Virus record (IMG/VR): IMGVR_UViG_2934390892_000001
Coordinates: 1-64,000 of that record
Origin: a virus
Taxonomy: Duplodnaviria; Caudoviricetes
Length of the DNA stretch: 64,000 nucleotides
Reading direction: 5' to 3' (one strand)
Shown here: piece by piece, positions 1 to 64,000 of the stretch
How positions within the stretch are numbered: the first letter of the stretch is position 1
Layout of the letters: the number at the start of each line of letters is the position of its first letter
Position numbers and translations under genes: made by a program
Notes under the pieces: model-generated
What the model saw: the letters and a program-made list of their open reading frames with translations, nothing else
The model's database searches: none
What the model was told of the DNA's origin: nothing

Positions 1-7956: not shown

Positions 7957-8864
7957 TGGGCTTCACGTTCGAGCCTGCGACCAAGGACGAGGCCAAGGCG
8001 CGTATCGCGCTCACCGGCCCGACCGGGTCCGGGAAGACCTACACGGCACTGACCATCGCCGCCGTGCTCGGCCAGAAGGTCGCCGTCATCGACACCGAGC
8101 GCGGGTCGGCCAGCAAGTACGCCGACGAGTTCGCGTTCAGCCGGCTGAACCTGCAGTCGTTCGAGCCGGTCACCCTGTGCCAGGCGCTCGCTGCGGCTTC
8201 GTCGCAGGGGCATGACGTGGTCGTCGTCGACTCGCTGACACATTTCTGGTCAGGCACCGGCGGGATGCTGGAGCAGGTCGACGCCGCCGCCAAGCGCGGT
8301 TATGGCGGTAACTCCTTCGGCGGGTGGAAGGAAGCCCGGCCGCAGGAACGCCAGATGATCGACGCGCTGGTGTCGTATCCGGGCCACGTCATCGTCACCA
8401 TGCGCTCGAAGACGGACTACGTCATCGAGGAGGACCAGCGGGGTCGGAAGGTGCCGCGCAAGGTTGGACTCAAGCCGGAGCAGCGCGAAGGCATCGAGTA
8501 CGAGTTCGACATAGTTGGCGACCTCGACCACGAGAACACGCTCGTCGTCTCCAAGTCGCGTGCCCGCAACATCGCCGGGCGGGTGGTCGCGAAGCCGGAC
8601 GCCGAGTTCGCGCAGGAGATCGCCGCGTGGCTCGGCGACGGCAAGCCCAGCCCCGACGCCCTGCACTTCCGCGACCTGCTGCTCGACCAGTACGCCACCC
8701 TCGACGACGTAGCCGCAGCCGGGACGGACATCCGCAAGCGCGGCCTGTTCGGCGCCCAGGTCATCGACGAGCACGGCGACGCCACACAGCTCGGCGAGTT
8801 GGCCCGCCGCCGCTGGATGGAGTTGTCCAAGCCGAAGTCGGTCGAGGCGGCGGTGACGGCGTGA
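7956..8864 (+). CDS. AAA_24 / Sak4-like ATPase (recombination)
   Basis: Walker A GPTGSGKT, IDTERGS, VVVDSLTH, EYEFD motifs. Confidence 0.88.
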   Translation: MGFTFEPATKDEAKARIALTGPTGSGKTYTALTIAAVLGQKVAVIDTERGSASKYADEFAFSRLNLQSFEPVTLCQALAAASSQGHDVVVVDSLTHFWSGTGGMLEQVDAAAKRGYGGNSFGGWKEARPQERQMIDALVSYPGHVIVTMRSKTDYVIEEDQRGRKVPRKVGLKPEQREGIEYEFDIVGDLDHENTLVVSKSRARNIAGRVVAKPDAEFAQEIAAWLGDGKPSPDALHFRDLLLDQYATLDDVAAAGTDIRKRGLFGAQVIDEHGDATQLGELARRRWMELSKPKSVEAAVTA

Positions 8865-9364
8865 ACGACTTGACCCCGAAGGAAGCGCGACTGGTGTTCG
8901 CGCTGCTGAAGATGCGCGCCTCGCAGATCTCTGCAGCGCTCAAGCAGGTGACGCTGTTCATCGAGCAGGAGCCCGGCGACAAGAACGCGGCCAAGCTGGG
9001 CGCGGCACGGCTCGGCAAGGTCGCGATGACCGAGCCCGAGGTGAAGCCTCAGGTGACGGACCGGGAGAAGTTCGTCGCCTGGGTGCAGGAGACGGCGCCG
9101 ACCGAGGTCGAGCAGGTGCCGACCGTCCGCGCCGCCTACCAGACGAAAGTCCTGGAGACCGTCGCGCGCATGGGCGGCCCGGTGGACGAGCACGGGCAGG
9201 AGATCCCCGGCGTCGCCCTCGGCTACGGGTCGTCGCCGCGACAGTGCTTCTACCCCGACGACGGCGCCGACTCGCTGCTGGCGGTGGTCGAGGAGAAGGA
9301 CCTGCCGGACCTGGGAGACATCGACCTGGCTGGGCTGCTCGGCATCCGCAGGAGCGAGCCGTGA
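8861..9364 (+). CDS. Hypothetical protein (recombination module)
   Basis: GTG start overlapping the ATPase stop. Confidence 0.6.
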   Translation: MNDLTPKEARLVFALLKMRASQISAALKQVTLFIEQEPGDKNAAKLGAARLGKVAMTEPEVKPQVTDREKFVAWVQETAPTEVEQVPTVRAAYQTKVLETVARMGGPVDEHGQEIPGVALGYGSSPRQCFYPDDGADSLLAVVEEKDLPDLGDIDLAGLLGIRRSEP

Positions 9365-9792
9365 CCACCTTCGAGAAGCGCGATGGGGGCTTCCAGTTCC
9401 TCGATGAGGGCGACGTCCTCACTCCGCCGGAGACCGACCAGTTTCTTCGCCTGCTGAACAACGAACTGGCCGCGGCCGGGTTGGCGTATCGCGAGGCGCG
9501 GCGCGTCGAGCTGGACCGGTTCAAGGACTACTCCGACGCCAGAAAGCCTCACGAACTCCACCCGGACTGCCCCGAGGTCGGGCGCGGCGCCGGGCAGGTG
9601 ACCGCGAAGGCGGAGGAAGCCTGGTTCGAGAGGCGCATCCCCGACCCGTACTGGGCGTGGAAGAACGCCGTGCTGGAACGGCAGAACGCCGGCGCCTACA
9701 TGAGCCAGGTCGGCAAGCAGGTCGAGATCATGCGGTCGCTGAACAAGAACGCGACCGACCACTTCGGCACCTACCGGGGCGGTCCGCGATGA
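9361..9792 (+). CDS. Hypothetical protein
   Basis: Coupled ORF. Confidence 0.55.
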   Translation: MTTFEKRDGGFQFLDEGDVLTPPETDQFLRLLNNELAAAGLAYREARRVELDRFKDYSDARKPHELHPDCPEVGRGAGQVTAKAEEAWFERRIPDPYWAWKNAVLERQNAGAYMSQVGKQVEIMRSLNKNATDHFGTYRGGPR

Positions 9793-10553
9793 AGAGCCGC
9801 GTGGAAACCTCGTGCTGCAGCAAGGCGACCTTCGCCTCCGAGGAGGAGGCCCGCCGCTACTGGCGCCGGATGGAGGGCCTGGGCCTGTCGCGGGTGCTGC
9901 CCACGGATGTGGAGCAGTGCATGCGCGGCTGGCACCTCACCTTCCCGGCGAAGGAGCAGAAGCCGCGCAAGCCGTTGAAGCGGAGCGGCGCGAAGAAGCT
10001 GTCACGGCCGAAGAGTGTCCCGTCCGCGGTGAAGCGGATCCTGCTCAAACGGTCGGGCGGCGCCTGCGAGGTCGGACTGGTCTGCGGCGGGCGCGCGGAG
10101 GGCACGGATCCGGCGCACCGTGAGGGCAAAGGGACGGGCGGCACTGACAAGGCGTGGTCGAACCTCGCGTCGAACCTGTTGTGGGCGTGCCGGGCCTGCC
10201 ATGACCTGATCGACAACAAGCAGCCCGCCCGCGCCGAGAAGCTCGGGCTGAAAGTCCGCGCCGGGGTCGCCCGCCCGTGGGAGATCCCCGTCCTTCACGA
10301 GCGTTTCCGCTGGGTGCTTCTGCACAGTAACGGCGGCGTGCGTGTCGCCCCCGCCGGTACTCACCCAGACGGCAAGCGGCCCATCCCGGTCGTGGCGTGC
10401 GCCATGTGGGACCTCATCAACGGCCGCGGTGCGTTAGTCGAGGCGGTGAAGCGGTTCGGACATGCGGACTGCCCGCCCCGGTCGGCTCCCCGTGAGGGCC
10501 TGTTCACCTGCTCGTGCGGCTCGTCGCCCTTCGTCGTCGAGGTGGCGTCTTGA
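9789..10553 (+). CDS. HNH-like endonuclease
   Basis: RSGGACEVGLVC...AHREGKG...SNLLWACRACHDLID. Confidence 0.7.
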   Translation: MKSRVETSCCSKATFASEEEARRYWRRMEGLGLSRVLPTDVEQCMRGWHLTFPAKEQKPRKPLKRSGAKKLSRPKSVPSAVKRILLKRSGGACEVGLVCGGRAEGTDPAHREGKGTGGTDKAWSNLASNLLWACRACHDLIDNKQPARAEKLGLKVRAGVARPWEIPVLHERFRWVLLHSNGGVRVAPAGTHPDGKRPIPVVACAMWDLINGRGALVEAVKRFGHADCPPRSAPREGLFTCSCGSSPFVVEVAS

Positions 10554-10915
10554 GCGTCATCGACATCTGGTGCATCACCTGCGCGGCGGTTCGCCCACAC
10601 GCCGCTAACGAGGACCTGATGGCCTGCACTGGGTGCGGCGAGATCCGCCACGGCCTGGGCGAAGGACTCGCGGTCGCCGCATTCACGGTGGCTGAGTTGC
10701 CGCCCGTGGACGACATGCGGGACTGCCGCTGGTGCAACGAGACGAAACCGGCCGATCACGACTGCCCGGCCGGCGCGGTCGGGTGCACCACCAACCCTCC
10801 TGACGGGCCAACCTGCGGGGCCTGTCCCGCCTGCTATCGCGCACAGGCGCTGGGCCTCGCCGCCGAGTTCAGGCGAGACCCGTACGGCTCGCCGTCCGAC
10901 ATCGACATCCCCTGA
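10550..10915 (+). CDS. Cys-rich zinc-finger protein
   Basis: Several CxxC pairs. Confidence 0.5.
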   Translation: MSVIDIWCITCAAVRPHAANEDLMACTGCGEIRHGLGEGLAVAAFTVAELPPVDDMRDCRWCNETKPADHDCPAGAVGCTTNPPDGPTCGACPACYRAQALGLAAEFRRDPYGSPSDIDIP

Positions 10916-10925
10916 GGAGATCGCC

Positions 10926-11420
10926 ATGACGCACGTAGACGACCTGTACGAGCAGGGAGACGACCGAGAGCCAGCCGAGCCCGCGCAGGAACCGCCGCTC
11001 GACCTGGACGCCATCGAGGACTCCATCCGCACCTACTACGCGGGTAGCGATGACGACAGCGCCAAGGCGGCCGAGGACCTGGCGACGGTTATGTCGAGCC
11101 TGGTCGCTGAGCTTCGTGAGGCCCGCCAGCGGATCGCCGAGTTCGAGGCGCTGCCGACCCGCGAGAACTGGACGGTCACCCCTCGCCGGGACGTCACCCC
11201 CGCCCAGCTTGACCCGCTGATGCGGCGACCTGGCAGCGGAGACGGCGGCGAGGAACGGCTGGCAGTTGTGGCGCCAGCGGTCCTCGGTCCACCCGTGGGA
11301 GCCGATCGCCGACAAGTCCCCGTTCTGATCCTCCCGCCGCCACCTCGCCATTCATCGGGGGTCGAGGTGGCGGCGGATACCCGACAGACCAGCAACCAAG
11401 AGAGGAGGAGGTCGAAGTGA
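10926..11420 (+). CDS. Hypothetical protein
   Basis: GAGGAG SD upstream; LDLDAIE motif common in phage proteins. Confidence 0.5.
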   Translation: MTHVDDLYEQGDDREPAEPAQEPPLDLDAIEDSIRTYYAGSDDDSAKAAEDLATVMSSLVAELREARQRIAEFEALPTRENWTVTPRRDVTPAQLDPLMRRPGSGDGGEERLAVVAPAVLGPPVGADRRQVPVLILPPPPRHSSGVEVAADTRQTSNQERRRSK

Positions 11421-12187
11421 GCGAAATCCAGTTGTTCGACAACGGCGAATTCGAACTCCACATCACTCCGGTCGGCGACTCGTTCAAGATTCAGGCTCCC
11501 GGTCTCGCCCGGTCCCTCGCGTTCCACTCGGCCAAGGACATGCTCCGCACGGTCCCCGGCGACGAGAAAGGGTGGGAGACAGCTCCCACCCTTGGTGGCG
11601 AGCAGGAGATGTGGCACGTCACCGAGGCGGGCTTCTACCGGGTGATGGGTCAGCGTCAGGCGTCGCGGATCAAGAACGAGGCAATCCGCAAGCAGGTAAC
11701 CCGCTTCCAGAAGTGGGTGTTCGCCGAAGTGCTCCCGGCGCTACGTCGCGGCGAGTTGGTAGCACAGCAGCGGCCGGCGATCCCCGAGGACTACGCGGCG
11801 GCCCTGCGGCGCGTCGCAGACGAGGTTGAAGCCCGCGCCCTGGTCGAGAAGGAGCGCGACGAGATGCGCCCCCTCGCGGAGGCGTACTCGCAGTTCATGG
11901 AGTCGGACGGCACCTTCGAGTGGGCCGCCGTCGCGCAGATCCTCACCCGAGTGACGGGCGGACTCGGCCGGAACAACCTGCTGGAACTCCTCCGCGACCT
12001 GAAGGTCCTGAAGGACAACAACACGCCCTACCAGGCCAACTACGAGCCGTACTTCCTGCTCGTCCCCGGCGGCCACGGCGTCAAGACGACCCGCGTCACG
12101 CCGCGCGGCCTGGACTGGCTGCGGCAGCGGCTCGTCAAGCACTTCAACCACCAGCCAGGCCTGTTCGCCATCGGGGAGATCGCATGA
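11417..12187 (+). CDS. Antirepressor (Bro-N plus KilAC/ANT domain)
   Basis: TLGGEQEMWHVTEAGFYR...FQKWVFAEVLPALRR; PEDYAAALR; LGRNNLLELLR; TTRVTPRGLDWL. Confidence 0.88.
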   Translation: MSEIQLFDNGEFELHITPVGDSFKIQAPGLARSLAFHSAKDMLRTVPGDEKGWETAPTLGGEQEMWHVTEAGFYRVMGQRQASRIKNEAIRKQVTRFQKWVFAEVLPALRRGELVAQQRPAIPEDYAAALRRVADEVEARALVEKERDEMRPLAEAYSQFMESDGTFEWAAVAQILTRVTGGLGRNNLLELLRDLKVLKDNNTPYQANYEPYFLLVPGGHGVKTTRVTPRGLDWLRQRLVKHFNHQPGLFAIGEIA

Positions 12188-12627
12188 CTGACAAGCCCAC
12201 CCTCAACGACCTCGCGCCGTACCCGGATTTCCTGAGCCAGGTCACCGCTGAGGGCATCGCCCGTCACAACGCTGTCCTCGCTCTGGAGGAGCACCACCTG
12301 CGGATGAAGCTGAACGGGCTCGTCGATGGCCACGCCTGGAAGGAAGCGCTGCGCGCCTCGCGTACCGGCTGGGCGGTGGCTCTGCTGCTCCGCGCACTGA
12401 TCGAGCACGCCGGAAGCGAGGTGGCCGACGACGTTGCGCGCGCCCTCTGGAAGGACTGGGACGACAGCCAGGACTTCGCTCCCCAACTCGCGCGGTGGGT
12501 GTCTGAGGCCGGTGTCGACCCGGCCGTGCTGGTGGAGATGGCGCAGGACTCCTACGAGCAAGTGCAGAAGCTCAAGACGCTTCGCGTCCCTGGTCAGGGC
12601 GAGCTTCCCCTCGGCGGTGAAGCGTGA
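12184..12627 (+). CDS. Hypothetical protein
   Basis: ATGA-coupled ORF. Confidence 0.55.
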   Translation: MTDKPTLNDLAPYPDFLSQVTAEGIARHNAVLALEEHHLRMKLNGLVDGHAWKEALRASRTGWAVALLLRALIEHAGSEVADDVARALWKDWDDSQDFAPQLARWVSEAGVDPAVLVEMAQDSYEQVQKLKTLRVPGQGELPLGGEA

Positions 12628-12886
12628 GCACCGACTGGCAGTGCCCCTGCGACGAGTGCAGCGGCATCGCCGAACCTCCGACCGACCCTCAGCCGTGCGG
12701 CTTCCCGAACCCTGATGTGGCCGGCGAGTTCTGCGGCGAGCACGAGGACCACGCCGGCGAGCACGGCAACTGGGCTCACCTCGCCGAGGCCCACGCCGAG
12801 ATCCCCTCCCCGTAGACGACCCGCTGCCCGCTCCTGTGCAGGCATGCGTGGCCAACCCGAGTTCCACCTGAACCAAAGGATCAGCA

Positions 12887-13348
12887 ATGGCACAGCCGTA
12901 CGCCTCCCTCCTCGACATCACCGACCACACCCCGCTGCCGCTGACCAACCGGTACGCCGAGTACCTGAAGGAGCGGCTCACCCGCTACGACCAGGACATC
13001 GCCCAGTTCGACCAGAACGAGGCCAACCTGAAAGCGGAACTGGAGGCGTGCCGCGCGCTGCGGTCGGCCCTGGTGGAGACGCGGGAGCGGTACCGCCGCG
13101 ATCTCGGCCCGCACCACACCGCCCCTGCCGTCGAGCAGCCGGTCTGGCCGGTCCAGCCGGAGGACCGCAGCAACACGGCGCAGGAGTGCCCGAAGTGCGG
13201 TCAGCCGATGTACCTGACCGCCCGGTACGGGTTCGTCCACGAGGTCGACGGCCCTTTGTGGGTGGCCGGCGGCCAGTGGTGCGTGCAGGCCACCTCTGTG
13301 GAGGTCACGCACGTGCTGCCCGCCATCGAGAGCGAGCCCGCGTCGTGA
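12887..13348 (+). CDS. Hypothetical coiled-coil / Zn-ribbon protein
   Basis: Coiled coil followed by CPKCG. Confidence 0.55.
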   Translation: MAQPYASLLDITDHTPLPLTNRYAEYLKERLTRYDQDIAQFDQNEANLKAELEACRALRSALVETRERYRRDLGPHHTAPAVEQPVWPVQPEDRSNTAQECPKCGQPMYLTARYGFVHEVDGPLWVAGGQWCVQATSVEVTHVLPAIESEPAS

Positions 13349-13475
13349 CCGAGGTTCTGCGCCGGGCCCGCCGTCTCCTCGGCCTCGCCCCCGCCAACCC
13401 CGCGTACAAGCCGCGCCACGCCAAGCCGGAAGCGGCCTCCCCTGACTACGACACCGAACCGTTGGAGCGTGCCTC

Positions 13476-13880
13476 ATGAGCACCGCTATCACCCCGCCCA
13501 CGCCGGAGAACGTCGCCGAGATGCTGACGTCCGGCGACAACGACTACCACGACGGCAACGACTGGTGGCCGTCCCTGTCCCGTGACGGCAACGTCGTAAA
13601 GATCGGCATCGAGCCGGTCGGCCAGGACTACGAGACGAAGCTTCCCGAGGTCCACTTCCAGGCGGTCGTCGTCGAGGGCGAGGAGACGCCGCTCGTCTTC
13701 GACCGGGCCACGTTCGAGCAGCGGGTCAACGCCCGGTTCGACGATGCGGCCCGGAAGCTCGGCCACGAGTCTCTCGCCTTCATGCCGGCCACGATCGCGG
13801 TGCTTCGGGCGCAGATCCTCGCTCTGGACGTGGACCTCGCTGAGGCCGCTCAGGCAGACCAGAGCGGCGGTGCAGCATGA
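13476..13880 (+). CDS. Hypothetical protein
   Basis: Coupled ORF. Confidence 0.55.
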   Translation: MSTAITPPTPENVAEMLTSGDNDYHDGNDWWPSLSRDGNVVKIGIEPVGQDYETKLPEVHFQAVVVEGEETPLVFDRATFEQRVNARFDDAARKLGHESLAFMPATIAVLRAQILALDVDLAEAAQADQSGGAA

Positions 13881-14293
13881 GCTACGGCCACTTCAGCGAC
13901 GACTGCCACAAGCACCACAGCCTCGTCGTGGACTTCGGCGGACCCGCCCCCACGATCGTCACCTTGTGCGGATCCACCCGCTTCTCCGCCGCCTTCCAGG
14001 AGGCGAACCTGCGCGAGACGTTGGCCGGGCGCGCCGTCCTGTCCATCGGCTGCGACATGCGCTCCGACGCCGACATCTTCGGCGACATGTCGGAGGCGGA
14101 CCTGGAAGGCGTCAAGGCGCGGCTCGACGAACTGCACAAGCGGAAGATCGACATGGCGCACGAGGTGCTCGTCCTCAACGTTGGCGGCTACATCGGCGAG
14201 AGCACCCGATCGGAGATCGAGTACGCCGAGAAGCTCGGCAAGCGGGTCCGCTACCTGGAGCCCCTCGCCGCCGGGACGGAGAGTGCCTCGTGA
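13877..14293 (+). CDS. Nucleoside 2-deoxyribosyltransferase-like (DUF4406-like) protein
   Basis: IVTLCGSTRF...LHKRKIDMAHEVLVLNVGGYIGESTRSEIEYA. Confidence 0.7.
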   Translation: MSYGHFSDDCHKHHSLVVDFGGPAPTIVTLCGSTRFSAAFQEANLRETLAGRAVLSIGCDMRSDADIFGDMSEADLEGVKARLDELHKRKIDMAHEVLVLNVGGYIGESTRSEIEYAEKLGKRVRYLEPLAAGTESAS

Positions 14294-15030
14294 ACCCCGA
14301 GATCGCCGAGCGGTTCGCACGCGAGACCGCCAACCACGAGATGACCGTCCGTCACGACGACGGCCTGTACCGGCACCTGCAGTTCCGTGAGCCCAACAGC
14401 TTCAATTGGTTCGAACTGATCACCGTCCCGCGCGCGCTCATCTACCGGAGCAGCGGCACGAGTCACGTGTTCAGTCGCGAGGACGACATGTTCGCGTTCT
14501 TCCGGGGACCAGTCGGCCGGATCAACCCCGGCTACTGGGCAGAGAAACTCACCTCCGGACGTGACGGGATCAAGAAATACGACCAGGAACTCTTCGAGCA
14601 GCAGGTCAGAGACCACGTCGCTCAGGCCATCCAAGACCGGATCGCGCCTCGGGGGATCAGCCGGGCGATCCGGGAGCTTCTGGAGAACGGCGACATCACC
14701 TACGAGGAGGGCGCCCGGCGCGAGCTGGAAGACTTCGAGTACGGCGCCAAGTACCAGGTGTCCTGCACCTGCGACGCCAAGGACGAGTTCGCCGAGCTGC
14801 ACGACGCCGAAATGTGGGGCTGGCGCCACATCAACGAAGCGAACGCGCAGGTCCGGCATCGCACCACCCACAAGCGGGTGGACGGCTTCCGCTTCTACGA
14901 CCTGTGGGAGTGGGAGTTCAAGGACTACGACTGGTGGTTCCTGTGGGCGCTCCACGGGATTGTCTGGGGGATCAGCCAGTACGACAGCAAGCGCGCTGAG
15001 CTCGTCGCGGCTGGGGCGGTGGCCGGGTGA
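14290..15030 (+). CDS. Conserved phage hypothetical protein
   Basis: HEMTVRHDDGLYRHL...INPGYWAEKL...IVWGISQYD. Confidence 0.65.
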   Translation: MNPEIAERFARETANHEMTVRHDDGLYRHLQFREPNSFNWFELITVPRALIYRSSGTSHVFSREDDMFAFFRGPVGRINPGYWAEKLTSGRDGIKKYDQELFEQQVRDHVAQAIQDRIAPRGISRAIRELLENGDITYEEGARRELEDFEYGAKYQVSCTCDAKDEFAELHDAEMWGWRHINEANAQVRHRTTHKRVDGFRFYDLWEWEFKDYDWWFLWALHGIVWGISQYDSKRAELVAAGAVAG

Positions 15031-15443
15031 TGGCCCTCATCATCGCGGAGGCGCTCCGCCGCACCCTGAGAGACCTCGCGGCGCGAGTCCAGCCGTACAG
15101 GCTGGCCGTCGCTGCCGCAGGGTCCAGCGTGCTCGGCGTCGCGATCCTGGCCTACTTCGGGCTGGGAGCGTTCCTGCTCGGCGCGTCCTGCATGTTCGTC
15201 GGTGCGACGTTCGGCGGGCTGGCCGGCTTCGACCTCGCCCGCTCCCGCTACACGGCATCGCTGGAGCGGTTCGAGCGTGAGGCGGCGCGGCTCTACGCGG
15301 AACTCGACACGCAGGTTGCCACGAACGCCGACCTGCGGGCGCTGGTCGCGAACCACAAAGCGACCGCAGACCTCGCCTCCCAGCGCGCCGAATCCCACCT
15401 GAATGAGCTGAACCGCATCCGCCGGGAGGTGTCCGGTGGCTGA
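15030..15443 (+). CDS. Membrane protein
   Basis: Two hydrophobic helices plus a coiled coil. Confidence 0.55.
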   Translation: MALIIAEALRRTLRDLAARVQPYRLAVAAAGSSVLGVAILAYFGLGAFLLGASCMFVGATFGGLAGFDLARSRYTASLERFEREAARLYAELDTQVATNADLRALVANHKATADLASQRAESHLNELNRIRREVSGG

Positions 15444-15651
15444 CCTCATCCGCGACATCCTCACCGGCATCGGCGCTCTCGTTCTGCTCGCCGCCGCTGC
15501 CCTCTCCGCGCTGGCCTGGCTGGCATGGAGGCGCGACCAGCAGGCCCTTAAGACCGCCCTGCCTCCGCTCGACCTTCCCGCCCTCTCGCCCGAACAGCAC
15601 CAGCGCCTCCGCGATGACCTGGAGGCGTTCGAGAAGGGGGAGACGCCGTGA
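15436..15651 (+). CDS. Small membrane protein
   Basis: One hydrophobic helix. Confidence 0.5.
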   Translation: MADLIRDILTGIGALVLLAAAALSALAWLAWRRDQQALKTALPPLDLPALSPEQHQRLRDDLEAFEKGETP

Positions 15652-16430
15652 CCCCTGAACAGGCCGCGTGGGTCCGCGAGAACGTGTGGACCGACTACAT
15701 GCGGAAGGCGTACGACTGGAGAGGCTGCGCATGCCAGCGGAGCGAGCCGTCTACCTGGTGCACGGCAGACCATCACGCCTGGTGCGACAGCGGGATGCCC
15801 CGCCCGGACTACGAGACGTTGATCCTGGACCGGAACGGGATGTTCCCGGCATGGCTGCCCGAGCCGTTCGAGCACGCCGCGCCGTACCCGTCCGACCGGG
15901 ATGAACATGCCCTTCGGCCGCTCGCGTTCGTCTGGCTCGCGGACCGGGTGTGCGAGACAAAGTGCGCCTGCGACTGCGGGCACCCTGCTGTGGAGCCCAC
16001 GCCGAGGCCCGCGCCAGTGACGCCGCGTCCCGTCTCTAGGCCGGCGCCCATGCCGATGACGGAGGAGGCCGCAGCCTGGGTCCGGGCTAACGCGTGGACC
16101 CCCGCGATGCGCCGACAGCCCTACAGCGTGCCCGGCGTCGGCACAACCTACGATCACGCCCTCGCCGCCTCGCTGTGCGAGTGCATGGCGGGCCTCTGCC
16201 CGGGGTGCCGCGACGGCCGGCACGAGTTCTGCGACCGCAGGAAGATCGCCCCACGCCCCGAGTGGTGGATCACGAACCGTCCGCTCGACTACATCCCGCC
16301 CACCGCCGTCTGGTACGCCGACCGGGCGTGCAGGTCGCTCTGCCCGTGCTGCCCCGACGGGCCGCCGCGCCGTCTGCGCTACGAGACGGTCACCCTTCCC
16401 GGCCTCGACCTGATCTCGGTGGTGGCGTGA
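15648..16430 (+). CDS. Cys-rich protein with an internally duplicated domain
   Basis: AAWVRENVWT...WLADRVC repeated as AAWVRANAWT...WYADRAC. Confidence 0.65.
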   Translation: MTPEQAAWVRENVWTDYMRKAYDWRGCACQRSEPSTWCTADHHAWCDSGMPRPDYETLILDRNGMFPAWLPEPFEHAAPYPSDRDEHALRPLAFVWLADRVCETKCACDCGHPAVEPTPRPAPVTPRPVSRPAPMPMTEEAAAWVRANAWTPAMRRQPYSVPGVGTTYDHALAASLCECMAGLCPGCRDGRHEFCDRRKIAPRPEWWITNRPLDYIPPTAVWYADRACRSLCPCCPDGPPRRLRYETVTLPGLDLISVVA

Positions 16431-16963
16431 TGGCCCCCGATCTCCGCGACTGCTGCCAGCGCTCGCTCCTGGACGGAGAGACGCCAGAGGAGCACTACGA
16501 GCGGTGTGACGCCCGCCGTGAGGCCCCGCGGCCCGGCGCCCTCTCCGCCCCTTGCGCTTGTGGCCACGTCGAGGTCCTCCACGCGATCCGAGGCAACGGC
16601 TCTCGCGGCGCCTGCTCCATCTCGACTGGCGCGAAGGCCGTCCCGTGTGGGTGCAAGTCGTTTGAGCCTGCTCTGGCTGGTCTCTCGCCAGCGCCAGCCG
16701 TACAGGACACCACGGAGGCGTCCGATGCCTCTTGACCTCGCTGACGACCTTGAGCGGATAGCCCGCCACATCCCGCACGTCGAGGCCGCCGCAGCCGACC
16801 TGACCGCTTCACCGTTCGAGCGTGCTGCTGCCGGCGTCGAGCTGGCCGTGTGGCGGATGGCAAAGGAGATCGCCGAACAGGACCGGTCCGCGGCACAGGT
16901 CACCGATCGGCGCCGGACCATTCCGAACGATCTCGAACCCACACGAACGGAGGCGAACCAGTG

Positions 16964-17245
16964 ATGATGCCCAGCTGGACTTGGCAGCGCAGCGCCGCAT
17001 GCCGCGGCGAAGACCTCTACCTGTTCTTCGGGCGGGAGGGAGAGTCGCGGACCCAGCGCGACCAGCGCGAGACGGCGGCGAAGGCGATCTGCGCCCAGTG
17101 CCCCGTCCGCTCCGAGTGCCTCTCGTATGCGCTGTCCACGCCGGAGCGCTACGGATTTTGGGCGGGCCTGGGCGAGGACGAACGCGCCTCTGAGCGTCGC
17201 CGTCGTATGCGCCGCGCCGCTACCGCCGGCGTCTCCGCCGTCTAA
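16964..17245 (+). CDS. whiB: WhiB-family transcription factor
   Basis: WQRSAAC...LFF...AKAICAQCPVRSECLSYAL...GFWAGLGEDER. Confidence 0.93.
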   Translation: MMPSWTWQRSAACRGEDLYLFFGREGESRTQRDQRETAAKAICAQCPVRSECLSYALSTPERYGFWAGLGEDERASERRRRMRRAATAGVSAV

Positions 17246-17265
17246 CAATCCTCAAGGAAACGACC

Positions 17266-17679
17266 ATGAAGCAGAAGAAACCGCAGGAGTACAGCGCGGA
17301 CGAGTTCGACGCCGTGGTGGCGCTCATCGAGGGCGACGCCGACGTACGAACCGACATCGAGGCGATCACCGGCCAGTCCCTGAAGGGCAAGAGCCCGCGG
17401 GAACTGTTCGACCTGTTCCGCGCTCTGGAAGGGGCCGCACAGGCGCAGGCGGTGGTGGTCCGGTACGGGCAGGCGAAGCGGGCGCTACGGCAGACCCGCT
17501 CCGACCTGGCCAGCCCCGCAGAGCTGCCGAAGCCGATCGCCGACTACGTGGCCGACCTCCAGGCGAAGGTCGACGAAGAGAAGCGCCGGCGGCTCCAGGC
17601 TGAAGCCGCCTTGAAGCAGGCAACCCGGCCCGGCTTGGCCGCTGTCCCGTCCACCACTCCCAGGAAGGCGGTGGGCTGA
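17266..17679 (+). CDS. Hypothetical helical protein, directly upstream of the Cas7-like gene
   Basis: AAGGA SD; 2-nt gap to the next gene. Confidence 0.7.
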   Translation: MKQKKPQEYSADEFDAVVALIEGDADVRTDIEAITGQSLKGKSPRELFDLFRALEGAAQAQAVVVRYGQAKRALRQTRSDLASPAELPKPIADYVADLQAKVDEEKRRRLQAEAALKQATRPGLAAVPSTTPRKAVG

Positions 17680-17681
17680 TC

Positions 17682-18419
17682 ATGGGCGCCACCAGCATTT
17701 TCGGTACGACCTCGAACGTCGCCCGCTACCGGGTGCGGTTGCAGGTCCTCGACAAGATCGTGGGCGGGGTGCCGTCCAACAAGTCCGTCATCAAAAGCTG
17801 GCTGAAGACCCGCATGGAACTCGGGGACCGTGACCTTCAGGAGCTGACGCAGAAGACGCTGACCGAACGCTTCACCGACCGGCAGCCCAGCGCGGACGAG
17901 CTCGCCGACGCCTTCCTGGAGTCCGACGCCGCACCGTCCATCAACGGCTTCAAACGCGTGCCCGACACGGGCGAGCTGGCTTACGAGGGACGGTGCATGA
18001 AGGCCGCCATCAAGGAGTGGGCCAACAGCGCCTACCCGGGGACGGACTGGGACGGCAAGACCACGACGACGGCCGACGTCGGCCGGCCGCTACCGAAGGG
18101 GTTCCGCAAGGGCCTCATGAGCACCCTGGCCGAGCGGGTGTTCGTCGACGAGATCTACATCGGGCTCGGCGTCAAAGAGCCCACCGGGGTCGAGGAGCGC
18201 ATCAAGCACGTCATGACCCCGCAAGGCCCGAGGTCCAGCATCAACCGGGTCGAGTACGTCGAACGGCCCGTCATCGAGTTCGAACTGAAGGTCCACGACG
18301 ACTTCCTGACCATGCAGGCATGGGCCCGCATCTGGGAGCGGGGCGAGGACATCGGCATCGGCTCGGACCGCGGCCGAAGCGACGGCAAGTTCGAGCTCCT
18401 CGCGTTCGAGCGGATCTGA
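17682..18419 (+). CDS. Stand-alone Cas7/RAMP-like protein (VIPR-like effector)
   Basis: RAMP-like layout: N-terminal strand YRVRLQVLDKIVGGVP, helix YEGRCMKAAIKE, thumb-like hairpin, IEFELKV strand and C-terminal glycine loop GIGSDRGRSDGKFEL. Confidence 0.7.
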   Translation: MGATSIFGTTSNVARYRVRLQVLDKIVGGVPSNKSVIKSWLKTRMELGDRDLQELTQKTLTERFTDRQPSADELADAFLESDAAPSINGFKRVPDTGELAYEGRCMKAAIKEWANSAYPGTDWDGKTTTTADVGRPLPKGFRKGLMSTLAERVFVDEIYIGLGVKEPTGVEERIKHVMTPQGPRSSINRVEYVERPVIEFELKVHDDFLTMQAWARIWERGEDIGIGSDRGRSDGKFELLAFERI

Positions 18420-18439
18420 GCCGTGGACGCCACCTTCTG

Positions 18440-18880
18440 CGACGCCGTCACGGATACGGCTAGCCCAGCCACTCCGACCAGCCAAGCCCAGCCCCGACTC
18501 GTTCACGCCAACACACCGCGACGTCCCACCACGCTTCAGGCCTTGCCGCTCTCCGCGCCGACATGCCAGACCATTCCTTGTCTCTCCACCTCGACGAGCC
18601 GAGCCTTCAGCACCGTCCACGCGCACGACTGCACTGCCCACATCCGCTACAGCCCCGCACGACCTGCCAAGCCATGCGCCTACGCCTGCCATTGCGACAC
18701 GCCAACCCGACCCGCTACACGACAGACCCCGACGACACATCACACCTCGTCTACTCGGAGCGACATGCCAAGCCGTGCCCATGCCCGCCCGTATCGACCC
18801 CACGTCTTTTCGACCGTGCTGTTCCAGTCTTCACGGGCCAAGCCCTCAACGACATGCCTTACCAACCCCGCTCAAGTCGG
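18440..18880. ncRNA. CGAC-delimited array with 5-nt NN-RCC periodicity (GGY-NN on the minus strand); candidate guide RNA array
   Basis: CGAC at 18440, 18475, 18495, 18519, 18559, 18592, 18626, 18660, 18695, 18730, 18761, 18795, 18811, 18850; example unit CGAC at-gcc ag-acc at-tcc tt-gtc tc-tcc. Confidence 0.65.
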
Positions 18881-18922
18881 AACGGGGGAGGCGTCGTGAT
18901 CTTCGGGGGCGTTGAGGCGCGG

Positions 18923-19252
18923 TCAGGAGTCAGCGGGATCGGCCGAGGTGCGCTTCGGGTGCTCGATCCGGAAGCCGGCGCGCTCAAGGTCGCGAAGACT
19001 GATGCTGCCCGCGGGTCGCGTCTTCCGGGCCGGCGGCGGCTTGATGCCGTCGACAACGTCGGCATCTTCCTGGATGCGCCGGATGTGCTCGGGCTCGCGC
19101 TCGAAGTGACGGGCGATATCAGCTTGCTTAGTTCCGGCCTCGCGGGCTTCGCGGATGGCTCGGCCGAACTCGACCCATGCGCTGTTAACGAGGTCTTCGG
19201 CCAGCTGTTCGGCACGCTTGATCTCCGCGTACGCAGCTTCGAGGGCAGCCAT
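18923..19252 (-). CDS. Small HTH regulator, reverse orientation
   Basis: AIREAREAGTKQADIARHFEREPEHIRRI; GGAGAGG SD upstream. Confidence 0.7.
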   Translation of the reverse strand: MAALEAAYAEIKRAEQLAEDLVNSAWVEFGRAIREAREAGTKQADIARHFEREPEHIRRIQEDADVVDGIKPPPARKTRPAGSISLRDLERAGFRIEHPKRTSADPADS

Positions 19253-19285
19253 CGGGTCGGTCACCTCTCCATCATCACACCACTG

Positions 19286-19362
19286 ATGTGGCCACCTTAG
19301 CATGTGGGCCCCACATGGAAATGTGCCCACACGAAATGTAGGCCCCACATGGCAATGTGGGG
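19286..19362. promoter_or_regulatory. Operator cluster ATGTG-N-CACAT
   Basis: CATGTGGGCCCCACATG (19301-19317), ATGTAGGCCCCACAT (19336-19350) and partial copies, between divergent genes. Confidence 0.65.
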
Positions 19363-19482
19363 TATCGTCGGACTCGAACAAGTGAGTGATCAGGGGGACT
19401 GAAGTGGCGAGACCCCGAAGACCGGCCTTGCTCCCGTAGGCCAAACCCCGAGCAGCACTTAGTACCAAGGGAGAGCGCGCAC

Positions 19483-20016
19483 GTGGCGCTGAATTCGACA
19501 ACAGAGTCCGGGTATGAACTGGTTGCCCGCCTCGCAGCGATGGACCTTCCTGATGAAGGTCCACAGGTAGAAGATGCCCAGGGCCTACTGAGGGCCCTGG
19601 TGATGTTCGGTGACGCTCGGGGCCGGTATTTCGCCAACCCCGCGCTGCTCAGCCGATTGTTCGCGTGGCAGGAAACGCCCGCGGTCCAGGTGGCTGCATG
19701 GCGGGACGAGCTTGTGGCTCAGCGTGAGATCGACGTAGAGCTGATCGGGCGGTGCTGCTACTCGAACAGGCCTGTGCCGATCGTCTCCATCGTCAACCGT
19801 CGCCGCTTCCGGCGGTTCGCAGGGCGCGACCACATCCCGACGGCCATACGAAGGGCGGTCTACAGGCGCGACGGCCATCAGTGCGTCCGCTGCGGAGTCG
19901 ACGCAGACCTGTCCTTGGACCACATCGTCCCGTGGTCTCTGGGGGGACCCGACACCATCGACAACCTGCAGACCCTCTGTCGGCCGTGTAACAGCAGCAA
20001 GGGGGCGCGCGTCTGA
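19483..20016 (+). CDS. HNH endonuclease
   Basis: RDGHQCVRCG...LDHIVPWSLGGPDTIDNLQTLCRPCNSSKG. Confidence 0.9.
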   Translation: MALNSTTESGYELVARLAAMDLPDEGPQVEDAQGLLRALVMFGDARGRYFANPALLSRLFAWQETPAVQVAAWRDELVAQREIDVELIGRCCYSNRPVPIVSIVNRRRFRRFAGRDHIPTAIRRAVYRRDGHQCVRCGVDADLSLDHIVPWSLGGPDTIDNLQTLCRPCNSSKGARV

Positions 20017-21107
20017 TGGCGTGGGTCCGCTATGACGATCAGTTCCACGTCAATCCGAAGGTGACTGCGGTCATCGCGGAAGACGCGGCGGCCTTGGCGC
20101 TCCATGTGCTGGCCAACACGTGGACGAACAGCCAGAAGCGCATGGGGTTCGTTCCGCGGCATCAGCCGGGTGTCCTCGTCTGCGACCGCACGCAGGGGAC
20201 TGCTTGGGCGGAGGTGCTTGTGCGGCACGGCTTGTGGCATGACCGCGATAACGACTGCGCTGCGTGCAGGGAGGAGTACGCCGATCTGCCCGATGACGTG
20301 GACGGGTTCGTCATTCACAACGCGAAGGAATACCGGGCGCCGGCTCGGGAGCGGCTGACTTCGGGAACCGCAGCGGATCTGTCGGAGAAGCGTCGAGAGG
20401 CGGGCAGAAGGGGAGGTCTCGCATCCGCCGCAAGGCGCAATCAGACAAACGAAAGCAAAAGCAAGCAAACCGAAGCAAAGCGCCAAGCAAGTCAAGCAGA
20501 TGAAGCAAAAAATGAGCCGACCGCCTCAACTCGAGCAGCCGTCGCAGCTTCCGGCACAAACCCTCAAGTTCAGGTCGAGGCTGCGATAACGCCACCTGCG
20601 GAAACGCAGCAAGTGGCGCAAGCAAGTCAAGCAAATGGTGTGAGCAAAACCAGCAACTTGCTCCTTGCTGGCGTGAGCCCCGTACCCGGTACTTCTCCTT
20701 ACGGAGAAGTACCACCCGAAACCCTCTTTGCTTCTGACGAAGCAAAGGTTCCGCCTACGGCGGGCACGGCCAAGCCGCGCCGGACCCCGCCGGAGGACGC
20801 ACCTCCCAACGCCGGAGATGTCGTTGCCGCCTGGGTCGAGGGCGCGGAGGCGGTCAGCGGCGAACGCCCCGGAGGGCGCCTCATTGCTCAGGTTGGCAGG
20901 CAGGCCCGCGAACTGCTCGAAGAGGGCAAGGACCCGTCCCGCCTCGTCGAGGCCGCCAAAGCGGCAGGCCGCAAGGGCTTCGCCGACCTGCCTCGAGAAC
21001 TCCTCCGGATGGGCGCTGGCGGGTCCAGCGACAGCGGCAAATATGCACCCGGCTCCGAACCGCACCTCAAGCCGGGAACCACATACGACCCCGAGAAGGT
21101 GATCTGA
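20016..21107 (+). CDS. Replication initiator protein
   Basis: MAWVRYDDQFHVNPKV N-terminus typical of actinophage Rep proteins; internal iteron-like repeats; lies upstream of loader and helicase. Confidence 0.75.
   Translation: MAWVRYDDQFHVNPKVTAVIAEDAAALALHVLANTWTNSQKRMGFVPRHQPGVLVCDRTQGTAWAEVLVRHGLWHDRDNDCAACREEYADLPDDVDGFVIHNAKEYRAPARERLTSGTAADLSEKRREAGRRGGLASAARRNQTNESKSKQTEAKRQASQADEAKNEPTASTRAAVAASGTNPQVQVEAAITPPAETQQVAQASQANGVSKTSNLLLAGVSPVPGTSPYGEVPPETLFASDEAKVPPTAGTAKPRRTPPEDAPPNAGDVVAAWVEGAEAVSGERPGGRLIAQVGRQARELLEEGKDPSRLVEAAKAAGRKGFADLPRELLRMGAGGSSDSGKYAPGSEPHLKPGTTYDPEKVI
20450..20670. repeat. AAGCAA iteron-like repeats, putative replication origin
   Basis: A-rich clusters such as gaaagcaaaagcaagcaaaccgaagcaaag and caagcaagtcaagca x2 inside the rep gene. 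Confidence 0.6.
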
Positions 21108-21108
21108 C

Positions 21109-21699
21109 ATGGGCGAAAGCAGCCCCGAGCCGTACGACGACGACGCAGAACTGCATGCCGAATGGGCCAGGCAGGCCCAGGAGTTCAGGCTCGAGCAGTG
21201 GCGCAAGCGCATCCCCCCGTCGATGCGCACACCCGGCGAACTGGACCCGCGGATCGTCTCGTGGGTGAACGACCTGGTTCGGCGCTCCCCGAACAACTTG
21301 CTGATGGTCGGGCCGGTGGGGGTCGGAAAGACCTGGTCCTGCTGGCACGCCGCCGACGCCGCGATCGCGGCCGGTTGGGACGGCGACCCGACCGTGGTGG
21401 GCGCCTACGAGTGGAAGCTGCTGATCACCCCGCCCGTCAACGAGATGGACGTGCGGGACATCGCCCGGTCGTCGCTGCTGGTCCTCGACGACCCCGGAGC
21501 GATGCGCCTGGGGGCGTGGGAGCTCGAGCACATGTACGGCGTGATCGACTACCGCTGGAATCACCGGCTGCCGACCATCATCACCAGCAACGTCCCCGAC
21601 CTGCGCGCCATGCTCGGCGAGCGCATCGCTTCCCGTCTCGCCGCGAATGTCACGGTCGTCGTGCTTGATGGCCCGGACCGCCGCCGGGAGGGCAAGTGA
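21109..21699 (+). CDS. DnaC/IstB-like helicase loader ATPase
   Basis: GPVGVGKT, LLVLDDPG, IDYRWNHRLPTIITSN, GPDRR. Confidence 0.88.
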   Translation: MGESSPEPYDDDAELHAEWARQAQEFRLEQWRKRIPPSMRTPGELDPRIVSWVNDLVRRSPNNLLMVGPVGVGKTWSCWHAADAAIAAGWDGDPTVVGAYEWKLLITPPVNEMDVRDIARSSLLVLDDPGAMRLGAWELEHMYGVIDYRWNHRLPTIITSNVPDLRAMLGERIASRLAANVTVVVLDGPDRRREGK

Positions 21700-23057
21700 G
21701 CATCGAAGGTGTTGAGGCGGACGGCTGGTGGCCGAGCCCCGCGGTGATCGCAGCCGAGCAGGCCGTGGTCGGTGCGGCGATCCAGAACCGCGGAGTGGCC
21801 GAGAACGCGGCCGACATTGTGCGCCCGCACGACTTCTACAACTCCGCCCACCGCGAAGTCTTCGCCGCGGTCCTGACGCTGGCCGAGGACGGCAACCCCG
21901 TGGACCCGGCCGCGGTGCTCGGCGTGCTGGCCGCAGAGGGCAAGCTCGAGCGTGTTGGGGGCGGGCCCGCGCTGGCGGAACTCATGGAGAACGCCGCAGT
22001 GGGGCCCGCGGTCACCTTCCACGCTCGCATCGTCAAGGCCGATGCGGTTCGCCGGCGCGGACACGAGGCGGGGCAGCGGATCAAGCAGTTGTTCTCCAAC
22101 CACGCCTTTGATGTGGACTCGGATCCCGACCTGGCTCGCAAGCTGCTCGAGGAGGCGCTGGCGGTCGGGGGCGACCGGCCCATGGTTACTGCGGCCGAGC
22201 TGGTCGGCCCCACCATGGATGACCTCGCCAACCGTGAGGCGCAGATGGTCGGCGTCCCGACCGGATACAAGGACCTCGACGACATCCTGCCCGGTCTGCG
22301 TCCTGGTCAGCTTGTGGTGGTGGGGGCGAGGCCGGGCATCGGCAAGACGACGATCGGGCTCGACATCGCCCGCCACGTCGCGGTCCGCAGGCAGTACCCG
22401 GCCCTGTTCGTGAGTCTCGAGATGTCGCACAGCGAAGTCATGCACCGGCTCATCGCCGCGGAGTCCCGCGTGGACTTGCACCGCATGCAGAACCGCGACC
22501 TGAACGACGACGACTGGATGCGCATGGCCGAGGGCGCGCCCCGGATCGCCGAATCGCGCCTCGTGATCGACGACACTCCCGCGGCGGGCCTGGCGCACAT
22601 CCGCTCGAGGTTGCGCGATATGGCCAGGACCAACCCGGCCCGCCTCGTGGTCGTGGACTACCTGCAGCTCATGTCTGGCGGCAGGGCGGAGAACCGGCAG
22701 CAGCAAGTCGCCGACCTGTCTCGCGGATTGAAGCTCATCGCTCGAGAGCACGAGGTGCCCCTGATGGTGCTCGCCCAGCTGAACCGAGGGTCTGAGCACC
22801 GGCAGGACAAGCGCCCCCAGATGTCCGACCTTCGCGAGTCGGGCGCGGTCGAGCAAGACGCGGACGTGGTCCTGCTGCTCCACCGCGAGGCCGCCGCAGA
22901 CCCGGAATCCAAGCACGCGGGCACGGTCGAGGTGATCGTCGCCAAGCAGCGCCAGGGCCGCACTGGCTCGGTGACGCTCGGCTGGCAAGGCCACTACGGG
23001 CGGTGCGTCAACCACGTCCAGCCCTGGAGTCCTACCGCGCAATTGGAGAGGCGATGA
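21696..23057 (+). CDS. dnaB: Replicative DNA helicase
   Basis: AEQAVVGA, GARPGIGKT, SLEMS, VVVDYLQL, AQLNR, DLRESGAVEQDAD, KQRQG. Confidence 0.96.
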   Translation: MSIEGVEADGWWPSPAVIAAEQAVVGAAIQNRGVAENAADIVRPHDFYNSAHREVFAAVLTLAEDGNPVDPAAVLGVLAAEGKLERVGGGPALAELMENAAVGPAVTFHARIVKADAVRRRGHEAGQRIKQLFSNHAFDVDSDPDLARKLLEEALAVGGDRPMVTAAELVGPTMDDLANREAQMVGVPTGYKDLDDILPGLRPGQLVVVGARPGIGKTTIGLDIARHVAVRRQYPALFVSLEMSHSEVMHRLIAAESRVDLHRMQNRDLNDDDWMRMAEGAPRIAESRLVIDDTPAAGLAHIRSRLRDMARTNPARLVVVDYLQLMSGGRAENRQQQVADLSRGLKLIAREHEVPLMVLAQLNRGSEHRQDKRPQMSDLRESGAVEQDADVVLLLHREAAADPESKHAGTVEVIVAKQRQGRTGSVTLGWQGHYGRCVNHVQPWSPTAQLERR

Positions 23058-23737
23058 CCATCCAGGCGATCGACACGACGTACAAAGGCTGCCGCTTCCG
23101 CTCCCGGCTCGAGGCCCGCTGGGCGGTGTTCTTCGACACGCTCGGCGTCCGCTGGGAGTACGAACCTCAGGGCTACCTGGTGGGGCCGAAGCGCCGCCCG
23201 TACCTGCCCGACTTCTACCTGACCGAGCTGCGCTGGTGGGTCGAGGTGAAAGGCCCACTAGAGCGGCTCGACATCCCGCTCCTCCTCGACGCCGTCGACC
23301 CGGTCCACGGTTTAGGCCGCGAGGACGCCTTCTGCATGACCAACATGCTGGTGCTCGGCGACATCCCCACCGGCGAGGTCCCGAACGGGCACCTGTCGAT
23401 CCGGCGTTCCCGCGCCATTGGCGTCCCGCTCCGCGGCCAGCCGACCAGCGTCGGCGGCGGATGCGGCGGCGACTGCGCGTTCACGGGGCCGCTGTTCGGC
23501 TTCCACTTCTTCGCCCCCGCCTGCGGCATCCTGCCCGACGTCGACGACGACAGCTTCCGCCGCATGCTGTGCCAGCACGGCGCCCTCCTCGCCCCGGCCT
23601 GCCGAGCATCCACCAAGCTGCCCACCGGTGATGTGACCGAGCCGATCCCGCTGACCGGTGCGCCGTACGCCGAGTACCTCGAATACGCCTACGTGGCCGC
23701 CCGTTCTGCCCGTTTCGAGCATGGCGAGTCGGGATGA
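23054..23737 (+). CDS. PD-(D/E)XK nuclease-like protein
   Basis: FRSRLEARWAVFFD...WEYEPQG...YLPDFYL...WVEVKG. Confidence 0.8.
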   Translation: MTIQAIDTTYKGCRFRSRLEARWAVFFDTLGVRWEYEPQGYLVGPKRRPYLPDFYLTELRWWVEVKGPLERLDIPLLLDAVDPVHGLGREDAFCMTNMLVLGDIPTGEVPNGHLSIRRSRAIGVPLRGQPTSVGGGCGGDCAFTGPLFGFHFFAPACGILPDVDDDSFRRMLCQHGALLAPACRASTKLPTGDVTEPIPLTGAPYAEYLEYAYVAARSARFEHGESG

Positions 23738-23976
23738 CTGCCCGCCCTGCCCCGTACGCCGCTCTCGCCGGCCTCCTGGTCGACCTCCCGACCCTGCTGC
23801 GAGAGGCGCGTGAGGACCGCGAGCTGAGCCTTCGGTCGGCGGCAGAGCAGATCGGCTACTCGCGGTCGACGCTGGGCCGTATCGAAGCCGGTGAGGTTTG
23901 CCGTGTGGACATTGCGGCTGCTGTCCTGCGGTGGCTCGGCACCCCTGCCTCATCCGACTCGAAGGAGACCTTGTGA
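23734..23976 (+). CDS. XRE HTH protein
   Basis: LREAREDRELSLRSAAEQIGYSRSTLGRIEAG. Confidence 0.8.
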   Translation: MTARPAPYAALAGLLVDLPTLLREAREDRELSLRSAAEQIGYSRSTLGRIEAGEVCRVDIAAAVLRWLGTPASSDSKETL

Positions 23977-24265
23977 GCTACGCCTGGCCATCGCGAGAGG
24001 AGTGGGCGGCCCGCGCCGAGTACTCCGTCCGCACCGCCTGTCTGCCGCTGGAGCGCGTGCCGCACTGTCGCCGAACGCAACTCCGATGAGGGCTGGGCCA
24101 AGGAGCTGGAACGCCGGGCGCGCATCGACGGCGGCGACCACGTGATCGTCCATGCACCGCCAGACCGTCCACAACCTGTGCAAACGCCTGGGGATGGCGG
24201 CGCATCAGCCGTTAACCGGACAGACACGACAACGCAAGATCGCAACGAGAAGGAGATCCCGACCC

Positions 24266-24655
24266 ATGGCTGACACCAAGACCGAGACCGCCACGCAGAA
24301 CGTCATGAGCAACGCCGACTGGAAGGCCGAAGGCCGCCGCCGCTTCGGCGAAGACATCAAGCAATGGCAGTTCCAGTGCGCCTCCTGCGGCAACATCGCC
24401 ACCCCTGCCAGCTTCGAGGAGCTCGGCGCGGATGGGCGTCGGGCGCCGTTCGACTGCATCGGCCGCGTCCACGTGGAGCTCGGCGGCCTTCCGAACCTCA
24501 AAATCGACGGCAACAGCAAGCCGTGCAACTGGACAACTGGGGGCATGTTCCGGCTCAGCAACCTCTGGCAGGTCGAGTCCGTCAACGGCACTACCTCGCT
24601 GAGCTTCCCGTTCGCCGATGCTCCCGCCAGGGTGGAGGTGGTGTCCCGTGGCTAG
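24266..24655 (+). CDS. VVA0879-like phage protein
   Basis: WKAEGRRRFGED...WQFQCASCG...CIGR...CNWTTGG. Confidence 0.6.
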   Translation: MADTKTETATQNVMSNADWKAEGRRRFGEDIKQWQFQCASCGNIATPASFEELGADGRRAPFDCIGRVHVELGGLPNLKIDGNSKPCNWTTGGMFRLSNLWQVESVNGTTSLSFPFADAPARVEVVSRG

Positions 24656-25070
24656 GCCGAGTGCCAAACAGGTGATCGCCAGCGTTCTCGGGCGGGTGGA
24701 CGATCCCAAAGCGCTAGACCTCTCAGGTGCTGTGCTCAAGGCGCTCACCGTCCACCGGTTCTTCGTCGGACTACAGGCGTGGAAGGACCGGACCAAGGCT
24801 CAACTCGCCGCCGAAACGCGTGCCCGAGCTCAGGCCGACGCTGCAATCGCGCGGGTCCATGACGCCCACCCCGAGCACGAAGGCCGCTGCGTGCGCTGCG
24901 TGCAGTGGTGCACCTGCATGGACGACGCCGCCGCTACCGACCCCGAGTTGCGCGACCTCGAAGCTCTCGGCCTCCGCTGGACGGAGTGCCCCCACGGCAA
25001 CGAGCCGTACCCGTGCCCGACCGTCCGGGCCCTCGACGGCATAGACCTGTTGGAGACCGAGCGTGGCTGA
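24648..25070 (+). CDS. Hypothetical protein
   Basis: C-terminal H...C..C...YPCPTVRAL motif. Confidence 0.5.
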   Translation: MARPSAKQVIASVLGRVDDPKALDLSGAVLKALTVHRFFVGLQAWKDRTKAQLAAETRARAQADAAIARVHDAHPEHEGRCVRCVQWCTCMDDAAATDPELRDLEALGLRWTECPHGNEPYPCPTVRALDGIDLLETERG

Positions 25071-25373
25071 CACCACTGAGAAGACCGCGTCGGGCTGCTC
25101 GGTCCAGTTGCTGGACCTGGTCAACCAGCCGTACTGCCACGAGCCTGTCACGGTCACGTACGTGAGCGGCTGCGTGGGCGAGCACCTTGACGAGGACCGG
25201 TTCTGCGAGCGGCACGCCGGTCTGGTGCATGACGGGGACTTGCTCTGCGTCGAGTGCTGGCGTTCCGGCGCCCGCGTGCCTGTGGTCGTGCTTGCTGAGG
25301 TGTTGCCTTCGGGCGAGCGGGTCCGCGTGGCGCGGGTCATCAACGGAACCTTGCCGCAGGAGGTGTCCGTCTC

Positions 25374-25664
25374 GTGACCGCGGGCGAGTATCAGAAATCC
25401 AGCTTCTGCAACGGGGCGAGCTCCTGCGTGGAGGTCTGCCACCTCCCGAACGGCAACGTGGCGCTCCGGGACGGCAAGGAGCAGGACGGCCCTGTCTTGG
25501 TCTTCACGCCGAGGGAGTGGGCTGCCTTTGTGGCCGGTGTCTGTGACGGCGAGTTCGACTTGGCTTCTCTCGCATCCGGCACGCACGGGTCGGACGGAGA
25601 AGCCCCGGGAAGGCCGCCAGCAAAGCCGCTCGCGGGATTTGGGGCGGATTCCGCACCCGTCTGA
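25374..25664 (+). CDS. DUF397 domain protein
   Basis: KSSFCNGASSCVEV...VALRDGK...GPVLVFTPREWAAFVAGV. Confidence 0.88.
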   Translation: MTAGEYQKSSFCNGASSCVEVCHLPNGNVALRDGKEQDGPVLVFTPREWAAFVAGVCDGEFDLASLASGTHGSDGEAPGRPPAKPLAGFGADSAPV

Positions 25665-25786
25665 GGGTGCCGCTCTGTGAACGTCTCAGAGGGCCCCTAC
25701 AGCCCCGTGAACAGAACTCAAGATCGAATTCAGCTGTGGATCAAGCTACTCGTGATCCATGTTCGAGAGAGGAATCGAACGACTCA

Positions 25787-26133
25787 TGACCTACTTCACC
25801 GGCAACCTGACCCGCGAAGAGGACGAAGTCCGCGCTGAACTCGCCCGGCAGGACGCCAAATGGGGCGAACAGAACCACCAGGACGGCACCGGCGGACCCG
25901 CGTTCACTGCCTGGGCCTCCGCCGCGCGGCGCATGTGCCAGCGAGCCGCCGCCGACGACAGCGTGACGTGGCAGCTCATCCTCGACGAGGAGGTCGCCGA
26001 AGCGTTCGCCGAAGACGACCCGGACAAGCTCCTCGCCGAGCTGGTCCAGGTGGAGGCGGTCGCCCGTCAGTGGCGGATGACGATCCGCCGGCGTCTCGCC
26101 GCTCAGCAGTCCGGAGAGGCGGCAACCCGATGA
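25787..26133 (+). CDS. MazG-like / nucleotide pyrophosphatase-like protein
   Basis: ELARQDAKWGEQNH...ILDEEVAEA...ELVQVEAVA. Confidence 0.6.
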
Positions 26134-27098
26134 CCGAGCGCGCCCGACTCGCACTCATCGTGATCGGCCCCGAACGGCGGGATCGTCTGATCTCCCGCTA
26201 CGCCGACGGCCTGGTACTGACGCACGGCATGAGCATGAACGCGGCCCGCCGCTACGCCACCGAACTGGTGGACGACGCCGACCCGGGCGCGGTCCTGTCG
26301 ATCGGCCAGACCTGGTCGCAACGCGACGGCCGCTCGCTGCCCGGCGGCGAACTGATCCTTTCCGTCCGCGAGAAGTCGTACACGGTCGCGGGGTTCACCG
26401 ACGACGGCATGGTGGAGGTCGGCGACGGCAGTCTTCATCTCGGCGCCCACCTGTTCGCCGGCATGTGGCTGACGGGCTGGCCGGACACCTACACGCTCGC
26501 TGACGACGAAGCGCAGGCGCCGCAGGCCGCTCTCCCCGAGCCCGGCGAGGGTGACGAGACGCCCGCCGGCGAAGACCGGTTCGATCCGCGAAGCCTGTGG
26601 GTCATGGCCCACCGATCCGACGAGAACGGCCTGCCGCTCGGCGAAGGACTCCCACTCCTCACCGCCCACTACCGGGCCGTGAACTGGAAGAAGCCCGAGT
26701 ACGAGCCCAGCTACGGCAACGCCCTCGACGTCCCCGCCTACCTGGACGAGTACCTCGCCGACTACCGGGCAGGCTGGCCCGACTTCCGCGCCCAGTTCAA
26801 GCCCGGCGAATGGCTGGACTACTTCAACGGCCTCGGCGGCTGCGAGACGGACATCGCCGTCGCCGCCTACCTCGGGCGGTGGCTGTGGCAGCGGGTCCGC
26901 TCCGACGTCGTCCACGAGTACGGCGGCACTGTGGACGGGTTCGACGTCATGTTCCCGTGGGCGCCGTACTACGCCGACGCCGTGTTGGAGGCAGCCCCGT
27001 ACGCCGACCCTGAGTGGGAGATCCCGTCCGATCACCGGCTGGCCCAGTGTGACGGCCAGCGCAGCCTGTTCGAGCAGCCTGAGGAGGCGTCCCGATGA
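26130..27098 (+). CDS. Hypothetical protein
   Basis: Long ORF with phage-like codon usage, coupled overlaps. Confidence 0.6.
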   Translation: MTERARLALIVIGPERRDRLISRYADGLVLTHGMSMNAARRYATELVDDADPGAVLSIGQTWSQRDGRSLPGGELILSVREKSYTVAGFTDDGMVEVGDGSLHLGAHLFAGMWLTGWPDTYTLADDEAQAPQAALPEPGEGDETPAGEDRFDPRSLWVMAHRSDENGLPLGEGLPLLTAHYRAVNWKKPEYEPSYGNALDVPAYLDEYLADYRAGWPDFRAQFKPGEWLDYFNGLGGCETDIAVAAYLGRWLWQRVRSDVVHEYGGTVDGFDVMFPWAPYYADAVLEAAPYADPEWEIPSDHRLAQCDGQRSLFEQPEEASR

Positions 27099-28022
27099 CC
27101 GCCCCGATGCTGTTCAAGCTCGTCAGGGATCACGACGTCAGTGGCGTGTCCGGCGTGGGTGAGGTCGCTGACGGGGTGATCTGGCCGGACGGCACCGTGT
27201 CGGTCCGCTGGCGTGGAGAGCGTCCGTCGGTCGTCCACTGGGTCAACCTCGACGACGTCAAAGCGATCCACGGCCACAGCGGAGCAACGAGGGTCGTGCT
27301 GCCATCCTCCGAGCGCGAGCGGCTTGGCCGGATCGCTGACGCGCATGCGAAAGACGACGGCGGAGCGGGCACCACGTCCGGGATGTGTCAGGAGTGCGGC
27401 TGGGCTCACCCGTGCCCCACGTTCGTGTGGGCGACCACCGAACGGGACGCGAACGCGACCTGGGATCCCCGCGACGACGAGGCTGAGGAGGCGTCGTGAT
27501 CGTCGAACCCTTGGTCGTGCTGATCCTCCACTGCTCCCGCTGCAACACCCCGTGGACCGACCCGGACACCGAGTCCCCGGTGTGGTGGGCCGACGTCGAC
27601 CAGATCGCGGCCATGTTCAAGCAGGCAGTCGGCGCCGACTTCTACGGCTGGCGCCGCGCCGGCGACCTGTACCTGTGCGAGGACTGCCACATCGTCGAGG
27701 GCGGCGAGGTGGTGGAGAAGGCGCCGCTCCGGCCCGTCGAGCAGGCAGCGGTCCTCCGAGCGCAGACCACCTACGCGCGGCGCATCGGCGAGGTGGCCGC
27801 GTACGAGCTGGCGCCGAGTCTGACAGGGGAGTCCCGGTGAGCATCCGTCACGTCGCCTTCGACTGCGACACCCCCGGCTGCTGGGCGCACTGCCAGATCA
27901 ACGCCAGGCACGTGGACTCCGCCTTCGCGATCGCGGTCGAGCGGTACGGCTGGAGCGAGCGTGACGGCCAGCAGTACTGCGGTCCATGCACGCGAGGTGA
28001 GCGGCCGGGGGAGTCCCGGTGA
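27095..28022 (+). CDS. Three small coupled hypothetical genes (27095-27499, 27496-27840, 27837-28022)
   Basis: 4-nt start/stop overlaps; Cys motifs. Confidence 0.55.
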
Positions 28023-28243
28023 CCTTGCAGGACGACCTCCGCTCGCTCCTCGTTGGCGAGCTCCGTTCGGCGCGCCTATCGCAGGCTGAGGCGGCCCGCC
28101 GGTTGGGCCTCTCGGCGAAGCACATAAACCAGATGCTCACCGGGCGGGCCCCGCTCAGCGTGGAGTGGGCCGATCAGATCGCCGACCTGTGCGGCAGGGA
28201 GCTGCTGGCCGCCAGTCGCCCGGTGGCGGGGGAGTCCCGGTGA
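28019..28243 (+). CDS. XRE HTH protein
   Basis: LSQAEAARRLGLSAKHINQMLTG. Confidence 0.8.
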   Translation: MTLQDDLRSLLVGELRSARLSQAEAARRLGLSAKHINQMLTGRAPLSVEWADQIADLCGRELLAASRPVAGESR

Positions 28244-28247
28244 AGGG

Positions 28248-28496
28248 CTACTCGGGGTCGGGCTGCTCGCGGGTCCTTGGGCCACGAGAAAGCGGCTCGA
28301 CACCCCGTGCTCGGAGCTCTTTCCGGATGGTGACGGCGGTCGTGAAGGAGCGGGGGGCGATGCTGTCGGCAGATTCGAGCCCTGCCCGGACCCTCTCGGC
28401 GCACAGGTCGAAGAACTCTGCTTTGGCCTGGTCTAGGGCGGCTTGAAGCTTCTGGCAGCGCTTGCTGGATGCGGCGATCGAATCGGCAGGGCTCAT
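28248..28496 (-). CDS. Small reverse-oriented putative regulator
   Basis: Helical small protein, divergent from an AT-rich CGAAA-repeat intergenic region. Confidence 0.5.
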   Translation of the reverse strand: MSPADSIAASSKRCQKLQAALDQAKAEFFDLCAERVRAGLESADSIAPRSFTTAVTIRKELRARGVEPLSRGPRTREQPDPE

Positions 28497-28601
28497 GCGA
28501 AAGATAGTACCGAAAGAGGCTTGCGAAACCTAGCGTCGTAGGCCATAGTCGTAAGTAGATTTCGAAACCAAAGATCGAAACTCGGCAGCGAGGAGACGAG
28601 C

Positions 28602-31346
28602 ATGACCGCCGTCCGCGAGATCGACCTCGGCACCCTCAACCGCGACCGCCAGGGCCGCTTCACCAAGGTCTTCACCCTGCAGTACGACACCCACGTCAAG
28701 GGGAGCGTCGCGGTCGTCAAGCTGGTCCGCCACCTGCCCGCCTCCGGCGTCGAGACCATCGGCAAGGTGCTCATGAAGGTGTCCGAGGACGTCGCCTGGA
28801 ACATCGAGGTCCTCGACAGCGACGGCAACGACTGCACGTTCGACTTCGAGTGCTTCCAGGGCTGACCGGACATGGCTATCAACTGGGGCGACCTGCCCTC
28901 GGCGCCCGAGAACGACACCGCCGAACAGCGCGACGCACGGATGGCGGAAGGTCGCCCGTGCCTACGCTGCCCCAAGAAGGCAACGACCGCGTACGTGATC
29001 CAGACCAGGTCTGGCCCGCGCTGGATCGACCTGTGCAAGGCCGACAGCGACGCCATGGTGCGCTGGCTGCACCGGGAGATCGTCGTGGTCGAACTGCCCA
29101 CATCGGCCAACCCTGAGCCGCAGCCGCCCGCCTCGCCGATGGACGCCCTGGCCGAGTTCCTCTCCACCCGCTGACCTTCTCCGGCTCCGGGAGACCGGGG
29201 CCACCTTCCTTTCCTAAAGACCACCCCTCCCGCCCGACGTAGGAGAAGTGACGATGCTCATGGCCACCGAGACCTGTGCTCGACCTGAGCCGCACGAGAG
29301 ATCGCGAATCTGGCATGCCCGTGCTGGCGACTTGCTGGAGCAGGCGCTCGGGCAGTTCCGAGATGGCGAGGATGCCATCCCCGCCGTGGGGGCGGCTCTC
29401 GCCGCCTTGCGGATTGCGGTGGGGGAGCTGGCCGAGGACGCGCTGGACTTCATGTTCCCGGAGGCGGATCGCTGCATCTGCCCGCCTGACCTCCGCCGTC
29501 GCGGCGGGTTTTGCGGGGGTTGCCCCGCTCACGCCTCGGCCTAGCGCCACCTGACCTTTCCCGGCCCCGGAACCCCTCTGGGGCCACACCCAAACCCTAA
29601 CGATCAAGGAGCCCCGAGATGCGGACGACCCTCACTCCCGAAAAGCTCGCCGAACTCGCGGCACAGGGCAGGGCCGAAGCGGCGAGAAGCCCTTTCGTGG
29701 ACCCTTGTGCAGCCGTCCAGTCGAAGAAGCTCTTACGTGAGCGCGGCGAGGAATGGGCGGCGAGCGTCCTCATGCGAGACCTGTCCCGCCGCTCGATCGC
29801 ACTCCCGCACCTGCCATGGCTCGAGGACGGCGAGATAGAGACGCTGATCCTCGCTGACCGTGCCGAATGGGAGCTGTTTGAGCACGCCGCGACCGCCTGA
29901 CCCCTCTGGTCCGGCTGCTTCCTGCCGGGCCAACCCTCAACCCCCTGGAGACCGACATGCACACCGACACCGAGGACCTCGCCGCGATCGACTTCGACGA
30001 CCTACTCGACACCTACCTCGCGCACCCCAAGCTCTGCCCGTGCACCCGATGCGCCGAGATGGATCGGCGACTGGGCGAGATGTGCGTCCACCCAGGCTGC
30101 CGCAAGCTCAGCGAGCCGGGGAGTTGGCGGTGCGGTGACCATCCGTCCACGACTCGCCTGCATGTCGCGAACTGACCTTCTCCTGTCTCCCGGCTCCTGC
30201 CGGGGAGACGCCCAATCCTCACGGAACGGAGATCAACATGCCTGACACCCAGTTCTACGGCTCGCTCGACGGTCGCGGCGATGAGGAGATGGGCGTCCAC
30301 CGCGACGGAGACGACCTCACCCTCGTCGTCGGCGGGCACCGCGTCAGGTTCGACGACATCGACGACGCGCTGTTCCTCGCTGACCAGTTGCATGCCGCTC
30401 ACGCAGACGCCCTTCGCCGCCTGCCCTGACCTTCGGCTCTCTCCTCCCGGCTTGGACGGGCAGCCTCAGAGGCAGGAGGGAGCACCAGACCCAAGACCAT
30501 CAACGACAAGGGAGACCCGTGGAGCGCACGCCCAGCACAGACAACCAGGCGGCAATCGCGGCTCGGTTCGCCATGACCGGTAGAGACGACCCGACGATCG
30601 CCCGAGTCCTGGAGTGCTCAGTCAGCCACGTCCGCGCCCTCCGGAAGGAGTACGGCATCGACCCGGGGGAGACGCGGTGGCTGTCGAACACCAGCCCGTT
30701 GAACACCCGCTACGAGACGCCTGTGGACTCCTCCCTCCCCGAGAAGGGCTGACCGATGGCCAAGATCGACGCACCGCCCGTGACAGTCGGCAGCGTGTGG
30801 GCGTGCAACTCCGCCCGGGAGTGGGGCCGCTCAGTGGAAGTGATCGCCATCCGGGACGACTACGCGGTGGTGAAGACGCTCACCAACTCCCACGAGGTGC
30901 AACGGGGACTGGACGCCAACGAGAGGTGCGAGCGGGCAGATGCGATGAGGCCGTTCCCGAACGTCTTCGACCGGGTCGGTATGACTGGCCGCATCCGGCT
31001 GCACCGGATGCGGCCCACCGCCAACGGCTACCGGTATGTGACGGATGCCGCCGTGGTGACGAACGACGCTCTCGCAGCGCTGTTCGCCGCTGAGCCCGAG
31101 GAGGGCTGACCCGTGACGACCACGATCGACGACCTCGCGGGCCGCATGTGGAGCGACGAATCCGACACCGTAGCCGAACTCCAGCCGGACGGCTCCTGGA
31201 CGGTCACCGGCAGGCCCGGCCGCTACAACCGCAACCAGGCCATCACCGCCATGGTTCTCGCCGAGTCCTACGCGGCAGGGACGCCGGCCGATGACCCGTT
31301 CGTGCAGGGATGGGAAGCCGAACTGAAGGAGCCCCGTCATGGCTGA
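28602..31346 (+). CDS. Run of small accessory genes (28602-28865, 28872-29174, 29248-29544, 29619-29900, 29956-30175, 30238-30429, 30519-30752, 30756-31109, 31113-31346)
   Basis: Most have GGAG-type SD sequences; no recognisable domains. Confidence 0.5.
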
Positions 31347-31881
31347 CCAAGAGCCGAAGCGCATCCAGCGCAAGAGGACGGGCGGGTGGAAGATGCCCGA
31401 GGGCGCGGTGTACGTAGGCCGCCCGAGCAAGTGGGGCAACCCCTTCGGCTACCGCACATACTCCGGTCTCGCCCGCGTGCCAGCAGTCCTCGACCCGACC
31501 GCCGAGTGGGAGTACGAGGGGCGGATCAGCGGCGATGGCACGCGCCACGACTACCACCACCCGGACGGCACCGTCACCATCTGCCACGTTCGGTACATGA
31601 CCAGGGCCGAGATCGTCGAGACGTTCCGGCTGGCCCTGCTTGAACGGGACACGCCCTCCATGCGGGCGGCGTTCCCGAGCGGGAGAGGCAAATGGCTCGG
31701 CAGGTGGGTCGGCAAGCATCCCAATCGGCGCCGCGCGTACATCACCGTTGAGGACGTCCGCCGCGAACTCGCGGGTAGGGACCTCGCCTGCTGGTGTCCA
31801 CTCATGGATGAGCACGGCAACCACGTTCCGTGTCACGCAGACGTCCTGCTGGAGATCGCGAACGGAGAGCCCGATGCCTGA
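31339..31881 (+). CDS. DUF4326 domain protein
   Basis: RIQRKRTGGWKMPEGAVYVGRPSKWGNPF...LAGRDLACWCP...CHADVLLEIAN. Confidence 0.88.
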   Translation: MADQEPKRIQRKRTGGWKMPEGAVYVGRPSKWGNPFGYRTYSGLARVPAVLDPTAEWEYEGRISGDGTRHDYHHPDGTVTICHVRYMTRAEIVETFRLALLERDTPSMRAAFPSGRGKWLGRWVGKHPNRRRAYITVEDVRRELAGRDLACWCPLMDEHGNHVPCHADVLLEIANGEPDA

Positions 31882-32392
31882 CCCCATCCCAGCGGAAGCT
31901 GTACAGGCCGTTGAGGCGGTGTTGGCCGCACTGCCGGAGCTTGTCCGTGAGGTCCGGCGCGCTCGCGGACTGTCGCTGCGGGCCGCAGGCGACCAGGCCG
32001 GATGCGGCTTCAACACCCTGTCCCGCGTCGAGCGGGGCATGGACTGCTCACTCTCCAGCACCCTCGCAATCTTGCGGTGGATCACCCGCAACCAGGAGAA
32101 AACCATGCCCGACCAGCCCAACCCCTACCGCGAACGGGCCTACCTCGTCGCGCATCTGGCGGCCCAGTACTTCTCGGCGATCACCTACAACGATCCGAAT
32201 GAACCGGACTGGCCCGTCATCTACATCGAGACTCCGGCGGGTCAACTGTCGTGGCATCTGAGCCCGGACGACCTCGACCTGTTCGACCATGTGCTCAGGG
32301 TCACCCCGGACTCGATCACGTGGGACGGCCATAGCACGGAGGAGAAGTACCAGCGGCTCGCCAAACTCACGGCCAAGGCGACCGATGCCTGA
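31874..32392 (+). CDS. XRE HTH fused to a conserved phage domain
   Basis: RGLSLRAAGDQAGCGFNTLSRVERG, then YRER...GQLSWH...WDGHSTEEKYQRL. Confidence 0.6.
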   Translation: MPDPIPAEAVQAVEAVLAALPELVREVRRARGLSLRAAGDQAGCGFNTLSRVERGMDCSLSSTLAILRWITRNQEKTMPDQPNPYRERAYLVAHLAAQYFSAITYNDPNEPDWPVIYIETPAGQLSWHLSPDDLDLFDHVLRVTPDSITWDGHSTEEKYQRLAKLTAKATDA

Positions 32393-32429
32393 CCTTCCCG
32401 AGGAAGCCCGCCAGTCCGCCTTTGAGACT

Positions 32430-32470
32430 TCCTTTGAGGGAACCGACACGGTGTCGGTTCCCTCAAAGGA
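32430..32470. repeat. Perfect 20-bp inverted repeat with a 1-nt spacer
   Basis: tcctttgagggaaccgacac-g-gtgtcggttccctcaaagga. Confidence 0.9.
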
Positions 32471-34153
32471 CGCCATCCATCAGGAAGCCGTACAGGCCGC
32501 AGTCGAGGCGCTGGGCGCCCATCCGTGGAACAGCTACCCGCACGCCGCCCACCGTGAGCACAACTTCGACTCGGCGTGCATGGTGTGCAGAGCCGACTTG
32601 GAGCCGATCGCTCGCGTCATCCTGGAGGCTGCTGCTCCTGCCATCACCGCCCAGGTACTGCGGGGCCTCCTCGCCGCCGCCAAGTCGTGCACGATATGCG
32701 GCGAGATCCACCAGCGGCGCCCTGCCACACGCGACGACGGGATCTCCTACATGTCGTGGGGTCACCCAGAGGACGGCCACGCCTACTTCCAGGCGTCACA
32801 GGAGGCTGCCGCATGGCTCGCCCGCCAGATAGGAGAAGCCCGTGACACCCGCTGAGCTGATCGAGACGGCGCTCCGCGAGCAGATGCGCGTGTGCGCTGG
32901 TGTCCCCATGTCCGGGAGTGAGGCAGAGGACGCGGCCAGGATCGCCGTAGACGCCCTCGCGGGAGCGGGCAAGGTGGTCGTCCCTGCCGCGTACATCCCC
33001 GTCGCCTTGACGAGTCCAGTCGAACTCACCAGCGCGCAGGACTTGCGTGACCACATCCACGCCAGAGACGAGCTGCTCGCCGCTGCTCGCGCCGTCCTTG
33101 CCCGAGGAGGTTGCCCATGACTCCCGTTGAGTTGATCGCCCTGTCCGGCTGTAGCCGACCCGAGGCCGGGCGAGCCTGCTCGATCTGCATCGGCGCTGCC
33201 GAGGCGCACGTGCACGCCGTCGAGAGTGCAGGACTGGTCGTCGTCTCCGCCGAGTTGCTCGACGCCCTCACCGACCCGGACGAGTGCTGGTTCGACCATC
33301 ACGGCGGCTGCCAAGCCCATGGCTACCTGTCGCTGGAACCTGGCGAGCGCTGCCCCCAGGCCGAAGCTCGGGAACTGCTCGCCGCCCTACCCGAGAGGAC
33401 CGAGAATGTCTGACCACGTGACCGTCACTGTGGATGAGACGGAGGGCAGCGCGTTTGCCCGCATTCGCCGCATCGCCGTGGGTGCCGCTAACGGCTGGAC
33501 GCTCGGACCCAACGGCCCCTACCGCAAGCCAGGCATGGCGGGGGCCGACATTGCACACGGACAGGTCCGTGCGGCACTACTCCACCTACTGGAACTCGGT
33601 CTCATCACCATCGACGAACAGCGCCTCAACGAGATGCGCATGTACCAGCCCTGGAGGGATGAAGACCGTGGCTGAAGACCTCCGCCAGCGCTACGCCGAA
33701 GCGCTTCGTACCGCAGCCGACTACGCGATCGTGGGGGAGGCGTCAGCCACGTCGAAGATGCTGGACGCCGTCATGGCCGTACGAGATGAGGAACTGGAAC
33801 GGCTCCGCCTCATCGCCAAGGTCAACTACGGGCTGTACCGCTCCGCCCACGAAGAGGCGGAGATTGCCGCAGCCACCATCGCCCGAGTCCGTCGCCTCAG
33901 GGACGTGTACGAGCAGAACGCCCGCACCATAGAGGGTGTGGCAGGGCGGAACTTCTTCGAGCTGTTCGTTGAGGAGTTGGATGCGGTCCTCGACCCTCCA
34001 TCCGGCCTGCCGACCGAGAAGGAGACTGGGCGCCATGCCGGACACTGGCGGAGTCCTGGACGCCATCGACTCGGCTGTACGCGACTACAGCGTGAGCTCA
34101 GACGCGAATGCGTCGCCCGGATCCGCAATGGGAATGGGCCCGGAGGAAGCCCA

Positions 34154-35080
34154 GTGAGCCAATTCCATGCACGAATTTGCAAGATCGAGGGGTGCCCGGA
34201 AACCATCAGGGCCAAGGGGTTTTGCCCGTTCCACTATCAGCGGCACCTCAGCGGTGTTGCCATGGACGCCCGACGAGTCATCTCGCGCGACGGCCCGTGC
34301 CTGGTCGACGGATGCGAGCGTCCACGGAGGTCGCGCGGTCTCTGCGGACCCCACTACAACCGGGGAATCACCCGCACCGAGTGTCCCGCCTGCGGTGGCA
34401 CCATGAAAAGGACCAGCGGCGTCTGCGACCCATGTCGCCGCGCTGCCATAGCGGCACAGTTGCCCACTGAGAAGACATGCCGCCAGTGCGAACGCACGCT
34501 GTCGATGGATGCGTTCGGGCTCAGGAAGGCAGCCGAAGGCGCTGCGAAGTGGAGATCGCGGTGCAGGGAGTGCGAGGCTGCCGACATCCGGCTGCGCCCA
34601 AAGAATGCCCACCGTGACCGATCGAAGGAGCGGCTCTCCACCCCGTATCTCGGCCTGCGGGCCTACGCCAAGAAGCTCGGCATTCCATGGGTCGAGGTCG
34701 TTGAGAGGTACCCGGCCGACAACAGATGCGAGGTGTGCCGACGCACTCCCGAAGAAGCCAACCCCGGCGGCCGGTACGTGCGACTCTCGCTCGATCATTG
34801 CCATGAGACGGGCGCCCTTCGAGGTTTCCTGTGCGGCCCGTGCAACAGCGGCATTGGCTACCTCGGCGATGCACCTGAGCGTCTGAAGACTGCACTGGCC
34901 TACCTGCTCAAGGAGTCGCCTCAGCACCCCCCAGAAGCCCCCTCCCTCTCCCCCCACCGTGCTCTCGGACTCGGCCCGGATTGCGCTTCTAAGCTCGGCC
35001 TCACCCCGCGCCGGCCGCTCCGCATCACCGGAGTCCCCGCGGGGTGGGACTGTGCCGGGCAAACCGACCTACTGGAGTGA
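34154..35080 (+). CDS. Endonuclease VII-like homing endonuclease with Zn-finger repeats
   Basis: CKIEGC...GFCPFHY and CLVDGC...GLCGPHY repeats; LSLDHCHETGALRGFLCGPCNSGIG. Confidence 0.85.
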   Translation: MSQFHARICKIEGCPETIRAKGFCPFHYQRHLSGVAMDARRVISRDGPCLVDGCERPRRSRGLCGPHYNRGITRTECPACGGTMKRTSGVCDPCRRAAIAAQLPTEKTCRQCERTLSMDAFGLRKAAEGAAKWRSRCRECEAADIRLRPKNAHRDRSKERLSTPYLGLRAYAKKLGIPWVEVVERYPADNRCEVCRRTPEEANPGGRYVRLSLDHCHETGALRGFLCGPCNSGIGYLGDAPERLKTALAYLLKESPQHPPEAPSLSPHRALGLGPDCASKLGLTPRRPLRITGVPAGWDCAGQTDLLE

Positions 35081-35374
35081 CCGATGGATGAGATGCTCGC
35101 CTTCCTCCGGTGCCGTCTGGCTGAGGAGGCGCAGACGGAACGGGCGGCGCCCAAGCGCCGGCTATTCACCCGCATCACCGCTTCCGATGACCTGATTCGA
35201 GAAGACGAGACCCACGGCCGCCTCCTCCGTCACCTTGCGGCCGAGTACGCCAATCACCGGGCCTACCGCGAGGAGTGGCGCCCATGAACGCCGACCAGAC
35301 CGACGTGGACCGCAAGGCACCGGAAGCGGCGTTTGCCCAGTGAGACTGACTCTTCGCACCTACAGTGATGGCTC

Positions 35375-35944
35375 GTGACCGAAGCGCTCCTCGTCGCCTA
35401 CGTCGGCGTCGGAGGCACCCTCACCGCGACGATCGTCACCTTCGTCGGCACCGGCCTTCAGCAGTGGCGGCGAAACCGGGCAGACGACCGCAAGGCAAGA
35501 GAGCAGGCCATCTCCGAGATACTCACCGCCGCGGTGATGCTGGCTACCAGCGTGCAGGCGTACCGAACCGCGTGGGTGGACCATTCGTGGCTACGCACCG
35601 GGGGTATGCGCCTGCTCACGATTTTCCCGCTCGGGCAGCGGACCCCAGGCTGGCAGGGTCGCATCGCCGAAGTCGCGCGAGTTGGCGAGCAAGACAAGCG
35701 CGCCCTGGTGGCCGACTACCACCAGGTGCTCATGCCGAAAATGGAACGAACTGTACGGGCGCTCAGCGACGTCAGCCTGTGGCGTGACCGCAGATCGCGG
35801 CGCATCGTAGAGCGCGCCCGCAACCTCGCGGAGGTAGCCGGCGAACTCGTCGAAGCTACCGGGGCCAAAGACCATCGCTACCGGCAGAAGCGGTCCGCGT
35901 TCGAGCGGTCCCTGGAAGAGTTCCGCGCTGCGGTTGATCGCTGA
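35375..35944 (+). CDS. Membrane-anchored hypothetical protein (moron-like)
   Basis: N-terminal hydrophobic helix. Confidence 0.55.
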   Translation: MTEALLVAYVGVGGTLTATIVTFVGTGLQQWRRNRADDRKAREQAISEILTAAVMLATSVQAYRTAWVDHSWLRTGGMRLLTIFPLGQRTPGWQGRIAEVARVGEQDKRALVADYHQVLMPKMERTVRALSDVSLWRDRRSRRIVERARNLAEVAGELVEATGAKDHRYRQKRSAFERSLEEFRAAVDR

Positions 35945-36273
35945 CCTGCGGCGGTTCTGCGATAATGGGCGAATCGTGTCCGAATCCCTTGCTCTCATCT
36001 CCCGCCATCCCCGCCTGTCCGGTGTCGAGCTACACCGTGGCCCGCGCTCGGGTGAGTCATACCTGCTCGCGGTCGGCGTCTGCCTCTCCGGCGACCAGCT
36101 CGTCGATCTGGGGGAGTGGCTGGCTGAACGAGGCCGGGAACACACGAGCCCGCCCGAGCGCTAGAAACGCGAAAGCGGCCTCCCGCCCGCCAGCGAGAGA
36201 CCGCCCACAACCCCTCCAGACCCCACAGCCACTCAGTAGGTCTTCCCAAAGCGTACTTCCGGGGGAGACCGAA

Positions 36274-36960
36274 ATGTCCCAACGCACGTACGAGCACCTC
36301 GCCGCTCTACGAGACGCCCTCCAATACCTCAACGACGCGCTGGTGCCAGGCACCCCGCGACGGTGGGCGGAACGTGACCTCACCGCGGAGCAGCGGGCCA
36401 GCATGGACCGGCGTGCGGTCGAGGAGCGGGAAGCCAAGCTCGTCAACCTGGCCAGCGGAATCAAAGCGCTGGGCGACGGTAGGGCGCCGCTGAGGCTGGA
36501 TGTGCTGGACATCATGGCGGACATCGCCGTGTCGCTCCCCGACCTGGAAGAGGCCGTGTGCGAGCAGCTCGGCCTCACCCCGCTTGAAAGGGCGACCACC
36601 GCAGAGCGCATCCTGCGCTTGGTCAACCTGCTCGACCGGATCGACCTGTACGAGGACCTCGCCGAACACGTCCACGCCGAGGCGCTCCGGTTGCGCTGGC
36701 AGGTGGCAAAGGCGATCGGCGACGTGGAGCAGATCCGCAAGCTGAAGTTCCGCTGCCACATCTGCGACGCCAACTCGATGCGGGCATTCCCCGAACGGGA
36801 GCTGATCATCTGCGTCAACGGCGACTGCCGGTGCAACGCCGACGACTGCCCTTGCCAGTGGGAACGGCCCGTCCGGCACCGGTGGACATTCAACGAGTGG
36901 CCGTGGCTGGCCACCCTGCTGGACGAGGGGATCGGCGACGCCGAGGGTGTGGCGTCGTGA
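36274..36960 (+). CDS. Zn-ribbon protein, possible late transcription regulator
   Basis: CHICD...CVNGDC motifs; position at the end of the early region. Confidence 0.55.
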   Translation: MSQRTYEHLAALRDALQYLNDALVPGTPRRWAERDLTAEQRASMDRRAVEEREAKLVNLASGIKALGDGRAPLRLDVLDIMADIAVSLPDLEEAVCEQLGLTPLERATTAERILRLVNLLDRIDLYEDLAEHVHAEALRLRWQVAKAIGDVEQIRKLKFRCHICDANSMRAFPERELIICVNGDCRCNADDCPCQWERPVRHRWTFNEWPWLATLLDEGIGDAEGVAS

Positions 36961-37187
36961 ACGGCCTCCAGGCCGGCGGAGACATCTTCGACGAGGAGTT
37001 GTTCACCGCCGAAGAGGCCGCTGCGGAGGTCGGGATGAAGCCGCAGACCATCTACGTGTGGGTGAGCCGCGGCCACCTCCGCCCGGCTGGGACGCGCGGC
37101 AAGTACAAACTGTTCCGGCTCGCAGACGTGTTCAGGGCGGAGGCGACACGCGACCGAAAGAGGCGCAAACGAGCGGTCGCGTGCTAG
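36957..37187 (+). CDS. MerR-like HTH DNA-binding protein
   Basis: FTAEEAAAEVGMKPQTIYVWVSRGHL...LFRLADV. Confidence 0.8.
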   Translation: MNGLQAGGDIFDEELFTAEEAAAEVGMKPQTIYVWVSRGHLRPAGTRGKYKLFRLADVFRAEATRDRKRRKRAVAC

Positions 37188-37229
37188 ATTGCCCACTGAG
37201 AGATCAAATGGTGCGCGTGAGCCATGCCT

Positions 37230-37257
37230 GAAAGCCCGGCCAATGGTCGGGGTTTTC
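37230..37257 (+). terminator. Putative intrinsic terminator
   Basis: gaaagcccggcca-a-tggtcggggttttc hairpin after the HTH gene. Confidence 0.45.
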
Positions 37258-37625
37258 GCATGTCAGGGCTCCTCTGCGGCGCCTGAGATCCCGGGTTCCC
37301 TCGCGTCGGGCCGCGGCCGTACCGATCCCTTCCGGTATCCGTACCAGCCCGTGTACTCCCTCGTCGGATAGCCGCGCCACGAGATCTGGCATTCGAGGCC
37401 GAGCACGCCCTGATGCCAAGCTTCCAGCACGGCCGGCCGCCAGGTGCCGTCGTCGCACAACACTTCGATCATCTTGCGGACGAACCGCTGCGGTCCCGCC
37501 TCGTCGAGCGTCGCCGACCGCAGCATCGGGCGCGGGTCTTGATGCCACATCGTGCACATGCCGCGTCCTGGAACCATCCCACCATTCTCGTACAACCGTT
37601 CGACTGATCGCCAGGAGTGTGCCCC

Positions 37626-38204
37626 ATGCCCGCCGTCGAGCTCGCACGCGCCACCACTCACTGGCTGATCGACAGGTTCGACGCCGACCAGACCGCGTGG
37701 GTACAGCGCCGCTCCCGCCTGGCCGCCCCTTGCGCAGCTGACTTCGCCCGCTTTGGCGTCCTGCCGTACGAGACGACCGAAGTCCACGGAAACCTGGTCA
37801 CCACCGCAGGGCTCTCCCGCCTGACCTCGCTTCTGATCGCAGGCGGCGGGCAGGCCATCACCAACACCAGCGCCCGGATCGGCGTCGGAAACGCCACCAG
37901 CCCCGCCGCCGCGGTCGGCGACACCAACCTGTCCGCCTCCGCCGGCTCCGCCAACCGCTGGTTCCAGATCATGGACGCCTCCTACCCGCAGGTCAGCGCG
38001 GGCGTACTCACGCTGAAGGCGACCCTCGGCACTGCCGACGGCAATTTTGCTTGGAATGAGTTCGGGATCGACATCGGCACCCCCACCGTCGCCAGCGGCG
38101 CCACCGTCAACGCCACCTTGTTCAACCACAAGACGTCGATCGCCCAGGGCACGAAGGTGGCTGGCCAAACCTGGGCAGCTACAGCAACCTGCACATTCTC
38201 CTAA
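37626..38204 (+). CDS. Putative virion structural (beta-rich) protein
   Basis: NLVTTAG...IGVGN...ANFAWNEFG-type motif resembling fibre/baseplate anchor domains. Confidence 0.6.
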   Translation: MPAVELARATTHWLIDRFDADQTAWVQRRSRLAAPCAADFARFGVLPYETTEVHGNLVTTAGLSRLTSLLIAGGGQAITNTSARIGVGNATSPAAAVGDTNLSASAGSANRWFQIMDASYPQVSAGVLTLKATLGTADGNFAWNEFGIDIGTPTVASGATVNATLFNHKTSIAQGTKVAGQTWAATATCTFS

Positions 38205-38240
38205 ATGATCACGGACGCTGCCCGCGCCCGGAGGTAGCCG

Positions 38241-39437
38241 ATGCCACCCGTACGCGGCACATCTCAAGCGAGCCAAGGCGGCGCCGGCGCATCGTTTGCG
38301 TGTAACAAGCCCTCAGGCACCGTGTCCGGCGACCTGCTGCTCGCCTGGCACTCCGCGGACATTGGCGCCCTCGCAAGCATGTCCATCACCGCGAGCGGCA
38401 CCGCATGGAGCACGCTGACCACCGCTGGCGTGGACGGGACCAACCCCGGGAAGCTGTACTGGAAGATAGCGGGTGGCAGCGAGCCGGCGTCCTACACCTT
38501 CAACCAGGACTCCGGCGCCGACGCCGCCGCGACGATGATCGCTGTCCAGGACGGCAGCACGAGCACACCGGTCTTCGCCACTGGTACGGGCGGCACAGGA
38601 ACCAGTATCCAAACCCCGTCCACAACTCCCGGCGGAACGACTGATCTCGATGTGAGGTTCGTTTCCGCGTCGGGCGCTCTCGGCACGTCCGAGTCGCTCA
38701 CACCCCCTGCCACATACACCGAGTTCGCCGACATCGGCTCCCGCCAGTTCGTCTACGTGTCTGGCGCGTACAAGGTCCTGTCGTCGGGGTCCGCGACCGG
38801 GACGCAAAACTTCACGATCACGACGTCGCCGACAAGCCGCCGCGGCGTCACGGTGACCATCACGTCCGGGTCAACCGGGAAAGACCTGACCGAGACCGGC
38901 TCGTCTGCAGACGACGTCACTGTCACGGCAGATACAACCCTGGCCGAAACCGGATCCCTATCCGACACCCTTCAAGCCTCGGTGGACGCCAGTCTCGCCG
39001 AGGCCGTCACTGCCGCAGATGATCTGACCGTCCAAGCGTCCGCCGTCCTCACCGACACCATTGTCGGCGCCGACGATGTGGGCGGCGGCGTCCCGATCGA
39101 CCTCACTGACGCCGCGACCGCAGTCGACGACCTGACCACCCTGGTGACGCCGATCCTGGACGATCCGGTCGCAGCCGTCGACGCGCTGGCCGTCGTCGCT
39201 ACAGCCGGGCTGGATGACAGCGTCTCGGCAGCCGACGCCCTTTTGGCAGCGGAGATCTTCCCGAAGTCGCTGAGCGAAACCGTGTCGGCAGCCGACGGGC
39301 TTGCCGTCCTCGTGCTGCAGGACATCACCGTCACCCCCGGTACGCCACACCGCGGGTGGGGATCCCGTCAGCCGGAGAGCTCCTGGTCGGCAAACTCCTC
39401 GCGTCGTGGTTGGTCCGCCCGCCCGCCCACCACCTGA
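38241..39437 (+). CDS. Putative virion fibre/decoration protein with ~17-aa acidic repeats
   Basis: Ser/Thr-rich beta domain, then LxE/DxxxxxDxLxV repeats and a Trp-spaced C-terminus. Confidence 0.6.
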   Translation: MPPVRGTSQASQGGAGASFACNKPSGTVSGDLLLAWHSADIGALASMSITASGTAWSTLTTAGVDGTNPGKLYWKIAGGSEPASYTFNQDSGADAAATMIAVQDGSTSTPVFATGTGGTGTSIQTPSTTPGGTTDLDVRFVSASGALGTSESLTPPATYTEFADIGSRQFVYVSGAYKVLSSGSATGTQNFTITTSPTSRRGVTVTITSGSTGKDLTETGSSADDVTVTADTTLAETGSLSDTLQASVDASLAEAVTAADDLTVQASAVLTDTIVGADDVGGGVPIDLTDAATAVDDLTTLVTPILDDPVAAVDALAVVATAGLDDSVSAADALLAAEIFPKSLSETVSAADGLAVLVLQDITVTPGTPHRGWGSRQPESSWSANSSRRGWSARPPTT

Positions 39438-39453
39438 CCCGGGGGAGGCGCGG

Positions 39454-39744
39454 ATGACGGCACTGAAGATCCCCAGCCTGTCGGTTGAGTACGTGAAGGT
39501 GCCCGTCACCGGGCCGTCCAACCTCACCTCGCTCACGGTGCAGATGGCGATCGTCCCCGCCGGCCAAGACCCCACCAGCCCCGACTGGCAGTCCGCGCAG
39601 TGGATCGGCACAGACGCCGCCGTCCTCATCGGGCCAGCCACCGCGCTCGTGCTGGCGAAGGGCGTCACGTACGGGATCTGGGTGAAGATCACCGCCGCCC
39701 CCGAGGTCCCTGTCCTCGGACCGTACGGCCTCCACATCACCTGA
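39454..39744 (+). CDS. Small beta protein, paralog of 42318-42602
   Basis: SVEYVKVPV...DWQSAQW...LIGP...GVTYGIWVKI. Confidence 0.65.
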   Translation: MTALKIPSLSVEYVKVPVTGPSNLTSLTVQMAIVPAGQDPTSPDWQSAQWIGTDAAVLIGPATALVLAKGVTYGIWVKITAAPEVPVLGPYGLHIT

Positions 39745-39774
39745 GCCGATCTGCACGAAAGGAAGGCGCGCCCG

Positions 39775-40185
39775 ATGACGCTCCGCATCTCCAACGCCGC
39801 CCGCAGCGCCCTCGCCGACGCCCTCCGAATCCTGCCCGACGCCGGGTCCGGCGCGGGAAAGATCCGGGTGTACACCGCCTCCCAGCCGGCTGGACCCGAC
39901 ACCGCTGTGGGCGCGCAGACGTTGCTCGCCGAGTTCACATTGGCGGACCCCTCGTTCGGTGCCGCCTCGAATGGTGTGATCACGATGGCCAGCACGCCGC
40001 GCACCACGACTGGGCTCGCAGCCGGGACGGCAGCCTGGTTCCGGATGCTCGACTCCAACAACGTGGCCATCGCCGACGGCGCAGTGAGCACGTCCGGCGC
40101 GGAACTGAATCTCAACACCACCACGATCTCGGTCGGGGTGAACGTCGAGATCACTTCCGGCACCATCACCATGCCGGCGACGTAG
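39775..40185 (+). CDS. Putative virion structural protein
   Basis: GKIRVYTASQPA...AGTAAWFR...GAELNLNTT, a pattern recurrent in phage structural proteins. Confidence 0.65.
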   Translation: MTLRISNAARSALADALRILPDAGSGAGKIRVYTASQPAGPDTAVGAQTLLAEFTLADPSFGAASNGVITMASTPRTTTGLAAGTAAWFRMLDSNNVAIADGAVSTSGAELNLNTTTISVGVNVEITSGTITMPAT

Positions 40186-40188
40186 CCG

Positions 40189-40449
40189 ATGGTTGCGCTG
40201 GATGAGACGAACCGGGCCAGAGCGTGGGCGCAGTGGATGCGCGACAACCCTGAAGCCTGCGGATTTACGAAAGCCGACCTACGTGCCGCGTTGGACGCGA
40301 CTGACTCGTGGATCGACGGCAACAGCGCGGCATTCAACGCCGCGTTGCCGCAGCCGTTCCGCGGAGCCGCTACCCCGGCACAGAAGACGCTCCTGTTCTG
40401 CTACGTGGCGATGCGCCGCCACGGCCTGCTGAAGGCCGAGGAGGACTGA
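40189..40449 (+). CDS. Hypothetical protein
   Basis: Coupled ORF. Confidence 0.55.
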   Translation: MVALDETNRARAWAQWMRDNPEACGFTKADLRAALDATDSWIDGNSAAFNAALPQPFRGAATPAQKTLLFCYVAMRRHGLLKAEED

Positions 40450-40952
40450 TGGCGACCGTCCGGCAGCCGATCAGCCCTGAAGAGGCTCAGGTCGCAACGT
40501 CCGCGTTCCCGCAGTACATCAAGACCAACGGCACGAACTTTCCCGTCACCGGCTTGGCTTACGACGCTGCCAGCACGGAGAGCGCCTACTTCAAGCGTCG
40601 CCTCGCCGGTTACGGCAGCGGCAACATCACCCTGAACGTCACCTGGTACGCCGACACTGCTTCGTCCGGGGTTGTGCGCTGGTCCGCTGCGGTGGCGTGC
40701 ATCACGCCCAACGCGGACAGCCAGGACGTAGAGACGAAGGCCTTCGCCACCTCGACAGACACCGACGACACCCACCTCGGCACGACCGGGCAGCGCGTCC
40801 ACGGCCACGACATCGTCATCACCAACACCGACTCGGCCGCCGCAGGAGACCTGGTGTGGATCCGGCTGCAGCGGCTCGGAGGCCACGCCAACGACACCCT
40901 CGCAGGAGACGCGATCGTCCTGGACGCCGAACTGTCCTACAGCGACACGTAG
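40449..40952 (+). CDS. Putative jelly-roll structural protein
   Basis: Beta-rich sequence; AAAGDLVWIRLQR. Confidence 0.55.
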   Translation: MATVRQPISPEEAQVATSAFPQYIKTNGTNFPVTGLAYDAASTESAYFKRRLAGYGSGNITLNVTWYADTASSGVVRWSAAVACITPNADSQDVETKAFATSTDTDDTHLGTTGQRVHGHDIVITNTDSAAAGDLVWIRLQRLGGHANDTLAGDAIVLDAELSYSDT

Positions 40953-40964
40953 GAGGAGGCTGCG

Positions 40965-42314
40965 GTGGCCGTCAGGTTCAGCGCCTCCGGACAGCACTAC
41001 ACCGCCACCGCGGGACTGCCCGGCAACGTGTACACATTCACCGCATGGGTGTGGTCTGCGGCGGTCGGCAGCCGGTACAGGGTCGTCTACTGGTTCCGGC
41101 AAACCAGCGGAGATCACTTCTCCGGGGTCGGCGTCCGAGACAACCCCGTCGACCTCCAGATGATGGAGGACGTCTCCTACTGGTTCTCTGGCGTCGGGCC
41201 ACTCGCCGCATCAGCGCAAACCTGGTACCAGGTCGCCGCCGTCGTCAACGGAGCCAACGCCACCTTCTACCGATCAGCCGCAGGAGACCCGCTCGCCTCC
41301 GTGTCGGTGTCGAACTTCGCGCCCCCCGCAACACCCAACCAGTTGTGGCTCGGGACGGATGCTTTTGGCGGCTGGTGGGATGGCAGGATTGCCGCCGTCA
41401 AGGTGTGGGATGCAGCCCTGTCTCAAGCTGACGTGGAAGCAGAGCTCAGTCAGCAGCAGCCGAAACGCACCACCAATCTGATCCGCTGGCACCCGTTCGT
41501 CTCTGCGGAGCCGACCGACTACTCCGGTCTGGGCAACGACCTCACGGGCGGCACCGGCGCGACGACCGAGGATGGTCCGCCCATCCCGTGGGGTTCCGCC
41601 GCCCCGATGCTCCTCTTGCCCGCTGCGGGTGGAGCCCCGGCCAACGGAACCCTGTCGGCATCCCTGCCGCCGCTCTCGGCGACCATCAACGCCGCGGTCA
41701 CCGTCAGCGGAACACTCGCTGGAACACTGCCCAGCCTCACAGCCGCCGCCACAGGTGCTTCCACGGCAGCGGGATCGCTCACCGCCATGCTGCCTCCGCT
41801 GACGATGGTGTCATCCGGTGCCGCCACCGCGTCGGGCGTTCTCACCTCATCGCTTCCCGCCCTCACCGCCGACGTCTCAGCCAGCGTCGAAGTCGCGGGC
41901 CAGCTCGACGCGGCACTTCCCGCGCTGACCGGCGACCTGCAAGCGTCAGCCAAGAGCACAGGGATGCTCGCCGCTGGCCTGCCCGCGCTATCGGCCGTCC
42001 TTTCTGGCGCGGCTGGGGTTTCTGGCACCGCCGGTCTCTCGCTACCGGGCTTGACCGCGAGCCTGGCCGGCGACGCCCGAGTGGCTGGGGACGCCACAGC
42101 TGTCCTACCCGCCCTATCCTGCACGCTGACCGGGCAGATCGTGACACCGCAAGGCGGACTGGCGGCCACCCTGCCATCCCTCGCCGCGGCTCTCGCCGGA
42201 ACGTCCGACGGCGTCACACCCGTCGGCGTTCAAGTCTTGGTCGGCCCTCCACAGCTCGGCTGGCCTGTGGGGGTCGCCCGTTCGACCTGGCCCGTTGGGG
42301 GCCCCACGCTCTAG
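40965..42314 (+). CDS. LamG/concanavalin-like domain protein with 20-aa GxLxxxLPxL repeats
   Basis: WYQVAAV...LWLGTD...DGRIAAVKVWDAALSQADV (LamG); repeated stalk; Trp-spaced C-terminus. Confidence 0.75.
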   Translation: MAVRFSASGQHYTATAGLPGNVYTFTAWVWSAAVGSRYRVVYWFRQTSGDHFSGVGVRDNPVDLQMMEDVSYWFSGVGPLAASAQTWYQVAAVVNGANATFYRSAAGDPLASVSVSNFAPPATPNQLWLGTDAFGGWWDGRIAAVKVWDAALSQADVEAELSQQQPKRTTNLIRWHPFVSAEPTDYSGLGNDLTGGTGATTEDGPPIPWGSAAPMLLLPAAGGAPANGTLSASLPPLSATINAAVTVSGTLAGTLPSLTAAATGASTAAGSLTAMLPPLTMVSSGAATASGVLTSSLPALTADVSASVEVAGQLDAALPALTGDLQASAKSTGMLAAGLPALSAVLSGAAGVSGTAGLSLPGLTASLAGDARVAGDATAVLPALSCTLTGQIVTPQGGLAATLPSLAAALAGTSDGVTPVGVQVLVGPPQLGWPVGVARSTWPVGGPTL

Positions 42315-42317
42315 GGG

Positions 42318-42602
42318 GTGACTGTGGCAACCGTCCCGGCCAGCAGCACCGAGTACCTGCACATCCCTGTCGCGGACGGCTCGGCCAGCATCGCGGGCGA
42401 GATCGCTGTCATCGACTCTTGCGCCGAACCCGTCGAAAGCGACTGGAAAGCAGCGGCCTGGGATGCCGGCTCCTACAAGCTGCTGATCGGCCCCGGAGGG
42501 GTTCTGACGCTCACCCAAGGCACGTACACGGCGTGGATACGCCTTGAGGCCCCACCTGAGAGCGTCGTTCGCCGCAGCGGCGCCGTCCGAGTTGGCCCCT
42601 AA
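42318..42602 (+). CDS. Small beta protein, paralog of 39454-39744
   Basis: STEYLHIPV...DWKAAAW...LIGP...GTYTAWIRL. Confidence 0.65.
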   Translation: MTVATVPASSTEYLHIPVADGSASIAGEIAVIDSCAEPVESDWKAAAWDAGSYKLLIGPGGVLTLTQGTYTAWIRLEAPPESVVRRSGAVRVGP

Positions 42603-42658
42603 CCCGAAGCACGCCGCGTCTACGTCCATGCCTGATCCATGCGATTCGAGGGGGATGA

Positions 42659-43342
42659 ATGAGCGATCTCCTGGTGATCGTCCCGAGCCGCGGACGTCCT
42701 CACAACATCGCCGACCTTTACGTCGCATGGAGCGAGACCACCCACAGGGACGCCCACCCGCTGGTCGCGGTCGACGACGATGACCCGTCGCTGCCCGAAT
42801 ACCAGCGTGTGTGTTCGCTGACGGGCGTTGAACTGGAGGTCGGACCGAGGCTGCGCCTCACGGGCACGCTCAACAAGGTCGCCAGCGAGCGAGCCCCACA
42901 CCACAAGGCGATCGCGTTCATGGGCGACGATCACCGGCCTCGCACGATCGGCTGGGACTCCCACATCATGGCGGCGCTCGACGGTCTTGGTACAGGCATC
43001 GTCTACGGCAACGACCTCTTGCAGGGCGAGAGGATGGCCACCGCCGTAGCGATGACTTCGAACATCGTGTCCACGCTCGGCTACATGGCCCCACCGCAGA
43101 TGGTGCACCTCTGCCTCGACCTTTGCTGGGTGGACTGGGGTAAGGCGATCGACCGGCTCGCCTACCTGCCGGACACGGTCATCGAGCACATGCACCCAGC
43201 CGTCGGCAAAGCTCAAAGTGACCGTGGCTACGAAGAGGCCAACAGCCCCGAGCAAACAGCCGCCGACCACGCTGCCTACCAGGCGTACCGGCACGGGCCC
43301 GCGTTCGAGGCGGACGTGGAGAAGCTGAGGGCGCTGCTGTGA
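42659..43342 (+). CDS. GT-A (GT2-like) glycosyltransferase
   Basis: LLVIVPSRGRP, VDDDD, FMGDDH, IEHMHP. Confidence 0.8.
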   Translation: MSDLLVIVPSRGRPHNIADLYVAWSETTHRDAHPLVAVDDDDPSLPEYQRVCSLTGVELEVGPRLRLTGTLNKVASERAPHHKAIAFMGDDHRPRTIGWDSHIMAALDGLGTGIVYGNDLLQGERMATAVAMTSNIVSTLGYMAPPQMVHLCLDLCWVDWGKAIDRLAYLPDTVIEHMHPAVGKAQSDRGYEEANSPEQTAADHAAYQAYRHGPAFEADVEKLRALL

Positions 43343-44208
43343 AAGTCCTCATCACCGGCTCGTCAGGGTTCGTCGGCCGGCACTTCGTCCACGCCTTGGA
43401 CGGCCACGACCTTCACCTGGTCGACGTGGTCACGGGAACGGACGTCCGTGACTTCTTCCGGCTCAACCACACCCGGTTCGACCTCGTCATCCACCTCGCC
43501 GCAGTCGTCGGGGGCCGAGCCCAGATCGAAGGCGCTCCGCTGTCGCTTGCCGTGGACCTGGCGATCGACGCCGACATGTTCACGTGGGCGCTGAGGACCC
43601 GACCACGACGGATCGTCTACTTCTCGTCGTCGGCCGCGTACCCGATCGACCTGCAAAACGACTACGCCCGCCCCCGTGCGATGCGCGAGCAGGATCTGAA
43701 GCTGTCGGGCAACATCGGCAACCCGGACATGACGTACGGCTGGGCGAAACTCTCCGGAGAGCAGCTCGCCCACCACGCCGAGAACGAGGGCCTGCGCGTC
43801 CACGTGTTCCGGCCGTTCTCCGGCTACGGCGAAGACCAAGACCTCGCCTACCCGTTCCCGGCGTTCATCCGCCGCGCCGCCACCAGGCAGGACCCGTTCA
43901 CCATCTGGGGCGACGGCAACCAGGTCCGCGACTGGATCCACATCTCGGACATCGTGGCCGCCACGCTGACCGCCATCGAGGAGGACGTGCCCGGACCGGT
44001 CAACCTGTGCACCGGCCGGGACACCTCCTTCAACGAGCTCGCCCGCCTCGTGTGCCAGCAAGCCGGGTACGAGCCGACGCTGAAGCACGTCCTGGACGCA
44101 CCCCAAGGCGTCGCCTACAGGGTCGGAGACCCGGCCAAGCTGAACGCCTTCTATACGCCGAAGGTCGAGTTGGAAGAAGGCATCAGACGCGCTCTCAAGG
44201 CCGCCTGA
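43339..44208 (+). CDS. NAD-dependent sugar epimerase/dehydratase
   Basis: ITGSSGFVG, HLAA, YGWAK (YxxxK), IWGDGNQVRDWIH. Confidence 0.93.
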   Translation: MKVLITGSSGFVGRHFVHALDGHDLHLVDVVTGTDVRDFFRLNHTRFDLVIHLAAVVGGRAQIEGAPLSLAVDLAIDADMFTWALRTRPRRIVYFSSSAAYPIDLQNDYARPRAMREQDLKLSGNIGNPDMTYGWAKLSGEQLAHHAENEGLRVHVFRPFSGYGEDQDLAYPFPAFIRRAATRQDPFTIWGDGNQVRDWIHISDIVAATLTAIEEDVPGPVNLCTGRDTSFNELARLVCQQAGYEPTLKHVLDAPQGVAYRVGDPAKLNAFYTPKVELEEGIRRALKAA

Positions 44209-44243
44209 CAGCCAAGGATCCTCCAGGTAGCTCCTGGAGGTCA

Positions 44244-44277
44244 GAGAGCCCCGGCTTCCTCATGAGTCGGGGCTCTC
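44244..44277 (+). terminator. Hairpin after the epimerase gene
   Basis: gagagccccggct...agtcggggctctc. Confidence 0.45.
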
Positions 44278-44298
44278 GCCACACCATGAGGAGAACCG

Positions 44299-44664
44299 AT
44301 GCACCGAGAAGAAGCGATCGTGGAGTTCTTTCGCGCACGCCTGACCGATGAAGAGCAGCACGTTGAGCGGATCAAGAGCTACGGCGGGTGCTGCGCTGGG
44401 TGCTTCTGCGGGTGCTCCGGACTGGCCGCCATAGAGGCCGTGATCGAGGCGGATCGGGCGCTGCTTGAGCGCTACGACTACTGCGTGAGGATGGGCGGAT
44501 GTCCCGGCAACGAAGATCTCGACGCAGCGCTGAATGAGTACGAGATGCACACATTCCCGCTCCGCATCGCCCGCTTCTCCGACCACCCTGTCTACGCAAC
44601 CCTGGCCTTGGACGGCCGCTGGATCGAAGCGAACTATGTCGCGGCGAGAGATGCGAGTGCCTGA
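44299..44664 (+). CDS. DUF6221-like protein
   Basis: EFFRARLTDEE...LRIARFSDHPVY; a shorter relative lies at 35084-35287. Confidence 0.5.
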   Translation: MHREEAIVEFFRARLTDEEQHVERIKSYGGCCAGCFCGCSGLAAIEAVIEADRALLERYDYCVRMGGCPGNEDLDAALNEYEMHTFPLRIARFSDHPVYATLALDGRWIEANYVAARDASA

Positions 44665-45224
44665 TGCGCATCCAGATCCTTCTGCCCCCACCCGTCGAAG
44701 TACCGTCGGCCAACCTGGCGAGAGCCGTACACGCCGCCTGTCACCCAAGCCCTCCACTAAACACGCAGCCAGACCCCGAGATGGACCGCGTGGCAGCCGA
44801 GCTCAAGGACGTACTCCCTGAGCTTGTCCGCTACTGGACTGGCACCCTCGATGAGGTGGTCTGAGGTGCGCATTCAGATCCTTCCTCTCCCGTCCGTCGT
44901 CAGACGAGTCCTCGGAGTGGCCCTGATCGCGCTCCCCGTCGTTGTATTCCTGAAGTCCATGGTCATCAACAGGGGCTGGGCGTACGTCATCACGGTGCTC
45001 GCCATCACAGCCCTTTCAGTCGGCTGCATCGTAGGTGGCAATTACCTTCTGGCATCTACGAAGAAGAGCCGATAGAGGAGACCTCGGGGAACGCACATGG
45101 CCTGCCTCCCCTTCACGCACAAGTGGGTCACGGTCGAACGGATCGGCAAGGTAATCCACCAGCGTTGCTCCAAGTGCGGCAACACCCGCGTACGCGTCCA
45201 GTAGCCCACCCAGGGGGTGCTCTC

Positions 45225-45530
45225 ATGGCAGCCCCTTCCTGGCGGACCACTCCGAAGCCTCAAGGGTGGGGGGCTATCAGACAGCGCATCCTCAAACGGG
45301 ACAATCACGCCTGCCAGATGCCTACCCCCCTGGGGGTGTGCGGGGCCTGGGCTAACGAGGTGGACCACATCACCCCCGCCTCGCTGGGGGGGTCTGATGA
45401 GCCGGCGAATCTCAGGTCCCTGTGTGGCCCCCACCACAAGGTGAAGAGCTCACGCGAGGGCGGCCAGGCGTCGGCAGCCAAGCGGATCCCACGCAACAGG
45501 CCGGCTGAACAACACCCCGGACTCCGCTGA
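45225..45530 (+). CDS. Terminase-associated HNH endonuclease
   Basis: RILKRDNHAC...EVDHITP...GGSDEPANLRSLCGPHH, upstream of the terminase genes. Confidence 0.88.
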   Translation: MAAPSWRTTPKPQGWGAIRQRILKRDNHACQMPTPLGVCGAWANEVDHITPASLGGSDEPANLRSLCGPHHKVKSSREGGQASAAKRIPRNRPAEQHPGLR

Positions 45531-46245
45531 CCACACCACGAAACCGAGCACAGAGCGTCGCAAAGGTCTCCGATCCGCCGGGCTTTATGCCTACCCACAG
45601 TGATAACCGCAGGACGGGAGACGGCCATGGACATCGTCATCCTTCTCGCAGCCCTAGCCTTCCTCGCTGCCACCATCTGGTCAGCCATCCAGAAGGCATG
45701 GCCACTCGCACTCCTCGGCCTCGGCGCCTTCCTCCTCGTACTCCACGCGAGCGGACTCATCACCACGTGAGCCTGCACATCGTCCCGGTCGGCGACCTGA
45801 TCGAGCACGCCACCACAAGCGAATGTCCGTGCAAACCGCGAGACCAGTCAGTGAAACGGGACGACGGCAGCGTCCGACGGCTCGTCGTGCATCACAGGAT
45901 CGACGGCAGAGAACAGAACGAGTGACCAGCGCGCCCCGCACCACGCCGCGACCATGAGACGCAAATGCGACAAGCCGGACGAACTCCATACATGTAGGGT
46001 CAGACGGTTTCCGCAGGTCAGAGCCACAAGGTGGGGTATGCCCCCTTTGTCCGTTTCTTCCCCGCCCGGTCCGGCATAGCACCTCCGGCTCTGTACGGGT
46101 TGTCAAGCCCACCAAGCACGTCGAGTCAGATGCGGCGACATGCTGCGCCTGGCTAGCTGTTCACCCCTTCAGGTGATCGCTTTCGACCATCCAATCAAGT
46201 CCCCGACATGGGGGCTTGTCGTCGTCCCGACATGGGAGAACTGAG

Positions 46246-46683
46246 ATGGCGCGATCCACGGGCCCTGTCCCGAAGCGCAGTTCTGAACGCCGCCGGCGCA
46301 ACAAGCCGGAAGGCGTCGAAGTAATGTCCGTCCCTGTCCCCGAGCAACAGCCGGTGGTGCGCCCGCTCGCCGACGAGTCCTGGCATCAGATTGCTCGCGA
46401 CTGGTACGACTCGCTGGCCGAGTCCGGGCAGGCCGTGTTCTATGAGCCGTCGGACTGGGCGACCGCGCGCTATGTGGCCGAGGCCATGTCGCGCGGGCTG
46501 CAGGCGTCGAGGTTCTCGGCGCAACTGTTCGCCGCGGTGTCGTCGGCGATGACCGAGCTCCTCACGACGGAAGGCGCTCGTCGGCGTGCCCGCCTTGAAA
46601 TTGAGCGGGGCAAGCCTGGCGAGAGTGAGAAGCCGGCCGGTGTGACGGCGCTCGATGACTATCGCACCGCCCTCGGGGGCTGA
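46246..46683 (+). CDS. terS: Terminase small subunit
   Basis: GPVPKRSSERRRRNK...WYDSLAESGQ...SDW...LTTEGARRRARLEI (actinophage type). Confidence 0.88.
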   Translation: MARSTGPVPKRSSERRRRNKPEGVEVMSVPVPEQQPVVRPLADESWHQIARDWYDSLAESGQAVFYEPSDWATARYVAEAMSRGLQASRFSAQLFAAVSSAMTELLTTEGARRRARLEIERGKPGESEKPAGVTALDDYRTALGG

Positions 46684-48415
46684 CGGGCTCGCGGTTGATC
46701 TCGACGCTCTTGAGCCGGTCCGGATCGGGCCGACGTGGGAGCGGGACCCTGACCATCCGAGTGGGTGGCGGCTGCCGGAGTTGACACTCGGCTGGGACAT
46801 CGTGATGTGGCAGGCTGACAACCTGCAGCATTCGACGGGTCAGCCGTGGCGATACACGCCTGAGCAGTTGCGGTTCGTCTTGTGGTGGTACGCGGTGACG
46901 CCGGAGCTGCGGTGGGTGTACCGGGATGGCGTCCTGCAACGCCTCAAAGGCTGGGGCAAAGATCCGGTAGCCGCGACTCTTTCGGGTACTGAGTTTGTGG
47001 GTCCGTGCCGGCCTGACAGGTCTGGCCGCACTGTGCGGGATCCGTGGGGGAACGAGCATCCAGCCGGTGTCCCGCATCCGGAGGCGTGGGTTCAGATCGC
47101 CGCCGTGTCGAAGGATCAGACCCGGAACACGATGACCCTGTTCCCGTCGCTCTTCACAAAAGCGGCGATCAAGCGGTACTCCATCGACCTCGGCAAAGAG
47201 ATCATCTACGCGCACAAGGGCGCCAAACGCATCGAGGCCGTCACGTCCTCGCCGCGGGCGCTTGAGGGCGGCCGGCCAACGTTCACACTGCGGAACGAGC
47301 CCCATCACTGGCTCTCCAACAATGAGGGCCACGAGATGGACGCGGTCATCGACCGGAACGCCGTCAAGTCCTCTGACGGCATGTCCCGGCCGCTGTCCAT
47401 CACGAATGCCTACGAGCCTGGCGAAGACTCCGTCGCCGAGCGGGCCCGAGACGCCTACGAACTGATCCTGGCTGGCAAGTCGTTAGCGACCGGGATCTTG
47501 TACGACTCGCTTGAGGCGCCGCCGGAAGCGCCGCTGTCAGCAGAGGCCGCCCCGAAGGTGGTCGAGCTGATCCGTGGCGACTCCACATGGCTGGATGTGC
47601 CGCGCATCGTGCAGGCCATCCTCGACCCGCGTAACCCTCCTAGCAGGTCGAGGCGGTTCTGGTACAACCAGATCGTCGCAGCGGAGGACGCGTGGATCGC
47701 GCCCTACCAGTGGGATGCGCTGGCCAAAGCGGACCGGCTCGTCGAGGACGGCGAAGTCGTCACGATGTTCTTCGACGGCTCCAAGTCGGACGACGCCACA
47801 GTCCTGGTGGGGTGTTGCGTCTCTGACGGGCACGTGTTCCTCATCGACCACTGGCAGCGTCCTGCCGGGCTGGACTCGAAACTGCCGTGGGTGGTGCCTC
47901 GCGAGCAGGTGGACGCCGCTGTGGATCGGGCGTTCGACCGATGGCGGGTGTGCGCGTTCTCTGCGGACCCCGGGTCTGGCGAGGACGAGTCGGGGGAGCG
48001 GTTCTGGGACGGCTTCATCGACGGATGGGGCATCCGCCACGGCGACGCCCTGGTCATCAAGGCCACGGTGACGGCCGGTAGTCATCACCCGGTGATGTGG
48101 GACATGCGTGCCACGGTCCGGCAGCAGGAGTTCACCGAAGCCACGGAACGCTGCTTCTCCGACATCACTAGCACGCTCACGCTGACCCATGACGGCAACC
48201 GGGTTCTTCGTCAGCATGCCGTGAACGCGCGCCGCCGGCCGAACCGGTGGGGTGTCGCGATCGGCAAGGAGCACCGCGAATCCCCCCGGAAGATCGACGC
48301 CGTGGTGGGTGTGATCGGCGCCCGGATGATCCGCAGAAAGCTGCTGGCGTCGCCGGAGTGGAAGAAGCAGGCAACCAAGAAGCCGCGGACGGGCCGCGTT
48401 TACGGATTCGCTTAG
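46655..48415 (+). CDS. terL: Terminase large subunit
   Basis: RLKGWGKDP, QIAAVSKDQT, FDGSKSDDAT, KIDA motifs. Confidence 0.95.
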   Translation: MTIAPPSGADGLAVDLDALEPVRIGPTWERDPDHPSGWRLPELTLGWDIVMWQADNLQHSTGQPWRYTPEQLRFVLWWYAVTPELRWVYRDGVLQRLKGWGKDPVAATLSGTEFVGPCRPDRSGRTVRDPWGNEHPAGVPHPEAWVQIAAVSKDQTRNTMTLFPSLFTKAAIKRYSIDLGKEIIYAHKGAKRIEAVTSSPRALEGGRPTFTLRNEPHHWLSNNEGHEMDAVIDRNAVKSSDGMSRPLSITNAYEPGEDSVAERARDAYELILAGKSLATGILYDSLEAPPEAPLSAEAAPKVVELIRGDSTWLDVPRIVQAILDPRNPPSRSRRFWYNQIVAAEDAWIAPYQWDALAKADRLVEDGEVVTMFFDGSKSDDATVLVGCCVSDGHVFLIDHWQRPAGLDSKLPWVVPREQVDAAVDRAFDRWRVCAFSADPGSGEDESGERFWDGFIDGWGIRHGDALVIKATVTAGSHHPVMWDMRATVRQQEFTEATERCFSDITSTLTLTHDGNRVLRQHAVNARRRPNRWGVAIGKEHRESPRKIDAVVGVIGARMIRRKLLASPEWKKQATKKPRTGRVYGFA

Positions 48416-48423
48416 GAGATCTG

Positions 48424-49827
48424 GTGGCGCTCACGCAGGAACAGGCTGAAGCCACCGTCCGGACGCTCCTTGAACTGCGTAGGCCGGAGCAGGACCGTCT
48501 GCAGTGGATCGCCGCCTACGTGCGGGGCGATCACAGCAGCGTGTACGTGCCGCGTAGCGCGCGGGATGAGTACAAGTGGCTGCTGCAGCGAGCCAAGGTC
48601 AACATGTTGCGGCTGGTCGTGACGGTCGTCGCGCAGAACCTGTACGTGGACGGCTACCGGGCTACCGGGGTCGACGAGAACGCGGACCCGTGGAAGATCT
48701 GGCAGGCGAATCGGATGGACGCCCGCCAGCACGGGATTCACCGGGCGGCGCTGAAGTACGGGATCTCGTATGCGACGGTGCTGCCCGGCGAGCCGGTCCC
48801 TGTGATCACTCCGATGTCGCCGCGGCGTATGACGGCGTTCTACAGCGACCCGGTCAACGACGAGTGGCCACTGTTCGCGGTCGAGGTGACCAGCGAGAAG
48901 GCCAAGGGCGACGACGGGCGGCTGGTGACGCGGAAACTCGTCCGGCTGTACGACGAGCAGAGCACCTACCGGTTCGTGAGTGACGCTGAAGGGCGCCGCC
49001 TTGAGGCGGGCAGGGTCGACGACCACGAGATGGGCGTCTGCCCGGTGGTGCGTTACCTCAACGAGGTCGACCTGGATGAGGACGAGGCTGTTGCGGGTGA
49101 GGTCGAGCCGTTGATCCATCTCCAGGATCAGATCAACTCGACCACGTTCAACCTGCTGATGGCGCAGCAGTACGCGGCTTTCAGGCAACGCTGGGTGACC
49201 GGCATGGCGCCGGAGCTGGACTCCGAGGGCCGCCCGATCGAGCCGTTCCGGGCGGGCGTGGACAGGCTGTTCATGGCCGTGGACTCGGACACTAAGTTCG
49301 GCGAGTTCGGCGAGACCTCTCTTGAGGGCTATCTGAAGTCCCGCGAGGAGTCGATCCGTGAAATGGCGACCATTTCGCAGACGCCGCCCTACTACCTGCT
49401 CGGTCAGATGGCCAACCTGTCCGCCGAGTCGCTGGTGGCGGCCCGAGACGGCCTCGACCGCAAGGTGGAGGAACGCAAGAGCTCGTTCGGCGAGTCTCAC
49501 GAGCAGATACTGCGGCTGGCGGGCCTGGCGAGCGGCAACAAGGACGCCTGGCAGGACGAAGCGGCGCAGGTCGTGTGGCGCGACACCTCCAGCCGGGCGC
49601 TCGCCGCCACCGTGGATGCGCTCGGCAAGCTGTCGCAGATGCTCGGGGTGCCGCAGCAGGAGCTGTGGGAGAAGATCCCGGGCGTCACTCAGACGGACGT
49701 AGCCAGGTGGAAGATCACCGCTGGGCAGGCGGACGCGTTCGCTCAACTGAACCAGATGCTCGAACGGCAGATGGACCCCGCCGACGCTCGCGAGCCGGAG
49801 TTGGCGGATGGCCAGCCCGCAGGCTGA
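48424..49827 (+). CDS. Portal protein
   Basis: IWQANRMD, CPVVRY, AFRQRWVTG, NLSAESL; follows terL. Confidence 0.93.
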   Translation: MALTQEQAEATVRTLLELRRPEQDRLQWIAAYVRGDHSSVYVPRSARDEYKWLLQRAKVNMLRLVVTVVAQNLYVDGYRATGVDENADPWKIWQANRMDARQHGIHRAALKYGISYATVLPGEPVPVITPMSPRRMTAFYSDPVNDEWPLFAVEVTSEKAKGDDGRLVTRKLVRLYDEQSTYRFVSDAEGRRLEAGRVDDHEMGVCPVVRYLNEVDLDEDEAVAGEVEPLIHLQDQINSTTFNLLMAQQYAAFRQRWVTGMAPELDSEGRPIEPFRAGVDRLFMAVDSDTKFGEFGETSLEGYLKSREESIREMATISQTPPYYLLGQMANLSAESLVAARDGLDRKVEERKSSFGESHEQILRLAGLASGNKDAWQDEAAQVVWRDTSSRALAATVDALGKLSQMLGVPQQELWEKIPGVTQTDVARWKITAGQADAFAQLNQMLERQMDPADAREPELADGQPAG

Positions 49828-50545
49828 GCGCCTCGCCGAGCAGCACCGCGTCCAGCAGGTCACGCTCCGCGCTGGCGTGAGCCGCGACGTGGTTGCTCTG
49901 CTGCGGGACCTGTTCGACGTCGACAACGCTGACCGCACCTGGCCGGCCATCCGGTCGATGCTTGCGGCCATGGCCCAGCAGCAACACGGCACGTCGGCCA
50001 CGTTGGCGAACACCTACTACGGGCAGGCCCGCATCGAGGCTGGCGCGGACGGCTCGTTCCTTCCGATCACCCCGGCTGCTCTGGCCGAGGAACTGCTGAA
50101 AGTCGTGCTGGACGCGACCGGGATCGCCGCGTTCAAGCGGGCCATCTCCCTCGGTAAAACCCCTGCGGAGGCGCTGCAGATCGCTGGCGTCACCCTGTCC
50201 GGGGCGGTGTCGAGGCTGGTCTTGTCCGGCGGCCGGGACGCGATCCTCGGCAACGTGCGCGAGGACCGGCAGGCGGTCGGCTGGGCGCGGTTGACGGACG
50301 CCCACCCGTGCGCCTTCTGCGCGATGCTCGCCTCACGCGGGCCGGTCTACCGGTCCAAGCAGACGGCCAAATTCGAGGCCCACGACCACTGCGCGTGCAT
50401 GCCTGTCGCCGCCTGGTCCCGAGATGAGGCGTGGCTGCAGCACAGCCGCGACCTGTACGAGCAGTGGCAGGACGTCACTCAAGGGCACAGCGGCGCGGAT
50501 GCCCGCCGAGTCTGGCGCCGCCACTGGGACGACCGCGCAACCTGA
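49808..50545 (+). CDS. Minor head / capsid maturation (MuF-like) protein
   Basis: GWARL...CAFCAMLASRG...HDHCAC. Confidence 0.8.
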   Translation: MASPQAERLAEQHRVQQVTLRAGVSRDVVALLRDLFDVDNADRTWPAIRSMLAAMAQQQHGTSATLANTYYGQARIEAGADGSFLPITPAALAEELLKVVLDATGIAAFKRAISLGKTPAEALQIAGVTLSGAVSRLVLSGGRDAILGNVREDRQAVGWARLTDAHPCAFCAMLASRGPVYRSKQTAKFEAHDHCACMPVAAWSRDEAWLQHSRDLYEQWQDVTQGHSGADARRVWRRHWDDRAT

Positions 50546-50643
50546 TCTTCCTTTCCGGGCTGGAGCCGACATGGCGTCCGGCCCTCACGCATGCCCCCAA
50601 CCCCTGCCGACATGGCGGGCTGTCCCGACATGGGAGTTACCGA

Positions 50644-51198
50644 ATGTCCGAAGCGACACCAGAAACCGACGTCGAGCAGCTGCTTGCCGAGGTCGGTTCC
50701 ACGCCGGACCCGTCCACGTCCGATCCTCAGGCGCAGGAGCCCGACACGGGCGCCGCGTCGAAGGACTGGCAGGCCGAGGCCGCCAAATGGAAAAACCTGG
50801 CCAGAAAGCACGAGACCACGGCCAAGACCAACGCCGACGCTGCGAAGCGCCTCACCGAGATCGAGGACGCGCAGAAGAGCGAACAGCAGCGCCTCCAGGA
50901 CCGTGCCACGGCCGCCGAGCAGCGGGCCCTCCAGCTTCAGTCGGCCAACGCCCGGCTGCTGGCCGCCACAACGCACGGCATCCCGGCGGACCTGATCGAC
51001 CTGCTCGGCGACGGCGACGAGGAACTGATCAACGAGCGGGCTCGCCTGCTCGCGGAGAAGCTCGCCAGCGCAGTGCCAGCGCCAGTTCCAGCGAACCCAT
51101 CGTCGACGCGGCCTGTGGAGTCGCTCAAGCCCGGCGCCGCACCGGCGGCGAACGAGCCAAATCCGGACGCATGGATCCGGCGTCTGGCGGGCCGCTAA
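50644..51198 (+). CDS. Scaffolding protein
   Basis: WKNLARKHE...KSEQQR coiled coil directly before the capsid gene. Confidence 0.85.
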   Translation: MSEATPETDVEQLLAEVGSTPDPSTSDPQAQEPDTGAASKDWQAEAAKWKNLARKHETTAKTNADAAKRLTEIEDAQKSEQQRLQDRATAAEQRALQLQSANARLLAATTHGIPADLIDLLGDGDEELINERARLLAEKLASAVPAPVPANPSSTRPVESLKPGAAPAANEPNPDAWIRRLAGR

Positions 51199-51272
51199 CC
51201 ACCCATCTCGCAGCAACCGGATTCCTTGCACGGGGCCCGGGGCCGCTGCACACCTGAAAGTGAGGTTGCCCC

Positions 51273-52217
51273 GTGCCCTACAACTCCATCATTTCCAGGG
51301 ACTCCAGCAACGACCCGCTGGTCCCGACGCCGGTGTCGGCGCAGATCATCCAGGAGATGCCGACGCGCTCGGTGATGCTGCAGCGCGCCCGGCAGGTCCG
51401 CATGTCCACCAAGACGCAGCGGCAGCCGGTCCTCGACGTCCTGCCGACGGCCTACTTCGTCAACGGCGACACCGGGCTCAAGCAGACCAGCGCCCAGGAC
51501 TGGAAGAACGTCGAGCTCGTGGTGGAAGAGCTGGCCGTGATCGTGCCGATCCCGGAGGCGTACCTGGACGACGCCCAGGTGCCGATCTGGGATGAGGTCC
51601 GGCCGCGCATCGTGGAGGCGTTCGGCGTCGCGATCGACGCCGCCACGCTGTTCGGCGTGTCGAAGCCGTCCACCTGGGGCAACCCGATCTACCAGTCCGC
51701 TGTTGCTGCGGGCAATGTCGTCACCGCGACCACCGACCTGGCGCTGAACGTCTCGCAACTCGGCGAGATGCTGGCCAAGGACGGCTTCCCGGTGGATGCG
51801 TTCGCTTCCCGTCCTGGCCTGAACTGGAAGCTGGTCGGTCAGCGTAATGCCGATGGTCTGCCGATCTACCAGCCGGACCTGCAGGGCCGTCCTGGCGGAA
51901 CCCTGTACGGCTACCCGCTGAACGAGGTCGCCAACGGCGCCTGGAACGCCACCGAGGCGGAGCTGATTGCGGGCGACTGGTCGAAGGCCATCATCGGTCT
52001 GCGCCAGGACATCACGTTCAAGATGTTCACCGAGGGAGTCATCACCGACAACACTGGCGCCGTCCAGCTCAACCTCATGCAGCAGGACGCCGTCGCGTTG
52101 AGGGCCGTGATGCGGCTGGCTTACGCCACCGCAAACCCGATCACCGCGCTCAACGCCAACTCGGCGACTCGCTACCCGTTCGGCGTGCTCCGCGCCGCTT
52201 CGTACACCTACTCCTGA
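51273..52217 (+). CDS. Major capsid protein (HK97 fold)
   Basis: LVPTPVSAQII, ELAVIVPIPE, TLYGYP, GDWS, VALRAVMR. Confidence 0.93.
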   Translation: MPYNSIISRDSSNDPLVPTPVSAQIIQEMPTRSVMLQRARQVRMSTKTQRQPVLDVLPTAYFVNGDTGLKQTSAQDWKNVELVVEELAVIVPIPEAYLDDAQVPIWDEVRPRIVEAFGVAIDAATLFGVSKPSTWGNPIYQSAVAAGNVVTATTDLALNVSQLGEMLAKDGFPVDAFASRPGLNWKLVGQRNADGLPIYQPDLQGRPGGTLYGYPLNEVANGAWNATEAELIAGDWSKAIIGLRQDITFKMFTEGVITDNTGAVQLNLMQQDAVALRAVMRLAYATANPITALNANSATRYPFGVLRAASYTYS

Positions 52218-52225
52218 TCCCGCGC

Positions 52226-52253
52226 GCCCCGCCGGGGAGAGCCCTGGCGGGGC
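52226..52253 (+). terminator. Hairpin after the capsid gene
   Basis: gccccgccgggg-agag-ccctggcggggc. Confidence 0.5.
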
Positions 52254-52268
52254 ATCTTGGAGGCCCTC

Positions 52269-53267
52269 GTGCGTGTCCTGGCCATGCTTCACCTGTATCC
52301 GCCGACCGGGAACGCCGGCGCCGAGTGGGCGGTGCACACGCTGCTCGCCGCGCTCGTCCATGCGGGCCACGAGGTGGACGTGCTGCTCATCGAAGAGTCC
52401 GCGATCGGTGAGCCGTACACGCTGGACGGGGTGCGAGTGCACCCCAGGCGCGGCAAGGGCGACCCGTTCGAGTGGCTGCTGTCCGACCATCCGCCGCACG
52501 TGATCGTCACCCATCTGATGAACACGCCGCGGGCGACGGTGCTCGGCGAGATGTACAACATCCCGGTCGTGCACGTGCTCCACAACGACCACGACAACGA
52601 ACGCTCCTGGCTGCAGCGAGGCCCGGCGCTGGTCGTCTACAACTCCGACTGGGTGCGGGAAAGCTGTCTGTCCTGGTGGGACGACACCCGGTTGGGGCCG
52701 CCACCGAACGGTGTCGTGGTGCGCCCGCCGGTGATCCCCTCGCACTACGAAACAACCCCTGGTGACCGCGTCACGCTGATCAACATGTGCGCCAAGAAGG
52801 GCTCCGACCTGTTCTGGGAGGTCGCCCGGCGCATGCCGGACGTCCGATTCCTCGCCGTCAAGGGCGCCTACGGTCAGCAGATCATCGAGGACCTGCCCAA
52901 CGTCGACGTTCAGGCGTGCGTCCCCGGCGACCAGATGCGGGACACGGTGTACGCCCGAACCAAGATCCTGCTGGTCCCGTCCGAGTACGAATCGTGGGGG
53001 CGCGTCGCGGTCGAAGCCATGGTGTCCGGCATCCCGGTCATCGCACACCCCACGCCCGGCCTGCAGGAGTCGCTCGGCAACGCTGGGCTGTTCGCGGACC
53101 GGGACAACCCGGACGCGTGGGTGACGGAAATCCGCCGGCTCCGCAAGCTCCCTGTGTGGAAGGCCGCCTCCAAGCGGGCCAAGGTCCGCGCCGCCGAGCT
53201 CGACCCAACCCCTGACCTTCAGACGTGGGTGGAAGCTGTCGAGGCGACCGCCCGCGTGATTGCGTGA
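52269..53267 (+). CDS. GT-B (GT4) glycosyltransferase
   Basis: HLYPPTGNAGAE...PSEYESWGRVAVEAMVSGIPVIA. Confidence 0.9.
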   Translation: MRVLAMLHLYPPTGNAGAEWAVHTLLAALVHAGHEVDVLLIEESAIGEPYTLDGVRVHPRRGKGDPFEWLLSDHPPHVIVTHLMNTPRATVLGEMYNIPVVHVLHNDHDNERSWLQRGPALVVYNSDWVRESCLSWWDDTRLGPPPNGVVVRPPVIPSHYETTPGDRVTLINMCAKKGSDLFWEVARRMPDVRFLAVKGAYGQQIIEDLPNVDVQACVPGDQMRDTVYARTKILLVPSEYESWGRVAVEAMVSGIPVIAHPTPGLQESLGNAGLFADRDNPDAWVTEIRRLRKLPVWKAASKRAKVRAAELDPTPDLQTWVEAVEATARVIA

Positions 53268-53277
53268 GGAGGCAACC

Positions 53278-53907
53278 GTGACCGCTCTGGCGTGCGTCTC
53301 CGACGTGGAAACCCGTCTCGGGCGGACCTTCACAGGAGACGAAGCCGGGCGGGTAGCGGTCCTGCTCAACGATGCGTCCGCCCTGATCCAGTCCTACACG
53401 CGGCAGAGCTTCAGCCCTCCCACGTCGGACACAATCCTGCTGCGCGAGTCCGCCGGCGTGGTGCGACTGCCGAAACGGCCCGTCACCGCGGTCACGTCCG
53501 TCGTCCTGGTAGGCATCAACGGCATCCCCGACATCACCGTGGTCGGATGGGGCTGGGACGGCCTGGACGTGGTCGACGTGTCTGGCTGGGACAGCGTCAT
53601 GGTCAATCTCCCCGAAGCAGTGCAAGACCGGTCCTGGCTGCCCGCCACGTACCGGGTCACCTACACGCACGGCTACACCGCGGTTCCCGCCGGCATCGTG
53701 GCGCTGGTGTGCGCCATGGTGGGCCGCACCATGGCCGCACCGTCCGCAGTGTCCGGGGTGACGTCGGAAACGATCGGCTCCTACTCATACCGGACCGCCG
53801 AGCCGGGCATGGGCGTCACCGTGGCCCTGACCGCCGCCGACAAGGCGTTCCTGGACGACGCGGGGTACCGGCCCAAAGCGGCCACAACGCAGGTACGGCT
53901 CCGATGA
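53278..53907 (+). CDS. Head-to-tail adaptor
   Basis: LACVSDVETRLGR...VTYTHGY...SETIGSYSY. Confidence 0.8.
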   Translation: MTALACVSDVETRLGRTFTGDEAGRVAVLLNDASALIQSYTRQSFSPPTSDTILLRESAGVVRLPKRPVTAVTSVVLVGINGIPDITVVGWGWDGLDVVDVSGWDSVMVNLPEAVQDRSWLPATYRVTYTHGYTAVPAGIVALVCAMVGRTMAAPSAVSGVTSETIGSYSYRTAEPGMGVTVALTAADKAFLDDAGYRPKAATTQVRLR

Positions 53908-54242
53908 TCCCGCCCAGATTGCTGCCGCTCACCGTCACCAAGGTGCGGCCGGCGCAGACCACGGACCGGTACGGCAGCCCCGTCTACGACTACGGGGCCG
54001 CAGCCTCCCGCACGTCCATCGCGGCGTGGATCGACCAAGACTCAGCCTCCGAGGACACCCCGAACGGGCGTGACCTGATCATCGGCGGCTGGAAGCTCAT
54101 CACCAACCACACCGACCTCGACCCGCTCGACCGCATCGAATGGGCCGACAGCGTCTACGAACTCGACGGCCCCGCCTGGCCCGTCTACACCCCGGCCGGG
54201 CTTCACCACCTGGAAGCCAAGCTGCGCAGAGTGGAGGGCTGA
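53904..54242 (+). CDS. Head-to-tail stopper
   Basis: DRYG...DRIEW...YELDGP...HHLEAKLRRVEG. Confidence 0.8.
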   Translation: MIPPRLLPLTVTKVRPAQTTDRYGSPVYDYGAAASRTSIAAWIDQDSASEDTPNGRDLIIGGWKLITNHTDLDPLDRIEWADSVYELDGPAWPVYTPAGLHHLEAKLRRVEG

Positions 54243-54520
54243 TGGCGAACGTCCGCGTGATTCTCAACCGCTCCGGCATGCGGGAGATGCTCCGCTCCAA
54301 GGAAGTGGAGCGAGACCTGCTGCGCCGCGGCAAGCAGGTCGCCGCCACCGCCGAGGCGATCGGCCATCCGCCGCACGAGGGCGACGTCGACTACTACGCC
54401 GTAGCATCCAGGGGCTCGACGAGAGCGCGGTGCGTCATCGTCGCCGACCACCCTGGCGCTCTCGGCCAGGAGCAGGAGTACCGCACGCTCGGCACGGCGA
54501 TCGACGCCGCGAGGCTCTAA
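54242..54520 (+). CDS. Neck / tail completion protein
   Basis: LNRSGMREMLRS motif and synteny. Confidence 0.7.
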   Translation: MANVRVILNRSGMREMLRSKEVERDLLRRGKQVAATAEAIGHPPHEGDVDYYAVASRGSTRARCVIVADHPGALGQEQEYRTLGTAIDAARL

Positions 54521-54891
54521 TGATCTCCTATCCGGACGCCGAAGACCTGCTCATCGGCTACCTGCAGCCGATCGTCGGCGTGCCCGTCAGCATCCGCGTG
54601 CCCCGCGAGCGCCCCGCGGCCTGGCTGCAGGTCCGGCGCAGCGGCGGCGTTGACGACGTTGTCCGCGACAAGCCCCGCCTGGACGTGTTCGCGTGGGCGC
54701 ACGACGACGGAGCCACCCGCGACTTGCTGACGACAGCCCGATCCGCCATCCACGCCCTCGCTGGCACGACCCTGCTCGGGCCCGCCTGCTACGGCGTGGA
54801 GGAGTTCCTCGGCCCGACCCGGGCTGACGACCGCGAAACCGGCACACCACGCATGTGGATGACCGTGCAGCTCAGCCTGCGCACCAGCTAG
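54520..54891 (+). CDS. Tail terminator
   Basis: PDAEDLLIGYL...VRRSGG...PRLDVFAWA. Confidence 0.8.
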   Translation: MISYPDAEDLLIGYLQPIVGVPVSIRVPRERPAAWLQVRRSGGVDDVVRDKPRLDVFAWAHDDGATRDLLTTARSAIHALAGTTLLGPACYGVEEFLGPTRADDRETGTPRMWMTVQLSLRTS

Positions 54892-54959
54892 ACCCGCGCA
54901 TCCATCCCCTGATCCGGCCATCCGCGCCGGTGTTTCTGCTGCTCACCGAAGGGTTGATC

Positions 54960-55511
54960 ATGACGCTTGACGCACAGAAGGTGCGCGTTGCCGTCACAGG
55001 CGCGGTTTACGCTGGCCCGACCTCCTCCACCGCTCCCACGTCGGCCGTCTCGACCGTCCCGGCCGGGTACAACGACCTCGGCTACATCTCCGAAGACGGT
55101 GTCACTGAGGCTTATGACGAGGATGTCCAGGACATTCAGGCGTGGCAGGGCGGCGCGATCGTCCGCACGCTGATCTCTTCATCGAAGGCGTCGCTGTCCT
55201 TCACGATGATCGAGTCGAAGGCCAGCACCCTGGAGCTGTACCACAAGGGCTCCACAATGGAGGCCGTCAGCGGTGGCTACAAGATCGACGTGAAGCTGCC
55301 AAACGTCGTCCGCAAGAAGTTCATCCTCGATGTCCTGGATGGCTCCACGCATCTGCGTATCTACGTGCCGGACGGCGAGGTTACCGAACGCGGCGAGATC
55401 ACCTACGTCAACGACGAGACCATCTCGTACAACGTGACGATCACCTGCTACCCGGTCAACGACGTCGTGCTGACCAAGTTCAGCGACGACGCCTACTGGG
55501 GCTACAGCTAG
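54960..55511 (+). CDS. Major tail protein
   Basis: DLGYISEDGV, IQAWQGG, YNVTITCYP. Confidence 0.9.
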   Translation: MTLDAQKVRVAVTGAVYAGPTSSTAPTSAVSTVPAGYNDLGYISEDGVTEAYDEDVQDIQAWQGGAIVRTLISSSKASLSFTMIESKASTLELYHKGSTMEAVSGGYKIDVKLPNVVRKKFILDVLDGSTHLRIYVPDGEVTERGEITYVNDETISYNVTITCYPVNDVVLTKFSDDAYWGYS

Positions 55512-55613
55512 CCCCCGTCTTTCTAGAGCCCCGGGGTGGGCGCGAATCGCGCGGGTCCGCGCCCACCCCGGTATCACCCATGCACCCGCGCGCCATCACG
55601 AAGGACCCGCGCT

Positions 55614-55865
55614 ATGGAAGCACCTCGCGGTGCCGTCATCGAGATCGTCGAGAAGCGGCACAGCAAATCATCACCGCCCGGCGGGGACGTCATCATCCCC
55701 AACGAGATCCGCATCAACGGACAGCCGGTGTTGGCGCCGAAGGATCACCCGGTAAAAGTCCACGAAATCGCAATCCAGGGCGACGATGTCGTGCTCGTCA
55801 CGCTGACGCTGTTCGCGCGTCGAGTCCTCATCGCCCCTGAAGAGCCTGAGGAGACCCGCGCATGA
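55614..55865 (+). CDS. Hypothetical protein inserted between the major tail and chaperone genes
   Basis: AAGGA SD; ATGA overlap with the chaperone gene. Confidence 0.5.
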   Translation: MEAPRGAVIEIVEKRHSKSSPPGGDVIIPNEIRINGQPVLAPKDHPVKVHEIAIQGDDVVLVTLTLFARRVLIAPEEPEETRA

Positions 55866-56185
55866 CCACGAGAACCCCCCGCGCTGTCAAGGCGACGAAG
55901 CCGACCACGGCGTTCGACCTGGATGCCGTCGAAGCCGAGGCGGCAGGCGAACGGTTCGAGTTCATCTTCGGCGGACGTACCTACAGCCTCCCGCACCTGC
56001 ACGACATCGACCGGAGCCTGCTCAACGCCGCCGACCAGGGCGACGTGGCAGCCATGATCGAGGCGTTTCGGTCGGGCCTGGGCGACGACTACGAAGAGTT
56101 CAACCGTGCGCCGATGAAGCTGCGCTCCCTCAACGCCTTGTTCGCCGCGTGGACGGAGCACTCCGGCCTGAAGCCGGGGGAATAG
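55862..56185 (+). CDS. Tail assembly chaperone
   Basis: Position before the tape measure gene; ends in a slippery sequence. Confidence 0.8.
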   Translation: MTTRTPRAVKATKPTTAFDLDAVEAEAAGERFEFIFGGRTYSLPHLHDIDRSLLNAADQGDVAAMIEAFRSGLGDDYEEFNRAPMKLRSLNALFAAWTEHSGLKPGE

Positions 56186-56577
56186 CAGGCCTCCACGCGC
56201 TCCTAGCAGAGCACGGGGAGGCGATCGAGTGGGATCTGTCCCACTATCACCATCGCGAACTCGGAGAGCTGTTCACCGGCACGCTGACGTGGCGCAAACT
56301 CCGCAGCTTCCTGTCCCACCTGCCGCGAGAGTCGGCGCTGGCCCGGAAGTTGCTCGGCGAGGACGCTCCGTGGGGCCTGAATGAGCAGCTCCTGGCGATG
56401 ACCATCGACGTGCTGCGGCAAGGCAACTGGCAGCGCGGCGGCGGCAAGGGCGCCAAACCCAAGCCCCTGCCGAGGCCTGGCGCGCCCAGGGGTTCGGAGA
56501 CGCGGCACGGACGCACCGACCGCGACCCCGATCAGGTCATCGCCTATCTGGACCGGTTCCGACCGCAATCCGCCTGA
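56176..56577 (+). CDS. Tail assembly chaperone -1 frameshift extension
   Basis: GGGGGAA at 56176-56182 just before TAG; the -1 frame is open to 56577. Confidence 0.75.
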   Translation, partial: GGIAGLHALLAEHGEAIEWDLSHYHHRELGELFTGTLTWRKLRSFLSHLPRESALARKLLGEDAPWGLNEQLLAMTIDVLRQGNWQRGGGKGAKPKPLPRPGAPRGSETRHGRTDRDPDQVIAYLDRFRPQSA

Positions 56578-56601
56578 CTCAACCACGCTCGGGGGTGAGG
56601 C

Positions 56602-59600
56602 ATGGCGGCCGAGGTCGGCTCCGCGTACGTCACGATCCTGCCCAGCGCCCGTGGTTTCCGCAGGGCGCTGGAGAAGGAACTCGACACCCCGATCCGAGAC
56701 TCGGGACAGAAGGCAGGCAAGTCCCTCGGCGACGCCATCTCCAAGGAAGGCGGACCGGCCGGAGACCGGTTCGGCAAGAACTTCACCCGATCGCTGATCC
56801 CCAGCCTGAACGGCGCCACGGCGGCGGTCGGCAGGTTCGGCGTCACTATGACGGCGGCGCTGCTGCCGAGCCTTGGCCAGGTCACGGCGGGCATCGCGAA
56901 AATCGGTGCCGGGGCGGGGGCGTTCTCGCTCCTCGCCGCTGGCGCCGGTACGGCGGCCGTACAGGTGGCAGGGCTCGTGGCGGCTCTCGCTCCTGCTGCT
57001 GGGGCGTTGGCGGCGCTCCCCGGTGCGGGCCTGCTGGCGGCGGGCGCTCTCGGCACGCTCAAGCTTGCGCTTTCGGGTGTTGCTGAGGGCTTCGCCGCGG
57101 CAATCTCGGGCGACTTCGACAAGTTCATGGAGGGCACCAAGGGCCTGTCCGCCGCCGCGGGCGAGGTCGCCTACGAGCTTTTCCAGATGGCGCCGGCCTT
57201 CCAGGGCGTCAAGGAAGCCGTCCAGAACGCCGTCTTCGGCCCGCTGGTCGGGCAGATGTGGTCGCTGCTGCCCGCCATCAACGCGGTCACGGCGGGCATG
57301 GTCGGCGTGGCCACGCAGTTCGGCAACGCCGCCCTGCAGATCGTCGACTTCGTCCGCTCCGCGGAGACGATCGCAGCCGTCCAGTCCGTCTTCGAGTCGT
57401 TGCGCACGTCGATCGCGGCGATGCTGCCCGCGCTACGGCCGCTGCTGGACGGGTTCCGGGATCTCGGCGTCGTCGGCGCGCAGTGGCTGTCCGGTCTCAC
57501 GCCCGGCATCGCTGACGCCGTCGCGCGTTTCGGCGAGTTCCTTTCCAGCGCCGCCGCCTCCGGCAAGGCGCTGGCGTGGATGGACGGCGCGCTCGTCGTC
57601 TTCAAGCAGCTCGGCGCCATCCTCCAAGATCTCGGCGGGATTGTCTCCGGCGTCTTCGGCGCCATGGCATCCGCTGGCACGGGCGCGCTCGGCGTGCTGG
57701 GCCAGCTGCTGGACGCGGCGAACGCATGGGTGAACTCCGCCAGCGGCCAGCAGGCGCTGGTGGCCATCTTCCAGTCGCTGGCCCAAGCCGGCAAGGCGCT
57801 GGTGCCGGTCATCACCGCGATCGCGACCGGGATAGGTGCGCTGGCGCCGTTCGTCGCCGACCTGGCGACCGCGTTCGGGCCGATCCTCACCACGGCGATC
57901 CAGGCGATCGTGCCTGCCCTGGCCGCGATCGCGCCCAGCATCGTCACCGTCATCAACGGGCTCGGCGGCGCCGTGCAGGCGCTCGCTCCTGCCCTGCTGC
58001 CGCTCGGGCAGACGATTTCCGGCCTGTTCCAGACGGTCGCGCCGGTGTTCGCCCAGATCGGTCAGGCCGCCGCAGCACTGCTGCCCGGCATCCAGGCCGT
58101 CGTCCAGGGCGTCGGCGGGGCTATCGCCGCGCTCGGGCCGGCGCTGGTTCCGATCGCGCAGGGCATCTCTGCCGCCTTCGGCGCGGTCGGCCCGGTCGTC
58201 GCCCAGTTCGGTCAGGTGCTCGGCGGTGTCGTGACCGCCGTCGCCCCTCTGCTGCCCGTCGTCGGGGAGCTGGCGGCGACGGTCGGTGGCACCTTCCTGT
58301 CCGCGGTGTCCGCCCTGACGCCGATGCTGGGCCCGCTCGTTTCCGCGGTCGGCCAGGTGGCTGTCGTCATGTCGCCGCTGATCGCCCAGGTGGGTCAGCT
58401 CGCCGCCATGCTGCTGTCCGGGCTGCTAGCCGCAATCACCCCGTTGTTGCCTGCCCTTTCGCAGGTTGCCGCTGCCCTGAGCGGAGCCCTGCTCGGTGCG
58501 GTCGGGCAGATCGGCGCCGCGTTGCTGCCGCTCGTGCCCATCGTCGCGAACCTGGCCGCCACACTCGGCACCACCCTGGCGGGCGCGATCTCCACGCTGG
58601 CGCCGCTCGTCACGCCGATCGTGGCCGCGGTCGGCCAGTTCGTCGCCGCGGTCACGCCGCTGCTCGGGCAGGTCCTCCAGCTCGCGTCTGCAATCCTGTC
58701 GGCGCTGTTGCCTGCCTTGACTCCGCTGATCGGGACGTTCCAGCAGGTCGTCACCGTGCTCGGCGGGGCCCTGATCCAGGGGTTCACCACACTGGTGAAC
58801 GCGATCGCGCCTCTGCTGCCGGTCCTCGCCCAGCTGGTGCAGACGCTGGTAGGGGCGCTTCTGCCAGCGATCACGCCGCTGATTCCGATCGTCGCGCAGA
58901 TCGCGGCGACGCTCGGCGGCGCGTTCGTTCAGGCGATCAGCATCATCGTGCAGGCTGTCACGCCACTCATCCAGGTGCTCGGACAGGCCTACCAGCTCAT
59001 CGGCCAGCAGCTGCTGGCGGCGGTCCAGTCGATCGTCCCGTACGTCTCCCAGTTCGCTCAGGCGATCGCCGGGCTGGCGCCGATCCTGGGTCAACTGGTC
59101 ACCGCCGCGCTGCCCATCATGGTGCAACTGATCCAGATGTTGGCGCCGATCGTGGGCCAACTGGTGACGGCGTTCGGAACGTTGTTGCAGGCGCTCGCGC
59201 CTCTGCTGCCGATCGTGGTGCAGATCGCCGGAGTGATCGGGCAGACGCTGCTGTCGGTCATCTCCAGCCTGCTGCAGGCGGTCACACCGCTGCTGGGTCC
59301 GCTCGGCGAGTTGGCGGTGACGATCGGGCAGGTCCTGCTGAAAGCGGTTCAGGCGGTCGCACCATTCGTGGTGGCGCTGGCGAAGTCGATCGCCCAGCTC
59401 GTGCCGGTGTTCGTGCCGTTGATTGAGCTTGCGACGCAGATCGCAGCCCAACTGGGCGGCATCCTCGTGCAGGCCATCACGACCCTGGTCACGGCACTGA
59501 CACCGGTCCTGCCGGTGATCGTCGAACTGGCGTCGCAGATCGGCACGGCCCTCGTGACGGCGCTGCAGGCGGTCGCGCCCGCACTGCTGTCCATCGTGCA

Positions 59601-61134
59601 GGCGGTCGTCGGCTTGCTGCCGTCGTTGACGCCTTTGATCGGGCTGGTTGCTCAACTACTGCAGGCGATCGTCCCGCTCGTCGTCCAGTTCCTGCCCATC
59701 TTCGTGACGCTGATCCAAACGCTCGCGCCGGTCGTGGTCGCCCTCGCCGGCGTGGTCGGGCAGCTGCTGGCCGCGCTCATGCCTGTAGCGGCGATCCTCA
59801 TCGACCTGGCGCTCAAGATCCTCACACCCTTGATCGGGATCGTGCTTCAGGTAGTCCAGGCGCTCATGCCGCTCATCCAGGCGGTCCTGCCGGTCCTGGT
59901 CACGCTGATTCAAGCCGTGGCGCCGATCCTCGGGCTGGTAGCCAACGTGTTCGGGCAGCTACTGCAGGCGGTCAGCCCGCTGATCGACGTGCTGCTGCAA
60001 CTCGTGATGGCCGTCCTCACACCGCTGCTGCCGCTGATCGACGCGATAGCGCCGCTGTTGACCACCATCATCGGCCTGTTCGCGCAGCTCGTGACGGCGG
60101 TCATGCCGCTGATCGAAGTCCTGCTCAACCTCATCGTCTCGGTCCTCACCCCGCTGATCGACATCATCGCGACCGTCATCTCGTGGCTCGTCGACAAGCT
60201 GGCCGTCGCGATCCAATGGGTGGCCGACATCATCAAGGTCGCCGTCCAGGCCATCGTGGACGTCTTCCAGTGGCTGTATGACCTGCTCGTCGGACACAGC
60301 ATCATCCCCGACCTGATCCAGGGCATCCGCGACTGGTTCCAAAAGGGCGTCGACTGGGTGCGCGGCATCATCCAGTGGTTCGGCGAATTGCCCGGCCTGA
60401 TCGGCGGCTGGCTCGGCACCGTGCTGGCCAAGGTCAGCGAGATCTGGAACAACATCCGCGAAGCCGTCTCCCAGCACATCAACCAAGTCCGGGAGACGAT
60501 CTCCAACGTTGCCAACCAGATCAGCCAGCGATGGAACGAGTTCTGGGGCAACGTCGGCACCACCCTGTCCAACGCCTGGAACAACATCCGGAACGCCGTC
60601 AGCAACGGCATCAACGACGTCCTCAACTGGTTCCGCAACCTGCCCGGCCAGATCGTCGGCGTCCTCGGCAACCTGGGCGGCCTGCTCCAAGGCGTCGGCC
60701 ATGACCTGATCATCGGGTTGTGGAACGGCATGGTGGCGATGTTCGACTGGTTCAAGAACGCCATCTGGGGCTTCTTTTCCGCGATCATGCCGCAGTGGGT
60801 CAAAGACGCGCTCGGCATCGCCAGCCCATCGAAGGTCTTCATGGAGATGGGCCGAGAACTGCCCGCCGGTATGGCGATCGGCATCGAGAAGGCTTCCGGC
60901 TTGGTGGAGTCCGCCGTTCAAGGGCTGGCGGGCACCGCGACCATCGCCGCCACCACGGACGTGTCCGTCGCGTCGCCGAACGCGGGCGGTATCACGGTGG
61001 CCGGCGACCTGGTGCTGCCCGTGGACGGGCTCATCCTCGACCTGCGCAAGCCCGACCAGGCCGTCCGTCAGTTCCTGGAGCAGGTACGTGAAGGGCTCCG
61101 CGGCCTGGAGAAGGAGGCGGCGTGGGCGAACTGA
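56602..61134 (+). CDS. Tape measure protein
   Basis: 1510 aa; EVGSAYVTILPS start, long amphipathic repeats, LGIASPSKVF motif. Confidence 0.95.
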   Translation: MAAEVGSAYVTILPSARGFRRALEKELDTPIRDSGQKAGKSLGDAISKEGGPAGDRFGKNFTRSLIPSLNGATAAVGRFGVTMTAALLPSLGQVTAGIAKIGAGAGAFSLLAAGAGTAAVQVAGLVAALAPAAGALAALPGAGLLAAGALGTLKLALSGVAEGFAAAISGDFDKFMEGTKGLSAAAGEVAYELFQMAPAFQGVKEAVQNAVFGPLVGQMWSLLPAINAVTAGMVGVATQFGNAALQIVDFVRSAETIAAVQSVFESLRTSIAAMLPALRPLLDGFRDLGVVGAQWLSGLTPGIADAVARFGEFLSSAAASGKALAWMDGALVVFKQLGAILQDLGGIVSGVFGAMASAGTGALGVLGQLLDAANAWVNSASGQQALVAIFQSLAQAGKALVPVITAIATGIGALAPFVADLATAFGPILTTAIQAIVPALAAIAPSIVTVINGLGGAVQALAPALLPLGQTISGLFQTVAPVFAQIGQAAAALLPGIQAVVQGVGGAIAALGPALVPIAQGISAAFGAVGPVVAQFGQVLGGVVTAVAPLLPVVGELAATVGGTFLSAVSALTPMLGPLVSAVGQVAVVMSPLIAQVGQLAAMLLSGLLAAITPLLPALSQVAAALSGALLGAVGQIGAALLPLVPIVANLAATLGTTLAGAISTLAPLVTPIVAAVGQFVAAVTPLLGQVLQLASAILSALLPALTPLIGTFQQVVTVLGGALIQGFTTLVNAIAPLLPVLAQLVQTLVGALLPAITPLIPIVAQIAATLGGAFVQAISIIVQAVTPLIQVLGQAYQLIGQQLLAAVQSIVPYVSQFAQAIAGLAPILGQLVTAALPIMVQLIQMLAPIVGQLVTAFGTLLQALAPLLPIVVQIAGVIGQTLLSVISSLLQAVTPLLGPLGELAVTIGQVLLKAVQAVAPFVVALAKSIAQLVPVFVPLIELATQIAAQLGGILVQAITTLVTALTPVLPVIVELASQIGTALVTALQAVAPALLSIVQAVVGLLPSLTPLIGLVAQLLQAIVPLVVQFLPIFVTLIQTLAPVVVALAGVVGQLLAALMPVAAILIDLALKILTPLIGIVLQVVQALMPLIQAVLPVLVTLIQAVAPILGLVANVFGQLLQAVSPLIDVLLQLVMAVLTPLLPLIDAIAPLLTTIIGLFAQLVTAVMPLIEVLLNLIVSVLTPLIDIIATVISWLVDKLAVAIQWVADIIKVAVQAIVDVFQWLYDLLVGHSIIPDLIQGIRDWFQKGVDWVRGIIQWFGELPGLIGGWLGTVLAKVSEIWNNIREAVSQHINQVRETISNVANQISQRWNEFWGNVGTTLSNAWNNIRNAVSNGINDVLNWFRNLPGQIVGVLGNLGGLLQGVGHDLIIGLWNGMVAMFDWFKNAIWGFFSAIMPQWVKDALGIASPSKVFMEMGRELPAGMAIGIEKASGLVESAVQGLAGTATIAATTDVSVASPNAGGITVAGDLVLPVDGLILDLRKPDQAVRQFLEQVREGLRGLEKEAAWAN

Positions 61135-62300
61135 GCATCGGCCGGTACACGGTCCGCGAGACGTGGAGCGTCTCCGAGACAGGCGCCGGCGTCCTGCAGG
61201 TGGCCGGCCGTGAGGTGATGCCGCCGCTGACCCGAGCCGAGGTGGTGTACCGGTATGAGAGCGCGCTCGGGTCGCAACGTCTGCTGGTGCCGGTCGTGTG
61301 GGAGGACAAGCCCGAGAGAAGCGGCTACTACACGGTGACGTCGGCGTCCGGCGACATCATGGACCGGGCCGCTGAGGGCGTGGTGACCGCCGAGTGGAAG
61401 ATGAGCCTCGCCCGGTACGGCAGCGACACCGACGTGGATCTGGAGAGCAGGCTCACGGGCGCGGTGCGGGCGAACGACTTCTCGCTGTCGGGGGAGCGCT
61501 GGCACGCTCCGCCGATTGGCCATTACGCCTACTACACCGGTTCGACAATCCCGTCCACGATGACGCGGACCGGCTCTGACGGGGCGATGACCGTCTACCG
61601 GGGAGTCCCCGCCAACACCTCCCCGAGGTGGGGTTGCGCCGTCGGCGACTACCTGAACGGGCGGGTGCGGATCCTGTCGGTCGGCTACGAACGCGTCGGT
61701 GTCGGGCAGGCGGTGGACGCCGACGACTGGGAGATGAACAACGCCCTGGTCAGGGTTCGTCCGCTGCTGTCCGGCGGCACGCTGGAGATCTCAGCGTTCA
61801 CGGGCGGGGCGTGGCGTACGAAGGCGTGGTGGGCCGACATCGGCGGGACGCAGATCGCCCGGTTCGAGGCGGCCACAATCCTCCGGAACGACCCGGAGAT
61901 GTGCGTGCTGCGACTAACGGAGCATCGCTCTACGGTCGGCCGGGCGGTGCTGGACCTCACGCTCAGGCGAGGATCGCGCACGGTTGAGGGCTACCTCCAG
62001 CGAGGTGACTCGGGGACGCTCAGCGTCTACCTGGCGACCGCCGAGAGCATGACCGACAGCACCTCGTACGTGGTGAAGACGACCAACGACGCCGACGGCA
62101 ACCGCGCCATCGCAGGCAGCGCGCGGAACTTCGATCCACACGCGTCGGGCGGTCTGACCAAGACGTCCACCACATGGCTGGACTTCTACATCGGCGTGGT
62201 CGCAGCGGGCGGATCGGCCGTCTCGGGGGATCAAGCCACCAACCTCAGGGATCAGTACATCGCCTGCATGCCGGAGACCACGATGGCGGTGAAGCGGTGA
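61122..62300 (+). CDS. Minor tail protein (distal tail)
   Basis: Follows the tape measure gene; beta-rich. Confidence 0.7.
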   Translation: MGELSIGRYTVRETWSVSETGAGVLQVAGREVMPPLTRAEVVYRYESALGSQRLLVPVVWEDKPERSGYYTVTSASGDIMDRAAEGVVTAEWKMSLARYGSDTDVDLESRLTGAVRANDFSLSGERWHAPPIGHYAYYTGSTIPSTMTRTGSDGAMTVYRGVPANTSPRWGCAVGDYLNGRVRILSVGYERVGVGQAVDADDWEMNNALVRVRPLLSGGTLEISAFTGGAWRTKAWWADIGGTQIARFEAATILRNDPEMCVLRLTEHRSTVGRAVLDLTLRRGSRTVEGYLQRGDSGTLSVYLATAESMTDSTSYVVKTTNDADGNRAIAGSARNFDPHASGGLTKTSTTWLDFYIGVVAAGGSAVSGDQATNLRDQYIACMPETTMAVKR

Positions 62301-64000
62301 CCGTCAACGAACAGCTGATGGGGCTCGGGTCGTGGGGCATCACCCTGGACGAGCGGACCCCACGCGAGATCCTTGACCGGCTGGCCTACTTCGGCCACGT
62401 CGCGATCGTCCCCGGCAGGGTGAACCCGGCGGAGTACAACGATGCCCTGCTGGCCATGGCCCGGTACGTGGGTGTGGTCACGAAGCGGGAGTTCGACGAC
62501 GTCAAGCGCATCGGCGGCCAGGGCATGGCGCTCTGGCTGGGCGACTCCGACGACAAGGGCGAGGTGTTCGAGTCGCCGGTGAACATCACCGGGCAGACGT
62601 TCCCGAGCGCCATCAGCATCCTGCTCGGCTCCAGCACTGCAGTGGTCGCAGGCACCTTGTACTCGGCGGCGGGTGCGTACTCCGGCCAGCACGTGTGGCA
62701 GTCCCGCGGCAAGGCGATCGACTACGTCTGCCAGACCATGAACTGCGAGTGGAGGGTGAACGGTAACGCCACCCTCGACGCCGGCCCGATCGCGAACCTG
62801 TTTGTCACCTCTCCGACGTGTGTGGTGGTCCGTAAGGACGCGGGCAAGGATTTGATGCTGACCGGCCTGACCGGCGACATGACCTTGTCGCGGGACGTGG
62901 AGGACTTCACGACGCGTGTGGTGCTGCTGGCGGAGGGCGAGGGCGAGTCAACTGCCACGGGCAGCGCGAACATCATCTCCAACCCTTACCTGGACATCAG
63001 GGGGAACCCGATCAAGAGGGTGCGGCTGGTCAGCGAGTCGGCCACCTCGACGGGAAACGCGGACACTCGCGCCCAGTTGCAGCTCAACCGCTTCACGGGG
63101 ACTCGGAACGCGCTGAAACTGTCGGCGCAGAACTTCGAGTTCGACGGGTCGTTCAAGACTGGCGACTACGTGTGGGTGTACGACCCGGACGCGGGTCTGT
63201 TCGACACGAGCCAGGAGATCACGTTCAGGGGCCAGCGGATCAACCCGATCAAGTTGCGGGTAGTCGAGACGTCATGGCCGGTCACGGATCAGATGACGGT
63301 CGCCTACCGGCACCAGGACGGTTCGTGGATCAACCTGACCGACTTCTTCGACCCTGAGGAGGGGTCGACGTCGATCGGTGTGGGGGAGCTGTCCCGGTCC
63401 TTGACGAACGCGGGGACTGAGCCTGTCGGGCCGAGACCGATCCCCGACACGACGGTGCCGGGCACCGTCACCTGGGATCTCCCATTCACTACGGGCGTCT
63501 ACCTGGACGCGCTGGGGTTCACCAAAGCTCGGATCCTGGTGTCGTGGCTGTTGCCGCTGAACGTCGACGGCTCCACCGTCTTGGACGGCTCGCACTACGA
63601 GATCCGGTACGGGATCAGCCCTGCGACTGACTGGCAGATCGAGTTCGCGCCGTGGGGGACATTCCAGGCCAACATCCTGGACCTGTCGCCCGGCGTGGAC
63701 TACGACTTCCAGATCCGAGCCGTGGATTTGGCCGGGAACCAGGGCGCCTGGTCTGCGACGGAGACGGCGACAGCGAACCCGGACACGATTCCACCGAGCA
63801 CGCCCGCCGCGCCCACCGTGGCCGCGTCGCTGATCGCCATCCAGATCACCCACCAGTTGGGCAAGGCGAGTGGCGGCACGTTCAACCTCGAACTCGACCT
63901 CGACCACCTTGAAGTGCATGTCGGCGCAACGTCGGGGTTCACGCCCGACAGCACGACGCTTCGCGGCAAGGTGGCTGCGAACGCCGGGATGATGCAGGCG
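62297..64000 (+). CDS. Minor tail protein with FnIII-like domains (truncated by the window end)
   Basis: GTGA overlap at 62297; reading frame continues to the window edge; LSPGVDYDFQIRAVDLAGNQGAWS FnIII motif. Confidence 0.75.
   Translation, partial: MTVNEQLMGLGSWGITLDERTPREILDRLAYFGHVAIVPGRVNPAEYNDALLAMARYVGVVTKREFDDVKRIGGQGMALWLGDSDDKGEVFESPVNITGQTFPSAISILLGSSTAVVAGTLYSAAGAYSGQHVWQSRGKAIDYVCQTMNCEWRVNGNATLDAGPIANLFVTSPTCVVVRKDAGKDLMLTGLTGDMTLSRDVEDFTTRVVLLAEGEGESTATGSANIISNPYLDIRGNPIKRVRLVSESATSTGNADTRAQLQLNRFTGTRNALKLSAQNFEFDGSFKTGDYVWVYDPDAGLFDTSQEITFRGQRINPIKLRVVETSWPVTDQMTVAYRHQDGSWINLTDFFDPEEGSTSIGVGELSRSLTNAGTEPVGPRPIPDTTVPGTVTWDLPFTTGVYLDALGFTKARILVSWLLPLNVDGSTVLDGSHYEIRYGISPATDWQIEFAPWGTFQANILDLSPGVDYDFQIRAVDLAGNQGAWSATETATANPDTIPPSTPAAPTVAASLIAIQITHQLGKASGGTFNLELDLDHLEVHVGATSGFTPDSTTLRGKVAANAGMMQA

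What the first reader, a model, noticed from the sequence alone, without database searches (positions are those of the whole stretch)
18440..18880. CGAC-punctuated array with 5-nt periodicity directly after the Cas7-like gene
Seen: C-rich, G-poor tract with CGAC recurring mostly every 31-40 nt (mode 34-35). Each is followed by up to ~6 pentamers of variable NN plus a semi-conserved RCC-like triplet, e.g. CGAC at-gcc ag-acc at-tcc tt-gtc tc-tcc; CGAC at-gcc aa-gcc gt-gcc; CGAC at-gcc tt-acc aa-ccc; CGAC ca-gcc aa-gcc ca-gcc. The pattern is degenerate in several units. The minus strand reads (GGY-NN)n-GTCG. Inference: one protein subunit per pentamer, with the NN dinucleotides forming a gapped targeting code; each CGAC unit is one guide.
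Basis: partly seen in the sequence, partly recalled or inferred. Interest (0 to 1): 0.88.

Follow-up and report, generated by a model that had tools for sequence, protein, structure and literature searches.

The report
Prophage VIPR-type guide-RNA array
The odd C-rich tract is a real five-base-periodic repeat array that always follows a Cas7-like gene in prophages of soil actinobacteria, and it matches the newly described phage "VIPR" RNA-guided silencing systems, so it is a new member of a very recently described kind.

Summary
Window 18440-18880 is non-coding and is the most C-skewed, most 5-nt-periodic stretch of the 87-kb provirus (lag-5 z 5.35; CGAC 17 vs 7.3 expected). Family-wide, the grammar is [GAC + 5-7 pentamers NN-R-CC]; on the minus strand this reads (GGY-NN)n-GTC.

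The gene just upstream (17682-18419, 245 aa, no Pfam, PHROG or NCBIfam family) folds as a Cas7/Csm3-type RAMP (VIA-align Z 11.2; the top 23 rows are all CRISPR RAMPs). All 29 related loci examined carry the same array directly after the gene, always C-rich on the gene's strand.

This matches VIPR systems (bioRxiv 2026 preprints): a minimal RAMP binds one protomer per GGY/NN repeat, and the NN bases read DNA through a gapped code.

Differences from the characterised SUSP1 system:
- The GGY strand is antisense to the gene.
- Units are short (mode 6 repeats) and separated by a 3-nt break.
- There is one conserved hairpin per array instead of a tail per RNA.
- No sequence homology to SUSP1 Vipr was detected.

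Expression, the transcribed strand and the targets remain untested. Local gapped target searches found nothing. Verdict: new member of a known kind, possibly a distinct variant.

The parts
17266..17679 (+). Conserved 137-aa gene directly upstream of the RAMP gene. Its stop lies 3 nt before the RAMP start. It is a candidate accessory ('vap'-like) gene of unknown function.
   Evidence: A homologue sits immediately upstream of the RAMP gene in 19 of 24 loci. The AF2 model is all-helical with long helices (pLDDT 79). There is no Pfam, PHROG or NCBIfam hit, no ESM Atlas lead and no Foldseek match at E<=0.001.
17682..18419 (+). Vipr-like RAMP (Cas7/Csm3 fold), 245 aa. In the model, beta1 lies at 13-22, the helical insertion at 34-80, a long beta-hairpin (thumb-like) at 169-194, and the C-terminal glycine-rich loop at about 224-237.
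   Evidence: AF2 gives pLDDT 87.2 and pTM 0.78. The top Foldseek pdb hits are all Cas7-family: type VII Cas7 8yhe_F E 2e-7, then Csm3 and Cas7-11, with TM 0.39-0.51. In VIA-align wide, the top 23 rows are all CRISPR RAMPs, led by Csm3 9g9a_D at Z 11.2, rmsd 4.1, 151 aligned. There are 390 homologues at E<=1e-3, and every name given by a source in the 120 listed rows is 'hypothetical' or 'uncharacterized', mostly from Streptosporangiaceae.
18437..18465 (.). Conserved stem-loop at the gene-proximal end of the array. The stem arms are 18444-18448 and 18456-18460, with a 7-nt loop. CGAC precedes it and TAGCC follows it on the + strand.
   Evidence: A regex finds it in 28 of 30 loci. The fifth stem pair is T-A in 18 loci, C-G in 9 and G-C in 1, with no mispairs. 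The sequences are listed. It occurs once per array, and twice in the double array of L039.
18440..18880 (-). Pentamer-repeat array of about 16 CGAC-headed units. On the + strand each unit is GAC + (NN-R-CC)n. On the - strand it reads (GGY-NN)n-GTC, which is the canonical vrRNA motif. The - strand assignment is an inference, not shown.
   Evidence: This is the only region of the 87-kb provirus that passes lag-5 >=0.37 together with skew <=-0.2.
18923..19255 (-). 110-aa gene convergent on the RAMP gene, probably a small helix-turn-helix protein. Its stop lies about 45 nt from the distal end of the array, so its promoter could drive a minus-strand array transcript in this window.
   Evidence: The ORF and its RBS-like GGAGAGG 11 nt before the ATG are read. 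The ESM Atlas gives HTH_23-type clusters at 0.85-0.89, which is a lead only. There is no Pfam or PHROG hit.

Best explanation
This is a VIPR-type (Viral Interference Programmable Repeat) locus carried by an actinobacterial prophage.

Components:
- The 245-aa protein is a minimal Cas7-like RAMP (Vipr-like).
- The adjacent 440-nt tract is its guide-RNA array.

Proposed mechanism, by analogy with the characterised SUSP1 system:
- The array is transcribed, most likely from the minus strand, so that the RNA reads 5'-(GGY-NN)n-GUC-3'.
- RAMP protomers polymerise along the RNA, one per pentamer. They clamp the GGY bases and expose the NN dinucleotides.
- The exposed NN bases pair with double-stranded DNA in a gapped register (NN, skip one base).
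- Binding silences genes of competing phages or prophages.

In this family each run of about 6 repeats between GUC breaks is probably one short guide. The single conserved hairpin at the gene-proximal end is then the 3' cap or terminator-side element of the array.

Shown here: the periodic grammar, the RAMP fold, strict gene-array linkage and orientation in 30 of 30 loci, covariation in the hairpin, and the prophage context.

Inferred: transcription, the strand, processing at GUC, one unit equals one guide, the 1-nt-skip rule, and the biological targets.
For: 1. Fold. The protein has a RAMP/Cas7 fold in a confident model. It has a C-terminal glycine-rich loop, a long beta-hairpin and a helical insertion. 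These are the domains listed for Vipr in 10.64898/2026.04.26.720927 (section read).

2. Linkage. The array directly follows the gene in the window and in all related loci examined: 8 of 8 IMG/VR loci, 15 of 15 genome loci, Microcystis phage Mae-JY09 and 5 of 5 further IMG/VR loci. It is always C-rich on the gene's strand. At least three of these loci look like the same element held in two collections (L002/L023, L015/L029, L019/L036).

3. Motif. On the minus strand the repeat is GG-Y-NN, where Y is the complement of the R position. G+A is 0.61 at that position, against about 0.4 for the tract as a whole (0.38 for its core). This is the canonical vrRNA motif in both sequence and polarity. I confirmed the motif in phiSUSP1 itself.

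4. Polarity. Read on the minus strand, the one conserved structured element lies 3' of the repeats, as the vrRNA tail does (paper). In 8 loci a GC-rich hairpin sits between that element and the RAMP gene's stop. In three of them the gap is only 4-6 nt, which leaves no room for a plus-strand promoter.

5. Locus type. It is a minimal locus with one conserved partner gene in 19 of 24 loci. No cas family appears among the 20 window genes scanned with Pfam. The setting is proviral: integrase, portal and capsid are present and the record is classed as a provirus. All of this matches the description of VIPR loci.

6. Unit length. The modal unit of 6 repeats equals the six-subunit turn of the Vipr-vrRNA filament reported. 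This may be coincidence.
Against: 1. No homology detected. Profile-profile comparison with a 24-sequence alignment of the SUSP1 Vipr family gives Prob 1.3%, E 0.04. Only the C-terminal half, including the G-loop, lines up. Membership therefore rests on fold and locus grammar.

2. Orientation differs from the reference. In phiSUSP1 the GGY strand is the strand of the vipr gene. Here it is antisense in every locus.

3. Context favouring plus-strand transcription:
- In at least 7 loci a plus-strand gene with a clear RBS starts 30-60 nt after the array.
- No TANNNT -10 motif occurs on the minus strand within 120 nt upstream of the array in any of 28 loci.
- In L002/L023 a hairpin followed by a T-run on the minus strand lies between the downstream minus gene and the array.
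- All 17 annotated genes next to the Mae-JY09 array are on the plus strand.
- Taken together, plus-strand (C-rich) transcription by read-through is at least as easy to explain from context.

4. Different unit architecture. Units have 5-7 repeats and no roughly 40-nt tail, against 9-16 repeats plus a tail in the published systems.

5. NN is not hypervariable. In 48 matched segments between related arrays, substitution rates per pentamer position are 0.072, 0.122, 0.133, 0.098 and 0.003. NN does not vary more than R and the first C (Fisher p 0.18). Only one base per pentamer is strictly fixed.

6. No targets found. Gapped target searches gave no excess under the 1-nt-skip rule. Power was low because the database was at most 514 kb and the guides specify only 12-14 bases.

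7. The window's own array is degenerate, with many phase slips.
Confidence: 0.72

Rival explanations
1. The system is still VIPR-type, but the functional RNA is the plus-strand, C-rich transcript, 5'-hairpin-(GAC-(NN-R-CC)n)-3'. It is co-transcribed with the vap-like and RAMP genes. This divergent RAMP would then read C(C) rather than GG, with a 5' instead of a 3' structured cap. That would be a new repeat code and polarity.
For: - The array is on the gene's sense strand in 30 of 30 loci.
- Plus-strand genes with an RBS follow within 30-60 nt in at least 7 loci.
- No minus-strand -10 motif lies upstream in 28 loci.
- All 17 annotated genes next to the Mae-JY09 array are on the plus strand.
- The G-loop residues that read G1 and G2 in SUSP1 Vipr (D177, W178) are not matched in the hhalign alignment. 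Under that weak alignment they fall opposite S228 and D229 (my own residue mapping).
- A second preprint reports 21 clusters of VIPR-like arrays with non-GGY repeats (10.64898/2026.10.21.760802, passages).
Against: - The motif is the exact reverse complement of the canonical GGY-NN, including the purine preference at R. That would be an unexplained coincidence if the C strand were the one read.
- The structured element would sit 5' of the repeats, opposite to the known vrRNAs.
- GC-rich terminator-like hairpins lie between the RAMP gene's stop and the array in 8 loci. In three of them there is no room for a promoter.
Confidence: 0.2
2. The tract works as DNA or as a transcription signal and is not a guide array. 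Candidates are a Rho-utilisation (rut) zone or Rho sponge at the end of the early operon, or an R-loop-prone or iteron-type replication origin next to the replication module (initiator-like, DnaC-like and DnaB genes at 20016-23057).
For: - The tract is strongly C-rich and G-poor, about 440 nt long and largely unstructured, and it lies downstream of a plus-strand gene train. That is the composition expected of rut sites (my general knowledge).
- It is adjacent to a replication module.
Against: - Neither model explains an exact 5-nt register with 3-nt phase breaks.
- Neither explains the obligate pairing with a Cas7-fold gene across hosts from Streptosporangiaceae to an Acidimicrobiales MAG, in varying gene contexts.
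- The replication genes are not conserved neighbours. DnaB-like genes occur in 8 of 24 loci and DnaC-like genes in 7 of 24.
Confidence: 0.04
3. The tract is translated as a proline/threonine/alanine-rich disordered protein. ORF 18423-18899 is open for 158 codons, and a start codon with an RBS-like purine run precedes the hairpin in many loci.
For: - The frame is open across the tract.
- RBS-like sequences with ATG, GTG or TTG lie 10-25 nt before the conserved CGAC-hairpin in many loci.
Against: - There is no GC3 signal in any frame, although the flanking genes reach 0.9.
- Two of the three plus-strand frames are open simply because stop codons are rare in C-rich DNA.
- The start codon's frame relative to the conserved element differs between loci.
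- A 5-nt period with 28/33/38-nt units cannot keep a reading frame.
Confidence: 0.01

Closest known systems
VIPR systems (Vipr RAMP + vrRNA), type II of Escherichia phage SUSP1 and a Pseudomonas fulva prophage. Sources: bioRxiv 10.64898/2026.04.26.720920 (Results, Discussion, methods sections 18 and 20, and legends read) and 10.64898/2026.04.26.720927 (abstract and sections 5-6 read).
   Same: - A small stand-alone RAMP with a G-loop, thumb-like hairpin and helical insertion.
- A two-gene locus without cas genes or a CRISPR array.
- A phage or prophage host.
- A flanking non-coding array of tandem pentamers whose G-strand reads GGY-NN.
- A conserved structured element 3' of the repeats on that strand.
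   Different: - No detectable sequence homology to the SUSP1 Vipr family.
- The protein is 245 aa against 195 aa.
- The candidate accessory gene lies upstream rather than downstream.
- The GGY strand is antisense to the gene, whereas in phiSUSP1 it is the gene's strand.
- Runs have 5-7 repeats against 9-16. They are separated by a 3-nt GTC break, not by a roughly 40-nt tail and a new promoter.
- There is one hairpin per array.
- Only the first G of GGY is strictly fixed.
- I could not see the preprint's figures and tables for types I and III-VII, or for 'staggered arrays' whose vrRNAs abut each other. This family may already be among its 667 systems.
Cas7 backbone subunits of class 1 CRISPR-Cas (Csm3/Cmr4 of type III, type VII Cas7, Csf2 of type IV, Cas7-11)
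   Same: These are the best structural matches. They share the RRM core with a glycine-rich loop and thumb, and they form a filament along a guide RNA with periodic base flipping.
   Different: - There is no CRISPR repeat-spacer array, and no Cas5, Cas6, Cas10, Cas8, Cas11 or Cas1-2 family among the 20 window genes scanned with Pfam.
- The period is 5 nt with a conserved motif in every repeat. CRISPR backbones use a 6-nt period over an arbitrary spacer.
- Sequence identity to the matched chains is 4-19%.
TRAP (trp RNA-binding attenuation protein) and its (G/U)AG-NN repeat sites. This comparison is recalled, not tested.
   Same: A protein oligomer reads a conserved triplet spaced by two variable bases. 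This gives a 5-nt period on an unstructured RNA.
   Different: The protein fold is unrelated. TRAP sites are single 11-repeat sites in leader RNAs, not long arrays. The spacers carry no information.

Membership tests
VIPR (Vipr + vrRNA) | Effector is a minimal RAMP with an RRM core, glycine-rich loop and thumb | tested here: met
   The AF2 model has pLDDT 87. All top Foldseek hits and the top 23 VIA rows are Cas7-type RAMPs, with Z up to 11.2.
VIPR (Vipr + vrRNA) | Sequence homology to published Vipr proteins (SUSP1 / X1U2U4 lineage) | tested here: inconclusive
   hhalign of A1 against the single SUSP1 sequence found no significant match (Prob 0.14%, E 0.42, 20 columns). Against a 24-sequence SUSP1-family profile it gave Prob 1.3%, E 0.04, with a sensible alignment of the C-terminal half and the G-loop. 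The preprint itself says RAMPs share little sequence similarity.
VIPR (Vipr + vrRNA) | Flanking intergenic tandem pentamers GGY/NN (YNNGG), at least 4 repeats | tested here: met
   On the minus strand CC, R and NN positions are phased over 5-7 repeats per unit. Lag-5 z is 5.35. The same holds in 29 of 29 related loci.
VIPR (Vipr + vrRNA) | vrRNA architecture: 9-16 repeats followed by a conserved structured 3' tail on each RNA (type II) | tested here: not met
   Runs have a mode of 6 repeats, a 3-nt GTC break and no per-unit tail. There is one hairpin per array. The preprint allows other architectures (staggered arrays, single vrRNA, NNNGG and others), so this feature defines type II, not VIPR as a whole.
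VIPR (Vipr + vrRNA) | Minimal locus with an accessory vap gene, no CRISPR array and no cas genes, in a phage or provirus | tested here: met
   A conserved 137-aa partner gene is present in 19 of 24 loci. No cas family appears among the 20 window genes scanned with Pfam. No Rfam family is found. The record is a provirus with integrase, portal and capsid. No DNA-binding domain could be recognised in the partner gene.
VIPR (Vipr + vrRNA) | Array is expressed as small RNAs that bind the RAMP | not testable with these tools
VIPR (Vipr + vrRNA) | NN dinucleotides match natural DNA targets under the 1-nt-skip rule | tested here: inconclusive
   No excess appeared over other skip lengths or shuffled guides in 329 kb or 514 kb of related prophage DNA. 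With skip 1, perfect hits were 1 against 1 and then 6 against 5.7. Two-unit guides gave nothing either. Power was low and no large collection was searched.
CRISPR-Cas class 1 | CRISPR repeat-spacer array and multi-subunit cas operon | tested here: not met
   There is no repeat-spacer periodicity; the unit is 28-38 nt with only CGAC shared. No cas family appears among the neighbours scanned with Pfam or PHROG.

The most novel reading that the evidence does not exclude
This Streptosporangiaceae-prophage clade is a distinct VIPR type that the preprints have not characterised. Its array is permanently inverted relative to the RAMP gene. It is built of one-filament-turn mini-guides (about 6 repeats, 12 specified bases) delimited by GUC. 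Only one base per pentamer is strictly read.

More radically, the RNA may be the C-rich sense strand. [quoted passage not shown]
Probability: 0.3. Interest if true: 0.7.

Novelty: new member of a known kind. Interest (0 to 1): 0.5.

Why it matters
VIPR is a months-old class of RNA-guided DNA-binding systems, known only from preprints. So far it has been characterised in one clade, from E. coli and Pseudomonas phages.

This locus gives a well-delimited family in high-GC actinobacterial prophages:
- 390 homologues of the RAMP gene.
- 30 of 30 examined loci carry the array.

The family has a simpler, tail-less array grammar, an orientation opposite to the reference system, and a different pattern of constrained bases. 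It therefore offers a natural experiment on three questions:
- How few repeats make a working guide.
- How vrRNAs are delimited without tails or ribozymes.
- Which repeat bases the RAMP really needs.

It could also supply a compact programmable repressor for Streptomyces-like hosts. If the sense strand turns out to be the RNA, it would show that the repeat code itself can change.

Tried and rejected
**Ideas held before the literature hit, then dropped**
- TRAP-like ring binding, Rho rut site or sponge, two-tier G-quadruplex or R-loop origin, iterons or a centromere, and a primase-site array (GTC). None explains the pairing with a Cas7-fold gene, and none fits the 5-nt register with 3-nt breaks.
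- Coding region. Rejected because no frame has a GC3 signal and the frames are not conserved.

**Searches that gave nothing**
- Rfam at gathering threshold over the window, and at E<=1 over 18300-19000.
- tRNA/tmRNA scan.
- Sigma-70 promoter and intrinsic-terminator consensus scans of 17200-19600.
- blastn of 17600-19400 against 50,697 phage records.
- Pfam, PHROGs and NCBIfam for the RAMP and the 137-aa protein.
- ESM Atlas and Foldseek for the 137-aa protein.
- The search for related loci with the window's DnaB.

**Results not counted as evidence either way**
- Sequencing runs: no RNA holder is listed.
- Gapped target tests gave no excess for any skip length. The tests used single runs of 6-12 or 6-14 pentamers at skips 0-3, and adjacent run pairs at gaps 0-5. 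They ran against 329 kb and then 514 kb of held prophage DNA with the arrays masked.
- Extra periodic tracts in L022 (2801-3200) and L018 (5101-5450) are false positives. The first is a coding 15-nt repeat and the second is ordinary sequence.
- An automated call of the first gene after each array was too noisy to use; it mis-called the window itself.

- Supplementary tables and figures of the VIPR preprints could not be seen. They may show that this family is already typed.
- My claim that it is not described in the text rests on two checks. Term searches for 'Actino' and 'Streptom' in 10.64898/2026.04.26.720920 and for 'Actino' in 10.64898/2026.10.15.759431 gave 0 occurrences.
Full report
**1. 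The observation**

Window 18440-18880 lies between two convergent genes. One is a plus-strand gene ending at 18419. The other is a minus-strand gene whose stop is at 18923.

The tract is C-rich and G-poor. Base counts over 18420-18900 are C 209, G 106, A 94, T 72, and GC skew is -0.28 to -0.39. No frame shows the third-position GC signal that the flanking genes show, about 0.9.

Statistics for 18440-18880:
- Lag-5 autocorrelation is 0.415, against 0.303 +/- 0.021 in dinucleotide-preserving shuffles (z 5.35; 0 of 2000 reach it).
- CGAC occurs 17 times against 7.3 +/- 2.0 (0 of 2000).
- None of 1733 equal-sized windows elsewhere in the 87-kb provirus reaches either its lag-5 value or its skew.

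A base-level period of about 34 nt is not significant in this window.

**2. Anatomy from relatives**

The upstream protein retrieved related loci from four sources:
- 8 IMG/VR loci.
- 15 loci from species-representative genomes: Nonomuraea, Streptosporangium, Sphaerisporangium, Actinomadura, Thermoactinospora, Spongiactinospora, an unnamed MAG and an Acidimicrobiales MAG.
- One cultured phage record, Microcystis phage Mae-JY09.
- 5 further IMG/VR loci.

Every locus has a C-skewed, 5-nt-periodic tract of 300 to more than 3000 nt. It starts 0-300 nt after the gene, on the gene's strand. At least three pairs look like one element held twice (L002/L023, L015/L029, L019/L036).

The unit grammar:
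- Aligned on CGAC, CC falls every 5 nt on both sides, but the downstream register is shifted by 3 nt. The unit is therefore GAC + (NN-R-CC)n.
- An HMM parse gave 252 runs bounded by GAC on both sides. Of these, 41, 59 and 32 have 5, 6 and 7 pentamers.

The conserved hairpin:
- A stem-loop sits once per array at the gene-proximal end (window 18437-18465).
- It is found in 28 of 30 loci. Its fifth pair covaries: T-A in 18, C-G in 9, G-C in 1.

How arrays evolve:
- Arrays of close relatives share some units and differ by whole-unit replacement and point changes.
- In 48 matched segments, per-position substitution rates are 0.072, 0.122, 0.133, 0.098 and 0.003. Only the last C of each pentamer is strictly fixed.

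**3. The gene**

The 245-aa protein has no Pfam, PHROG or NCBIfam family. It has 390 homologues, and every name given by a source among the 120 listed rows is 'hypothetical' or 'uncharacterized'.

An AF2 model from a 33-sequence alignment is confident (pLDDT 87, pTM 0.78).
- The top Foldseek hits against the PDB are all Cas7-family subunits: type VII Cas7, Csm3 and Cas7-11. E-values go down to 2e-7, with modest TM scores of 0.39-0.51.
- An independent all-against-representatives alignment puts CRISPR RAMPs in the top 23 rows, led by Csm3 at Z 11.2.

The model has a helical insertion (34-80), a long beta-hairpin (169-194) and an invariant C-terminal glycine-rich loop.

A 137-aa all-helical protein is encoded immediately upstream in 19 of 24 loci. 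I could assign it no fold or family.

**4. What it is**

A full-text search found a bioRxiv preprint dated June 2026, 10.64898/2026.04.26.720920. I read its Results, Discussion, two methods sections and the legends. It describes VIPR systems as follows:
- Phage-encoded minimal RAMPs (Vipr) with an accessory gene.
- vrRNAs made of 9-16 GGY/NN pentamers followed by a structured 3' tail.
- The NN bases pair with dsDNA under a '1-nt skip' rule and repress competing phages.

A companion structural preprint, 10.64898/2026.04.26.720927 (abstract and sections 5-6 read), adds further detail:
- One protomer binds each repeat.
- The binary filament has six subunits per turn.
- G1 is read by H17 and D177, G2 by R138 and W178, and Y3 sits in a pocket that excludes purines.

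Two further preprints mention VIPR. One reports 99 period-5 clusters, 21 of them with non-GGY repeats (passages read).

The present locus matches the defining grammar. It has a RAMP fold, a minimal locus and a provirus setting. On the minus strand its repeats read GG-Y-NN, with pyrimidine at 0.61 at the Y position, against about 0.4 purine on the plus strand of the tract (0.38 for its core; position frequencies).

**5. How it differs, and the strand problem**

I located the reference locus in phiSUSP1. There the GGY strand is the strand of the vipr gene. Here it is antisense in all 30 loci.

Arguments for a minus-strand RNA:
- The exact canonical motif and its polarity.
- The conserved hairpin then lies 3' of the repeats.
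- GC-rich hairpins lie between the RAMP gene's stop and the array in 8 loci. In three of them the gap of 4-6 nt is too small for a plus-strand promoter.
- In the window, a minus-strand HTH-like gene ends about 45 nt from the array. Its promoter region carries palindromic operator-like repeats.

Arguments for a plus-strand RNA:
- Plus-strand genes with an RBS start 30-60 nt beyond the array in at least 7 loci.
- A minus-strand hairpin-plus-T terminator stands in front of the array in L002/L023.
- No TANNNT lies within 120 nt upstream on the minus strand in 28 loci.
- All 17 annotated genes next to the Mae-JY09 array are on the plus strand.

I put the minus strand at roughly 3 to 1 within the VIPR reading.

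Other differences from the reference:
- Short runs separated by a 3-nt GTC break, with no per-RNA tail.
- A larger protein.
- An upstream rather than downstream partner gene.
- No detectable sequence homology to a 24-member SUSP1-family profile (Prob 1.3%, E 0.04), although the C-terminal halves and G-loops align.

**6. Tests of function**

No RNA run holds the locus.

I built NN-skip patterns in scripts from all parsed runs. I searched 329 kb and then 514 kb of held related prophage DNA, with the arrays masked. Perfect and one-mismatch hits under the 1-nt-skip rule did not exceed those under skips 0, 2 or 3, or with shuffled NN order. Guides spanning two units gave nothing.

Power is low, because each guide specifies only 12-14 bases and the database is small. 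I did not type gapped patterns into the collection scanners, so natural targets remain unknown.

**7. Verdict**

- The Cas7-like label is right.
- I file it as a new member of the VIPR kind, with a fair chance (about 0.3) that it represents a distinct type.
They may already list this family.

Noticed in passing
window 19283-19362: A cluster of palindromic, operator-like repeats lies between the minus-strand HTH-like gene (18923-19255) and the plus-strand HNH gene (19483-20016). There are two 24-nt direct copies 34 nt apart and four inverted-repeat pairs. It is probably a divergent promoter/operator of the prophage switch.
   Followed up: partly
L013 6897-6946: One array unit is a pure run of ten identical AAGCC pentamers. 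This looks like a microsatellite-type expansion inside a guide array.
   Followed up: no
L039 (=L009) about 1976-5725: This metagenomic phage contig has a giant array of about 3.7 kb, with a second copy of the conserved hairpin element at 3890-3911. The layout suggests two arrays in tandem.
   Followed up: partly
L026 (Microcystis phage Mae-JY09, PP395641.1) 6001-7200: A record named as a Microcystis phage carries a 34%-identical RAMP homologue and a high-GC, C-rich pentamer array at the extreme right end of its genome. Such high GC looks unusual to me for a phage of that host.
   Followed up: partly
several loci, 10-25 nt upstream of the conserved hairpin (for example window 18423; L004, L005, L006, L011, L013): A purine-rich RBS-like run plus ATG, GTG or TTG recurs just before the CGAC-hairpin, but in different frames relative to it. 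In L004, L005, L006, L008 and L011 a conserved ACTGTACC-like motif lies between the post-gene hairpin and this start. Both are unexplained.
   Followed up: no
28 loci, 120 nt beyond the distal end of each array: There is not a single TANNNT on the minus strand in 3360 nt, where I roughly estimated about 6 by chance (the expectation is my own rough arithmetic).
   Followed up: no
L022 2880-3150: A coding 15-nt tandem repeat mimics the periodicity filter on the opposite strand. It is a false positive for array detection.
   Followed up: yes
proteins P0175, P0180, P0205: The SUSP1-type (type II) Vipr family itself has members at 40-42% identity named from Gordonia, Rhodococcus and Streptomyces. 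Actinobacteria therefore carry at least two very different Vipr lineages.
   Followed up: no
window 1-1554 (-), 11417-12187 (+), 16850-17245 (+): Prophage context genes: a weak tyrosine-integrase match at the left edge, a Bro-N/KilAC antirepressor, and a WhiB-like regulator two genes upstream of the RAMP gene.
   Followed up: partly
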